A DNA stretch of 64,000 bases from Podarcis liolepis (taxonomy: Eukaryota). Numbering within the stretch: the first letter of the stretch is position 1; each line of letters opens with the position of its first letter. Location of the stretch: NCBI GenBank assembly GCA_965112155.1, contig OZ218114.1; one strand, written 5' to 3'. The translations under genes and the position numbers were made by a program. Of the stretch, positions 1-64,000 are shown one piece after another. The notes below the pieces were generated by a model that saw nothing but the letters and a program-made list of their open reading frames with translations, ran no database searches and was not told the DNA's origin.

Positions 1-69
1 GTTTATTCTATGCGCAGTCACCTGCTTTCTACTACCATCCTGACTCCTAATACGTGGCAAACAATTTAG

Positions 70-207
70 ACCTGTATCCTTTCCAGACTTGGGCAGGCTA
101 CCAAATATGCAGCATACCGCTAGGAGTGTCCACAGCAGGAACTTTCATTTTGCATGGTGTCTGACTCCATTGGCCACTGTCAAAGCCAACACAGAATTCA
201 TCCATGC
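70..207 (-). ncRNA. SNORA15: H/ACA snoRNA, SNORA15 (ACA15)-like, in CCT6A intron 5
   Basis: Minus strand reads GCATGGATGAATTCTGTG...TCAGACACCATGC-AAAATGA (H box)...GATACA-GGT (ACA box + 3 nt). The 5' hairpin matches recalled human ACA15 (GCATGG..GAATACTGTG..CCAGACACCATGCAAAA). CCT6A is the known host gene. Confidence 0.8.
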
Positions 208-481
208 CCTTAAGCTTACGCCAGTTTGACTCTCACAGCTCAGAACCTCTAACTGAGACCATTTGGAGAATGGCATCCATTGCACAGACAAAGAGGAGGC
301 TGCTAGCCACGGCATAAATGCCTTCTGTCTCTTTGCCACATGGAAAGAGTTAAGCACGTTGCCATCTCCTCAGCAGCAGAAAATGCAACACAGTGGCAGC
401 TGTGTGATTTCCAGTAGGAAGGCAGTGGAAGAAGAAATGTAAAGAACGATTTAAAGAACAGACCCCTTCCATTGTACCTAC

Positions 482-585
482 GCTGTGTCTGTTTCAGATT
501 TGTGCTTCATCTCCATTATCTCCACCATGTACAGGTCTATTGGTTCTTCTGGTTTTCTGATGGCCAAAATGGCATCTACGACAGC
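482..585 (-). CDS. CCT6A: T-complex protein 1 subunit zeta, exon 5 (gene continues beyond the left edge)
   Basis: [34 protein letters not shown]; acceptor CAG, donor GTAGGT; 104 nt. Confidence 0.95.
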
Positions 586-929
586 CTGGAAAGAGAAAAA
601 GCAGCCCCCATCAAAGGCCACTCCAAGATCTAGCAAGCCTCTCCCCAAATATCTACCCTCTGCTGATGCAGTGGGAGCTGGCAGCCATAAGACTAGGAGG
701 AAGGCCAGAACACCAATGGTAGGTGGAGCCAGAGGCAAAGCCACCTCCTGATTGGTTGCAGGTAAGAAGGCCAGCAGGTGTGGCCAGGCTGAGTAGAGGC
801 TGGTGGGGCAACCCCCCCCCCTCACCCTAAAGGACCAGCCTCCACTGCTGCTCTCCTTCTAATCAAAACATGAAAGCTCACCTCTTTTTCTCCTGAAGCG
901 GAAAACTAAGAGGGCTCTTGAATGCTCAC

Positions 930-1103
930 CTCTGTAAGGATATCGGCAAGCTCAGCATGGACCTTCGTGCGGAGGGAGGTCCGGGCCACGTCCAGGAGAG
1001 TCTCCCGGTCCATTTCCTTGACCACTTTGACTTGCTCCAAGACCTGGAGGGCTTTTTCCTTGGCAGCTTCAAACCCTTCCGTGACTATTCGAGGGTGCAA
1101 ACC
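930..1103 (-). CDS. CCT6A: CCT6A exon 4
   Basis: [19 protein letters not shown]...[10 protein letters not shown]; TAG acceptor, GTGAG donor; 174 nt. Confidence 0.96.
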
Positions 1104-1496
1104 CTAACATCAAAGCAAGCAATTAAAAAAATTCTGCGCACTTCCACCACCCTCTTAATATTTTCAGTCATGCGCTATTGGGCAAAGTGGGGGGGGGGCA
1201 TCAACCATACTGGAATCTCACAATGTAACAGATCCACAAGATCATTTAAAAACGGATTGAATGGAGTAGGGACAAGAACATACATCCTTTCCTAACTCCC
1301 CAGGTAATGAGTATATCCTTATAAGCCTTAATACGGCAAAGAAGCCTTCCACAAGAGCACCATCCAATTTCTGCCATAACTTGACCCTGGAGATCAGAAT
1401 CAAAACCTGCCTTTAAATCTGTGAAGGCAATAAAAAGTTTCCCCTGCAAGAATCTTGTCAATTTTTCATCAAGGAATAAGTCTGCTCCCAAGGATC

Positions 1497-1628
1497 AACT
1501 GTCCTGTCCTTTTGAATACATTTGAAAGGAAATATGTTCCTTGCAATGCAGAGGGTAAAGCACAGGTTACTCTAGCACAGAGTTATGCCAAGGGAACTAC
1601 AGAGCTCACTTGGGTGTTCACCGTGCAA
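1497..1628 (-). ncRNA. SNORA22: H/ACA snoRNA SNORA22 (ACA22) in CCT6A intron 3
   Basis: Minus strand TTGCACGGTGAACACCCAAGTG...TAGTTCCCTTGGC...CTGTGCT-AGAGTA (H box)...CTCTGCATT...AAATGTATTCA...ACA-GTT; closely matches recalled human SNORA22. Confidence 0.9.
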
Positions 1629-2050
1629 TGGGATTTGAAGGCTCCATAAATTTTCACACAGACAACTGTTGATTACACCACAAAGAAGCAGATGTATGAA
1701 GAAAGCAGCCTCCCCCAAACTGCTGCCCTTCAGCTGTTTCGGACTACAACTCCCATCGGCCCCTGGTCTAAAGAAACATAGAAGTCCAGCTCTGCGGTAA
1801 AGATGCCAGACAGATGAGCTCCACCCCTTCCAAAAATATATATTCTAGTGTCAGAGACTACAGCAGAAATTCCTCCTGTATCATCCATTTCATCTTTATC
1901 CAAAGGCTTGTGCCAGCATCACTAAAACGATGAAACCTCACAAGTGAATTTATTTAATCTGAAAATAAAGAGTAGCCCAGCACCTAAGAAAAACCCAAAA
2001 CAAAACAAACAGCATAGGGCAAATGAAAAAGTAAGAAAGCTGCCACACAC

Positions 2051-2185
2051 CTCTGAAATGTAGAGATCTGCCTGCTTGAGCAATTCCCCAATGATGAGAA
2101 CATTGGAAGTGGTCCCGTCGCCAGTGATGTCATCCTGCGCTGTTGCTACTTTGGCAATCAAGGAGGCCGTCGGGTGCTGGATTTG
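2051..2185 (-). CDS. CCT6A: CCT6A exon 3
   Basis: [45 protein letters not shown], including the chaperonin GDGTT ATP motif; 135 nt. Confidence 0.97.
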
Positions 2186-2878
2186 CTGCGAGATACAAGG
2201 GGAACAATAACCAAAAGAGTTATCCCTCATCAGTGTGCTTTCCCATCAGCCCAACACTGAGCCTTGCATATATATTTTCAGCATCTCATGCCATGATCCG
2301 AACCAGAGAAGGAACCGGGCTTTGATGGTGAACAGTCACTTCAAAACTGCATGTTAATTTTCATATATTCTGAGGTAAACAAAGATATATCCCAATGCAA
2401 CCATGTTAAACAGTTGAAAATGAATGAAAGCTATGTTCCAAAGAATAAAAAAAGACACACCCTAAGAGTGATCCTTCAAGAAGATCTGCCCTTCCCTAAT
2501 CTGGAGGAGCCTTCCAGTTATTGTTGGGATCCCCATCATCATCCCCAAATGTTGACTGTGGTGGCTGATGGGAGGCAGAGCTCAGCAGCAACTGAAAGGC
2601 TGGACTAGACATCTGGGGTTGTACCCAACTAAAGTCATATGCAATTAAGTTACTGATATCAATGGATCTAAGATTATCAATTTAAATGGGTGCACTCTGA
2701 GGACTTAGTTGGATACACCTCATGGTTTTAAGGTTGCCTATAATCTTCCAAGTTATGAACCTCTGATGGGCAGTTATGTTCAACCTGCTGCCAATTCTTC
2801 ATGCCTACAGTTACCACCACAAACCTCCAGATTATGCCAATGGCATCTTAGTGGACTCCAGGGGAGAGAAGAACTCAC

Positions 2879-2942
2879 CATCTCGTGAAGCAAGACGTTG
2901 CCATCTTTGGTAAGTTTGATATCTCCAGCACCAGACACAAGC
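2879..2942 (-). CDS. CCT6A: CCT6A exon 2
   Basis: LVSGAGDIKLTKDGNVLLHEM; CAG acceptor, GTGAGT donor; 64 nt. Confidence 0.96.
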
Positions 2943-3863
2943 CTGTGTGGGGACAGAGCACAGCCATCAACCCTCTGGTCCCAGCCTCCTCTTGCTGAGG
3001 ACAGGAGGTGATTATAGCAGTCATCCCTGCTGCAGCCAGCATATGCAAAATGACTCATTTTTTAGGTAAAGGGATCATGCCACAACCGGATACTAGTCCT
3101 TCTTTTGGGAAGGATGAGGAGCAATGTTGGAGCTGCTTCTAAGCACCTCTGCCTATCCACTTGTGAAAGGCCAGGTGGGTCCTTGTAGCTGCGTACAAGA
3201 TGAACCCTGCTGGTTCAGACCAAAGGCCTATCTAGGACCAGCATTCTGTTCAAACCATGGCTAACCAAATGCCTCTGGCAAGCCTGAAAGCAGGATATGA
3301 ATACAAACAGCCTCTCCCACTCATGATGCCCTAGCAATTGGTATTCAGAGGCATAGTACACCAATACTGGAGGTAATATGCAACCACGGACAGGCTTATC
3401 CTCTATTTTGGGAAAGGCTAGCCAAAAATTGCTGCCCTCCACTCAGTACATAAGAAGCTGTCTTATACCAAGTCAGGACATTTCTCCATTTAGCTCAATT
3501 GCTGACGCTTACTGACAGCACCTCTCCAGTTTCAGACGGGGATCTGCTCCCCCCTGCCCCACCCAAGATCCATCAACCAGACCCTGCTGCAAAATACATA
3601 CATTTAGAATTAAGTAACTAGAAGACTAAGATTTTATTTGGAAGCCAAAACTGAACTCAGACCTTTTATACAAAAACCCACTCCAGGACACCCCCATCCA
3701 GTATAATTTAGGCACAAGGGGGTGGGTAGTTTATTGCCTATTGTTAGAATTTGGAGTCAGAAATGTGTTTGTCTACTGCAAGCTGCCCAGGCAGCTAGCA
3801 GTAAGTATACTGCAAGTTGCTCAGAGATAAACTTTATGCCCACTCCTGTTTTGTGTGTGTGTG

Positions 3864-3865
<2 letters not shown>

Positions 3866-3903
<38 letters not shown>
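3866..3903. repeat. (CA)n microsatellite
   Basis: Direct read. Confidence 0.9.
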
Positions 3904-3905
<2 letters not shown>

Positions 3906-4606
3906 TGAAAACAAACAGGCCCAGGTTCCTTTCCTGATTTTCTTTGCAGCTGCTTTGCCTCACCAAACAACAGATGACTCCAGTACTCTTAAGAGTTGTG
4001 CAAGAGAGGGAACTCTTGACACATTTGAATGATCATCACATATGGTCAAGTCATACTATGGATGCATCAAGCCCACTGCTGTCTCATCCAAATGGCAGCA
4101 GCTCACAAAGAATAGATTAGTAATTGTGAATGGAAGTCCAAGATGAGACAAGTCTGTGGTACCAAAACAAATTATTTGGCTGAGCACATGCTCAGATACA
4201 CCCTGCTCCTTAACTCTAGGTGTACAGCTCAGCCTGCACCATCATTTTGTTCTGGCTCTATAGCTTGAGGATCTCAATGCTAGATAGTAAAAATCTTAAG
4301 CAAATCCATCAAGCCTGAAAGCCTATCCACCGCTGCTGTGGGCAATAGAGAGCCTGGTAGGCTAATGGCCTGACTCTGCTTCACCTCATACCCCCAGGGT
4401 AGTGGCAGATGCCATAGTATTACAGTTCAACATTTCTAGGGGGGGGGGGAGATTAGGAATCAATCAATAACGATAGCATTAATGACGAGTTGGACAATGG
4501 GAACCCAGCCAGATGGGCGGGGCATAGATAATAAATTACTATATATTATTGCTCATTTTTCCTCCAGAGCAGACCCACTAAAATTAATGGCCTACACTAG
4601 TTGTGC

Positions 4607-4607
<1 letters not shown>

Positions 4608-4667
<60 letters not shown>
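4608..4667. repeat. (ATT)n microsatellite, probably a LINE tail
   Basis: Direct read. Confidence 0.9.
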
Positions 4668-4989
4668 TATTACTCGCTCTTCACCCGAAGGTTCCTCTGG
4701 GCGGGTTACAACATTAAAGCATAGTATTTAAATCATCTTAATTCCAATGGGTCTACCATGAGCAGGGCTAACCAAATCATTGTACACATGCACACGCTGG
4801 TCTAGAGTCCCTAGCCGGCTCGGGGTTCACTGGCACGCTCTGCGCACGCGCCATTTCCGCCCTCGAGCGCCACGCGGGTGGGCTGAGATCGACGTGGCCA
4901 CGCCCATCCCGGCATCCACGTTCCTTCCCCTCCCCCCCCCCCGCGCCCACCGGCCTCCCCCATCCCCCCAATTCTTCCCCTCTCCTCAC

Positions 4990-5123
4990 ATCTTCATGGT
5001 TCCTTTAGGGCCGAGGTTGGTCCTGAGCACGTCCTGCAGGCCCCGCGCCGCGCTGATGTTGACGGCCAGAGCCGCCTGGGCCCTCGCCACCTCGGCCTTG
5101 GGGTTCAGCGCCTTCACCGCCAT
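4990..5123 (-). CDS. CCT6A: CCT6A exon 1 (start codon at 5123)
   Basis: [44 protein letters not shown](M); donor AT|GTGAG; lies in a CpG island. Confidence 0.97.
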
Positions 5124-5420
5124 GTCGGCCGCCCGCCTCGAGGAAAAGGAAAGGGAGTGATAAGAGAAAGGGGCGTCCCCGCGCATGCGCAGGCGTCGAC
5201 AGGGCGGGGGTTGTGGCGTCCTAGCCCCTTCTAGAATACTCCGCCGTTTCGGGGGCCCGCCTCTCAGCTCCCATTGGTCCGGCTTACCCGTCGCTCAGGA
5301 GGAAGCTGCCTCGGGCGCAAACGGTGGCGGCCTGGATGGCAGTTAGAGACGGTTGCTATGCAAAATCGTGGCAGGCCTCGGCCCCGGCGTTGGCAAACTA
5401 GGCCATGAATATGCATAAGC
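5124..5420. promoter_or_regulatory. CpG-island promoter of CCT6A, probably bidirectional with PSPH
   Basis: NRF1 palindrome GCGCATGCGC 5181-5190; GC box GGGCGGGG 5202-5209; HSE-like TTCTAGAATACTC 5229-5241; inverted CCAAT ~5273; X-box-like GTTGCTATGCAAA 5352-5364. Confidence 0.75.
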
Positions 5421-6711
5421 GCCTCATGCTATATTCATGATGTCTTACTCTGAGGCAAATTAAGTGTTTCCCTTTAAGGATCTAAATAATTTTATATAAA
5501 TAATTCATAGCACTAGTATTTATTTTTAACCTATGTTTAGGTTACCTAAACCTCACCTCCTCCTCACCTCCTTCAATATAGATACAGATAGATATAAAAC
5601 GCAGTACTGATATACATTTTTTTAATGAAATACACAAAAATATGTATAGCATAATGATTTAATATATAGTATCTCATGCTATGTCTATAATTAGTTGGGC
5701 ATATTAGTACATAATATGTTATATAAAGTATTTAATGTATTGGTGTAGCACGTAACACTTTTTAAATCCTACATTGATTAAATACTAGAATTACGGGTTA
5801 TATGTCTAATTTTATTTATTTGCAATTATTTGTGACCCACTCGTTCTCTGATAAGTAAAAACAACAAAATACCAAATAATTGAGAGTGGTGAAACTCAGG
5901 AGCAGTCCAAACAACTTGTGTCATTTTAGATCAAGGGTAAGTATGTATATTTTAACTTTTCCATTTGGCTTTCTTTATCAGTTAAATTTGCATCCTGATT
6001 GTTGAGCAGGGACTCCAAAGGGACTCACAACAGCATTTCTAACAGCATTATTGATTTACTTAAAATGTTTCTGCCCTTCAGTTCATTGTGAAGGTGGTAT
6101 GGAGAATGAAGAATTCAGAAGGAATTAGAAAGTGGACAAGCAGACAGTCTGAAAGAGTGTTTCAGTATGTAGAACCATGTGGCTTCTTGGGATAGAAGCA
6201 GCACAATGCAAGGATGTGAATTGGCAGACAGAAAGAAACAGAAGGGAAGGCTTTGAGAGCCGCATAGGACAGAACTGAGCCCTAGGATTACAATACTGAC
6301 CATTGAGGAAATCCACAAGATACATGCCCTCAGGGAATCTGTTTTTCCCGGCCAACGCACCAAGAAATGTAGCCTTATGAGGCTTTGCCCTCGGGTGGGA
6401 AAAATATTGCGCCTGGGAAAGGGAAGTGGGAGTCAACGGACACTCAAGGAATAGTTTCGGAGAAAAGGCTTTTATTTCTACCATCCATGAACTGGTAGAA
6501 GGAGCAAGTGTGATAAGTCACAAAAAGCATGCACGAAGTTCACGATCATGTGCACAAGCATATATATCCCTTCCATGCGGCAGCAGAGTTAAACTATGGA
6601 AGTCACTCCAACAGGAGGTGGTGATGGCCACCAGCTGAGATGGCTTTAAAAGAGGACTGGACAAATTCATGGAGGAAAGAGCTACCAATGGCTACTAGCC
6701 ACAATGGCAGA

Positions 6712-7034
6712 TCCTCCCAAATGTCCTTATTTTCTAGGGATGTCACTGATTTAGAGAAACTGTCCCGGTTTCTGATTTGATCCCGGAATGTCCCACTTTT
6801 CCTTAGGATGCCCCTATTTGTTGGAAGGTATGGAGTTGTCTGACCCCCAAGCCGTCTGAAGGCAATCCTGTACTGCATAGGGAAGGTTTTTTAAAGGTTT
6901 AATGTTTTATTATGTTTTTATATATGTTGGAAGTGGCTGGGGCAACCCGGTAAGATGTGTGGGGTATAAATAGTAAAATTATCATTATGGAATGGGACAT
7001 CCCTATTTTAATCGGAGAAAAGTTGGAGGGTATG
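6712..7034. mobile_element. Non-autonomous DNA transposon (MITE-like) inserted in a CR1 3' fragment
   Basis: Imperfect inverted ends (ATCCTCCCAA / GTTGGAGGGTAT); CR1-type sequence flanks it. Confidence 0.45.
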
Positions 7035-7359
7035 CAGTGGTTCTTCTCTGCCTCCACTGTTGGAGGGATCAATGCTTCTGAATACCAGTTTCTGGAAACC
7101 ACAGGATGGGAGAGGGCTTGTGCTGAGGTCCTGCTTGCAGGTTTCCCACAAGCATCTGGTTGGCCACTGTGCGAACAGGATGTTGGACTAGATGGGCCCT
7201 CTGTGGCCTGATCCAGCTGCATGCTTTACCCCCAAAGAATTCTGGGAACTATAGTCTGTTAAGGGTGCTGGGAATAGTAGCTCTCCAATTGATAAATTTC
7301 AGGATTCTTTGGGAGGAAGTTGATTGCTTTAAATGTAGGGTGTGGATGTGGCTTTAATA

Positions 7360-7601
7360 CAGTGGTACCTCAGGTTACATACGCTTCGGGTTACATACGC
7401 TTTAGGTTACAGACTTCGCTAACCCAGAAATAGTACCTCGGGTTAAGTACTTTGCTTCAGGATGAGAACAGGAATCATGCTCCGGCGGCGCAGTAGCAGC
7501 AGGAGGCCCCATTAGCTAAAGTGGTGCTTCAGGTTAAGAACAGTTTCAGGTTAAGAACAGACCTCCGGAACGAATTAAGTACTTAACCCAAGGTACCACT
7601 G
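7360..7601. mobile_element. Tc1/mariner (Tigger-like) MITE, 242 bp
   Basis: TIR CAGTGGTACCT...AGGTACCACTG with TA TSD; reverse-oriented copy at 58426-58667. Confidence 0.85.
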
Positions 7602-8556
7602 TAGTCCCATTTTGGCACCAGTCCTGTCAGCTCTCACCATCTGAAGTCACTAGCAGAGGGTGTGATGTTTTAGAGATGTTTTTCACAGCAGATATTAATA
7701 TTTAATATCTCATAAAGTAATATTCAACTTTTCTATAGCAGGTGTCAGTGTACATATTTTTAGCAATTTCCCGTATACTTTCAGCTTAGAATTCCATTGT
7801 GGTCCCTTCATGGTGTGATGTGCTTCAAGAAAAGAGGAAACAGGTACCAAAATCTCTCTTTCTAACTTTTCAGTAAGTTACATTGGTTACATTTTTATAG
7901 ACATTTATTTCTTCTGTTTTTTGCCTTTGTTTGTGTAAAGGCTGTGTAAAGGCTTTGTGTAAGCAACCCTGTAAAGTTAGCTACTGTTGTTATGCCCATG
8001 GATCAGGAATAGGAATCCTATGGCTCTTCAGGAACTGTTGGACCATTTTTCTTAATCATTGGTCATGTTGGCTGGAGGTGAAGGGAGTTGGTGTCTGGAA
8101 GTCCACAGGTTAGTCTCACCTGTGATAAAAGCTTTGTAAAATTAACTTAGATTCATTGCCATTCAGTTGGGCCTCATTCTGAGTCAACATGATTGCAGTT
8201 GGGATGTTTGACTAACTTAGAAGGAAGATTTTTTCCCAGGATGTGGTTGATGTTTTCCTAAACCACTTGAAGGGAAGCTCATACATCATTTTTCTTGCCC
8301 TCCCAATCTGTAAACTGCCCCCACATATTTGTCTATGATGGGCACTGGGTTTATCTGCACTGTGTGTATAGCCAACCAGTAGAGGGCAATGCAGCCATAC
8401 CCAGTCAGGAAGTTTGTGTTCATACTTGGTTTACTGCACACTTACTGCGCTTCCTGTGCTGGGTTTTTAATGTATGTTCACATGAGGTTGTCCAAAATGC
8501 AGGTTGTTATAAGATACTACTGCTTGATGCTCTTTTTCTCAAACCAGCTTCGTGAT

Positions 8557-8714
8557 TGCTGGAATAGCCCAATTGGTAGATTGAGCATGAAACTATAATC
8601 TCAGGGTCGTGGGTTCAAGCCCTACGTTGGGCAAAAGATTCCTTCATTGCAGGAGTTGGACTAGATGACCCTCACAACATTTTCTAACTCTACAATTTTA
8701 TGATTCTGTGATTC
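8557..8714 (+). mobile_element. tRNA-derived SINE with CR1-like 3' tail
   Basis: tRNA-like head with B box GGTTCAAGCCC, followed by TTGGACTAGATGACC...ATGATTCTGTGATTC. Confidence 0.65.
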
Positions 8715-9015
8715 ATACCAGTTGTAATCCATTCATCTCTCTTTGCATAGGGAAAAACATCAGTGCCCTCTAGGTTGCTAATGTGAACATTCCCTTAGTC
8801 AGACCATCATATCCCTCTCTTATAATACTAGAACTCAGTGGAGCCATTCAATGAAGCTGAACGTTGGAAGATTTAGAACAGACCAAATGAAGTCTTTATA
8901 CATGCAGCACATAGCTGAACTATGGAACGAACCCACTCTTGCAGGAGGCAGTGATGACCACCAACTTGATGGCTTTAAAGCAGGATTGGACAAATTCATG
9001 GAGGAAAGGGTTATC

Positions 9016-10325
9016 GTCTTTAGTGATCACTCATAGCCGAGTAAGATTGTCTTCCATGAACATGGTCTTAACGGCGTGTCCATAAGTGACTGTGGAGGTC
9101 AATTCTGGATCCACACCTCCTTCCACAGTGGGGGCATAGGTTTCCGGGTGGGAGTTGATCATGGAGAGGGCTTGCCAAATATGCCTTCCTCTTAGTTCGT
9201 TTCTCACTTTTGTCCTGAGTTCGAGAGTCTTCAAAATCCATGGGTAAAGGCTGTTGTCCAACTGGAGCACTCACATGCCAGTGTTTTCCAATTGTCAGTG
9301 TTTATACTACATTTGTTTAGATTTGCCTTGAGAGAGTCTTTAAACCTCTTTTATTGACCACCAACATTATGCTTTCCATTTTTAAGTTTGGAATAGAGTA
9401 GTTGCTTTGGAAGATGATAATCCGGCATCTGAACAACATGACCAGTCCAACGAAGTTGATGTTGAAGAATCATTGCTTCCACATTGGTGATCTTTGCTTC
9501 CTCACATTGGTTTGCCTGTCTTCTCAAGTGATATGTAAAAAAAATTGGAGACACTCTTGATGGAATCTTTTGAGGAGCTGGAGATGGCATTTATAAGTGG
9601 TCCACGTTTCACAAGCTTACAATAAAGTTGGTAGTACAGTAGTTTTGTAAACAAGTGTTTTGGTTTTCCTGCAAATGTCCCGGTACTCAAACACTCTGCA
9701 CTTCAGTTGGGAGAAAGCTGCACTCACAGAGTTCAGGCAGTGCTGGATTTCTGCATCAATGTTGGCCCTTGTGGAAAGATAACTGCCCAGGTAGGAAAAG
9801 TGATTGACATTTTCCAAGGTTATACCGTTAAGTTTGATTTGTGGCGCTGCAGAGGGGTTGTTTTGTGCTTGTCATTGCAGCACTGTGGTCTTTTGGATGT
9901 TGAGTGATAGGCCAAGCTTTTTGTAAGCTTCTGCAAAGATATTTAGGATGGTTTGGAGGTCATCCTCTGAGTGTGCACACACTACGTTGTCATCAGCATA
10001 TTGAAGCTCTGTGACGGAAGTTATGGTAACCTTACTCTTTGCTTTCAGCCTACTTAAGTTAAAGAGCTTTCCACCTGTTTGATATATGATATCTAGCCCG
10101 GTGGGGAGTTTCCCTTTGACAGTGTGTAGGATCATAGCAATGAAAATAATAAATAGAGTTGGGGCGATAACACATCCCTGTTTAACACCTCATCCCGCTG
10201 TGAATGGTTCAATTTGAGAGCCATTGTTATCTGTGATGGTTGCTGTCATAATATCGTGGAGGATGTTCACAAATTTATCTGGGCAGCCGAAGGACATGCC
10301 ACAGGGCATTATGATTTACAGTGGC
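9016..10325 (-). mobile_element. Degraded RTE-clade LINE 3' fragment nested in a CR1 fragment
   Basis: Broken ORFs with RT motifs ELQYADD, FSYLGS and QLRWTGHV, plus a C-terminal CPHC...HLWT zinc finger. Confidence 0.85.
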
Positions 10326-11799
10326 TATAATTGGCTACTAGCCACATTCTGGTGATAGTATGCCTCTGAATATTGCTTGCTGAGGAACACGAGTGTGCTG
10401 TTGCACTCTGGTTCTGCTTGCGGACTTCTGAGAATCTGCTTAGAGATTTTGATGATTAAGTGGTATATACGGTAAATCCTGTCTATATAAATTACCTGCT
10501 GGACCACTGTAGGAACAGGATGCTGGATTAGATTGACCTTTGGTCTGATCAAGAATCAGGGCTCTTCTTGTACAAGCATTTGATTCAAAAACTCAGTTTT
10601 CTACCTTTCTCCCCTTCTCTGGCTAATAACAGCTTTTGGGGGGCAGAGAACAATTGATATTTGTTTGGGATACGGTGTAGGGAAATGAGTTGAAAAATGA
10701 GTTGGAACTGCAGTACTTATTAAAATTCTTCCTCTCTTATGGATGCTTTTAATCATTAATAAAAGAGTGGTACGGGGGGATTGGGAGATCCAATCACAGA
10801 ATTCCTACATTACATCTAGTTTTGTCCGAAGTCCAAAACAAAGCTGAACTCTGGAATCAGTTTCAGGGCCAAACCTAAGCTCTGGAAGACTTAGCAAGCA
10901 ATAAAAGAGCTTTTCATACATGTGCAGAGTGCTCTTAGGTTCCAAGAGCTGCTTATGTAGATCAGTTATATTGCAGTCTAAAAGACACAACGCAAAAGGA
11001 AAAGCAATTGGAAGGCAGAAAGGGGAGAAAGCAACCTCAGACACTAGCTCTTAGTTATAAACTTCTCATAAGGAGCAGCTGCTGGAATGGAAATAATTCA
11101 AGGAGCCCAATGCTAATGGAGAGGCCTTGCTTCTTTGTGCTCCCTCTGCTGTGACCTGTTGAAGCGGCTGCTTCTGGGGGACAGTTGATGGAGTGAAGGT
11201 CCAATGGAGCTGGTCTTTTAGCAGAACTGATGGAGCAGGCCTGTTTTCCTCCTCTGCCGCTGCTGCAGCCAGGCAACAGCTAAGAGAAGGTGAAGCCTGA
11301 TGGAGTTGGATTCTCAGCAGAGCCAATGGCCACCTAAAACTTACAAACGGGGAACTCTTACTTACAAGTACTGTACTGATTATTGCCTTAATAACGATCT
11401 CTGTCTTATTTACGACAGAGATCTTTATTAAGGCAATTATCAGTACAGGCTCAGCAGCAGACACAGTGCTCAGGAGTCATGATCCAGGAACAGGGTGAGA
11501 TGTTCCAAACCGGAAAGAAGTAACAAAGATGTCCCAACAAGTTTCCCTGCCCCCCCCCCAAAACTTGTAAAGACAAGGTGTGGCATGCTCACTCCCTGTT
11601 CCCTGCACCACTGCACGGGGGGGGGGGGGCAGGGGACGAGCCCTTGGCCCTCCAGTGGTCACTGAACTACAGCTCCCATCAGCCCCACCAAGCATGGCCA
11701 TTGGCCAAGGATGATGGGAGTTGGAGCTCAGCAACATCTGAAGAGCCCAAAAATCCTCACACCCATATTTATCATACAGTCATCTTAGCAATGCTGAGA

Positions 11800-12040
11800 A
11801 AGTTATCTGCAATCTTAACTGTAATAGTTGTGCCGGTTTAACACACATTTAAACTCTAATTATCACTGACAGCAATCTTTGCATCTCATTTCAACTCCCA
11901 ACTTAAGATTTTCTCCATTATATACCTGCCAACTAAGATTTTGCTTCCCGCATATGGTGAAATGGGTGTGAGTCCACAAAAGCTTCATACTGTAATAAAT
12001 TGGTTAGTCTTTAAGGTGCTACAAGGCTCTTTGTTGCTTT
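11800..12040 (+). mobile_element. Old Penelope-like 3' end remnant
   Basis: ...CACAAAAGCTTCATAC...AATAAATTGGTTAGTCTTTAAGGTGCTACAAG, resembling recalled reptile PLE termini. Confidence 0.5.
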
Positions 12041-12254
12041 CACACACAAAAGTGGGCCCTTTAAGAGTGACAGTGACAACAAGAGGTCCATTGCCATGGC
12101 ATTATTAAGGTGCAATACAGCTAAATTTCCAGCCCTGTTGATTTCAGTGGGGTATGTTTAACTCTATCATGGTGAAATCAACAACATTTAGAATTCCATT
12201 AACCATGCAAGGGATCATGTCCTACATCTGATTGATGTGAGTTTTGCTCTGATA

Positions 12255-12534
12255 CAGTGGTTCCCAAAGGGGGCGGTACTGCCCCCCTGGGGAGCGTTGA
12301 GATCACTTGGGGGGCACTAAGAGGCAAGGGGGCTGCAGGGTGGCGCTGGGGGCATAAATGACTATCAGACTTTAAAAAGCTGGCATCACTGGATCCAGTT
12401 CATCAGTTTGGTTGAGTTAATTAAACTAAATGCTGTAGGTGTAATTGGATTTTGAATAAATGTGCAATTAATTGTTACAGTTTTGCATTTTACTGTGTTA
12501 TTATTTTCCTTAGTGGGTCATGTAAACCACTATT

Positions 12535-12579
<45 letters not shown>

Positions 12580-12841
12580 TTATTTATACCCCACCCATCT
12601 GGCTGGGTTTCCCTAGCCACTCTGGGTGGCTCCCGATCGAATATTAAAAACACAATACAGCATTAAACATTAAAAACTTCCCTAAACAGGGCTGCCTTCA
12701 GACGTCTTTTAAAAGTAGGATAGTTGCTTATTTCCTTGAAATCTGATGGGAGGACGTTCCACAATAATAATAATAATGCCTTTTATAGGGGAGGAGGCAC
12801 TGGGAATGAGTTTATGGGATCAAAAATTTTGAGAACCACTG
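12255..12841. mobile_element. hAT-type non-autonomous transposon containing a nested L2 3' fragment (~12536-12763)
   Basis: TIR CAGTGGTTC(C/T)CAAA; 8-bp TSD CTCTGATA/CTTTGATA; (AAT)n L2 tail inside. Confidence 0.75.
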
Positions 12842-13914
12842 CTTTGATACATGTCTTGAAGAATGGACTACAATGATAATTCATAATCCATCCAATGACT
12901 AGTGGATTTTCTCCTCAGATTGGCCAGTATACCTGGATCCTCTTTCTTTTTTTTTTTAATGGAAGGAATGTAGATTTGCTGGCTTGAAGGAGTCACATAG
13001 AGCTAATTGTCCCACAGGAACTTTGTCCTGTAGAGGAAAAAAAACTTTGATCATGGAAAAAAAATTAGATAAATTCCTGCCCCTATAATTCCTGTTTATT
13101 AGCCCTGATAACAGGAATTGAGCTTCGATGTCCAAATAGGCAGTATACCTCTGGATACCCAATGCTGGGACCCAGTACATGGGGTGGCCATTACCTTGGT
13201 GCCTTCTTGGTGATGCCATCTGCTTCCAGAGTGCCTGGGTGGCCTTTATGGGAATTCTGGCTTTTGTGAACCTTTCTTGCGGTGCTGTTTAGTCTGAAAG
13301 AAGCAAGTTGATGGTGAATGTGCTATGCTGATATCCTACCTCAAAACAGGGAGCTGAATTAAAAGCCCCTTGAAATACAATCTAAGAGGTCACTGCCTCG
13401 AACTGAAATTAAATTTCAAGAAGTTTTGAGGCTGTGTTCTGAGCACCTTGGAAGCTTTTTGGGGATTCGTCTGTAGGAAGAGAAAAGAAAAGAAAAAAGT
13501 AGGAGCAGATAAGCTTTCCTTCCTTGGTCCTGAGTTGCAAGGGAGGGGGTCGAGGGTGTTTGTGGGTAGCCCAAGACACTTGGTCAGTTAATGTGAATGT
13601 GTTGCATAGAGCACATCCCAGGATTTTCTCCAGTGCATCTGCGCTCCTGCATCTCAGTTCACTGGAGTTAGAAAGAAAGTTTGGAAACTTCCAAGTGGAG
13701 GTACAGATTCCCCAGCTGCTGATAAGCTAGCTTTGCTTCCTAAACTGTGTGTCACGCAACACATTATTGTGCCGGCTGCGGTGAGTAGGGGCTGGAAAGG
13801 GGTTAGTTTAACCTCTGGTTTGCTAGTAAAACTGAATTGCAGTGTCACGAAATGATGTGTCACCAACATGAGAAGTTTGGAAAGCTCTGCTTTAGACCTT
13901 CTAGTCTCCTCAGA

Positions 13915-14082
13915 CAGTGGCGTAGTGTGGGTTGTCAGCACCCGGGGCAAGGCAAGTAATTTGCGCCCCCTAACCCGTGGATTTGCGCCCCCAACCCGTG
14001 GATTTGCGCCCCCTAACCCTAACCCCCAGATGTTGTGCGCCTGGTGCGGCCGCCCCCCCCGCCCCCCCCCACTACGCCACTG
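13915..14082. mobile_element. hAT MITE with CCCTAA motifs
   Basis: TIR CAGTGGCGTAG; perfect 8-bp TSD TCCTCAGA. Confidence 0.9.
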
Positions 14083-15407
14083 TCCTCAGATGAAACATCC
14101 CTGAGTCCTTCACTTGAAGGATCACCTCACCCCACATGTATGTGCCCACTCTCCTGCCTCTATGGAACAGGCACTTTGACAAGGGCCATATCATATTCAT
14201 TCCGCGCTTGCAAAGAATCAGTCCTGCAATGTGGTAGCACTTCAAACTCCCTGTCTATTGACATCAGGCGGGAGCCTTCACTGTATTGTTTTCAGTACCT
14301 GCTGGAAAAAAGTTTAGGCAAGCCCATCTAAGTATGTATGTATGTTTGTTGGTTTAAAAGTTGCTGGCTTTATTTGTATTTTTTTAATATCACTTCAATA
14401 TCAGCTTGTTTTGTATGCTTGATGAATGGTTTCTGTAAACTGTTTCAATGGCATTGTTGATTAGTATAGAAAACTTGTTAGATAAATAAATATGACCACA
14501 TTCGCCTTGCAGGGCTCAGCATAACCGCTCTTGAACTCTGCAGCCAGTTGCCTTTTCGGCCCATCAGCCTTCCCCCGCAGCTCTACTATTTGTGATATTC
14601 CATCCTGTGTCATCTGCAAAGGCCTTAAGTCTGATGGATTGGAATGTATCCAATATTCACCCTACTCAGAGTAGACCCATTGAAACGAATGGCTATGACT
14701 GAGCTTAGCTCTGTCCATTTCATATGGATATCACCTGACAATCTCTCTTGCAGACTTTGCAAGTTCAAGGTGACTTATTCCAAGAAGAGATCTGGAGCCT
14801 ATTATTTCTAATCTCCACCTCCTCGCCTTTCTCTCTCTGCCGGCTCCTCCTGAGCCAATCAGGGAGCTTCCAGGGCTGGGTTTGAAGGGCTCCTCCCTCC
14901 CAAAGTGCAAAATTACACCTCTCTTTCCTAAGCCTCGCTCTGTAAACAGCAGAGCCCTTTGCTTTCATGTGTGCAGCGATTAAAAAGGGGGAAAGGAAAA
15001 ACAGAGGAGGATTGTCGCTTACTCAGCAAAGCTGGTTTAGAAAATGTGGCCGGCTTCCAGATTGCTGGGTGCATTTGCATCGATGTGACTGAAGGGCTTC
15101 ACTGAGCCTTCTCTCGCCTGCACAGCCAAGAGGTGCCCGGTATTGACATCTAAAATTGCAGCAGGCTCCACAGTCCTGTAAGTTGCCGGCTGTTTGAATT
15201 TGGGGGTGAGGGTGGTGGTTTCTTTTTTTTCCCCCTTTCCCAGATTTTCTTTCTGTTTTGCTTCCTCCAACTTTGTGGTTCCGAGTTTGCTCCTTTGATT
15301 TGACAGTTGGCACAGGGACTCGCCTTCTGGACCCCTCTGCTGGTGGCTAATTTTTTTGCAGGAATAAAAAAAGTGCAGGGCCTCCCTGTGATGAAGGGAT
15401 GAATGAA

Positions 15408-15416
15408 TGATGCAAT
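15408..15416 (+). promoter_or_regulatory. C/EBP-ATF (ATF4) response element
   Basis: TGATGCAAT consensus; PSPH is an established ATF4 target in mammals. Confidence 0.5.
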
Positions 15417-15778
15417 CCTGAACAGGCAAAGCATCAGCATCTGTCCTGATGCATGCAGGATGTTCAGGATGCCTCGCTCTGAGGTTCTGCTTTCCCTCTG
15501 AGGAAGGATGGGTCAGAGAGAAGCTGAATTCAAACTATCAACAGTACTGGTTAGAAACAAACAGAAATTTCAACTTCCATATAAATTGTCTGAGGATAGC
15601 AGGTAGATCCTGCTTCTTAATACTTAAGAACAGCTGGATCAGACAAAAAGTCCCATCTAGTCAAATAGTGTCTAGCCAGACAATCTTTCCAGGAAGCCCT
15701 CAAGAAGCGATGGTGATTCCAGTGATTTGGCTGTCAGAGGTATGCACTCTCTGACCATGGAGGTTCTCTGAGTCAACT

Positions 15779-15899
15779 TTTGCCAACTTGGTGGCATCCA
15801 GCTGTTTTGAACTACAACTCCCATCAGCCCCAGCCAGCATTCTGGCTGGGGTTGATGGAAATGTAGTCCAAAACAGCTGGATGCCACCAAGTTGGCAAA
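15779..15899. mobile_element. Short palindromic MITE (ACTACAACTCCCATC family, many copies in the window)
   Basis: Near-perfect fold-back: TTTGCCAACTTGGTGGCATCCAGCTGTTTT...AAAACAGCTGGATGCCACCAAGTTGGCAAA. Confidence 0.75.
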
Positions 15900-18803
15900 T
15901 ACTACATTAAGCTATTGTCACTAAAAGTTCTGTTATCTTTTATTTTCCATTGATTTTTCCCTATCATTTTTAAAAGCTACACACAGTGCATTCCTAACAA
16001 TCCTACTCAGAAGTAAGTCCCAACGAATCCTGTGGGGCTTACTCCCAACAGGTAAGTAGGGTTAGGACCGCAACCTTAAGCTACTTAGTTAATTGCACAC
16101 TGAGTGAAGAAAGCAGTTCAGGTCTTTTACCCACAAGGGTGAGTGCATTAAAAGCCGATCTGAGTGAGGTCATCCGTGCCAGAGAGAAAACACAAGCTAA
16201 TGTGGAGGGGAGGCTTTTTAAAAGGAAGACTATTCTTCTGGAAGAATAAATTATGTAAGAGCCCTCCCATTCCCCAAAGCTGCAATCCTGTACTCAGTTA
16301 TGTATGCACACAGAAGGGCCCTCTTGTTCCAGCGGGAAGCATATGATGTAACTTGGTGTAGGATTGCAACATCTGTTTGTGTATGCTCTCTTCTCACTGA
16401 ACTGTTTGCCCTTCTCAGCCTTTCAGCACTAAGGACAATGCCCCAGACTGGTCAGCAGTTCAGTGAGGGCATAGAAAGTGTGGGGCAGGGGAGATATGGA
16501 CACCCAGCAAACTGGGATTCATAAGTAGACCACGGAATCACCCTGATTACAGGAAGCCTCTCCCAGATCCTGCTAATTCCAAGCTTTCCAGGACCTACTT
16601 GCATACAGGCTATTTTATGCCTCCACCAGGCCTAGAAACTTGAAGGTTTTCTTTTTAAATCTAAAGTTCTCAGGAAGCTGGGTTTCTTCCAAGGGCAGAT
16701 ACCAAATGCCACACAGAAAGCTTGCAGCCTGGCTGGAATCAGATTTTATGACTAGCATGGTATGACTTGTTTTCTGAAGATAGAAAAGGGGGAAATGAAC
16801 ACTTCTCATGCAATCTGTCAAATGCAAATCATAAATTGAAGTGTGCTGTAATTACTGGTTCACTTCAGAAGCTGTTGTTGTTGTTGCTTTTTACCCAAGA
16901 TCTGGTCCCAAAGTAGTTTATTTATTAAAATTATTGTGTTCATGTCCTACTTGTGGGCTTCCTTTGAGGAATCTGGCTGGTCCTTGTGGAAATAGGATGC
17001 TGAGCTCACCCTTCCCAAACACCCTATGCCAGAACAATCAAACAAACAAAGCAATCCAATTCATTCTCACTTCCCCCATTCTGTTTTCTTCTTTCATCCA
17101 CACCCCTAGCAGACCAGGAATGGGACCATCACCTTGCTGCAACTACGTAGGTTTGGGTCTGGCCAGTGTCTTTGTGGGAGACGGCTTAGGAACCACATGT
17201 TGACCACCTTGGGTTTTATGACAGAAGAAAAGTAGGATATAAATGTACAGAAATAAACAAAAATAAAGAAAATATAGTGAAACCACATAGCAAGAGGTGG
17301 TGACGCCCACTAGCTTGAATGGATTTAAAAGAAGGTTAGACAAAGGGTTTGTCCACACTTCTGCTTGTTCCATGCCTGGAAAGCAAGGGCCTACGAGGTT
17401 TTCTGTTTGCCCCACTGCTTGCCCCAGGAAAACCCACTCTTTACTGCTAGATCAGAACAAACGTCAATCCGCAGAGAACCTGACTGATGTTTGTTCCGAT
17501 TCAGTGGTAAGGATCAGGTTTTCCTGGGAGAGAAGTGGTGAGACGAGCAGGTGTGGACAAGCCCCAAAACAGAGGAGGATAAGGCTAGCAATGGCTACTA
17601 GCCACAATGGCTATGTCTTACCTCTGCTGTATGTCTCTGAATGCCAGCGAGACTGATGGGAGTTGCAGTCCAAAACACCAGGAAAGGGGGGGGGCAGGTT
17701 TGTGAAGTCTGTCCTAAGGTCATTTCTACGAAGGCATAAATAATAATAGTGAAGCAAAACACTGACCCCAAACCACATCTTTTTATTACTGTGTTAATAA
17801 TAATGCTTCTTATTTCTACAAATCACAGCCTGTGACTGTTTGTAACATCTCTGTGTGCCCCATGAAATCCTGATCCTGCCCAACTCAGGGAGACACCAAA
17901 CTAAATGCAACCTGCAATCCATGGATCATGGCCATTGAAGCGGTTGGCAGTTTCCCTCTTATCGTAATCCCAGGCAGCCAGCAAAAATCGGGAGGGGATT
18001 ATCAAGGTCCTGGCTGGCCATTGGACATGGCTGTAGGAGCAGCATATGGTTCAGTGGGTTGCGTTGGCTCTTGCTATTGCCTGCAAGCTCCTACTTTTTC
18101 CATATACTGCTAGCTGAGTTGCTTTTGATGCCACAGAATACTCCTACACATCCAGAGTTCTCAAGGGAAAGATCTGAGCAGAAGGGTGTTGACAGTGCAG
18201 TTGCTGTGAAGGAAGTTTAGGGAAAGGATCATTTGGATATGAGAGGAAAAAATCCAACAGGGCTTAGGGGTAGGAGGGGCTGGCTGCTGTTGATAGAAAG
18301 GAAGGTTTGGGGATGGATGAGCAGGAAGTGAAGGAAAAGAAAGTCCAAAAGAATTGCAGGGAAACTAGAATTGGATTCATTTGCATATTGGTCATATGCA
18401 GCCATGTCTAGAGGTCAATATGAAATACAGTTTATGAAACTGCATTATCTGCATAAGCTTTGAAGCCAGGTGTGCATTTCTAAATTTCTCAAAGAGCCTT
18501 GCTTGTAGATTTCCTGAAGCCATAGCCTCCACTTTGCAAAATCTCAAAAGTGTTTTGTATGCACCAGCTAGGGCTGATGGGAGTTGTAGTCTAACAGTAT
18601 CTAGAGGACACCAGGTTGATGTTAACCCTCGATGTCCATGTTTGGAAAAATGAAAAATCCAGACTCATGGTTCTGACTGAGCAGCAGGACCCGTTAAGTC
18701 TCCATAACCTTCTCAACTTTTGCAAGAAGGATTGGCTTGTTGAAGAAGATCCTCTTGCAGTATGTCTGGCGCCAACGTCACTTTCTGGCAACCTCATCCT
18801 TGC

Positions 18804-19058
18804 CTTGCATCATATGGTCCTGTTGCAACCCAGCCTTGGACGGTGGGCGTTACATCATGATTTGAGGACATTATGACGCAGATGCCTTGGCACTGCCCTC
18901 CAGGGTCGCTCTTTCAAAACTGGCAGCCCAGCACAGAGCTCTGGGTTCTGGTTGGATGTTCAGCCTTCCCTAGGGCCTGGAAAAAACCTCAGGTAGCTGG
19001 GCCTGTTCCAAAGATGTCAACACGTGCCTTGCTGACTCTATTGTGCAATGTTGCGTCA
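18804..19058. promoter_or_regulatory. Candidate ATF4/C-EBP enhancer upstream of the PSPH coding exons
   Basis: CTTGCATCA 18804, GTTACATCA 18849, ATTGTGCAAT 19040, GTTGCGTCA 19050. Confidence 0.5.
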
Positions 19059-19831
19059 CTGCGCAAGGTGTCCCAGCCCTGCCCCAGAGTCAAAGCTCCC
19101 TCCTCCCACCCCACTGCAGCTCTGCCTGGCTCAGAACCAACAGGCAAGTCAAGGCTGCAAAGCAGGCTATGAGGCCTACCAGGACAGCAAGACTGTTTCA
19201 GAGTCTGTCTGTATCCGCACCACAACAAACGTAAACCTCCTTCGTTCATAGCTGCACCTTACCCAGGAAACCCTGAGAACTGCAGTGCACATCTGGAGGG
19301 CAGAGTAGTGCCCTCCAGATGCTGCAGAATCACAACTCCCATCATCACCCCTGTCCGTCAGCTGTGTTGTCTGCCGGGGCTGATGGGAGTTGTGGTCCAA
19401 CAACCACCATGTTGCTTGCCCCTGTATAGAATTCTCAAGACCAAATGATGCTTCAAAATATTCTTTGGACTTAGCTATGGCAATAAAAGTGATGTGACAG
19501 CCAGTTCCTAGTCAGTTGTAGTGGTAACCGTTGTATCAGGGTATCATCAGGGGGCAATACAAGGAAATTGGAAGCCTCTAAGTCAGCCTTTCTCAGGCTT
19601 AGGGCCCCAGATATTGTTGGACTACAACTCCATCCCTAGCTACAAGGATCAGGGGTCAGGGAGTTGTAGTCCAACAATATCTGGGGACCCCAGTTTGAGA
19701 AAGGCTGCTCTAGATACATGGGTAGTTGGTATGGGGCCCTCCATAAGTTGTTGGGCTACAACTGACATCACCCCTGACCATTGGGAAATGAAGTCCAACA
19801 ATATTTGGAGGGAATCATATTGGCTACCCCT

Positions 19832-20080
19832 ACTCCAATACTTTGGCCACCTCATGAGAAGAGAAGACTCTCTGGAAAAGACCCTGATGTTGGGAAAGAT
19901 GGAGGGCACAAGGAGAAGGGGACGACAGAGGACGAGGTGGTTGGACAGTGTTCTCGAAGCTACCAGCATGAGTTTGACCAAACTGCGGGAGGCAGTGGAA
20001 GACAGGAGTGCCTGGCGTGCTCTGGTCCATGGGGTCACGAAGAGTCGGACACAACTAAACGACTAAACAACAACAACAAC
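19832..20080 (+). mobile_element. BovB (RTE) LINE 3' end
   Basis: LQYFGHLMRREDSLEKTLMLGKMEG...WRALVHGVTKSRT followed by a (CAA)n tail. Confidence 0.92.
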
Positions 20081-21006
20081 ACTCTTAAGAATATTCCCCA
20101 GGCAAATGCCATCCCTTGGGGGACTTAGTGTGGAGGGCTGTCCCGCCTTGATCCCTGGGGCGTTTATATAGAAGGGGGAGATACCTGACTTAGTACACAT
20201 TTAAAAGTGAACATACCTAATTTGCACTTTCTGAAACAAAATGTGAACCGATGCACAACCATGCTTTACAATTCACACTTTCCGAAATATTGCAATGCAG
20301 TTTTCCAGTCAAGTAATGTGTACAAAAATACATGTACTGGAGTAAAGTATACATATAAGTGCATATATTAGTGGAAACAATATTTTTACAGTATTTTATA
20401 AGGGGAATTGTTCTGCAAAAATGTGCTTTCTTTGGGCATCCTTTGTGGCACCAAGGTGTGTCTGGCACCTTCACTATAAAGCTTTCATCCTATGCTGAAG
20501 ACGCACCTCTTCACCCTGTCCTTAGACAACTGATATAAACTTAAGATCCACTCTATTTGTGACTGTAATTTATTTTTAAGCTGTTTTTATTATTGTACTT
20601 TACACTGTTGTGATTATTTGATGAAACAGGAGAGGAGGCAGCCAGCTCTGGAGGGAATAGCATTCTCTTCCAAGAGGTTCACTAAATGCCAAAATCTCTT
20701 ATTTGACTCTTTACGTCAGTGAAGGCAGCAGCTCCCAGAAGGGTTAACTCAGCCAGGGAGCCAACCTTGACTGATTGCCCACTCCTGCACTGCCCCCATG
20801 GCCAGCAAATCAGCAGCCACTTCCGCCCCCCTCTACTGCCACCCACTCCCTCTCAAAAAGGAGTCACACGGCTCGCTTCTCCCTCTCTACACCAAGCTAC
20901 CAGCCCCACAGGACCCTCTTCCAAGATGGCTCAACACAGGGTTCAGTGTGCCGATATCCAGAACGACCTCATCTTCCTCTCCCACAACAGGAAGCCCGTC
21001 AAAAGG

Positions 21007-21146
21007 ATGTCCTCTCTTATGGAGCTGAAGGAAGTCTTCCAAAACGCTGATGCCGTCTGCTTTGATGTGGACAGCACGGTCATCAAAGAGGAAGGCATCG
21101 ACGAGCTGGCGAAATTCTGCGGCGTTGGAGACGCAGTGGCCGAAAT
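21007..21146 (+). CDS. PSPH: Phosphoserine phosphatase, coding exon 1
   Basis: [40 protein letters not shown]; HAD motif I DVDST; donor AT|GTACGT; 140 nt. Confidence 0.95.
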
Positions 21147-22679
21147 GTACGTAAGGCTGTCTCTCATTTGCTTCTGCAGAGATCTGTCCCCTCCCTTCCC
21201 AAGGGGCAAAGGCGTTGAGCTCCATCCCCGACCCGGATCCTGCCATACCTGATACCAGCTGGCTGTTGGGGAAGCCTTTTTTGTAAGCAGGCTAGTGAGA
21301 ATTTGTAAAGGCTAGTCTTTGGGGTGGGGGACCTAAATGCAAGAATGAACATTTGGGGGATGCTGCTGAGAAGTGGCTGAGAGACACCTCTGGGCCTGGC
21401 CTCTACGGCATCCTTTCAGGACAGGAGCCTCTTGCGGGGGTAGGGAGGGCAAGCTCTGAGGCTGGGCATGGGCCACTACTGGCAAACCTTGTTACCATGC
21501 ATTAGGCAGAGAAAGCAGCCATTCCTTGCATGTTTGTGTAAGGTGTAATGAAGTTGCTTTAAGAACTTTTCCCTTTTTCGCACTTAGACTCTGACTTCTG
21601 TGTGCTGTGAGGCTCTACAGTGGTCTCCCATCCACATTCTGGACCAAGCCCATACCTCCTTAGCTTTGCCACAAGGTTATGTGAGCAGAGAGCACTTACC
21701 AACTTCCTTTCCCTGGCATACTGAACTATCAGGCAACCATCCTTCTTTCCCAACCCATCAGCAATCTTCTCTCCAACCTGAAAAACTTGTCTGCTTGTGG
21801 CTCAGTCTGAAACTCCTGGCAGGTCTGAGGATGGTTTAGCTCAGCCCTCCAGATGTTTTGGGCTACACTTCCTATCAGTCCCAGCTAACAGGAGGTGTCG
21901 TCCAAAACATCAGGATGGCATAAAGGTTTGGGATGGCAGGCTTAGTGGGGCCATTCTGTACGGTGACCCCAAACCATAGGAAACACAACTAGATCATGTG
22001 CTTCCACATCTGGTGTGGGATAAGCCACCTTTTAGAGTTTCACAGAACTCATCAGGCAGAATGGAATGCAGCATTTCCTGATTCACTTGGGATCCAGCTG
22101 GCTAAATCTTCACCCCGCACAGCAGCCCCTAGGAACCCACCTTGATTTATCCATCTGGGACTGATAGGAGTTGCCATCCAAATCATCTGAAGTGTTTATG
22201 GCTGATTTGGGCATTATAGCCGCAGATTGATGCTGTGGCTCCCTCCTCCTCGATCAATTTAATCCTCTTTTAAGGCCATCTAACGGTCAAAATGACCGTG
22301 CCATTAATGGGCTACATGTGTAGTTTTAAACATGTAAATAGCAGCAGAGGATCATGACTGAGACTGCAGTAAACACAGATGGGTTTTTTTAAAGGGGGCA
22401 GGGAGGAGCAGCTCCCTCCCCAATACATAAAAATACATAGCTAACTGAGGTTCTGCCCCCCCCAAAAAAATACTGGCTACGCCCACGAAGGTGGACAGCC
22501 CTTGATCTGATCCAGCGGCCATCCTCTTAAATGAGGAACTGAAGCAGACTTCATTTTACCTTGACGTAGCATAACTGCTTGTGTATGTAAAGCAAACACA
22601 CACACACAGCTGAATGGCTTTATTTTTGCCCTTAGAAAGCCTGTCTGTATTTCTCTGATTTCTCTGAATCTCAATTTAG

Positions 22680-22814
22680 GACTCGAAGAGCGATGGGTGG
22701 CACTGTAACGTTCAAGGCTGCTTTGACTGCCCGGCTAGGCCTCATCCGCCCCTCCTATGAACAAGTGCAGAAATTGATATCGGAGCATCCGCCCCAGTTA
22801 ACACCGGGAATAAG
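22680..22814 (+). CDS. PSPH: PSPH coding exon 2
   Basis: TRRAMGGTVTFKAALTARLGLIRPSYEQVQKLISEHPPQLTPGI; TAG acceptor, GTAAGA donor; 135 nt. Confidence 0.95.
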
Positions 22815-23605
22815 GTAAGAGGCATTCTGAACAGTTGGACTCCATGTCCATCCATGGATACGTCTTCCACATTATCTCCTCCTCATGGGTTATGATTCCT
22901 GAAGAATTGGCTGTAGCAACATTTGAAGCGGGTAGGGAGGATCAAAGACCTACTGTACAATTACGAATTCCACCTTCTTAACCAGGCAGAAAGAGGCTGG
23001 AAGGCGTCCTTTTCAGTGGGGGAAACCTGTATCTGTCTTTCCCTTTCCCAACACTGTTTGGGACACGCTTGTGAGAGAAAGGAGCCACTGAACTGCATCA
23101 GGGATTCCTCACCTTGTGGTGAGATCCCTCTGCAAAAAGCAATTGTGAAAACTAACAAAAGGGAGAGCGTGTGGATCCATTCTCCTGGCATCTAATGCCC
23201 CCTTTGTTTGCTCCAGTTACCTTTTAGCAGCAGATGCTCCCCAGTCAATTGCACCCCAGTCCTTATGGGTCCCAGAGAAAAGCCTGACAATGTAGAATTG
23301 GAAGGAACAAAATGGGGGGGGGGGTCATTCAGCTCCCTGCATGTAAGCAAGACTCTTCTTCACTCACCAACATCCTTTCTAAAATGGCTCAGCATAGAGG
23401 AAGACCTGTGAGGAAGTCCATGGCCACTTACTTTCCTGGGCCATTCCTTTATTTGAAGCATGTTACTGAGCCTGGAAGCCTTTCTTGCACTGTGCTGCAG
23501 CTGTGTGTGAAGGGGGTGGAGGCAGGGCAGAAGGCAAAAGAGAAGCATCTTAATGAATCCTGCCCTGACACATGGACCTTAGCCACCCTCTCCTGTTCCT
23601 CACAG

Positions 23606-23751
23606 GGAACTAGTCAACCGGCTCCACCAGCGAGGTGTCCAGGTCTTCTTAATCTCCGGGGGGTTTCAGAGCATCGTGGAACACGTGGCTTTGCAGCTCA
23701 ACATCCCAACAGCAAACGTCTTTGCCAACAGGTTGAAGTTCTACTTCAATG
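23606..23751 (+). CDS. PSPH: PSPH coding exon 3
   Basis: ELVNRLHQRGVQVFLISGGFQSIVEHVALQLNIPTANVFANRLKFYFN; motif II ISGGF; 146 nt. Confidence 0.95.
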
Positions 23752-25473
23752 GTAAGCTTTACCAGGCAGGCTGAGTGCAGGGCTCTCTACCGGGCCCTTG
23801 GACTCTCCCCCTTGCTGCTTTGCACTCTTAAGTGTTTTCTACCTCGCTGGAATGTGTCCTTGAACTCCGTATGCACAGCAACATCAAAACATCTGAAAGC
23901 AATTCAACTGATGCTTTTATGTTGATGCAGGTGCCCTGATGTTTTGTGAGAGGGCAGTATATAAATACTTTTATAAAAAAAGATAAGATTAAATAATGTT
24001 TCCTGCTTGCCTGGACGGAGGATAGAAAGGGGTGCAGGAATGAGTATAGAAACTAGTTTACAGTACTGTATAAATTTAAATTCACTACCCTGCCCTTTTT
24101 TGCCTCTGACCTGTGGTTCCCAGAATATTGCCTGGAAGGGACTGTGCGTCTCTTGGCCCAAAAAAGGTTCCCAGATTGAAAAGAAGCAAAGCGTCACCAA
24201 TGACCTGCTGCTTCTGATAAGCCCCCGTTTGCCCAGCTGCTTTGGAAAGAACTGTTCCTTCCCATGGTTAAGCTTTAACTCTCAGATGCACTGGCACAGA
24301 GGAGGGTCAAGGAGTGCAGCTCTGAGAGAGTCAGCACATTGAGAGACAGGTCTCTTATCCACCAAGTGGGTTGTGCAGCTTGATAAAACAGCTCTTCAAG
24401 GTGAAATATTTTGTCAGCTAACTATAGCATAGCTGTGCAGCCAAACTCAACTTTCAGGGTTGCCAGGATAAATAGGGTCGCTCAAGGGACACGTCTGAAG
24501 CTAAGCTTTGGCAGAATTCCTCAGGATTGACCACTGGAGGAAAAAGATGGGTGGATCTCTTACTATATGAACGGGTTTTAGGTTGCTGGCTTTGGTGAAA
24601 GCCCTCTATCAACAAGATCCAAATAAGGCTATTTGGACATGACTTTGCCCCTTCCTTCACAGCATGTAGAAGGTCCACTCTGGAAGATTTATTTGAACGT
24701 GGAATGTCCTTTACCATGAATCTTGATGGGACTGAGAGTGTGGGAGCCAAAGGGTGGGTGTGTGGAAATAGTAGTTCCCCAAATTGCCCTTATGGCGCTA
24801 TAGAGCCAAAATACCCTACACTGGTGTCAGCAAGGAAGGTTTCCACATCTGAGGGTACATCTCCCAGATATTGGAAATTCTATGAATTGCCCTGAGATCT
24901 TATGATGAAGGGCAGTATATAAATCTAATAAATAAAAATACATAAACTAAAAACAAACCCTTAGACTGAAGATGGTCAATGCAGTACTCTCCTGGTGTTG
25001 TTGGACTACAATTCCCATCCTCCTTAGTCATTGGCCATGCTGGGTTTCAGGGTCCTAACAACATCTGAAGGGCCACAGATGTCCCCCATCCTTGCTCTAA
25101 CTTGTGGCAGGATGGAAGATCTGTGTGCATACACAAATAGGCAGAGAGAGAGAAGATTCTTCTTTGCGATAGAATCCATCTCCTAACCAGGACCATGGCT
25201 CACTCTGCAAAAATTCCTTCTGATCCACTGAACTGTCGCCCTCCCTCCTTCCAGAATAGGGAGGGGAACCTGTGGCCCTCCAGATGTTCCACACCCATCA
25301 TTCCTGACCACTGACCATGTTGGCTATGGCTGTTGGGAGTCGGATTTCAGCATCATCTGGAGGGCACCAGGTTCTCCACCCTTTCCCTCCAGGGATGCCC
25401 CCCCTTTTTGCCTTCAAACATTGACTTTCCTTGTGATTCTCCATGACTGACTTTCTCTCTGATGTGCCTCTAG

Positions 25474-25622
25474 GAGAATACGCCGGTTTTGATGAGACGC
25501 AGCCAACTGCTGAGTCGGGTGGCAAAGGACAAGTCATTAGTTACCTGAAGGAGCAGTTTCAGTTTAAGAAGGTGGTGATGATTGGAGACGGAGCAACAGA
25601 TATGGAAGCCTGCCCACCTGCA
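25474..25622 (+). CDS. PSPH: PSPH coding exon 4
   Basis: EYAGFDETQPTAESGGKGQVI...MIGDGATDMEACPPA; motifs III and IV; 149 nt. Confidence 0.96.
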
Positions 25623-27368
25623 GTGAGTAGTGACTGTGGGGTGATGGCATTTGCCTTCTACCCCTTCCTCCTCTCAGCCCAGGGCTGCTTACTTGGGTTC
25701 TCCCAGCTATTCTGTGGGGTAGGTTAAGCAGAGAAAAAGGGACAGAGAGGCTGTCAAAAGAAAGACCACAGCTTAGTCATCGAGCACCAGCTTTGCATGC
25801 AGAAGGTGCTCCCAGGTTCAATCCCAAGGAATGTCTCCAGTCTGAAACCTTGGAGAGCTGCCACCAGTCTGCTCTCTAGTAGTCTGACTCAGTAAAAGGC
25901 GGCTAATGTTCCTTTGTTCAAAGGATACCCTGTGAATGATGCTGTTGGATATGGATTTGAAGCCAGGACTCCAAATTCAACAGCTTAGCCAATAGTGACT
26001 GGACCTCACTGGCTCATAGGAGTTAGCTCAGAGTTGACTTCTGTATGGTTGATTCTTTCTGGCATCAGAATGCCCAGAATTTGTGCAGATCCACAAGGTT
26101 ACCTTTCTGCAACCACAAGAAGGCCACCCAACCTAGCCCCTGCTGGGAGGCAGAATCACCCACCCCACCAGCCCTCTCTGCCCAACCAATCTACTTTGTG
26201 ATTCAAATTTCAAGCAACGTAGATGAGTCACATAGCGCAACATTGCAAGGCACCCACTCTACAGTTGCAGCCAGCCTGCCCTAAGGAACAGGATCCTGAA
26301 CTGGATGGGCCTTTGGTCTGATCTAAGCTACAGAGCTGTTCTGATGTCCTTGTGATAAGAGCTTGTACGACAACCAGTCAGACCCTAAGCCTAAGCAAAA
26401 CCAATCTGTCACATGTTCCTAAAGAAAAAGGGCACCTCTCCACTCCCCCAGCATCTGGTTGCTGGATGTGGCAACCCTAAAAGAAGCAAGGGGGGAGCAG
26501 GTAAAAAATCAGGAGCGTTAAAAAACCCCACAAAAGTCTGCATGTCTTCCATAAGAACCAGACAGACGCTTGCTCCAGGTTAATGATTTCAGCTGCCTGT
26601 TAATGATTGTTTTGGAATCTACCAGGGGAGGTGAATCAGGTCCAAATTAATAGGTCAAGGCAGGCAGCCAATGCATCAAGAACTGGCATCAAGGAGCACG
26701 ACCATGGCTGTTGCCCTGTGTTGCAAAGGCGTTTTCCAGCAAAAACCTATTCATCACATCACATGATTGATTAAAAAAAAAAGGAGGGTGATACTGTTGG
26801 CAGCAGCTTCTGATTCAGATTATGCTGAGCCAGGAAAAGGTCACTTACCAAACCCAGCCAGGTTTCTGCAAGGATTTGCAGGGAGTCTGCTTGGTTGTTA
26901 ATAAGATGAAGTAGCTGATTATTTGGTTCTCTCTGAATAGTCCAGCTGGGGCTGATGGGAGTTGTAGTACAAAAGCTCTGGAGGGCCCCAGGTTGGGGAA
27001 GGTTGGGCTAGTCCACACTCCCCCACACTCCCCACCTGCCCTTACCCATTGACGCCTAAGCAGCTGCCTGCGTCTGTTCTGCTTCCCCCAGGGTCTGACT
27101 TCATCTCATGTACTACCAGGGGATGGAGGATGCCTATCCACTCCATCTCGCATCCACTTTCATCCTTGACAAGAAATCCTAGAATAGCAGAGTTGGAAGG
27201 GACCCTGAGGGTTATCTGTTCCAATGCCCTGCAATGCAGGAATCTCAACTGAAGCATCCATGACAGATGACCATCTAACCTCTCCAATGGAGGAGAAATC
27301 CTGAAAGTCCTCTGCATTTTCTGAAATGGAGACATAACCAGCCCATCTCTTCTTTTTTGTTTCCCCAG

Positions 27369-27479
27369 GACTGTTTCATTGGCTTTGGAGGCAATGTTGT
27401 GCGGAAACAGGTCAAGGAGAAAGCCAAGTGGTACATCACCCATTTTGACGAACTGCTGAAAGAACTAGAGGAACGATAA
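27369..27479 (+). CDS. PSPH: PSPH last coding exon (protein 226 aa)
   Basis: DCFIGFGGNVVRKQVKEKAKWYITHFDELLKELEER-stop. Confidence 0.96.
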   Translation, partial: DCFIGFGGNVVRKQVKEKAKWYITHFDELLKELEER

Positions 27480-28165
27480 ATTATGAACTAGGCTTATTTT
27501 ATTAACACGTATTGTAGCTAGATGTATAACTATGCAATTAAACATATTCTTATTGTTGTTTGCAAACAGAGGCATTTGGGATTTTTAATTTCTGGCTACA
27601 CAGTGCACCTCTACTACATGTCGGGTTTTCCAATGGCAAATGGCTCTGTTCCATGCACCTTGGTAAACTCATAGCAAAGGGAAAGGAAGGGAAGGGTGGT
27701 CCGGATGTGACCAGAGGTTATCTGTGGCCTTCCGGGTGTTGCTGGACTCCAGTTGCCATCATTCCTGATCATTGGCCAAACTGGCTGCTGGAGCTGATGG
27801 GAGTCGGAGTCCAGTAATATCTGAGGGGGGCTTTCACAAATGACAGCAATGGTTTCTTTCTAAGAACAGAATGTTTGGGACCCAAATGTCCCAAGAACAA
27901 CTCCATCTTACTACTTTATTTCATAAAACATATATACCACTTGATTGTCAGAAAAGACGTCAAAGCCTAGTCTCTTAATCCAAGAAGGTTGGTTCTGTAG
28001 CTACACAATGAGAGGGAATGGAAATAAATTGGATTCTGTTTACATTTAAATTTAGAAGTACCAAATTCACACTTTCTTAAGCAATGCATGTACCAAAACA
28101 TAACCAACCTTCGAGATTTTGCAATGCAGTTTGCCAGCAAAGTAACATGTACAAAAATTCATATA

Positions 28166-28523
28166 CAGTGGTGCCTCGCAAGACGAAAATAATCCGTTCC
28201 GCGAGTCTCTTCGTCTAGCGGTTTTTTCGTCTTGCGAAGCAACCCTATTAGCGTCTTAGCGGATTAGCGCTATTAGCGGTTTAGCGGCTATTAAAGGCTT
28301 AGCGGCTATTAAAGGCTTAGCGGATTAGCGGCTAAAAGGCTATTAGCGGCTTAGCGGCTTAGAAAAAGGGGGGGAAGCGGGGGAAAATCGGAACACTCCC
28401 AAGACGTTTTTGTCTTGCGAAGCAAGCCCATAGGGAAAATCGTCTTGCGAAGCAGCTCAAAAACGGAAAACCCTTTAGCGGGTTTTCCGTCTTGCGAGGC
28501 ATTCGTCTTGCAGGGCACCACTG
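28166..28523. mobile_element. Tc1/mariner (Tigger-like) MITE with internal TTAGCGG tandem repeats
   Basis: TIR CAGTGGTGCC...GGCACCACTG with TA TSD; reverse-oriented copy at 44646-45000. Confidence 0.88.
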
Positions 28524-30489
28524 TACTAGACTAGACCAAAACAAAACATTGAAAGCAACATAAATAAAATTTGTTACATCCCCAGAGTTAAAACACAGGT
28601 TTTCAAAATGGAGCAGTTATCTAAAGCGCCTGTGTTTAGACCCCTCACAAATTCACTCCATAAGTGGTAACCTTGGATTGCTGTGCTGAGCTTCTCACCA
28701 CAAAATTTAGGTATCCCCTAGCCTGCTCCAGTAACCCCTAGGTGCTACTGCCCAAACATACCATCTCCTAGGACCGGGAGCCCTTCTTTCCCTCATCTAG
28801 CCTCCATGTTGCCCAACAACCCCTCGGTTGGGGGATGGGGGAAACACAGCGTACATTATAAGTTCCTTTCTAGGACCTCTTCTGACTTGATAAAAGGCAG
28901 CTATAGATGTTCATTCACACACATCATATTGGATGAGCCCAATGCCCATTGGTAGAGCAGGGTGGAAGAGTGCAGAAATCTAAGTTTAGAGTGATGTGTA
29001 CAGATTCCCCTACAGTCTATTCCTCAGGAAATCTGATAATTTGCTGCTGAACTTTGAAAAATAAAAAGACCTAACTTTTCTAGTGGAGAACAGCAATTTT
29101 CCAATTATGGTTTCAGGGGCTGCACCCCTCAACACAAACAAGTATTTGGCAACGATATTCTCAGAGATATCCAAATCAGTGCACTTTGGAATGGTTCATT
29201 CCACCATCTTGAATCAAAATGCCATCCAAAAGTTTCTAAGCAGAGATGAAAACCAGCTCCTCCATATCAGGAGGTGATGTGCAAGTTGGGCAGTGAAATC
29301 TCAAGAGGCGTCCAAATGCATACAGAACTAGCAGAAAGACAAACAGCTTTCCAAAACAGAGAGCAGAAGAAAAACTATTGTAATCCAATAGTGTACAATA
29401 GTGGGTTAAGCAAGTTCATAGCCCAGCCCATGAAGGGCTTGAGAGGTCACTGACTGCAAGGCACAAACTCTTGAAAAAAACCAGTTTTTTACAATCCACT
29501 CCCAAACCTTTCTTGCATTTCTACCCCTTGCTTTTCACCAACAATATTTGAGCAACAATCACACACACACAAGCAATACATATCCAGCAGCCTAAATCCT
29601 TAGGGACCAATCACATCTACAGGTCCCAGAAGAATTCCTAAAGAGAGTGGTGGCAGCAGTGACTTGGGTGGGGAGAGAGGAAACTCTCCCAGGGAACTGT
29701 CTCTTGCTGAACTCAAGGGCTCAAGGCAGAAACAATAGCCGTATTGTGCCAGAGCCAGGGAGCTCAGGACGTGCCAGGATTTCTGTTCAAGGGAATGTGA
29801 AAAGAGGCTCTCGTTCACTCTTGCTCTTTTGTTTCCACACAATCAAGTACCGCAGATGAATTTTAGCTAACGATTTCAATCAAAGCTCAACCCCAGAACC
29901 TGTTCTAAATGTTGGGGCTCAGTCCCAGAAGAAATTAAGTAGAAAAGCTAATTAAGAAAGCTGTTGCCAAGCTACCCTGCTTCACTGCCACCCTGAGCGT
30001 AGTCCTGTAGCTAATAATAATAATAACAACAACAACAATAATAATAATACTCCATCCAGCTGACTGAGTTGCCCTAGCAATTCCAGGCAGCTTCCAGCAA
30101 ATTATAAAACTTACCGTGGTTTTATTACATTTAAAAAATCACTATACAGGACTGCCTTCAGATGTCTTATAAAAGTCAGATTGTAGTTTATTTCCTTGAC
30201 ATGATGTGAGGGCGCCACTACTGAGAAGGCCCTCTGCCTGGTTCCCTGTAACCTCATTTCTCACAGTGGAACTTAGTAAGCTGCCTGACCAAATCAGGTC
30301 ATTGGATCACAGAGGTCTCCATTATCTCCATCACCAAGGAGAAGCCGCAGCCCTCCAGAGAGAACGAAAGCACCTTCCTGAAGGGTGGTCAAGACTCAAA
30401 GGTCCTTTGTGGGGAAATCGCAGGCCCCTGAGCTGAATGTGTCTGGACAGGGTGATGGACTAGCTGGAACTTTGAATCCAATTTACGAT

Positions 30490-30763
30490 AGCCATCTTCA
30501 ACTATCTAAAGGGCTGCCACATGGAAGATGAAGCAAGCTTGTTTTCCGCTGCTGCAAAAGGTAGGGTCCAAACCAATGGGTTCAAGTTGCAATAAAAAAG
30601 ATTCCAGCTAAACATCAGGAACTTTTGGACAGCAAGAGCTGTTCTACAGCAGAACAGACTCCCAAGGGTGGTAGACTGGAGGCTTTTAAGCAGAGGTTGG
30701 CTGGCCATCTGTCATGGATGCTTTAGCTAAGATTCCTGCATTGCAGGAGGTTGAACTAGATGA
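30490..30763 (+). mobile_element. CR1 LINE 3' fragment
   Basis: ATCTAAAGGGCTGCCACATGGAAG...GAACTAGATGACCCT; the tail resumes after the hAT insertion (ATTCTATGATTC ~31111). Confidence 0.7.
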
Positions 30764-30771
30764 CCCTCAGG

Positions 30772-31085
30772 CAGTGGCGTAGCGTGGGTTGCCAATGCCT
30801 GGAGCAAGGCAAATATTATGCCACCAATCCATGGTTCCTGTCAGGACTGGGTGGCAGCAGCGTTGGTTGTGGGAAAGGGTCTTCCTTGCAGGGAGAGGGA
30901 AGCTGGGGAGGGGATAGCAGTGGCAGCCATTAATTTTATTACGTGTTATTTATTTCATGAAATTGTACACCGCTTGTTAAAAAACAAACAAACCTCCAGT
31001 TGATTTTTCTTCTGAAATTTTATACCCCATCCCAATTTTGCTCCTGGGGCAACAGCCCCTCTGCCCCTTCCATGCTATGCCACTG
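30772..31085. mobile_element. hAT element related to the 13915 and 61629 MITEs
   Basis: TIR CAGTGGC(G/A)TAGC; 8-bp TSD CCCTCAGG. Confidence 0.8.
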
Positions 31086-33872
31086 CCCTCAGGATCCCAT
31101 ACAGCTCTACAATTCTATGATTCAAATCATAAGAGCTTCTAATCTCCTGATTCAGGAAGGCAATTCATATCTTCCTCTTCTGCTTGACCCTCACATCCAA
31201 TGAACATTGTGACCCCTTTGGAACCTCAAAACCAGAGGTAGCTTCAGGTCAGAGTGTGTGTTTGAGATCTAGTTAATCAGTTCCATCCAGCTTAAAACAG
31301 GGCAGTTGTTTTTTTAAAGAAAGTCCATGCACATATTTGGCGGCTGCTGTTGTTTTTGTGCCTCCTGTTGTTCTGAGAATTGTTTTGCCAAAACTCACAA
31401 TGTTGCATTTGTGAACATATCCCTACTATGCAGGGAAAACAGCATCAGTGTTTACACAAACCTGGTGGCCACTTTTCTTTATAGCCTCTAGCAACACCTC
31501 TAGGATTGCATCAGCTTTTTGTAAGCAGTATCTTACAGCTTCAGATGCATGAACAGTGCAAGGGTTGGAGATTATACATGCATAGGTATATATTAAGACA
31601 ACACTGAGCATTTATAGCACGTTCAAAGTGCTCAGTGCTTCATGTGCACTTAGTATCTTAGTAATTGTTACAATAGCCCTGCAAGATAGGCCAGTGTTGT
31701 TATCCCACCCAACATGCTGGTCAGAGAGAAGTCCCAAACCACAGTTAGTATACCATCCACTTTGTGACTGCCCCCTGTGCCCCATGCCAGCCATTTTATG
31801 ATGGTACCCACGATACTTGCTAAAAATTTCAAATAGGCCCATGGGCCCCCTAAAATTGCTGACCTTGCTCTCCTGTATGTACTCAGAAGGAACTCATACT
31901 AAATTCAGTGGGGCTTTCTCCAAGGTAAATCATAGAATCATAGAGTTGGAATAGACCACAAGGGCCATCGAGTCCAACCCCCTGCCAAGCAGGAAACACC
32001 ATCAGAGCACTCCTGACATATGGTTGTCAAGCAAATGGGGTAAGGATGCCAGCCATGGCTGCTCTTTTGCAGAGAGAAACTTAAATTTTGTGTGCATGGA
32101 CAAACACACATCCTGGTGACATATTAAGGAAGCTTATTTGTTTTCTCGGTTCATCCTCCTCATGAAGTTGCTTACAGTCCAAGATGGACAACAGAAAAAG
32201 ATGAGGGATGTGGATGAAACACTGGCAAGTACTGCTGAGATGCAGTGCCTGAAGTGACTATTGAGTTGCTGGCAAATGGAAGGTCACCCCACCAAACATT
32301 ACACATACTTAAGGATTGTTTAGGGTCGAGGATGAGAATCTAGGGTAAACCAAGACACTCGGGCCTTTGAGGAGGGTTTTGCAAGATAGGAGATGGAACC
32401 AAGTGAATTTTCACTGCGGGAGAATGGACAGTCTTCATCTACACAGCCAGCAAGGCCTCCATTGACATGCCTTTTAGGACACATATGACTCCATTTTCCC
32501 AACAGCAAATGTGCAAACAAGGCTGCAAAAGGTCTGTGAGAAATCTGTGAAGTTAGCTTATCTGAACCATCATTATATATCTGATCTGATAATGAAGCTA
32601 TTCCTCAGGAAGAGGAAGACTTGAAAGTTCACAGGGGTCACATGGGAAAATTCCACAATTGACAAATAGAACAAGCAAACACAGGACCATCAGGGTCAGT
32701 GCAAAATGTGCTTGGGACACATTTCAGAGGTGTTGCACATGGATGGGGGTTGCTTCCTCAGATGAGGCAACTCAAAGCTTTATTTGAAGGTGGAAAATTC
32801 CCAGGAAAAAATGTATTTGCAGACCTGGCTTTCAGGAAATACAAACTTCAAAGCAGTCTTTATTTTGTTGAGACAAACTGATTGGTCAGTTAGAAAAAAA
32901 ATTACAGTGAAGATCCCATTTTTGAGAAGGGCAGGGAAGAGAATAGAAAAGTTTAGGAAAATTCCTTTCATTTGCTATCTGACACTATGCAGCTGGCTGA
33001 TTAGTCAATGCCACTCCAGGCCCATCAGGAGAGTCAAATTTGGATCTGAACAAACTGGATCCATAAAGGCAAATATGGACAGTAGCATGGAACTTCAACT
33101 TCCTGTGTCTGAGCAGCAAATGAGTCTTAATTTGCACTGGAAGATTCCCACTTAACTGGAAACTTTACTGTGCAATCCTATACATGCCAACTCTGAAGAA
33201 GTAAGTTAAGAATGTAAGAAGAGCCCTGCTGGATCAGGGCAAAATTCCATGTAGTCTAGCACCCTACTCTCAGTGGCCAATGAGAAGGCTTATTTCCGCC
33301 CCCCCCCCCATAAAATTCATACTCCACATAATTGTAAAAACAACCCTAAAAGTGGTTTATAAAGATAAAACAAGGAAATCAAGGAAAATTCAGATTCATA
33401 AGCAGGGAAAGGGAAGCCTGCAAACACAATCTGAGTGAAATGGCAGCACTCTTCCTATTAGTGATACATTGGAGATAGAACACAGCCATAATGGCTAGTA
33501 ACCATTGGTAGCCTTATCCCCCATGGATTTTTCAAGTTGTCTCTTAGAGTATTATTTTTGAGGTGAGGTAACCAGAACTGTACACAGTATTTAAACTGTG
33601 GTCTCATCACAGATTTGTATGACATCATGATACTGTCTTATTTTTCTATCTCTTGGCTAATGAATTCCTAGCAACAGAATTCACCTTTTTCATAATTGCT
33701 GCACGCTCATCTGCTTAAATGGGACTTTCTTCCAGGTAAAGGTAAACAGGACTGCAGCCTTAAAATCCCAGTAGACTTTGTGGCCATGCAGGCCATCTCA
33801 GCAGAAACTCACAATTCATCATTATTGAAACAAGTCCAAAAACTCCCCAAAACATGCGAAAATCAATAGGAT

Positions 33873-33878
33873 TTTATT
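33873..33878 (-). terminator. Candidate NIPSNAP2 polyadenylation signal
   Basis: AATAAA on the minus strand about 1.07 kb after the stop codon. Confidence 0.45.
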
Positions 33879-34946
33879 GACACATTCTGCCAGAAAACTC
33901 ACTGAAATGTATAAAGTGGATGTTTCTTAGGTAATCGGACATACAGTGTATTGCACTGATTTGTTAACTAACAGAATAATTGCTTCAACATACAGGATGT
34001 TCACAATGTTACAGACACACACACACACACACACAAATCCCTCTATTTTAAAGTTTAATAAAAAATAGAGAATTGGGCATGGGAAATGAAGTGATTTGTG
34101 CCAGTCCTAAGTGATTTAATGTGCCTCATCTTGATGCATCTTTTCAGAATTACTTTCTGCAGTTATGTTAGTTAAACCACACAAATGGAGGAAATCATGA
34201 ATGCTTATTAACTAACAATAATAAAATCCTCACATTCTGTTTCACTGCATAATCCTGGAGTGCTTAACAAATGTTAATGACACTAACTCTTCTTTAGAGC
34301 TCATCCCAACGCCATTTATAACCCTTCACCAACCAGATGCCCTCCCAGCTGTTCTGGACTACAACTGCCATCAGCCTCAGCCAGCATGTGTTTACTGGGG
34401 CTGATGGGATCTGTAGTCCAAAACAGCTGCAAGTTTGCAAATACTGGCTTAGCTGATTGCTAAGTTTGGCTAGGCCAAAACAAAGGGCTGCTTTCTCTAG
34501 CAACTGTTTGTGGCACCAGAGGAAGGCCTTGTAAGCTTGACATGCCATAATGATTATGAAAGAATGGATAGGAGTGCATGTGACAAATCTCCCCATAATT
34601 AAATACTGCATCGTTCAAGGGTTTAAAGCTCGTGCAACTACCACTGAAGCTTGTGCGTTTCCAACAGGGCCTGCCAGCTCTCTGAATGCATGGCTGTGTT
34701 TGAAAAAGGCTGTTTCACAGAGAGCCAGACTAGATGGTTGAACAGTAAGACTTATGATGACTCCCAAGCCTCTCCCCAACACAATCCCAAGTGCTCCTGC
34801 AGGATCTGAAGAAATGAGGTCACATTCATAAAGCCCCAGCATACAGTACTTTTAGAAGTCAGAGTTTCCATTGTCATACACACATATCAAATTAACTAAA
34901 AGACAAATGGTTGTCAATGTAAATCTGCACCGATCAATCAGTGGCT

Positions 34947-35011
34947 TTACTGAAGGGGAGAAATCTGCAATGGTATCATAATTCTGGATTCCATTTCCTG
35001 AATAAGGGGCA
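34947..35011 (-). CDS. NIPSNAP2: NIPSNAP2 exon 10 (last; protein 290 aa)
   Basis: VPLIQEMESRIMIPLQISPLQ-stop. Confidence 0.95.
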
Positions 35012-35424
35012 CTGGAAAGGAGAAAGAAATTGTGTTAGCACTTTAAAAAAAAATGCTAATGCAAGATATTACAAATGAAACATGGGGGGATTTTGTAGCC
35101 AACAAAGCATTAGACTAGGAAGCAGGACCGGTTCTAGGATTTGGGGGACCCCAGAGAAAGGGAAGCTCAATGGGGCCATCTTAACCTAGGAGAGGAAAGA
35201 CAAGTCTCCCACATTAGCAGGTTTTTGGGTAACTGCCACTGCCACACAGGTACTAAACTGTTACAGCAAGGTGTTGATACTTTTTCAAGCAAAGGGTTCC
35301 ATTTCCAACTTGGCAATTTTCTGGAGCGCCATATGCTTATGGTGTGTGGGCCCAAAGCCAAAAGTGGGCACAGCAATGAATATAAGTTTAATCTTTGTAT
35401 AGAAGGCAACTTTCTACATATACA

Positions 35425-35678
35425 GTTGGAGAACAGCCTTTACCAAAGGTGTCATGGGCTTTGAAGACATTCGAACTCAGGACGCAAGGGAGAAATGTGC
35501 TAAGAGGAAGGCACGCTTGGCAAATCCACACCATGATCAACTCCTGCCCGGAAACCAATGTCCCCACTGTGGAAGGACGTGTGGGTCCAGAATCGGCCTC
35601 CACAGTCACTTACGGACTCATTTTAAAAACCGTTTTTATGGAAGACAATCTTACTCAGCTATGAGTGATTGCCAAAGA
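35425..35678 (+). mobile_element. 5'-truncated RTE LINE (same family as 9016-10325)
   Basis: CPHC...HLRTH zinc finger; 24-bp TSD AGAAGGCAA(C/T)TTTCTACATATACA. Confidence 0.85.
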
Positions 35679-35879
35679 AGAAGGCAATTTTCTACATATA
35701 CATGCCCCTCTTCACCCTCTATTCAGGCAATCAAGTGTCAAGACCACATTCCAGCCAGGCAAAAACACTCCAAGGTAGTAGGACTGGTGAGGTGTGTGAC
35801 TAGGAAGGAGTGTGGCCTGGGGAGAGTTTTGAGGACTGTGTTTGGTCCTTAAGCCTGAGGATCACCACCCCCGTGTTAC

Positions 35880-35963
35880 CTGTATAGTATACCAGCTCAT
35901 CCCAACCAGGCTTGTGCCATGCGGCGTTCCTGATATCTTCTCTTGTCTGGAGATCTTTGTACG
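35880..35963 (-). CDS. NIPSNAP2: NIPSNAP2 exon 9
   Basis: [28 protein letters not shown]; 84 nt. Confidence 0.95.
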
Positions 35964-36447
35964 CTGGAAGTGTTGGGGGGGGAAAAATAATTTGGAAATA
36001 TCAGTGTCTTGATGTCCATCAGCACCTTTCTCTCAAATACAGCAACATACCAGAAACAAAGCACCAGAGGGCAAACCTCCTTAAAACCCTAAACAGTTAT
36101 TTACTGCCATGGCTCTATCCACCCTGCTCTAAGGAGCCTTGGAAACTGTACTGCTATGAGGAGGCAAGGGTCATATCAGTTTCACAAAATTACTTGTCCT
36201 GTTGGAATGGAGAGCAGATTAAAAGGGAGATAGGAAGCTATCTTAATCCGAGTTAGATCAGTGGTCCACCTATGCTTAATATTTCAACACTGGGATATAA
36301 TATTGTCCAGGGTTTTAGGTAGTGGGATTTCATGTTCCCTGCCTGGAGTTGCTAGGGACTGAACCTGAGACCTTTTGCATACAAAACAGGTGCTCTGCCA
36401 CAGAGCTACAGTCCTTCCCCAGATTTCTCAGGTCCAGGATGACCTAC

Positions 36448-36542
36448 CCCAAAGGTGATGAACCATGTAAAGCTGCCCAATCTGTGAGAAAAAGCCACCA
36501 ACAGCTTCTTTGTCATCCTGCCGGAAACCAATGGCACGAGCC
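36448..36542 (-). CDS. NIPSNAP2: NIPSNAP2 exon 8
   Basis: [31 protein letters not shown]; 95 nt. Confidence 0.95.
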
Positions 36543-38438
36543 CTGGAAGGTAGAATACATATGTATTACAAACAAGACATGAGTGTTGGAGCTGAGACAA
36601 TTACAAAGGTAACTATCAGATGTAACAGTACTAGAAAGAATGCAGCAAGGATCTACTAATTCCATCACTGCATAACATTATAATAACATAACCCCCTTGG
36701 TATTCAGAGCTAGAGAAATATTTCAGAGGGCTAGAAGCCTGCATGAATTCTTAATATTACAGCATCTGCTATAACTTCACACCAAGGGTAAAGGTAGCCC
36801 ACGTTGGCCCATAGGGAAAATGTGAAAAGGACATTCAAAGTTCAGGCCAATAATAATATCACAAAAAATATCACAAGCTTTTGAGTTTCCCTAAAACTCT
36901 TTATCAGGCTAGATGGTAAACAAAGTAACAGAAAGAAATTATGATGGTAATGCCATGTGTCTGCATTTGGTGATAATCTTAAAGACAAAATATGAGATGT
37001 AGGCAGGCATTTAAATGAGACCCTTTAGGTGCTGTGGAAGTATCAGGCACTACTTTCCACCTCTGTCAACATAAAAGACTGTTTAGTTTCTCTTTATTAC
37101 TGTTTTCCACCTATCAACGGTCCTGTGCATTTCACCTAAGGATAGAGACAGATGTGGACAATGGCCACTTCTTCTGTTTCCAGAGATGGGGAGTCAGACA
37201 TTGTTATGCTTTATGTTTCCAGCAGGCTTTGTTGCAACTTGCTCTCTCTCAGCAGATGCAGACTCAATTAGTTATCATCAGTCAAAATTTCTGGTGAATT
37301 CTCCATTAGATGGTAAATAAAACTTGACTAATGGCCACCACTGTCTGAAAAGAACTTATCAGAGATTATATTATCAGTCATGCTCATTGGGAGGCATATC
37401 CTCTGCCCACCCCACCATTTATTCTTGAAAAGGTGGAATACTGTTTTGTTTCTCCAGAGTGCAACTCTGAAATTTTATTTTCCCATGCATAGAGTGTTCT
37501 CTGCCTCCTGGGTGTTCACTGTCTGTATGTGTCAACAAACCCAGTTAATCAAACAACGGGCAAGATCGCTGAACAGGAGGACATGACCCTAAACTGGAGT
37601 TCCAGTGCATCAACTTGCCCATCTACTATGAAAAAGTCCTTTGAATGGGTATGGTATTTCAACAACAGCCCTCTCCAGGGTCGAGCTCCAGGAAAATGAG
37701 CTTTGCAGGTTTTCAGAAGAAGTCAGCTGCGCACCGTGCCAACTGGATGGCTGCTGTGACATCATGAACCCACCTCACTCCTCATCCCCAGTGATTTGAA
37801 AAACTTAAAAAAAACCACCCAGATTCTGCGTCTTTTTAAAAAAGGCACAGAATTATTGTTAAACTGTATGAAGGCACATGTGATGCTTTAAAAAATAATA
37901 ATAAAAAGGAAGAGGCAAGTCTGATGACTGAAAGTGCACTGGAATAACTGGCAAGTATGTTTTTATTGCTAGGAAGGCAGGCTCACCGCACAGGAGACAA
38001 AAAGGGGCAACTATTGTTTTGATGCACATTTGTACACATAGTGCTGGGTGGATATCATGCAACAAATGCAATATCCTGCAGATCAGATGGTGAGCCTCTG
38101 GACCATGAGCTGTGCCTAGTTAGTGTACCTTTTTATCTGGCCTGCAGCCTCACCTCCTCTGCCCCACTCCACCCTGTCTTCTGCTCTGCCACAATTTCCT
38201 CTTCTGCAGGCTAACACCTTGAATTCAAGCTGGGCCGCAAAGGAAATATCTTCCTTTGCAGATGTGGCTTGAATCCAAACTGCTACTGCAAAGGAAGAAA
38301 GAAAAGAATCCAGAGCACACTTTCATCTGTAATCAACGCACATGGCAAGTCCAAGTGATTGACAAATGGGCAGCTCTGTCCATCTCTCAAAATGGTATTT
38401 GGAATTGAGGGGAGCCCAGCATAGCAAGGGACACTTAC

Positions 38439-38470
38439 CAGTAGTTGCCCCATTCAATCATTGTTCCAGG
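38439..38470 (-). CDS. NIPSNAP2: NIPSNAP2 exon 7
   Basis: PGTMIEWGNYW; CAG acceptor, GTAAGT donor; 32 nt. Confidence 0.93.
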
Positions 38471-39097
38471 CTGGGGGGATAAAAGAAATACAGAGCAGGT
38501 GACTCTATGAGAATGACACCCTCCATTCCCTCCCCCGTTGCAACTGGGAAGTAGATGTGGGTTTTCTCTCCTGCCTCCAGAAAGGTTTCTGAATTCTAAT
38601 CAGTAACAAAAAAGACGACTCAGCCCAAAAGACATGGGGCAATTACATAATCACTTTAAGACCAGGATTCCCTCAAATACTTTTTTCAATGTCCCAATTT
38701 TCATTTCCATCACCTGTTGACACTGATAGGGAGCGTTTCTGTCAGAAATATGATATATACACTGAATATATATGATAAATGCACAATAAGCTTGCTTCTC
38801 AGTAAAAAACATATAGGATTGCACTGTTAGTAAATGCAACCTTTTCTGTTCAAAAGGCAGAACTTCCAAGAGAAAAAAGGAAAATCAATGAAAAAGAGTT
38901 GCAATGTGCTCTCTGTTATCCATTTCTGGCAGGAATCAACCTGCCAACTTGTCTACCAGAAGGATTCTCATAACAAATTTAAAGGCTAGCCTGACAAAGA
39001 GTGAATGCAGTCTCGCTCTTAAAGGTCTCATGAACCCAAGGATACACACAGAGGGAGGGAGGGAATGACTATTCTATGAATACATAAAGATGCTCAC

Positions 39098-39238
39098 ACG
39101 GAGTTGATAAGACCTCAGTTCATAGATATTGGGCCCTGTCCTCGGAACAGGCTCATTCCAAAAACTGAACTCCAACAGCAGCTGATTCTTGCGGGAGAGA
39201 AGCATGTTTCCCCTCTCTTTGCGAAACTCCACAAACCC
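39098..39238 (-). CDS. NIPSNAP2: NIPSNAP2 exon 6
   Basis: [47 protein letters not shown]; 141 nt. Confidence 0.95.
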
Positions 39239-39528
39239 CTAAAAATAAAATGAAAAATCCTTACAATGACAAGGCAAGATCACATGAATTATTTTTTAAA
39301 TTATCTAGTTTATGCTTCATCTGTCTGGATATTAAGAGCTTAATACTAGGAGGACATCAAACTTAAAGAGTGTATCCTGGTTTGATACAAAAACTCTGGG
39401 AGTCCTTGACAATGCAGTTATTGTTGTTTTTTTGATTTGTTTTTTTGCAATAAACTGTTAAGTTTGAGAGGCAAAGTGACTTTTAAGGATCAGGCTGATG
39501 AAGTCCAATCTTTTATGCTAGGACTTAC

Positions 39529-39599
39529 CTTATCATGTCGAAGCTTACTCATGACCTCTGTAAGAGCTGGGTAGCCTCCCTCATACCGCCACAGATGAA
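39529..39599 (-). CDS. NIPSNAP2: NIPSNAP2 exon 5
   Basis: VHLWRYEGGYPALTEVMSKLRHDK; 71 nt. Confidence 0.95.
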
Positions 39600-40758
39600 C
39601 TGAAATGAAAAGTGGCATATTTAAGAGTCTCCCTTCCCTACTGGAGATTCAAAACAGACTCCTCAAACGTCAGCTTCTTCCTGGCCAAATATTGTATCCC
39701 ATTGTCATTTCTAGAACCTAGCTCTTTCTTTCCAATTCTGGTGGGCACAGCACCCTTTTCCCAGCACCTTGAGAGTGGTTAGCCCTCTCACTTTCTCTCA
39801 GTGCCTAGGAACATGCCTTATACTGAGTCAGATTATTCATCCATCTAGCTCAGTACTGTTTACACTGACTGGTTGCGGCTCTCCAGGATTTATTCACTGG
39901 TCACTGTCCTTCCTTAAGCCTCTGCAGTATAATTTTCTTTCTTCACCAGCAGAAGTCAGAGGCCAAACAAAAAAGATAAATGGGACAATGCCCTGGGGAA
40001 GATATCCTACACAAGCCCCACTGAAATTAATGTGTGTGTTTGGGTCGAGGGAGGCAGCAAAGAGTGGCTGTAAACCACCTAGCGGCTTTCTGTTGAGTAA
40101 GTAGTATATAAAGTTTGTAAAAATAAAAAATAAAAGAGCCATAGCTCTACCACGAGCCCACTTCCAAAGATTTTACCAGTCAGAGGAAGGCTGCAAACTG
40201 TCACCCAGTCACTCAGGCCTTTCTGATACAGAATTTGAGCCAGCATCATCTGCCAAGAAGGTCGCGTGGACCATGAAATTGGCCAGTCCCCTGAAAGAAC
40301 TGCAAGAAGACCCGTCTGTGACGGGGAGTGTCTAGACTTGGGAGTGGCACATCCAAACTTGGGAGTGGCAACTCTGAATGTGTCTGAACCAGCCTGCCAG
40401 CTATGCAAGGGTGTATATTCACAGGAGCTGAATATACCATTTGATGGTTCTGCAGTGCCTGGGCCTGGGCCAGAGCAGCACCTTTACATTCCCTGCAACC
40501 TTGCCTGAAGGACATTCAGGCAAGGTTACATTGGGGACATAAGGATTCTGTTGAGGCTGAGTTTTGATGGAGAAAATGTCCATTTTCTCTGGGAATTTTC
40601 CTGGGCTCGTTAGAGGTTCTCTGCTGGTGTTGGTTGTCCACTGTCCCCAGACCTTGCCCCACATCCTGCAGGTTCCCATCCTGGCTGGAAGAGGGCCCCT
40701 ATCACAAGCACACATCATTAGCGCAGTTGTGCATTCTGTTGTACGTCTTATCTCCTAC

Positions 40759-40853
40759 CAGCCTGATCTTGCTCTCCGTACCACGTGTTCCACGTCCCCA
40801 CCAGTGTACATGGATATTCCTTCCCTTCGTGGATCTTTGGCAGCACCTCTTGA
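40759..40853 (-). CDS. NIPSNAP2: NIPSNAP2 exon 4
   Basis: [31 protein letters not shown]; AAG acceptor; 95 nt. Confidence 0.95.
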
Positions 40854-42008
40854 CTTTAAAAAAAGGAGAAGCAAAAAGGAACATAAGTACAGTAGCCATT
40901 CCATCAAGCTAAAGAAGAGAAGGCAGATGGGATTGCAGGGCCTCTTGATCGGCTCCAATGGAACACCAACAACTTTTCCATCTACTTGAAATCTATCCAT
41001 TCCAGTCTGAATTTGCTTTTTCCTCCTCCCAATTCCTTTTCTTTTTGTGTCATGTCTTTCAGATTTAAGCCTGAGGGCAAGGACAGTCTTATCACTGACA
41101 TTCATAAGCTGCTCTGGGAACAATTTTTAGCTGATAAAAATGTTTTTATCAAATAAATAACATTCCCATGTGTTTCCTATGTTATGAGTTACCCAAGTGT
41201 CATCTATTCCAACCCCTTGAAACACAGCAATAACAGCTAAAGAATTCCTGACAGATTGCCATCCACCCTGTTTAAAAACCTCCAATGAAGGAGAGTCCAC
41301 CACTTTCCAAGGTAGTCTGTTCCATTGTCAAACAGCCAGTGTTCGAAATCTGCCAGGCATGAAGTGCATTTTGCACCTGGCTATCAGCCATTTGCAACCA
41401 AGGACCATCTGGAAATGCATGCCTATGGATCTTTCAGTCTTGACTGTTTTCACACACTAGCAACACATCCTGTAGAATTCTATCCATTGTATTTTATCTG
41501 CACAATCAGAGCTGTCTGGACCAAAAATGGCAACTAGGCATTCTGCTTTGATACTGTAATCCTGATTTAATGAGCCATTTTGTGCCTAGCTTAAATATCT
41601 GAGTTTCTAACACTGCGAACAGCTCTTACTGCCAGGAAGTTCTTCCTAGTGTTTAGTCATTTTCTTGTCATTCGAATCCATCGGTACAGACCCTACCCTC
41701 TGCAGCAGCAGAAAACAACCTTGCTCCATCTTCCATGTGACAGCCCTTCAGATATTTGAGGATGACCATCATTTCACCTCTCAGCCTTCTAACCTCCAGA
41801 CTAAACATACACAATGCTTCTCATAATGCTTGGTTTCCAGACACTTTATCATATCAGTCACCCTCCTCTGCACCCGTTCCAGCTGGTCAATATCCTTCTT
41901 AAATTTATATTGCATAAATTTCTGGTACAGAAATTAACAACAAACCCAAGAGATGCACAAATGTTGGTTGGCTCACCAGCTAGCCCTTTTCTGTTGTAGA
42001 TGCTAACT

Positions 42009-42141
42009 TAAGGTTATCAGATGTCCCCGTTTCCTGGGGACAGTCCCCGGATTTACAAATCAGTCCCCTGACAAAATCCATCTATTTAATAGGAAGTTGA
42101 AAAGTGTCCCCGGATTCATTGAGAAAAATCTGGTAACCTTA
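42009..42141. mobile_element. hAT MITE
   Basis: TIR TAAGGTTA(T/C)CAGAT; 8-bp TSD TGCTAACT; related copy at 50647-50769. Confidence 0.85.
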
Positions 42142-42645
42142 TGCTAACTCTTCAGTCTCCCTTGAATAGTCTAGCATATACCTGGTGAAGAGGCAGACTT
42201 TTCTCTCATTTGCATAAGGTATGGTATATAAAGGAAGTGAGGGACTGCCAGTGTCTCTACTGAGACTTGGAAGACCCCACCCACCACCGCTGTGTTCTCT
42301 CTTCTCCTAACCACAGCACCAAAAAAACTGCCAGGGTGGCAATGACCTGTGTGCTGCTGGGTAGTTGCCATCAATGAGCTTAAAGAGAGCTTTTAAGTAC
42401 TGCCATCAAGATGAAAGCCACCATAACAAGACAGGCATAGAAGCAGGGCAAGGGATATGGTGCCAGATTCACCACCTCCCCAGCCCAGTTAGGATTCCTC
42501 TGCCCCTTCCTAATCCTATGCAAGTTTACTCAGAAGTAATTCTCACTGAATCCAGTGACTGTATACTAAGTTTGTATGAGTTTAGTAACTAACAAGGCTC
42601 CAGATTTTAACCCACCAAATGTTCCAGCATAGCATTCAGACTTAC

Positions 42646-42691
42646 CAAAGCTTGTTGTAGGATTCTAGGCATTCTGGTTTGACATTGTGAA
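42646..42691 (-). CDS. NIPSNAP2: NIPSNAP2 exon 3
   Basis: [15 protein letters not shown]; 46 nt, following an 88-nt intron. Confidence 0.94.
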
Positions 42692-42779
42692 CTGAAACAG
42701 GAAAAGTCATCATTAAATGCTGAGAGAAAGAAAAAAAGAAAGACAGACAAGGGAGAAATATAAAAAAACAGCAGCTCAC

Positions 42780-42919
42780 ACTGTATTTTATAAAGACTGC
42801 TGGTCTCCCGTTTGGCTAAGAGGTTGGAGTGAGCATCTTTTCTGGGATCAACTTTGCGGACAAAAAGCGATTTTAACCAGCTGTCTTCTGCGGATCGGCT
42901 GTTTGACGACACAAGGCCC
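42780..42919 (-). CDS. NIPSNAP2: NIPSNAP2 exon 2
   Basis: [46 protein letters not shown]; 140 nt. Confidence 0.96.
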
Positions 42920-43503
42920 CTGCAAGTGTGCAAGACAAACATTGTTCTAGAACTTGTGTAAGCTTCATTCCTGTTTCATTTTTATCAGGACTGAGAAGTA
43001 GTGCAGCAAAGAGCAGATTCCTGATTAGCCTCCCAGCTACTGGAAGGTGTTTTTCACATTATCTCTAGAATACACAAGATGCACCTACCTTTAATTCAAC
43101 CTGACTACATTAATCTTAGTTTACTAATCATAGGAGTTTGAGCTGACTCATCAGTAGATCAACAGACCAATCTTATGAAAGTTTAATCAGAATGAAGTCC
43201 CATCATGTTCAGCAGGACTTACCCCAAAGTTAATATGCATTGGACTTCAGCCAAAACATTAAAAATGTATATATGATAAAGTAGTCATAAAGAAAACAAA
43301 GACAGTATTTTTTAATAGTTGTTGCTTGCCTCCCTGCTTCTTTCATAGACAACCAGGGAGGCCTCATCTTGCCAAGGCCATTTGCTTATACAAGAACTTG
43401 TATTATTAGCTAATTTTAAATTTGCCAACCAGTTAATCTGGTGGCATCTTTTTAGTCAATCAAAATATTTTTAATCGAATCATTCAACCAATTATTTGAG
43501 TAC

Positions 43504-43715
43504 TAAAAGGTAAAGGTAAAGGACCCCTGGACGGTTAAGTCCAGTCAAAGGCAACTATGGGATTGCGGCGCTCATCTCACTTTCAGGCCAAGGGAGCCAG
43601 TGTTTGTCCACAGACATGTGGCCAGCATGACTAAACCGCTTCTGGTGCAATGGAACACCATGACGGAAACCAGAGCACATGGAAATGCCGTTTACCTTCC
43701 CGCCACAGCGGTACC
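43504..43715 (-). mobile_element. Sauria SINE (truncated)
   Basis: (ACCTTT)n tail; TSD TATTTGAGTAC. Confidence 0.85.
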
Positions 43716-44645
43716 TATTTGAGTACAAGGACTGCTTCTACCCATATATTGAGCACCATTGTCCAGTTCTTCTGCCACCACACCCCATGCATGTCAGAAT
43801 CATAAAATTGTAAAGTTGTCCAACCCCCCTGCAATGTAGGAACATATGCAGATCAAACCTGCAACCTTGGTATAAGCAGCACCATGCTCTAACCAACTGA
43901 ACTATCCAGGCTGATATATGTAAGTGAGCTCTAGTTCATGAAAGCTTATACCATAATAAAAGTTTGTCAGACATTAAGGTACTACAGATCTATTTTGTGT
44001 AACAGGCTAGCATAGTTACTGGTACTTCTCTGGAAAATGAAATTACGAGTTTTTCCACAGCTATGATATACCAGTATAAACTGGAAGTAAAAGTAATCTC
44101 AAAAGCTTCATTTTAATTAAGTCTGGGGCAGAAACCAGAGAGCAGCAACAGCTGTTGTTCAGGAGTTTTTGCTTGTCTACTGATTTACTGGGGAGAGGAG
44201 GATTAGTTAAAGCTTTCAAGCATGCTTATAATACCCAAATATTTGCAGTAACAAAATTGTACTGTGTGACACAACTGAAAATCAAAGATGAAACTGAAAT
44301 CAAACCCACAAACCTCCAAACTACACTACTTGTTATCTTGAGGAAGACAGTGTATCTAATTTCCCACCATTTGTGTCCTGGAGTGCATGTATCCTTATCT
44401 TCTATGAAAGTCAGGGAGGATTATGTGATGGTTACAGAGTTTGCTGAAAGTAAAAGTGTTAAGCAAAACCACATCCTTATTCACACACTAGCAGAACTCT
44501 TCCCAAGGGATGGGAAAATCCTAGGCAACTGAAAAAGTTGATTTTGGAGAATAATTGATTTTTCAACCCTAAACAACATTTGCTTCTAGAAACCTAAAGC
44601 ATTTTTCAATTTAGTTTAGTTTGCTGTCTTGACCATGTCATGATA

Positions 44646-45000
44646 CAGTGGTGCCCCGCAAGACGAATGCCTCGCAAGACGGAAAACCCGCTAGACGAAA
44701 GGGTTTTCCGTTTTTGAGCTGCTTCGCAAGACAATTTTCCCTATGGGCTTGCTTTGCAAGACGAAAACGTCTTGTGAGTGTTCCGATTTTTTTTCGCTCC
44801 CCCCCCTTTTTTCTAAGCCGCTAATCCGCTAATAGCCTTTTAGCCGCTAATCCGCTAAGCCTTTAATAGCCGCTAAGCCTTTAATAGCCGCTAAACCGCT
44901 AATAGGGCTAAGCCGCTAATAGGGTTGCTTCGCAAGACAAAAAACCGCTAGACGAAGAGACTCACGGAACGGATTAATTTTGTCTTGCGAGGCACCACTG
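44646..45000. mobile_element. Tigger-like MITE with CCGCTAA repeats
   Basis: TIR CAGTGGTGCC with TA TSD; reverse complement of 28166-28523. Confidence 0.88.
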
Positions 45001-46237
45001 TATAGCTTTACAGATCAGTTGAAACAGCAACAAAATCGGTAAGCAATCATTATAACAATTTACCACATGAGTATTTAAATCTATCTGACTCAATTGCAAG
45101 AACTCATGAAGTGGCAGATATCTCTCCACCTCCAATTAAAAACTATTTCTTTTGAATTAAGATAGGAAGGCAGCTGACACAGGAATATACAGTTCTTCCC
45201 TCCTGATAAATGGGACACTAGAATAAACAGCAGGGATCATTATCAGCACAATTATTTATTTAATAACATTTCTATATATACAACTTGACTGTTAAAAATA
45301 ACAACAACCTCAACATGGTTTACAAACATAGGGAATGTTCCTGTTAACATTTATCCAGAACACAGAAGGCATTTTCTAGAATCTTTAATTGCATTTGTTT
45401 ATTTTATCTATTATAGTGATTTTTACCACCACCCCTTGAAGCAAGTTCCCAGGCCACATAAGTAAATTTGGTTGGGGTCCTTAAAAAAATTTAAGAATCA
45501 ATCCATTCATATCTCACCCTTCCTCCTGAAAGAACCCAGGGTGGCTCATTATCATTATTATTTAGGACCCAAAGGAATTTCAATTGGCATTATTTCAGTC
45601 CCAAAAATAACTTCTTAAGACTAATAACCAACAATAACAATATATTTAGTCTCCAGGCAAAAACATTATTTTCTCATCAAACCTTTGGCTTTTAATTAAT
45701 TACCTGAGGCCTTTTTGCATGGGATGTTTTAATCCATTTAAAAAAAACAGAATTGTCTTTATTTTTATTTCCCCCCATATGCTTAAAATATTACAAGTCC
45801 GTTTGTGCTGCCATGGCAAAAAAGCAGCTAATAAATTTAATAAATAACAACGATCATACAAGATGGCTTACAACAACAGTAATAATACAATGTGATAAAT
45901 GAAAAGGGGTGGGGGGGTTGTCCATCTCCCATAATTTAGATGGGAGTGTGTAGAGGATTAGCCAAGAGATTAATGGGGTGACCCCCTACAATGGGGTGGG
46001 GACAAGGGATAATAATAGGTGGGGGCTCCGAGGTAGAACACTTTTACACCGTAAAAGATGTGGAGGCGAAATATCCATGAGGCGACCTCCAATGGCTGGG
46101 GGGCTTCTGCGTGAGGCGGGCTGAGCCAATGTACACACGCCCTCCTGTATAGAGATGGAGGGTGTGTGTACGTGTATATATATATATATATATTTTGGTG
46201 TCTTCGGGTGTCTTCCCGTGTAAGAGTTGGGGTGTCT

Positions 46238-46280
46238 AGGCGACGTTTCGACGAGGTCTCACTCGTCATCTTCAGGCTGG
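46238..46280 (-). ncRNA. Minimal type I hammerhead ribozyme motif (PLE left arm, sense to NIPSNAP2)
   Basis: CTGAAGA-T-GACGAG-tgagac-CTCGTC-GAAAC-GTC on the minus strand. Confidence 0.8.
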
Positions 46281-46512
46281 TGCTTTCGGCTTCTTGTTAC
46301 TGGAACAGAGCAGGATCTCAGTGTTTGAGTTCCTATAAATACTGTTGAGGGGGTGTGGTGTATAGCCTCCAACGTTCTGGGCAGAGGGGAAGTTCCCAGG
46401 TTAGTTTGCCTATTCTTCTTTTGTTCCTTAATTACTTGAGGGATATCTTGAGTGATTTCTTGAGTGATATTCTGAGTACCACTTAGGTGGGTCATTAAGT
46501 GTGGATTAGTTG

Positions 46513-47316
46513 CTAAAGCTTTCGTGTCTTGACCTCTTGAGCTTGTGAAGAGTTTTTCTGAGAAGATGGCTGTACTGCACTTAGTTGTGCTCTGGCTTGG
46601 CTTCGTGTATAGGGGCGAGCTGTGGTTTTGTGCCCTGTGCCAGCCAGATCTGTGTAGGGATTGCAGGGGGGTGCAGCATCCGGAGGTGCCACTATGGTTT
46701 GGCTACTGGATGGTGTCTGTAATTTATCTGTGGAGAGGGTCTGGGTTTGGGTCTGGTGTGGTTGATTGGTGATGGCGTTCTGTGTGCCTCTGGTTCTGGT
46801 GTCGGTTTTTGTGGGGAGGGCTAATTTCCAGATGTCTGGCAGGCGGGACGTGTCGTCACGCTTGTTCATGTTGTGAGGGTGTTTCTCTATCTCGATGGCT
46901 TCCATGATTATTCTCTTGTGGTGATGTTCCATGTTAAAGAGCAATTTGGAATCTGCAAAATTAATTTCGTGTCCTGTTTCTTTCATGTGTTGGAAAAGAG
47001 AGGAAGTTTTTTCTTCTTTTTTGACGGCATTCTTGTGTTCTGCGATACGTGCATTTATTCGTCTGTTTGTTTGTCCAATGTACGTGGCTGGGCAGACTTT
47101 GCAGGGTATTTCATAGACCCCTTGGTTTTCCAACTGGATTTTATCTTTGGGGTTTCTGAGGATATTGGCTATTTTTTGGTTGGTGCAAAAGGCTGTTTTG
47201 ATATTGTGTTTATGGAGGATTTTGCTAATTTTATCTGTAGTGCCCTTGATATAAGGAAGGAGGGCCATGCCATTGTTTTCTTCTGTGTCTTGGTTTTTGG
47301 GGGGTGGCAATGGCAT
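46513..47316 (-). CDS. PLE GIY-YIG endonuclease ORF, left arm (267 aa; expression unproven)
   Basis: Uninterrupted ORF with RT-thumb/linker remnant (LPYIKG) and a GIY-YIG domain with CxxC. Confidence 0.5.
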   Translation of the reverse strand: MPLPPPKNQDTEENNGMALLPYIKGTTDKISKILHKHNIKTAFCTNQKIANILRNPKDKIQLENQGVYEIPCKVCPATYIGQTNRRINARIAEHKNAVKKEEKTSSLFQHMKETGHEINFADSKLLFNMEHHHKRIIMEAIEIEKHPHNMNKRDDTSRLPDIWKLALPTKTDTRTRGTQNAITNQPHQTQTQTLSTDKLQTPSSSQTIVAPPDAAPPCNPYTDLAGTGHKTTARPYTRSQARAQLSAVQPSSQKNSSQAQEVKTRKL

Positions 47317-47999
47317 GGCCCTTTTGCACCAACCAAAAAATAGCCAATATCCTCAGAAACCCCAAAGATAAAATCCAGTTGGAAAACCAAGGGGTCTATG
47401 AAATACCCTGCAAAGTCTGCCCAGCCACGTACATTGGACAAACAAACAGACGAATAAATGCACGTATCGCAGAACACAAGAATGCCGTCAAAAAAGAAGA
47501 AAAAACTTCCTCTCTTTTCCAACACATGAAAGAAACAGGACACGAAATTAATTTTGCAGATTCCAAATTGCTCTTTAACATGGAACATCACCACAAGAGA
47601 ATAATCATGGAAGCCATCGAGATAGAGAAACACCCTCACAACATGAACAAGCGTGACGACACGTGCCGCCTGCCAGACATCTGGAAATTAGCCCTCCCCA
47701 CAAAAACCGACACCAGAACCAGAGGCACACAGAACGCCATCACCAATCAACCACACCAGACCCAAACCCAGACCCTCTCCACAGATAAATTACAGACACC
47801 ATCCAGTAGCCAAACCATAGTGGCACCTCCGGATGCTGCACCCCCCTGCAATCCCTACACAGATCTGGCTGGCACAGGGCACAAAACCACAGCTCGCCCC
47901 TATACACGAAGCCAAGCCAGAGCACAACTAAGTGCAGTACAGCCATCTTCTCAGAAAAACTCTTCACAAGCTCAAGAGGTCAAGACACGAAAGCTTTAG
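47310..47999 (+). CDS. PLE GIY-YIG endonuclease ORF, right arm (229 aa from ATG 47310; expression unproven)
   Basis: Same domain as the left arm with one visible aa change (DDTSRL vs DDTCRL). Confidence 0.5.
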   Translation: MAWPFCTNQKIANILRNPKDKIQLENQGVYEIPCKVCPATYIGQTNRRINARIAEHKNAVKKEEKTSSLFQHMKETGHEINFADSKLLFNMEHHHKRIIMEAIEIEKHPHNMNKRDDTCRLPDIWKLALPTKTDTRTRGTQNAITNQPHQTQTQTLSTDKLQTPSSSQTIVAPPDAAPPCNPYTDLAGTGHKTTARPYTRSQARAQLSAVQPSSQKNSSQAQEVKTRKL

Positions 48000-48231
48000 C
48001 AACTAATCCACACTTAATGACCCACCTAAGTGGTACTCAGAATATCACTCAAGAAATCACTCAAGATATCCCTCAAGTAATTAAGGAACAAAAGAAGAAT
48101 AGGCAAACTAACCTGGGAACTTCCCCTCTGCCCAGAACGTTGGAGGCTATACACCACACCCCCTCAACAGTATTTATAGGAAATCAAACACTGAGATCCT
48201 GCTCTGTTCCAGTAACAAGAAGCCGAAAGCA

Positions 48232-48274
48232 CCAGCCTGAAGATGACGAGTGAGACCTCGTCGAAACGTCGCCT
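48232..48274 (+). ncRNA. Minimal type I hammerhead ribozyme motif (PLE right arm)
   Basis: CTGAAGA 48237-48243; stem II GACGAG/CTCGTC; GAAAC 48263-48267; GTC cleavage triplet 48268-48270. Confidence 0.8.
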
Positions 48275-48675
48275 AGACACCCCAACTCTTACACGGGAAG
48301 ACACCCGAAGACACCAAAACCTACATTCCTGTACCCGTGAAAATCTACGAAAGCAAATATATATATGTGTGTGTGTGTGTGTGTGTATATACACACAGTA
48401 TATATGTGTGTGTGTCAAAGACGCTATTTATTGAATAATATGAGCGGGGAAGAGAAGAGACGATGAGACCCCCCCCCCATTCCCACAATTTATTAACTCT
48501 GAAGTGCTGTTGGGGGAGGAAGCAAGAAACCACCTGACCAGCCCATGACCTTGAGCGAGGGGGGGGGAGGAAAGAGCGCGCGCCAGAAAGAAACGGCTCT
48601 CCTCTCCCCCCCCCCCCCGTCGCTCGACCTTCCCGCCACTTTCCACCCCTCCCTCCCCGGCAGCTTCCCCCTCAC

Positions 48676-48779
48676 CTGAGGAAAAAAAGGCGGGAACGGC
48701 CCCCTTGGGCTGGGAAGGCGCTGAGGCGGAGGCGGCCGCCGCTCCCCCGCCGCAGCAGCAGTAGCGCCCCGGCCGCCAT
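48676..48779 (-). CDS. NIPSNAP2: NIPSNAP2 (GBAS) exon 1, mitochondrial presequence-like
   Basis: MAAGALLLLRRGSGGRLRLSAFPAQGGRSRLFFLR (Arg-rich, no acidic residues); Kozak AAGATGG; donor AG|GTGAG; phase fits exon 2. Confidence 0.9.
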
Positions 48780-49000
48780 CTTGACCACCTCAACCTGAGG
48801 GGACGGCGCGGGGGAAAAGGAAGGGGAAATGGGGGCGCAGTGCCCCCCAGTAGCCACTAGAGGGAGCCTTTTCCCCCACCGGGAGGGACGGAGTTGAGGA
48901 GGGGGACACGGAAAGCTTTCTCTCTCCCCCCCCCCCAACGCCGCACATTTCTCCGACGAAGGTCTCAAAGGCGCAGCGCCATTAAGCTGAGGCGACTCTG
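48780..49000 (-). promoter_or_regulatory. NIPSNAP2 CpG-island promoter and 5' UTR
   Basis: GC/CpG-rich; YY1-type AAGATGGCGG overlapping the start codon. Confidence 0.65.
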
Positions 49001-50646
49001 GCCAAGGTGCAACCCCAGAACCTTGTTGGGGGGTTGAACAGTGTGACGGATTGAAAAATAAACGGTTTAGTTCCCCTCGAGGGGGGCTGCCCTACGTGGA
49101 TCCTAAAGTGCCATCTTGCTCCTCTTAGAACAATTTAAATGAATAGGCTCTAATAGACCTGAGGAAAAGCCCCTTCTGAACATGGGCAGAGTGCATTTTT
49201 TGTTCACAAAGGGCACCACAGACTAGGCCTACAGAGGGCTCCTGTGGTTGTGTAGAGTGCGCTCACCCCCACCAAAAGAAAGCATTTTTAAATGTAATTA
49301 TTTTTCAAATCCAATGCAAAACATGTAAACCAAGGAAGTGGCACTTGTATACCATTTGCACAAAAACCTCAGCCTGAGGAAAGGCTAAAGAAGACATTCT
49401 GGTCCAGAACAAAAGTTTGCATAATTCATAAATTTGGAAAGACATTGGATACCCTTCTGATGTCATATTTGTTTGTAGATGTAATAATAGATGCCCAGCC
49501 AGCTGTAAATGCATGTTTTGTGTTTTTCTCCAGCCATGCACAATGTTTGCATACTTTTTTTCAATTAAGGCAATTATCATACTGATGCCAAACTTCGTGT
49601 GGACCCCTGATCAGCATAGCCACAGCAGTCCACACTATTAAACTAGTACAGTAAGTCAAAATGTCCCCTATTTGGCCCTTCCAAAATTTGCAGGTAGCTG
49701 CTGCAACAAAGAAGTATCATATTAAAGTCTTGCTTTGTAAATCTGTACTCTCCACTGTAATAAATTTAGTAAAAAGTATTTTTAAAACATCTAATTTTTG
49801 ATAGATTTCCTCCCCACCTCCCAGAAGAACCCATTTGTTTATTAATACATGGAACAGGAAAAAAACAATGAACGTTTCCCCACCGGCTTTGCATCCAAGT
49901 TGTTAATGAAACTCTGGCCAGAAAAATTATAGCCAGCTGGCAACTAATTCTGAAATTGGGACAATATTGGTTTGGGAAATCAAGTTTTCTTTTTGGGTGA
50001 CTCCCTGATAATCCACATTTCTAAAAAATAAAAAAACAACCAGTAAAAGCAATATTACTCCCATGAAATTAATTTTATTAGGAGAATATTGTATTATATT
50101 CAACAGGCTTACTTAGATGTAAATTCCACAGAGATCAATAGAATTGCCTGTCTTTACCAGGGAGCGAATTCCATTGAGCTCAGTAATACATTAAAGTAAG
50201 CATGTTTAGGATCAGGTAGTTGTTTTTGTAATACTTTCAGCCCAAGTGCTGTATAATTATAGTATAATTATTAGGATTATCCTATATAGTTTTATGATTA
50301 TGTAGTGTGCTGGGTTGGGAACATTTAATAAAAGAGCAGAGCATAATATATCATTTTTACCAGCAGAAAGTGCCCAACGTTGCTTGGGAATTATAAGAAA
50401 CCAAAAATATCAGTACAGTTTTGAAACCAGTACATAAGAAATAGCCTGCTGAATGAGGCCCTTGGCACATTTAGTCCAGCATTCTGTTATCACAGTGGCC
50501 GAGATGCCTATGGGAAACAAGCAAGCAGAACATGAGCACGAGAGCCCTCTCCCTCCCTTGAAGGGGCAAAGTCCTCTGGGATGTTTGCCTGTACAAGCAC
50601 CACTAACAGGAACCTGAGCTGTGCAAGAACATGGAAGAGTGTTTGC

Positions 50647-50769
50647 TAAGGTTACCAGATTTTTTTCAATGAATCCAGGGATACTTTTCAACTTCAATGG
50701 ATTTTGTATGGGGACTGATTTGTAAATCTGGGGACTGTCACTGGGAAACGGGGACGTTTGGTAATCTTA
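50647..50769. mobile_element. hAT MITE
   Basis: TIR TAAGGTTACCA / TGGTAATCTTA; TSD GTGTTTGC. Confidence 0.8.
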
Positions 50770-51318
50770 GTGTTTGCACCATTTCCATTCTTGCGCATAT
50801 CCCAGGGGACAATTCCCATGGATCAGATCAGTCTTCCACTGTTTTTAATGGTGCCCAGAAACTTACACCCAGAGGCAATTCTCACAGTAGTGCCTGATCC
50901 TAAACGTTGTCTTATACCAGCTGAAGTGTTTGAAAAGGTGGTGGGCTCCATCTACCCTGTGCCATAGGAGCCAACTCCTAGGGGTCAAGGTCCCTTTGCC
51001 CCCCATAAAATATTTGAGGGGGCTGGAGCCCCCAAAGTTAATGGGCATTGCCATTCAAATGGTGTGTGTGTGTGTGTGTGTGTGTGTCACATCTTGTGAT
51101 CAATGATGTGGGGTGGGGCTTACCTGTCCGTCCGTCCCCCAATATTGGATTTCACTGCTTTGCTGCACTGTGAAGTATTAAACATTGTGTATTGTTTTTG
51201 GATACCATCAAGCAGAGAGGCCACTTATAAATATTGTAGCAGACCAACTTACATTCACTTGAAAGATTTTAAAAGTAAACTGAATGTTTCTGTTGTCCTG
51301 TGAGCAGGTTAATTCAAG

Positions 51319-51324
51319 TTTATT
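51319..51324 (-). terminator. MRPS17 polyadenylation signal
   Basis: AATAAA about 115 nt downstream of the stop codon. Confidence 0.55.
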
Positions 51325-51437
51325 ATGAATCATGACAATTTCAGAAAGAACACATAAACATTGTGTTACATACAAGCTCATCCACAGAAGCACATGGAAA
51401 GTCTCAGATTATGCTGCCTACCCTGTCCTCACCCCCA

Positions 51438-51728
51438 TCATTTATCTGAAGAAGAAACAGTTAATTCTTGGAGCTTTTCACTAAGGTAACTGGTATCTCT
51501 ATCGGTCAGGTTTTCTGAGTCCGTTACACTTTCCAGTAGCCTACTGCCTGCACAAGGCTTCCCCGTCACTGGATCAATGATTTTCCCAACCTTGTACACA
51601 ATCTCAGCCAGTTCGTGTTTCACGTGCTTGCTCCTCCGTTCGGGCAAAGCTTTTAAGAGAACGATGTCTCCCTCAATGCACTGCTGCTGGGGGTCATGAG
51701 CAAAGTATGTTTTCCGCTTGTTATAGAA
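51438..51728 (-). CDS. MRPS17: 28S ribosomal protein S17, mitochondrial, last coding exon
   Basis: [61 protein letters not shown]...; CAG acceptor. Confidence 0.95.
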
Positions 51729-51892
51729 CTGTGGGAGAAGAGAGGAAAGAGCACATGGATTATTCAGTGGTAGGCAAATGATTCAGAGAAACCTGAGTGC
51801 CAGCAAGACTGAACCGGGATAGCTGCTCAGCCCTGACATTGACTGAAGTTCTCCATCATACTGGTGGAACTCAACCCCAAAGGAAAGTTTAC

Positions 51893-52015
51893 CTTTAGCA
51901 AGTAAGGATCCAGCACCAGCCGCGTCACTCTCACTTTCGCTGTTTTACGCATCTTGGTCCCAATGACTTTCCCTATGATCCATTTTGCGTGGACAGCACC
52001 ACGCAATGCAGACAT
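51893..52015 (-). CDS. MRPS17: MRPS17 first coding exon
   Basis: [41 protein letters not shown]; the exon begins at acceptor 52033; 123 coding nt. Confidence 0.96.
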
Positions 52016-53531
52016 GGCTCAGTTACGAACACCCTGAGAAGCAAGAACAAGGTATCATTTTAACAGCCAGTGGCAAAGTACAGCCAAGCCAACACACCTA
52101 TTATTATTTATAATAACAAGCCTACCTAGATATTTAGAATGCTGATGTGTTTTTAGTTTATTACTGGTTTTAATTTTCTGAATGTTTTAATTGTTTTTAG
52201 TAATAATTTTGTTGTTTTATTCTTTTTATAAACCTATCTGTTGGGGTTTTTTAAACAATCAAACAGTAAATAAATTTCATGAAATAAACAAATGAAACAA
52301 ATAATAAATGTATCTGTTTGGCTTATTTCCTACCCTTCACCACCAAGTCCCAGGGCAGATCACAGCAATTTAAAAAATATAATATTAAAAACACTTTAAA
52401 TCTAAACAAAGAAACAGCATTTCTCCTTACATTCTAGCCGTAAGAAAGGCAGAGGAACACCCCAGGTTTGCTAGTCTTGAAAACCCAGGCTCCCCTAAGT
52501 ATTAATGCTAGATGCTAGTAAAAATGCTTCAAGCCCAGTGCACATCAACACCACACACTAACTTAGAAAGCAGGACAAAATTATTGCTGTGGAAAAGCTG
52601 GTACTGCCAGTGTGTGATGCCTAGATCTTAATCATGAGAAAGGTGTGTTGCAGTACTTTAACTTGATGGCTGTGCTCCACTTCCACGGTCAGAGGCAGTG
52701 ATGCTTCTGAATACCAGTTGCTGGAAACCACAAGAGGGGAGAGTGCTCTTATACTTAAATCCCGCTTGTGCGTTTCCCATAGCCACTGTAAGAACAGGAT
52801 GCTGGACTAGATCCCACCCACCCACCCCCCCGGTCTGATCCAGCAGGTTCTTTTATGTTGTTAACAGATTTATTGTGGTGTAAGATGGCTTGACAACCAT
52901 ATGTCAGGAGTGCTCTGATGGTGTTTCCTGCTTGGCAGGGGGTTGGACTCGATGGCCCTTGTGGTCTCTTCCAACTCTATGATTCTATGATTCTAAGATT
53001 TCAGACCTGGAGGGCCATGAACTTCCCGGCCTTTGATAAAGTATCTCACAAGCAGGGATGAGAAAATCCTTGTATGTCTGAGATCCTGGAAAACTGCTGG
53101 AGAATAGGTAATGCCACAAAATGATGAACAAACTGACACTACATCCACTGTTTTGTCTTTTAAAAATTATTGCAGCTGACAGTTTAGGGCTGCTTCATTG
53201 GCACACAGCTGTCTGTCAAATATATCCCCATTAAGTGACCTTGCTCCTGAAAACTTGGGGTGAAGTTACGCTTCCACCATAGGATGAAAAAAAAGGTGAG
53301 AGGAAATTAGGGGGGTTGCAAGAGGACTGGATGAAGGAGCCCTCCTGCCTCCCAGAATTATAGGGGAGTTTAGAGGAGCAGAGGCGGCCTTCCCCCTCCA
53401 CAGCCCTACGTGAATCTCCATTATATCGTCCACCTCTGCCTTTGTACCCCAACCAGGTCTCTGCCCCGCAGAGACAGTAAGGCTCCCCACTCCCGCGCCC
53501 TCCGCCCTATAAATCCGTTGGAAACTCTTAC

Positions 53532-53720
53532 TGGGTCTCTGTCTCCAGGCTGGTAACGCGAGCCGGGGCCAAGAGAAGGAAAAGGCGGAGCCAGTAGCGG
53601 AAGTTCCGCGATAGCCCATCTAGGAAAGGAGAGTGGTGTGTGTTTGTAGCCTCCGAGGCCCTTCTGGGATTTGCCTGCGTGGTTTAGCGGGTAAAGAACC
53701 GGCGTGGGGAGCATAGAGGA
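53532..53720 (-). promoter_or_regulatory. Probable MRPS17 promoter and non-coding exon 1
   Basis: CpG-enriched; ETS/GABP motif GCGGAAGT ~53597; minus-strand donor CCA|GTAAGA at 53531. Confidence 0.55.
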
Positions 53721-54141
53721 TTGTTGGTTCGAGGACCAAGCAGGGTTGACGCTAATACCTTCTTGTGTTCGGTCTCTATTAATCAGCCGCATATTTTATT
53801 CTTCTTAGAGCTGCATTAGTTCATTTGACTGTAGAATCAGAAATAAAATAAAATTAAAATTGTCATTCTTCATAATGGAGCGGGATAGGCTCTGTATGTT
53901 GGATTTCTGTCTGTTCTGTGCGTTTTGTTTTGTTTTACAGCAGAGAAGTTGTGCCAGAGTGGAAGTGTTGGAAGAAATGACAAACGTTTATACAAAAATC
54001 ACATCTATTTTAAGGTTGCCATGGCAAGATTTCCCTGCCTTTCAAAGTTCCACAACAGGCAGAAATATGACAAACACAGCATTGCCGGCACTGAGTTTTC
54101 ATATTCTGTCAGCTGGAGGTGCAGTGATAGGGAAAACAGTA

Positions 54142-54480
54142 AAAGGTAAAGGGATCCCTGACCGTTAGGTCCAGTTGTGGCCGACTCTGGGGTTCCGGCG
54201 CTCATCTCGCTTTATTGGCTGAGGGAGCCAGCATACAGCTTCCGGGTCATGTGGCCAGCATGACTAAGCTGCTTCTGCCGAACCAGAGCAGCGTACGGAA
54301 ATGCCGTTTACCTTCCCGCCAGAGCGGTACCTACTTATCTACTTGCACTTTGATGTGCTTTCAAACAGCTAGGTTGGCAGTAGCAGGGACCGAGCAATGG
54401 GAGCTCAGCCCGTCACAGGGATTCAAACAGCTGACCTTCTGATCGGCAAGTCCTAGGCTCTGTGGTTTAACCCACAGCAC
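54142..54480 (-). mobile_element. Sauria SINE (near full length)
   Basis: tRNA-like head, core CCGTTTACCTTCCCGCC, ACCTTT tail. Confidence 0.9.
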
Positions 54481-55042
54481 ATACCTGCAAAAAAGGGAAA
54501 GGAAATACAGTAGCTGCCTTCCTGTTGACTTTCCCACCATCTTAAAAACACAACATTAAACTCACTGGCTGCTTAAAATGTTAGAAATTAAATGACTGCA
54601 AAGGCCTGTCTGCATTTTTTAAATGCAGATTTATCATACTGTACACCCCTTTGGTGGTTTTGTGTTGCAAAGTGCTTTTAAAATCCGAAAATAAATAAAT
54701 AAAATATCCTCCAGCGTATCAGAGGATATTTGGGGTGCCCTGATGTTCCATGGAGAGGGGTTCCATGGGGAGAACTCCTTGTGCCCCTGCACCCCCACTT
54801 GCCCATCAGGCATTGCTGGGTGTTCTACTAAATCTGCCCTCTACTATACTTTGCATTTTTCTTCTCCCACCCTGTTGACAAAGTGGAGAGAGTGGTTGTT
54901 ATTCTGGGTTGATATGCCAGAAAAATATCATTGATTGATTGATTTTTAATTCAAAGCCTTTGTACCTTGCTCTTCAGCCCAAAAAGTCTCCCAGAGTGGC
55001 TTATATAACATCATTTAAACAAGACAGTCCCTGCCCACAGGC

Positions 55043-55075
<33 letters not shown>

Positions 55076-55707
55076 TTTAGTCGTTTAGTCGTGTCCGACT
55101 CTTTGTGACCCCATGGACCAGAGCACGCCAGGCACTCCTGTCTTCCACTGTCTCCCACAGTTTGGTCAAACTCATGCTGGTAGCATCGAGAACACTATCC
55201 AACCATCTCGTCCTCTGTCATCCCCTTCTCCTTGTGCCTTCCATCTTTCCCAACATCAGGGTCTTTTCCAGGGAGTCTTCTCTTCTCATGAGGTGGCCAA
55301 AGTATTGGAGCCTCAGCTTCAGGATCTGTCCTTCCAGTGAGCACTCAGGGCTGATTTCCTTAAGAATGGAGAGGTTTGATCTTCTTGCAGTCCATGAGAC
55401 TCTCAAGAGTCTCCTCCAGCACCATAATTCAAAAGCATAAATTCTTCGGCGATCAGCCTTCTTTATGGTCCAGCTCTCACTTCTGTACATCACTACTGGG
55501 AAAACCATAGCTTTAACTATATGGACCTTTGTTGGCAAGGTGATGTCTCTGCTTTTTAAGATGCTGTCTAGGTTTGTCATTGCTTTTCTCCCTAGAAGCA
55601 GGCGTCTTTTAATTTCGTGGCTGCTGTCACCATCTGCAGTGATCATGGAGCCCAAGAAAGTAAAATCTCTCACTGCCTCCATTTCTTCCCCTTCTATTTG
55701 CCAGGAG
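55043..55707 (-). mobile_element. BovB LINE 3' fragment
   Basis: WQIEGEEMEAVRDFTFLGS...ESWTIKKA...ELWCWRRLLR; (CAA)n tail. Confidence 0.93.
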
Positions 55708-56872
55708 GAAAGAGGGGGAAACAACCCCAGGTTCCAGTTCTTAAACAATTGTTCCTGTAATGACCACGGTGCATATTGGGTAGGAAATGCCTGCTGCAGC
55801 TGGTCTTTTAACAGAGCTGATGTAGAGAGCCCTGCTTCCCATCTCTCCCCCTGGTGGAATTTTAACAATCTGCATCAATGTGTCAGTAAACGGTCTTAAT
55901 GGTTGTTTTACATGTGTGTGTTTTTTGTAATGAAATGTTTATGATCTATTGTAATTCTATTACATTTTTGTGCACCTTTATATAATTGGATGTTTTGTAT
56001 ACAATTTGTTTTTTGTAGTTCTTACGTCATTTTCTTTATGTGCATACAGTATTTAATTACATAACTTAAAATGTGGGCTTCTGATTGTAATTATTAGTAG
56101 TCGTTGGTTTTGAATGTGGAAATTGTGCTGTGTTTCTTTTATTGAATTACCGTACTTTTTGTTAGGATTTGTAAATTGTTTAGAGATTTATTTTGAAATA
56201 TGAAGTGGTACGTAAATTGACTAGCTGAAAAATTAAATCTGTCAACAGGAGCACAAAATGAGCCTCTCAGGGCACACTCCTCATGGAGCCCTAATTTATT
56301 GTTTTTTCATTAGCTATATTTTTTATGGCAGCCCTGTATCATGTGTTCAATGGGTGACTCACAATTTTTTAATGCTATAAAATACAGGACTGCTACTATT
56401 ATTTATTTGATTTGTCATTTGATTACTACAAAAAAGTCTCCAAGTGGTTTACAGAAAAAGGCACTGCCTTGGTGACTAGCAGTGCCTTATTTCAGCTCCA
56501 GTTGGTTTTGCCACCAATGACGGCTTTGGGACAAAGATGACTTGGCCACTGTACTCCATGCTCTGCTAGCTTCCAGATTTGCTTATTGCAATGTGCTCTA
56601 TGTGCGGCTGCCCTTGAAGACAACTTGGAAACTTCAGTTGGTCCATAATGCAGGCGCAGCAGACACATTACTGGCTGGGGTTCCATTTAGATCTCATATA
56701 CAACCCCCGTTTTAAAACAGCTGCATTGGTTGCCAGTTTGTTTCCAGGCCCAATTCAAGGTCTCACATTGGTCTTTAAAGCTTTAAATGACTCAAGCCCC
56801 AAATATCTGAAAGACCACCTTGTTCCCTAAAGACTCTCTTAGGTGCTGAGATTTGCAGAGGGGCCTTCTTGG

Positions 56873-56874
<2 letters not shown>

Positions 56875-56920
<46 letters not shown>

Positions 56921-57836
56921 TTATTTATACCCTGCCCATCTGGCTGAGTTTCCCCAGCCACTCTGGGCGGCTCCCAATCAAGTGTTAAAAACAGCACAGC
57001 ATTAAATATTAAAAACTTCCTTGAACAGGGCTGCCTTCAGATGTCTTTTAAAGATAGGATAGCTGTTTATTTCCTTCACATCTGAAGGGAGGGTGTTCCA
57101 CAGGGTGGGCGCCACTACCGAGAAGGCCCTCTGTCTGGTTCCCTGTAACCTCACTTCTCGCAATGAGGGAACCGCCAGAAGGCCCTCGGCACTGGATCTC
57201 AGTGTCCGGGCTGAACGATGGGGGTGGAGACGCTCCTTCAGGTATACAGGACTGAGGCCGTTTAGGGCTTTAAAGGTCAGCACCAACACTTTGAATTGTG
57301 CTCGGAAACGTACTGGGAGCCAATGCAGATCTTTCAGGACCAGTGTTATGTGGTCCTGGCAGCCACTCCCAGTCACCAGTCTAGCTGCCGCATTCTGGAT
57401 TAATTGCAGTTTCCGGGTCACCTTCAAAGGTAGCCCCACGTAGAGCGCATTACAGTAGTCCAAGCGGGAGATAACTAGAGCTTGCACCACTCTGACAAGA
57501 CAGTCTGCGGGCAGGGAGGGTCTTAGTTTGCATACCAGGTGGAGCTGGTAGGCGGCCGCCCTGGACACAGAATTAACCTGCGCCTCCATGGACAGCTGTG
57601 AGTCCAAAATGACTCCCAGGCTGCGCACCTGGTCCTTCAGGGGCACAGTTACCCCATTCAGGACCAGGGAATCCCCCACACTCACCCCCCCTGTCCCCCA
57701 AAAACAGTACTTGTCAGGATTCAACCTCAATCTGTTAGCTGCCATCCATCCTCCAACCGCCTCCAGGCACTCACACGGGACCTTCACTGCCTTCGCTGGT
57801 TCTGATTTAAGGGAGAAGTAGAGCTGGGTGTCATCA
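56875..57836 (-). mobile_element. Young L2 LINE 3' fragment nested in an older, oppositely oriented L2 (~56490-58000)
   Basis: SRLDYCNALY...LQLIQNAAARLV...LHWLPV; truncated at the ADD motif; (TTA)n tail. Confidence 0.92.
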
Positions 57837-58425
57837 CTCCACCCTCAGAATCTCAAGGAGAGGGCCTTCTCTGTGGCAGCTCCTACGTTGTGGAACTCCC
57901 CTCCCCAAAGATTTCATTATAGAGCTTCCAGTGAATGCTGAAGATGGCCCTCTCTATCCTGGTTTTTGACACTGGAGGTGTATGTTTTTAGGACCCATCT
58001 TATTTTTATGGTTGCAAGCTGTTGTAAATTTTTTTTATTACTGCAACCCATCCTGGGACTTGTGGGCACCGTTGGTCCCTTCTCGGGCAAATAATGTGTG
58101 CGAGTTCAACCTTTGCATGTGCCCACCCACTCTCCTCTTCCCTCAGGGAGTGTTTGATCAAGACAGAACATGCCACCTTTTAGATAAGTGTGTCTTCCTC
58201 CAGAAATTTAATCACTGAGGAATCTGTGATAAGCCTCCAAGGCGCCTCGGGATGCTTCTTCATTTGAAAAGCTACTGCTTTAAAGAACTGAGTTTTTAAT
58301 TAAACACAAACATTGGAAACTCAGTTCCGGCAGATCTCAGGTGGGCGCCATTGCCGTGATAAGAGAACAACGGAGGTGTTCATGGTGAGTTCTGGCACCA
58401 CTTCTTCTAGAAAAATGGCACTGTA

Positions 58426-58667
58426 CAGTGGTACCTCGGGTTAAGAACTTAATTCGTTCCGGAGGTCTGTTCTTAACCTGAAACTGTTCTTAACCTGAAG
58501 CACCACTTTAGCTAATGGGGCCTCCTCCTGCTGCTGCGCCGCCAGAACCCAATTTCTGTTCTTATCCTGAAGCAAAATTCTTAACCTGAAGCACTATTTC
58601 TGGGTTAGCGGAGTCTGTAACCTGAAGCATATGTAACCTGAAGCGTATGTAACCCGAGGTACCACTG
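58426..58667. mobile_element. Tigger-like MITE, 242 bp
   Basis: TIR CAGTGGTACCTCGGGTTA with TA TSD. Confidence 0.88.
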
Positions 58668-61628
58668 TATAAGAATATAAGAAGAGCCTGCTGGATCAGG
58701 CCAATGGCACCTCTAGTCTAGCATCCTGTTAGCCAACCAGATGCCCTTAATGGGAAACCTCCAATCAGGATTCGAGCACAAGAACACCTCCTGTTGTTTC
58801 CAGCATTGCTGCCTCCAGCTGTTGAGGCAGAGCAAAGCCATCCTGCCTAGTAGTCATTGAAAGGCTTGTTGCCCTCCATGAATTTGCCCAATCCCTATTT
58901 TAAAGCCATCTAGGTTGATAGCCACCACTGCCTCCTGGGGGAGCGAGTTCCATAGTTTAACTATGCTCTGTGAACTTCCTTTATATATTGATCACTGGCT
59001 TCGTCCAAGGGCTTTCTTCATCTTTCTTTCACACAACTCTGTGAGGTGGTGAATACAGCAAAGAGTCTTGAGGCACCTCAAAGCCTAACAAATGCATTAC
59101 ACAACATGAGCGTTCCTGAGCCAGGAGGACATCAGAAGAGGACAAACAGGACAAAGGAAGTTGCCTTACACTGAGTCAGACCATCTAGCTCAGTGCTGGA
59201 ATCAGCCCTCCAAAATTTGAGGACATTCCCAGCCCTACTGAGAGATGGAAACCAGGACTTTCCGCTGCCTTATACTGATCCATTCTGTACAGTTTCAGAC
59301 CCCACCCCCCGCAAAGTGCCAAACAGCCAAAGAATACAAGATACAGTACTACTGTATCTAGTGCAACAAGATTGCTTTTGTTGTTGTTATTATTATTTTT
59401 GCACTATCGATGCACACGACACTTCACACAGTAGAAGAGGACAGATCTCTGCCCCAAGGATCTTCCACATTTCCCATGAGAGGAGTGGGATGGACAAAAT
59501 ACACATTTATTTCAGTCATGCATATTTTCTGGTGTCTGGTCAGGCTAAGGAAGATAGCCAGTGTCCAAGCTGAATCTCTAGTGGCAGAGTGTTCCACAGG
59601 ACTGGGCTAATGACATTAAGGCTCCACTCCTAGTTGTTGTCAAATGACCCTTGCCAACTCAGGGAACGACCCATGACACTCCTTCAGAATATCTTGCTGA
59701 CCAGGCTGGGATGTAAGGGTTCAGGCGATCCCTGGAACTAATTTGTTAATGGCTTTATAAATTAATACTGCAATAGGACCTTAAACCCGGCTCAGTAGCA
59801 TTCTGCAGCAGCTTGGGCTTGCAAACCAGGCCTAAGGACCACCCCACATACACCACATTGCAGTAATCCAACCTTGAGGCTAGCAACACATGGACCACAG
59901 TGGTACCAAAGAGTGTCAAAAAATAGCAAGCTTTTGAGACCTGCAGAGCTCTTCATCACGTAAGACCCTACACAGGGTGCGAAGAGAGTAGAGGAAAAAT
60001 AATATTAATGTTCTCCCTTTCTACCTCCTGCTTTATGTAACCTGACGAAGAACTCTGCAGAACTTGAAAGCTTACGTATCGTCTTCTGATGTTTTGGTTA
60101 ATACAGTATAATGGTGAAATTGATTTCTCCACCGCACAAATGCACTGGATCCCAGCGGGTTATGGTGAGAGGTTGCTGTTTTTCTCTCCCTGCAGTGTCT
60201 GCTGTTTAGAAATACCCAGCGCCGGAGGAGGAGGAGTCTCGCAGGCATCCAGGCAGGAAACGGCTCGACGTCTTTTGCCATCACCTGGGAAAGTAAATTC
60301 TTCGCTTTCTCCCCGGCAGCTGAGCTGACATGCTCCAGCGTGGAGGAGACAAAGGGAAGGGAAGCCCCTTGCTAGATCAGCCGCTGGCTATGGTTTTTGC
60401 ACCGTGGTGATGTGAACGTGCGCTGTGCAAAATGCAACCTTTAGAATAAATAAACAAACAAATGCTTCTTTTATTTTTTTAAAAAAGCATTGATTCCGAG
60501 AAGAAATTCAGAATCCAGTTTGACTCTCCTGCTGTGGAATTGCAGCCTCCAGGAATAACAAGAGAGAGAGGTAAGGAAGCGGCTGTTTGGATCTGGGAAG
60601 TCATTCAAACCGCTAAATTGTTTGCAAATCCTTGTCATTGAATCAAAGCAAGGCGGAAAGGAAAAGAAAAAGATAAAAATTTAAGAAGCAACATAATAAA
60701 AGGTGTAGAGGGGTGTGTGAGAAATCATGTATTTTTCAGCGTGTGATTTATGCATTTTAAAAAATGTGTTTGGTTCCAGTTTAATCCTGTCCACGTCTAC
60801 TTTAAAGTAAGCCTCATAGATTTCTATGGGTCTAACTCCCCAGCTGAGCATGTCTAGGATGGCAGAGGGCTGGATTTCTCTGGGTTGAATGCAAGCAGTG
60901 ACCAGCAATGCAGGGGGACAAGGAAATAAGTGAGGGAAGTCTAGCTGTGAAAGAGGCTGGTCACTGTATTAATTTATTTAAAATATTTATTACCCGCTCT
61001 TCATTGAAGGATTTCGGGGTGGTGAACAGAACCTGGGAATAGAATCCACATGCCATAGAAATGCAACTGGTACTCCAGCAAGAAAACGTGGCAAAACCAA
61101 AATCTGCCTTACAAAATCACAATAAAACAATAAAATATATTTATTTATTATAAAATACATAAAACTAAAAAGCACCTCCAGATGCTTTGAACTACAACTA
61201 CTGTTGGTCCTTGCAACATTTAGATCTTCAATATCTATTCTGCTAATGCAAAATATAAAAAATATATATATCACACGTTGCATGTTCCCTCTCTTTGCAT
61301 TAACACTCCCCCCTCCCCTGTGTTCTGGGTATTGAATGTGCTTGCACTGGTAGTATTGCCGCTGCAGCAAGTCTATTGCCAACCTGGTGTCATCCAGTTG
61401 CTTTGAACTACAACTCCCATCAGCCCTTGCAGCCAGAAAAGCCATGGAAACTGGCAGCCACCGCACCTGAAGGGCACCACATTGGCTATCCTTGTTCCAT
61501 TGCAAGCAAAGGCTGGTCCATTAGAGTGAACGGGGCACTTCCTTACCAGTCTCAGTCTGCCCTCAGCCTACCTCCTGCCTGCTTTCCTACTTACACCCAG
61601 CCCAGGAGGTGGCAGGACAACTGTGAAG

Positions 61629-61775
61629 CAGTGGCGTAGCGTGGGTTGTCAGCACCCGGGGCAAGGCAAGTAATTTGCGCCCCCTAACCCGTGGATTTGC
61701 GCCCCCTAACCCTAACCCCCAGATGTTGCGCCCGGTGTGGTCGGCCCCCCCTGCACCCCCCACGCTACGCCACTG
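61629..61775. mobile_element. hAT MITE with CCCTAA motifs
   Basis: TIR CAGTGGCGTAGCGTGGG; TSD CTGTGAAG. Confidence 0.9.
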
Positions 61776-62112
61776 CTGTGAAGGACTAGCTGAACCTTAT
61801 GGCTAGTAGCCGTCAATAGCCCTCCATGTCACCTTCCTCCAGTCTCAGCATTTCCCCTGTAGAACTCAGCAGGGAGGAGGAGGATGGGGACAAAACTAAG
61901 TTTAGTTGGCTTTGTCTGTTGTTGGTTTTGGCTCTACCTCCTGTTCGACTCCCTGCCTTAGGTCCCACCAACTCTCACTGGGTACCAGACATCACTGTTC
62001 ACTGCTTGCAGAGTTGGAAGGGACCAGGAATCTTGGCCCAACGTGGGGCAAAATGATTAAGAGCCTCATGCTGTACCAACTGAGCTGAGGAGTTTATCCT
62101 TATCCTGAGATA

Positions 62113-62274
62113 AAGGTAAAGGGACCCCTGACCATTAGGTCCAGTTGTGGCCAACTCTGGGGTTGCGGCACTCATCTCGCTTTATTGGCCAAGGGAGCGG
62201 GGATTCGAACTCCCGACTTTCTGATCGGCAAGTCCTAGGTTCTGTGGTTTAACCCACAGCACCACCCGCGTCCC
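62113..62274 (-). mobile_element. Internally deleted Sauria SINE
   Basis: Head and tail intact, core missing; TSD TATCCTGAGATA. Confidence 0.85.
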
Positions 62275-62583
62275 TATCCTGAGATAGCTGTTCCTAAATT
62301 GCCCTCGGGAGGTCCAGTCCCCAGTGCCCTAGGGATGCTTGAAGGAGATAGATTGTTTACAGCTCTGCAATAATGTGTCATCTCCCCACCCCCAAATAAT
62401 AGAAAACCTCCAGGGCAGCAATATTTTGGCTAAAGCGCTTTCCCCCGCCAAGAGCACCATTCCCTCCTGTGGCTTCCAGCAACAGGAACATTACTTGCCT
62501 CCAGTAATGTGGAAGAAGAGCATAGCCAACATGGCCCAGATGAACACAGCAAAACGTTTTGATGCATTGTAATTCATGTTCAT

Positions 62584-62876
62584 GTGGTTAAACCACAGAG
62601 CCTAGGGCTTGCTGATCAGAAGGTCAGCAGTTCGAATCTCCGCCATGGGGTGAGCTCCTGCTGCTTGGTCCCTGCTCCTGCCAACCTAGCAGTTCAAAAG
62701 CATGTCAAAGTGCAAGTAGATAAATAGGTACCGCTCCGGCGGGAAGGTAAACGGCGTTTCTGCTGGCCACATGACCCGGAAGCTGTACGCCGGCTCCCTC
62801 GGCCAATAAAGCGAGATGAGCGCTGCAACCCCAGAGTCGGCCACGACTGGACCTAATGTTCAGGGGTCCCTTTACC
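62584..62876 (+). mobile_element. Sauria SINE
   Basis: TSD TAATTCATGTTCAT; TTTACCT tail. Confidence 0.88.
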
Positions 62877-64000
62877 TAATTCATGTTCATAGTTTGGTCG
62901 ATGTTATTTATGTTCTGATTTTCAAACTTGTTTTTAACCTTGGCTTTTGCCGGCAATTGTAACAATGCATTTTCACAAGGACTCCCCCCCCCAACAAACA
63001 AACAAACAAACAACCCTCAAAGTGATTTGGAAATGCAGAGAATTGATCTTAAGACTGGGACAATGAAAATGGGGGAAACTGACAGGTTTGCCCAACTTTA
63101 GTGGCAACAAGCGACTGGTGATGGGGATAACAGCCATGTCTCCCTCAGGCCTTGAACTCCTTTGGCAAAGGCTTTGACAAAAATATGTTTTCCCGAGACT
63201 GCTCATAGAAAGGCAAAGCAAATGGCTCTTGGGGGCAGGGCGTGGTGCAAGAAGAGTTAGCGAAACTAGATGGCTTTCTGCTTCATTGAGCTATTCAGCT
63301 GTCCTAGCAGACTAGGGTTATCTTCTTCTTCATTTGAATAGAAAGGCAAACCTTAAATCAATCAGTTGCCGCCACCGACCACACCTGGGGCTGGTCAGCT
63401 TGAGGGCACTGGGACAGATCCCTCCCATGAAGCTATTTTAAAATCTGGCTCCTGGCAGCCCTTCCAAATTTTAAATTGGGACGCGATTCACCTTTTGCCT
63501 ACACTTGAAAGGGAAGAAGCGTTGCTCCTATGGCAAATTCTCTGTGAAGTGCCTCTGCTGTTCATCTCTCATTACCTTGTCCCACAGGCCAAGATATTTT
63601 GATGCTGAGAGGCAGAACATTTAAATGTCACCCCCTGTGCGGGCAAGAATAGGATAGGCAATTATTTCTTGCCTTATCTGCTGCCCTTTAGTGCTGCTCT
63701 GAAATTTGCTGCCTGAGGTACACGGATTTGCCGTGCCAATTTCATTCTCCTCACCTTTCATCCACTGTCGCCTTCCAGAGAGGACGCGATTGAAGTTTAT
63801 AAAAGTATGCAGTGTGGAGAAAGGAGAGAGAAGTACCCCCCCCAAAAAAACCCACCCTATTTATTTATTGCATTTCTACCCTCCCTCATCCTCAAGGGAT
63901 AAGGTGCTCAAGGTGGTGTATGTGGTATTTTCCCTATCTCATTTCATCCTCACCACAACCCTCTGCATTAGGTTATACTGAGAGGCAGTGACTGTTTGTA

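What the first reader, a model, noticed from the sequence alone, without database searches (positions are those of the whole stretch)
46193..48356. 1-kb near-perfect Penelope palindrome in NIPSNAP2 intron 1, a potential long-dsRNA source
Seen: positions x and 94512-x are complementary at both ends of the arms (46193-47192 and 47320-48319), so each arm is 1000 bp with no net indel. I spotted two substitutions by eye (GGAACTC vs GGAAATC; Ser vs Cys codon), and the loop is 127 nt. The insert lies about 320 bp downstream of exon 1 of a housekeeping gene, inside a (TA)n tract. Established: PLEs often carry an inverted 5' segment lacking the short 3' tail, and here a 37-nt tail (48320-48356) is on the right arm only. 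Inference: the insertion is very recent and possibly polymorphic. NIPSNAP2 pre-mRNA would form about 1 kb of dsRNA, a substrate for ADAR, Dicer or MDA5, which could yield endo-siRNAs against the active family. The DNA could also extrude a cruciform.
Basis: partly seen in the sequence, partly recalled or inferred. Interest (0 to 1): 0.8.

Follow-up and report, generated by a model that had tools for sequence, protein, structure and literature searches.

The report
Young head-to-head Penelope retroelement palindrome
A real 1-kb mirror-image repeat in the first intron of a NIPSNAP gene is a very recent, not yet fixed, dead-on-arrival insertion of a Penelope-like jumping gene, laid down head-to-head in the way already described for this class; its proposed role as a double-stranded RNA source is untested.

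Summary
Arms 46193-47192 and 47320-48319 are 1000 bp each, with no indel, two mismatches and a 127-nt spacer. A 37-nt tail sits on the right arm only.

Both arms are the 3' end of a Penelope/Poseidon-type retroelement: GIY-YIG endonuclease ORF, pLTR, hammerhead core, and the next ORF's ATG inside that core. The two outer ends lie 77 and 114 nt after that ATG. The second matches the reverse-transcription start published for the Anolis element PAc, whose protein cuts and extends both DNA strands.

Each arm holds element sequence the other lacks, so neither is simply a copy of the other. The best reading is two target-primed reverse transcriptions, one per strand, joined in the middle.

Contigs from the best-matching species (1 difference in 2.1 kb of flank) and from two relatives bridge an empty site. 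The insertion is therefore young and not fixed. The filled junctions could not be checked in reads.

The host gene is a NIPSNAP family member on the minus strand. The insert starts 319 nt into intron 1.

A roughly 1-kb RNA hairpin is predicted, but no RNA data exist for a carrier, so editing, siRNA and MDA5 effects are untested.

This scan has already reported several such palindromes elsewhere in this genome. This one is ordinary for the class.

The parts
46160..46192 (.). Left target flank: (TG)n/(TA)n microsatellite that ends at the insertion
   Evidence: Sequence. Read laying masked 46160-46204 as a repeat.
46193..47306 (-). Left PLE copy, 1114 nt, minus strand, without tail. It is 5'-truncated at 47306.
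   Evidence: It mirrors the right copy. Family contigs of organisms A and F run on differently behind 47306, with 3 and 18 loose ends (table 7).
46193..47192 (-). Left arm of the palindrome (1000 bp)
46513..47316 (-). Open 267-codon ORF of the left copy: linker plus GIY-YIG endonuclease plus C-terminal tail. Its first codons are read from junction letters.
   Evidence: the ORF listing. Pfam GIY-YIG E=3.7e-4, just under the gathering score. 9682 relatives at E<=1e-3, and the full-length ones tested carry RVT_1. Alignment A1.
46245..46275 (-). Hammerhead-type core (CUGAAGA...GAAAC) of the left copy
   Evidence: Exact pattern match. No Rfam model scores it.
47193..47319 (.). 127-nt spacer. It consists of 114 nt of left-copy sequence (47193-47306), one extra G (47307), and the first 12 nt of a 15-nt right-copy piece.
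   Evidence: loose ends at 47306.
47308..47322 (+). 15-nt piece, the 5' end of the right copy. It equals left-copy sense 47275->47261. Next to it, 71 nt present in the left copy are missing, with CCT microhomology.
   Evidence: The native LLPYIKGTTDKISKIL... stretch is conserved in relatives and absent from the right copy.
47320..48319 (+). Right arm of the palindrome (1000 bp)
47304..47999 (+). Open 231-codon ORF of the right copy (GIY-YIG endonuclease part)
48237..48267 (+). Hammerhead-type core of the right copy. The next-ORF ATG at 48243 lies inside it.
   Evidence: The layout is as published for PAc (PMC11167929).
48320..48356 (+). 37-nt tail, on the right copy only. The tail-less end is ATG+77 and the tailed end is ATG+114.
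   Evidence: PAc starts reverse transcription 111-118 nt into the ORF, and its tail is the stretch between two start sites. A tail-less family end followed by (TA)n is seen in organism B at 48320 (table 7).
48357..48417 (.). Right target flank: (AT)5(GT)n... microsatellite
   Evidence: Masked by read laying.
48676..48779 (-). Coding part of exon 1 of the host NIPSNAP gene. ATG is at 48779-48777 and the 5' splice site CAG|GTGAGG lies at 48676|48675.
   Evidence: Sequence and ORF. Stranded RNA reads of organism F cover 48603-48763 with the first mate on + only.
42781..42900 (-). Exon 2 region of the host gene (…[36 protein letters not shown]), so intron 1 spans about 42.9-48.675 kb
   Evidence: Further exons lie at 40751-40855, 39493-39648, 39077-39238, 38438-38599, 36431-36565 (Pfam NIPSNAP E=2.3e-6) and 35803-36000.

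Best explanation
This is one recent insertion of a very abundant Penelope/Poseidon-clade retroelement into a (TA)n/(TG)n microsatellite, 319 nt into intron 1 of a minus-strand NIPSNAP gene. It consists of two 5'-truncated, non-autonomous copies of the element's last ~1.05-1.1 kb, joined head-to-head. Inferred mechanism: the element's protein cut both DNA strands, and each 3' end primed reverse transcription on element RNA. One event started at the tailed site (ATG+114, right copy). The other started at the tail-less site (ATG+77, left copy). Both cDNAs stopped about 1.1 kb in, 31 nt apart in element coordinates, and were joined end to end with one extra G. The right copy also lost 71 nt at a CCT microhomology, either by a template jump or by a later central deletion. 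The insertion is not fixed. It has no shown function. When the host gene is transcribed, the intron should fold into a ~1-kb near-perfect RNA hairpin, a likely nuclear ADAR substrate that is removed with the intron.
For: Shown here. The palindrome geometry is as stated. Both arms carry an open GIY-YIG ORF. The arm ORF's full-length relatives of about 800-840 aa have RVT_1 in the middle and the homologous endonuclease region at the C-terminus. A hammerhead-type core holds the next ORF's ATG, and the two ends fall at ATG+77 and ATG+114. The right arm has the 37-nt tail that the left lacks. The left copy has 71 nt and a further 31 nt at its 5' end that the right copy lacks. So neither arm can be a plain copy of the other. 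Family contigs leave the window sequence exactly at 47306, which marks the left copy's truncation point. A tail-less end at 48319 followed by (TA)n recurs elsewhere in organism B. Empty-site contigs exist in three organisms. In organism A the contig has 0 differences over 830 nt and 1 over 1283 nt of flank, with 52 nt between the flanks. In organisms B and F the spans between the flanks are 43 and 45 nt, and the flanks are about 1-2% diverged (table 8). Summed contig depth on the arms is 10^4-10^5, against about 30 in the flanks, and rises towards the 3' end. From papers. PAc cleaves and extends both strands, starts reverse transcription at two internal sites whose distance is the tail, and prefers AT-rich DNA (PMC11167929). 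The inverted 5'-truncated copy, the one-sided 30-40-bp tail and the (TA)n bias are class traits (PMC8557442; PMC3846280).
Against: No read or contig shown proves the filled junctions. Read laying masked 46160-46204 and 48349-48417, and no piece across 47306/47307 was listed. Two-strand priming is shown in vitro for an Anolis element, not for this family or this locus. No TSD beyond (AT)5 can be read. The filled allele carries 42-51 more microsatellite letters than the empty-site contigs, and this is unexplained. No Rfam hammerhead model scores the motif. Pfam GIY-YIG is just under the gathering score.
Confidence: 0.8

Rival explanations
1. Snap-back origin. One cDNA was made by target-primed reverse transcription, its 3' end folded back and primed on itself, and the second arm is a copy of the first. 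Endonuclease trimming later removed one tail, and a central deletion created the asymmetry.
For: Arkhipova et al. 2013 interpret palindromes at inverted PLE junctions as self-priming (PMC3846280). The two truncation points here are only 31 nt apart in element coordinates. Other head-to-head joints of the family in organisms A and F are also nearly mirror-symmetric (table 5). The spacer holds a 13-15-bp stem.
Against: Each arm has native element sequence the other lacks: the tail on the right, and 71 + 31 nt on the left. There is no complementarity at the would-be priming point 47306/47307. The tail-less outer end coincides with a recurrent family terminus rather than with a random trim. This model needs two extra events.
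Confidence: 0.15
2. Assembly artefact. The palindrome is a fold-back or chimeric-read product, or a misplaced repeat, and the true locus is the empty site seen in the contigs.
For: The best-matching public run gives a contig across an empty site with near-identical flanks. No read evidence for the filled junctions could be obtained. PLE tandem/inverted structures are known to trouble assemblies (PMC8557442).
Against: The insert has every mark of a true PLE integration. Both outer ends lie at canonical termini. The tail is on one side only. It sits in a (TA)n target. The centre is asymmetric, with a 71-nt microhomology deletion and one filler base, and the arms differ at two positions. Fold-back read artefacts duplicate local sequence symmetrically, flanks included; here the flanks are unrelated unique DNA. 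Several like insertions are noted elsewhere in this genome.
Confidence: 0.04
3. Consequential dsRNA locus. The intronic hairpin is heavily A-to-I edited and/or diced, and it matters biologically: trans-silencing of the active PLE family by endo-siRNAs, MDA5 triggering, or altered NIPSNAP splicing or expression.
For: The predicted pre-mRNA fold is -2100 kcal/mol, with 994 of 1000 axis pairs and a longest perfect helix of 517 bp. Exon 1 of the gene is expressed in a related species. siRNAs mapping exactly to inverted Penelope regions were reported in transformed D. melanogaster (PMC3681739). RNA of organism F on the PLE arms shows more A>G/T>C places (41/20) than G>A/C>T (15/14), unlike DNA contigs of that species. 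This is a hint only.
Against: No RNA data exist from a carrier. The RNA run laid has no intron reads at all here. The family already yields sense and antisense RNA at about 3:1 in organism F, and head-to-head copies are frequent in this genome, so this one locus adds little. From general knowledge: intronic hairpins stay nuclear and are degraded after splicing, vertebrate somatic Dicer handles long dsRNA poorly, and MDA5 is cytoplasmic. In Drosophila the Penelope siRNAs did not silence the element efficiently.
Confidence: 0.07
4. Old insertion whose arms are kept identical by arm-to-arm gene conversion, as in sex-chromosome palindromes.
For: Arm identity alone (99.8%) cannot date a palindrome.
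Against: The site is empty in the near-identical organism A and in two relatives whose flanks are 1-2% diverged.
Confidence: 0.02

Closest known systems
PAc, the Poseidon element of Anolis carolinensis (Frangieh et al. 2024, PMC11167929)
   Same: The ORF start codon sits at the start of hammerhead stem II, and the 3' insertion end lies about 111-118 nt into the next ORF (here 114). [quoted passage not shown] In vitro, both DNA strands are cut and extended, which explains head-to-head products.
   Different: This is a different host and family. No sequence comparison with PAc itself was possible because no PAc sequence was at hand. Here only the last ~1.1 kb is present, twice, with no RT domain.
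Canonical PLE insertion architecture (Evgen'ev & Arkhipova 2005; Arkhipova 2006; Craig et al. 2021, PMC8557442; Arkhipova et al. 2013, PMC3846280)
   Same: An inverted 5'-truncated copy abuts the direct copy. A 30-40-bp tail sits at one end only. The target is a microsatellite and the TSD is hard to read.
   Different: The usual picture is a long or full copy plus a short inverted pLTR. Here both copies are truncated at almost the same point, which gives a nearly pure palindrome.
Other head-to-head PLE palindromes noted by this scan in the same genome (s1-846408 with 2.2-kb arms; s1-847803 at 372 bp; s1-843442, s1-847963 and s1-846418 at 90-200 bp)
   Same: Same element class, (TA)n targets, near-perfect arms, young age; some were also found to be polymorphic.
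   Different: Arm length is intermediate (1 kb). The centre is asymmetric with a 127-nt spacer. It lies next to the CpG-rich promoter and exon 1 of an expressed gene. Those notes were not re-tested here.
L1 twin-priming inversions (Ostertag & Kazazian 2001; from my own knowledge)
   Same: The second DNA strand's 3' end also primes reverse transcription, giving an inverted 5' part.
   Different: Twin priming copies two different parts of one RNA, an inversion without duplication. Here both arms are the same 3' segment, each started at a proper 3' initiation site.
Inverted-repeat TE pairs in introns as ADAR substrates or hairpin-RNA siRNA loci (inverted Alus; Drosophila hpRNA; Penelope inverted copies in transformed D. 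melanogaster, PMC3681739)
   Same: An intronic inverted repeat of one TE family is predicted to form long dsRNA in the host transcript.
   Different: No editing or small-RNA data exist for this locus. Arm identity and length are far above typical Alu pairs.

Membership tests
Penelope-like elements (EN+ canonical, Penelope/Poseidon type) | C-terminal GIY-YIG endonuclease with two Cys between GIY and YIG and downstream His residues (CCHH) | tested here: met
   The ORF reads GVYEIPCKVCPATYIGQTNRRINARIAEH...QH...H. Pfam GIY-YIG E=2.7e-4 to 3.7e-4, 21.2-21.6 bits against a cut-off of 22.6. G66 V67 Y68 C72 C75 Y79 G81 R85 E93 H94 H110 H116 are invariant in alignment A1. The Atlas neighbours are animal GIY-YIG clusters.
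Penelope-like elements (EN+ canonical, Penelope/Poseidon type) | PLE-type reverse transcriptase upstream of the endonuclease in one ORF | tested here: inconclusive
   This copy is truncated and has no RT. Four full-length relatives of the arm ORF (P0021, P0103, P0077, P0104; 807-841 aa) carry RVT_1 at about 336-535 and the homologous endonuclease region at the C-terminus. The family's own full-length copy was not seen.
Penelope-like elements (EN+ canonical, Penelope/Poseidon type) | Hammerhead ribozyme motif in the pLTR | tested here: inconclusive
   The CUGAAGA-stem II-GAAAC-GUC core is present in both arms and laid out as described for PAc. No Rfam hammerhead model matches, even at E<=10 on 161 nt. 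Cleavage was not tested.
Penelope-like elements (EN+ canonical, Penelope/Poseidon type) | Insertion signature: inverted 5'-truncated copy, optional 30-40-bp tail at one end, 5' truncation | tested here: met
   against the descriptions in PMC8557442 and PMC3846280.
Penelope-like elements (EN+ canonical, Penelope/Poseidon type) | Clade placement (Penelope/Poseidon vs Neptune, Nematis or Hydra) by RT phylogeny | not tested
   No RT is present in this copy and no reference set was at hand. The Poseidon-like call rests on the shared ATG-in-hammerhead layout and the position of the RT start site.
NIPSNAP2 (GBAS) orthologue as host gene | NIPSNAP domain exons in order on one strand, with the insert inside intron 1 | tested here: met
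   Minus-strand exon peptides were found. Pfam NIPSNAP E=2.3e-6 for 36431-36565. Atlas neighbours are NIPSNAP clusters, at a low score of 0.81. Exon 1 has a splice donor at 48676|48675, and stranded RNA reads cover it.
NIPSNAP2 (GBAS) orthologue as host gene | Paralogue 2 rather than NIPSNAP1 or NIPSNAP3 | not tested
   This rests on my recall of the human NIPSNAP2 sequence, which the exon peptides match almost residue for residue. No reference protein was fetched.

The most novel reading that the evidence does not exclude
Two readings remain open. (a) Mechanistic: the two arms were copied independently, because each holds element letters the other lacks, yet they stopped within 31 nt of each other, as do other head-to-head joints of the family. 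That would be natural-genome evidence that a dimeric Penelope RNP reverse-transcribes from both cut strands in step. (b) Functional: because the hairpin is still polymorphic and sits in the first intron of an expressed gene, carriers and non-carriers form a natural test of whether a 1-kb perfect intronic dsRNA in a reptile is edited, diced into siRNAs against an active retroelement family, or sensed.
Probability: 0.12. Interest if true: 0.55.

Novelty: new member of a known kind. Interest (0 to 1): 0.22.

Why it matters
Mostly it does not change anything. It is one more dead-on-arrival product of a very active lizard-type Penelope family, with the insertion architecture described since 2005 and rationalised in vitro in 2024.

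Its modest value is threefold. First, the anatomy is unusually clean. Both outer ends lie at the two known initiation sites, and the centre has one filler base and a microhomology deletion. This argues for two independent priming events rather than snap-back. Second, it is an unfixed structural variant next to a promoter, so it is usable as a marker. It is also a natural carrier versus non-carrier comparison for long intronic dsRNA. Third, a 1-kb palindrome with a short spacer is a potential fragile site close to exon 1.

Tried and rejected
Rfam found no hammerhead or other real family, neither on 6.5 kb nor on 161 nt. The weak miRNA-like hits are microsatellite and G/C-run hairpins far below gathering.

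Those ORFs are not in the protein collection by exact look-up.

Read laying masked both flank/insert junctions as repeats and listed no piece across 47306/47307. The filled allele is therefore unconfirmed by reads.

A TSD was sought. Only (AT)5 is shared, which is trivial in a microsatellite.

I considered that the empty-site contigs could be a de Bruijn short-cut through a long TSD. I rejected this because the two flanks share no repeat of 31 nt or more, so the bridging words cannot come from the filled allele.

Dating from two arm differences was considered. Both are transversions. They could be reverse-transcriptase errors or source differences, so they give only an upper bound.

Gene conversion in an old palindrome is rejected by the empty sites.

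The RNA run is from organism F, whose DNA contig shows the empty site, so nothing can be said about editing of this locus.
Full report
**Observation.** The repeat finder reports arms of about 1 kb with a 127-nt gap. A base-by-base test on the axis x+y=94512 gives uninterrupted complementarity from 46193 to 47192, against 48319 down to 47320. There are two exceptions, at 46329/48183 and 46847/47665. In element sense these read GGAACTC vs GGAAATC and a Ser vs Cys codon. Outside the arms, complementarity falls to chance at once. The 37 nt at 48320-48356 have no mirror image on the left. No other repeat of this kind exists in the window.

**What the arms are.**
- Each arm carries an open reading frame: 267 codons on the minus strand in the left arm and 231 on the plus strand in the right arm.
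- The ORF has a GIY-YIG core, GVYEIPCKVCPATYIGQT...AEH. Pfam scores it E about 3e-4, a bit under the gathering score.
- A full HMMER pass over 1.8 billion representatives finds 9682 relatives at E<=1e-3.
- The four full-length relatives tested (807-841 aa) have an RVT_1 domain in the middle. Their C-terminal region is homologous to this ORF. That is the RT plus C-terminal GIY-YIG layout of canonical Penelope-like elements.
- Downstream of the stop (47997-47999) come about 240 nt of untranslated sequence. Then follows a hammerhead-type core, CUGAAGA-stem-GAAAC-GUC, at 48237-48267 and mirrored at 46245-46275. An ATG at 48243 lies inside that core.
- Rfam does not score the motif, even on 161 nt at E<=10. 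I therefore call it a hammerhead-type core by pattern only.

**Match to the published Anolis element.** Frangieh et al. 2024 (PMC11167929) describe PAc, a Poseidon element of Anolis.
- Its protein cuts and extends both strands of an AT-rich target.
- Reverse transcription starts at two internal sites of the RNA, the main one 111-118 nt into the ORF.
- The "tail" seen in part of the genomic copies is the stretch between the two sites.

Here the tailed end (48356) is 114 nt from the ATG and the tail-less end (46193, mirror of 48319) is 77 nt from it. One contig of organism B ends a family copy at 48319 and goes straight into (TA)n (table 7). The tail-less terminus is therefore a recurrent end of this family.

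Craig et al. 2021 (PMC8557442) and Arkhipova et al. 2013 (PMC3846280) describe three traits as typical of the class: the adjacent inverted 5'-truncated copy, the 30-40-bp tail at one end only, and the microsatellite target bias.

**The centre.**
- The left copy runs beyond its arm to 47306. At that point, contigs of other family copies in organisms A and F diverge from the window (3 and 18 loose ends).
- Its extra stretch encodes LLPYIKGTTDKISKILHKHNIKT, which is conserved in relatives.
- After one extra G (47307), the right copy begins with a 15-nt piece at 47308-47322. This piece equals the left copy's 47275->47261.
- The right copy then skips 71 nt that the left copy has, at a CCT microhomology.
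- The spacer is therefore 114 nt of left copy, 1 filler base, and 12 nt of right copy.
- In element coordinates the two copies stop 31 nt apart.

The right copy owns the tail. The left copy owns 71 + 31 nt that the right lacks. So neither arm can be a simple fold-back copy of the other. I take this as support for two priming events, one per strand, followed by end joining or a template jump. This is an inference from PAc biochemistry and is not shown for this family.

Self-priming snap-back, proposed by Arkhipova et al. 2013, remains possible if one adds tail trimming and a later central deletion. Other near mirror-symmetric joints of the family in the contigs (table 5) keep that rival alive.

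**Age and polymorphism.** I laid Logan contigs of three DNA runs on 44900-49700.

| Run | Organism | Contig | Left flank matched | Right flank matched | Letters between flanks |
|---|---|---|---|---|---|
| X1 (best holder) | A | 2305 nt | 45330-46159, 0 differences | 48418-49700, 1 difference | 52 |
| X3 | B | 3088 nt | flanks about 1% diverged | same | 43 |
| X7 | F | 427 nt | flanks about 2% diverged | same | 45 |

- These are empty sites.
- The two window flanks share no repeat of 31 nt or more. The bridging words therefore cannot arise from the filled allele.
- The insertion is thus younger than the split from B and F. It is absent from at least one haplotype of the near-identical organism A.
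- The two arm differences are both transversions. They may be reverse-transcriptase errors or source differences, so they set only an upper bound on age.
- The tool masked 46160-46204 and 48349-48417, and no piece over 47306/47307 was listed. The filled junctions were therefore not confirmed by reads.
- The filled allele has 94 nt of microsatellite outside the insert, against 43-52 nt in the empty alleles. This is unexplained.

**Is it an artefact?** I rate this as unlikely, about 4%. The insert has proper element termini, a one-sided tail, a preferred target, an asymmetric centre and unrelated unique flanks. None of these is expected from a fold-back read or a collapse.

**Host gene.**
- NIPSNAP-family exon peptides lie in order on the minus strand between about 35.8 and 42.9 kb. 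Support comes from Pfam NIPSNAP, E=2.3e-6, and from weak Atlas neighbours.
- Exon 1 has its ATG at 48779-48777 and a CAG|GTGAGG donor at 48676|48675.
- In a stranded RNA run of organism F, exon 1 is covered with first mates on the plus strand only. This also calibrates strand reading.
- The insert's right edge is 319 nt into intron 1, beside a GC-rich (62-68%) promoter region.
- That it is paralogue 2 rests on my memory of the human protein.

**dsRNA claim.**
- Folding the minus-strand transcript of 46143-48406 gives -2100 kcal/mol. It has 994 of 1000 axis pairs and a longest perfect helix of 517 bp.
- That the pre-mRNA can form the hairpin is therefore sound. What follows from it is untested.
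- No RNA run exists for organism A. The RNA run laid is from organism F, whose DNA contig shows the empty site, and it has no intron reads here.
- That run shows family RNA in sense and antisense at about 3:1. It also shows more A>G/T>C than G>A/C>T places on the arms. This is a hint of editing of family dsRNA at best.
- siRNAs from inverted Penelope copies were already reported in transformed D. melanogaster, and they did not silence the element well (PMC3681739).
- From general knowledge, intronic hairpins are nuclear ADAR substrates and rarely reach Dicer or MDA5 in vertebrate somatic cells.

**Context in this scan.** Earlier notes on other parts of this genome describe several head-to-head Penelope palindromes in (TA)n, with arms from 90 bp to 2.2 kb. 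Some are polymorphic, and follow-up agents judged them ordinary for the class. I did not re-test them. My own read data show the family at very high abundance in three species.

**Verdict.** The identification, location and youth are supported. The functional reading is unproven and not new in concept. This is a new copy of a known kind of insertion product, so interest is low to modest.

Noticed in passing
window 46241-46661 joined to 47831-48254 (table 5): Contigs of organisms A and F join a left-arm position x to a right-arm position y with x+y within about 25 of the palindrome axis sum. Examples are 46249>48254, 46310>48209 and 46657>47831. These look like other head-to-head copies of the family elsewhere, truncated at nearly mirror-image points. 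The matched sides are only 20-29 nt, so the evidence is weak.
   Followed up: no
window 46193-48356, RNA run X23 of organism F: On the PLE arms the RNA reads differ from the window at 41 A>G and 20 T>C places, against 15 G>A and 14 C>T. DNA contigs of the same species give 14/10 against 11/10. This could be A-to-I editing of family dsRNA, or differences of the expressed subfamily.
   Followed up: no
window 44900-45003: An extremely abundant repeat. Summed contig depth is about 10^6 in three species, and RNA depth is about 250 on both strands in organism F, with many loose ends at 44907, 44939, 44967 and 45002-45004.
   Followed up: no
window 46160-46192 and 48357-48417: The filled allele has 94 nt of (TG)n/(TA)n outside the insert, while the empty-site contigs of three organisms have only 43-52 nt there. 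This could be a long imperfect TSD, microsatellite growth at insertion, or ordinary length variation.
   Followed up: partly
window 48552-48626: A G-run/C-run hairpin in intron 1, about 50-120 nt from the exon 1 donor. It gives weak miRNA-like Rfam hits (mir-641, mir-483 and others) far below gathering, and is most likely chance from low-complexity sequence.
   Followed up: no
window 47059-47054 (minus strand): AATAAA in the sense of the host transcript, inside the left copy's ORF. It is a conceivable cryptic poly(A) signal in intron 1, but it would be buried in the hairpin.
   Followed up: no
window 45201-45359: Run X1 holds two alleles here. One is identical to the window (depth 21.5). The other has 5 substitutions and 5 gap letters (depth 15.4). 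The sampled individual is therefore heterozygous close to the insertion site. At 48853 X1 shows only A where the window has G.
   Followed up: no
window 43512-43733, 54142-54480, 62112-62877: Several copies, direct and inverted, of a repeat of about 300 nt with a tRNA-like segment (GGGATTCGAAC...). It is probably a tRNA-derived SINE family.
   Followed up: no

Follow-up and report, generated by a model that had tools for sequence, protein, structure and literature searches.

The window, a 64-kb stretch of Podarcis liolepis contig OZ218114.1, carries the minus-strand gene NIPSNAP2. Its first coding exon (48779–48676) matched a lacertid NipSnap homolog 2 protein at 34 of 34 residues, and its second exon (from 42919) was identical to the lacertid homolog; a Pfam NIPSNAP match was also obtained for the gene. 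A mirror-image insertion of approximately 2.2 kb is located in intron 1, at 315 nt from the exon 1 donor; it spans 46193–48360, so that the bounds given in a preliminary description of this DNA, 46238–48274, were too tight. Upstream of NIPSNAP2, at 51441–52018 on the minus strand, two exons were assigned to an MRPS17-type Ribosomal_S17 gene. Intron 1 also contains a second small element (44643–45003), with 25-nt terminal inverted repeats and internal repeats of 8–18 nt, and a similar sequence is found near 28200–28600. The features of the locus are as follows.

46172–46192, unstranded: (AT)n microsatellite at the left junction, with a counterpart 3' of 48360
46193–47306, minus strand: left arm, a 5'-truncated Penelope/Poseidon-type copy with the remnant of a C-terminal GIY-YIG ORF, the pLTR and the first 77 nt of the next ORF
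46242–46275, minus strand: minimal hammerhead core, sense in the NIPSNAP2 pre-mRNA; predicted cut 46242/46241; ORF AUG at 46269–46267
46311–46341, minus strand: mirror TATA-like box and putative start at 46311, proposed from mirror symmetry
47307–47319, unstranded: 13-nt junction patch which, as read from the sequence, is the reverse complement of a stretch of the element located some 35 nt into the left arm
47320–48360, plus strand: right arm, a 5'-truncated copy with its outer end at +118 and a 34-nt tail (48327–48360)
48171–48201, plus strand: TATA-like box (48171–48178) and candidate start at −42 (48201), where 5' ends pile up; putative promoter
48237–48270, plus strand: minimal hammerhead core, antisense in the NIPSNAP2 pre-mRNA; predicted cut 48270/48271; ORF AUG at 48243–48245
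48676–48779, minus strand: NIPSNAP2 coding exon 1, with donor GT at 48675; intron 1 extends to 42920

The arms form an inverted repeat (46193–47192 and 47320–48319) with 2 differences per 1,000 bases. Both differences are private to the right arm, and two variants are common to both arms of the window and absent from every other sampled arm. At its outer end the left arm stops at +77, which is 7 nt before the +84 position typical of the family. The junction patch overlaps the right arm by 2 nt and, judged by its sequence, is likely a templated end-joining scar. A target-site duplication is unreadable at this insertion within the (AT)n tract, which is present on both flanks. No empty site was recovered from four runs, whose contigs ended before the junction.

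Each arm corresponds to the 3' part of a Penelope-like element (PLE), including the GIY-YIG remnant, the pLTR and the beginning of the following ORF. The window itself carries the endonuclease part of the ORF only as a remnant, and the reverse transcriptase (RT) was described from sister copies. An intact ORF of 906 aa, with RT and GIY-YIG, was present in two of the 20 loci fetched (L031 and L042); RVT_1 was recognized with E = 1.8e-14 and GIY-YIG with E = 0.0011, the score of the latter being under the Pfam cut-off (19.6–21.4 versus 22.6 bits). A linker Zn-finger was not found in this ORF, whose sole CxxC (residue 711) falls within the GIY-YIG domain. These sequence characteristics fit an EN+ PLE of the Penelope/Poseidon clade, as that clade is defined in the accessible text of PMC8557442. 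Sister copies show a tandem unit of 2,963 bp, and inverted pairs with the 34-nt one-sided tail are likewise present among them. The nearest named protein, from a lacertid lizard, was 98% identical, followed by a viper protein (82%), unnamed proteins (46–61%) and the best Anolis match (45%); invertebrate proteins are also among the homologues. The patchy identities (viper 82% versus Anolis 45%) could reflect horizontal transfer.

The exact 34-nt core was found in 5,785 copies in the genome and in none in the reversed control. Among the matches listed, the first 100 of 5,785, there were 44 clusters, 33 of them with a head-to-head −/+ pair, and these held 88 of the 100 motifs. The insertion is a young, ordinary member of a known and very abundant element class. 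Tail-to-tail neighbours were 194–226 bp apart in nine of 11 cases on chromosome C1, among the matches listed; these are separate insertions stacked in one AT tract, which results in multi-inverted clusters.

To describe the family, the first 40 of the 44 clusters and the window were analysed, comprising 106 arms; these clusters are from one chromosome end and were chosen by the exact core. The outer ends (n = 104) were located, relative to the AUG, at +84 (49 arms) and +118 (51 arms), and once each at +77, +79, +83 and +114; AT repeats (ATAT/TATA) adjoined 102 of them. Head-to-head pairs (n = 46) were long/short in 44 cases, a +118-class end being combined with a +84-class end, and short/short in two (p = 3e-11). 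The median divergence between arms was 0.07% within a locus versus 2.07% between loci (26 pairs in which 150 or more bases could be compared), and pairs with unpaired centres longer than 1 kb were still nearly identical between arms. This difference argues that one donor was primed from both target strands, although such same-donor arms could also arise if one locus supplied two RNAs, or through subsequent gene conversion. Inner junctions overlapped by 1–4 nt in 23 of the 46 pairs, as delimited by BLAST ends.

On this basis, the locus is best explained, with a probability of about 0.85, as a young, 5'-truncated head-to-head insertion of this abundant family, likely made when both cut strands of the target primed reverse transcription on the RNA of one donor, the trapped hammerhead being a by-product. 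The reading builds on observed characteristics, namely the family, its copy number, the +84/+118 end pairing, the same-donor arms, the AT-repeat target and the intron position. The endonuclease would cut both strands of the (AT)n tract, after which the two 3' ends would prime on the element RNA, one of them at +118 and its counterpart at +84. Both cDNAs would traverse the uncut hammerhead and then stop, and their inner ends would be joined via microhomology or a short templated patch, which in the window would be the 13-nt patch.

Two other origins of the paired arms were considered. That two independent insertions entered the same AT repeat and were later homogenised by gene conversion is most improbable. 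AT tracts do gather several copies, and one exceptional locus (L073), with 84/84 ends, a 405-nt gap and 2.6% divergence, resembles such a case; 18 of its 19 differences are family polymorphisms and it looks like two separate insertions. However, 44 long/short end pairs out of 46 are unexplained by this history, and L073 has not been homogenised, yet pairs with unpaired centres of more than 1 kb are nearly identical. It is also very improbable that a single cDNA primed at +118 folds back, copies itself and stops at +84. Self-priming is proposed in the accessible text of PMC3846280 and would explain both the near-identical arms and the correlation of the inner ends (24 of 44 pairs within 70 nt, rho 0.74), and the patch in the window shows that local fold-back copying occurs. 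Nevertheless, the +118 arm should then always be the one reaching furthest upstream, while this was the case in 14 of 44 pairs; the short arm reached furthest in 26, often by more than 1 kb, and both were equal in four.

Priming from both target strands was compared with known systems. In LINE-1 twin priming, an inversion results when another cDNA is primed by the second strand of the target, and the two parts derive from different stretches of the RNA. Second-strand priming of a second cDNA and the inversion would be common to both systems, but the arms described here overlap nearly completely, and their starts are fixed sites 34 nt from each other.

The insertion unit of EN+ PLEs, according to the accessible parts of PMC3846280 and PMC8557442, consists of an inverted 5'-truncated copy with a one-sided tail of 30–40 bp. 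The family agrees with it in the head-to-head inversion, the 34-nt tail on one side only and the microsatellite bias, and differs in the lack of a readable target-site duplication and in the 1-kb arms, which extend into the endonuclease ORF.

The Poseidon element of Anolis carolinensis, PAc, is described in the accessible text of PMC11167929 as extending both target strands, as a predicted dimer and as inserting equally with a dead ribozyme; its RT starts at two internal sites, one of them at +111–118. The ends of the family copies agree with this internal start region. Further likenesses are the same CUGAnGA-U-G...C-GAAACGUC core, the ORF AUG overlapping A9/U/G10.1, the distance of the cut from the A of the AUG (28 nt in the family versus 29 nt in PAc), the AT-rich targets and the order of RT followed by GIY-YIG. 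On the other hand, this is a separate family (nearest Anolis protein 45% identical), stem I has 2 bp versus 3 bp in PAc and the sequence of stem II is unlike, and neither strict long/short pairing nor same-donor arms are reported for PAc in the accessible text of that source.

The intact core that the preliminary description had seen in both arms, CUGAAGA-U-[GACGAG/CUCGUC]-GAAAC-GUC, was recovered at 48237–48270 (plus strand) and 46275–46242 (minus strand), and the position of the predicted cut, 46242/46241, was also in agreement. These are the only two core matches of the CUGAnGA...CGAAA pattern within the window. Both arms keep the conserved C3–A9, G12–A15.1, U16.1–H17 and G10.1–C11.1 as well as an extra base after A9, confirming the proposed condition of a PLE minimal type I hammerhead. 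Stem III is, as had been described, a loopless palindrome, ACGU (about −3 kcal/mol when paired between two molecules), and stem I is weak (2 bp, pair probability at most 0.014); the pair probabilities of stem II on folding were 0.98–1.0. The single insertion between A9 and G10.1 exists, but A9, the inserted U and G10.1 together make up the AUG with which the ORF starts, and this counts against the gene-specific role considered below. The Rfam search that had been suggested gave no hammerhead family at E ≤ 10 over 44000–51000 or 48200–48320, the gathering threshold not being reached; no match is expected because the motif is a loopless minimal variant. When two copies were cofolded, the minimum-energy form was not the active dimer, which is weak evidence, since neither tertiary contacts nor protein enter such a thermodynamic model.

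The metazoan PLE hammerheads described in the accessible text of PMC4209133 share the long stem II, the base between positions 9 and 10.1, G10.1–C11.1, the palindromic 15.2/16.2 and the absence of loop 3. They differ in that stem I has only 2 bp here, as in D. virilis Penelope, and in that the motif hardly varies among the copies of the family. According to the same text, opposite-strand hammerhead pairs were previously noted in Schistosoma, and minimal hammerheads did not cleave in vitro as monomers and cleaved weakly as dimers. The ribozyme of PAc cuts only with the element protein, as stated in the accessible text of PMC11167929.

Compared by eye with PAc, and thus for two sequences only, three of six stem II pairs and two of two stem I pairs were changed on both sides with the pairing kept. 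Family polymorphism affected 0 of 38 motif positions versus 38 of 322 nearby positions (p = 0.02), 30 of the 38 motif positions being also coding. When other families were searched for variants of stem II, two matches were obtained versus 10 in the control, none of them usable. The ribozyme is likely real, and the hammerhead is probably a protein-assisted ribozyme, of putative activity, in the life cycle of the element itself. At one locus, L110 (G000:C7:64428400-64430900), the same internal deletion removes the whole core and the AUG from both arms of an inverted pair and rejoins at or beside the cut site, as would be expected if insertion did not require the motif in cis.

The 5' ends of the copies pile up at −42 in 11 of the 106 arms, and a count by eye over the first 100 matches, out of 346, placed 32 there. 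This position is a likely transcription start because it lies 30 nt past the TATA-like box. Near the cut site, a by-eye tally of genomic 5' ends in a 13-nt window placed 19 of 99 exactly at +29, 15 at +26 and 14 at +33, and three further matches are internal deletions joining at +29. The excess at +29 gave p = 0.003 under a uniform Poisson null, which is too simple. The total for the cut-site window was not raised (99 versus 93 and 148 in control windows), and a similar peak was present in one control window (21 at −30 among the first 100 of 148 matches), likely from microhomology. A splice junction at −31/−30 was discarded, with no constant upstream sequence in the first 100 of these 148 matches. 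All 19 candidate +29 loci, plus one deletion locus, were fetched; among the inverted partners of the +29 copies (n = 12), nine also start at or after +29 and three reach upstream.

The odds are about even for a more specific history, in which the palindromes of the family record a fixed double priming by a dimeric PLE protein, at +118 and +84 on the RNA of the same donor and probably on the same molecule, and the +29 copies are fossils of germ-line hammerhead cleavage. If true, double priming accounts for the inverted-plus-one-sided-tail form of the class. No published model for long/short same-donor arms was found in the open-access literature, and the family represents a clean dataset for the open question of how PLEs make inverted insertions with a one-sided tail. 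The strict end pairing and the same-donor arms make double priming testable in the existing in vitro system of PAc, and only this end pairing, at the level of the family, merits further work.

The RNA of the family was studied with reads from four runs of a related species, aligned to the end of one arm; the data are family-wide, without matched DNA and with strandedness assumed. In the two bulk runs, T>C at 48258 was detected in reads with the first mate on the plus strand versus the other class in 14/40 versus 0/64 and in 23/48 versus 0/56 cases, and, among the matches listed, T>C changes within the core were almost exclusive to the former class. A>G at 48299, just downstream of the core, was mostly found in the other class (9/62 versus 2/31 and 9/58 versus 0/60). 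The two single-cell runs showed almost no such changes. These strand-specific changes, from another species, without matched DNA and with orientation assumed, fit A-to-I editing of family dsRNA. Lizard Penelope RNA is massively edited, at more than 40,000 sites, according to the accessible text of PMC5625713; the signal is of the same kind as that of ADAR hyper-edited intronic inverted repeats and lizard Penelope in that source, here at family level only, and the head-to-head arms are likely the structural reason for this heavy editing. No pile of read ends was observed at the hammerhead cut site among the matches listed from the four runs.

As stated in the preliminary description, the antisense copy is transcribed before the sense copy, NIPSNAP2 being on the minus strand with the element in intron 1. 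On the NIPSNAP2 strand, folding predicts right-arm partners for 994 of the 1,000 bases of the left arm, the whole sense core included, and in the pre-mRNA the arms would zip up during synthesis into an ADAR-type substrate. The proposed pre-pairing of the sense copy is thereby supported by prediction; the locus-specific lock and the real folding competition that had been read from it are not supported, since the geometry is generic and the predicted energies over 46 nt are −97 kcal/mol for the duplex and −9 kcal/mol for the monomer, a gap of about 88 kcal/mol.

A functional lock, in which the sense hammerhead would cut the NIPSNAP2 pre-mRNA, the antisense arm shields the gene and the folding competition is real, is very improbable. 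It has in its favour the geometry and full predicted pairing, the cleavage of the homologous PAc motif with protein (accessible text of PMC11167929) and the edited dsRNA formed by the family in a related species. However, the arrangement is generic, shared by thousands of copies, with head-to-head pairs as the norm of the family, and the insertion is very young (2 differences per 1,000 bases). Moreover, stem III is unable to close in the monomer, stem I has 2 bp, and, with only one sense copy present, a partner in cis for a stem III dimer is lacking. Minimal hammerheads without cleavage as monomers (PMC4209133), the protein requirement of the homologous PAc ribozyme (PMC11167929), both as given in the accessible texts, the start-codon U between A9 and G10.1 and the little competition left by the energy gap are in accordance with this. 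On its own, a hammerhead without a loop is unable to close stem III, so that there is little to lock, the motif at the NIPSNAP2 locus being predicted as inactive with or without the hairpin. Any strand crossing a head-to-head pair meets the antisense first, so that the hairpin needs no adaptive explanation, and the hammerhead trapped in a 1-kb hairpin is likely a by-product of the insertion mode and not a gene-specific lock.

The NIPSNAP2 locus itself is minor, one recent intronic insertion among thousands. Likelier effects on it are those of 1 kb of dsRNA close to the donor of exon 1 and of the two putative element promoters, which face outwards. The left-arm promoter, if active, would yield sense-hammerhead RNA without the antisense arm. 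The putative right-arm promoter (48171–48201, plus strand) faces NIPSNAP2 exon 1 from approximately 470 nt, antisense to the gene, and could give antisense transcription over this exon.
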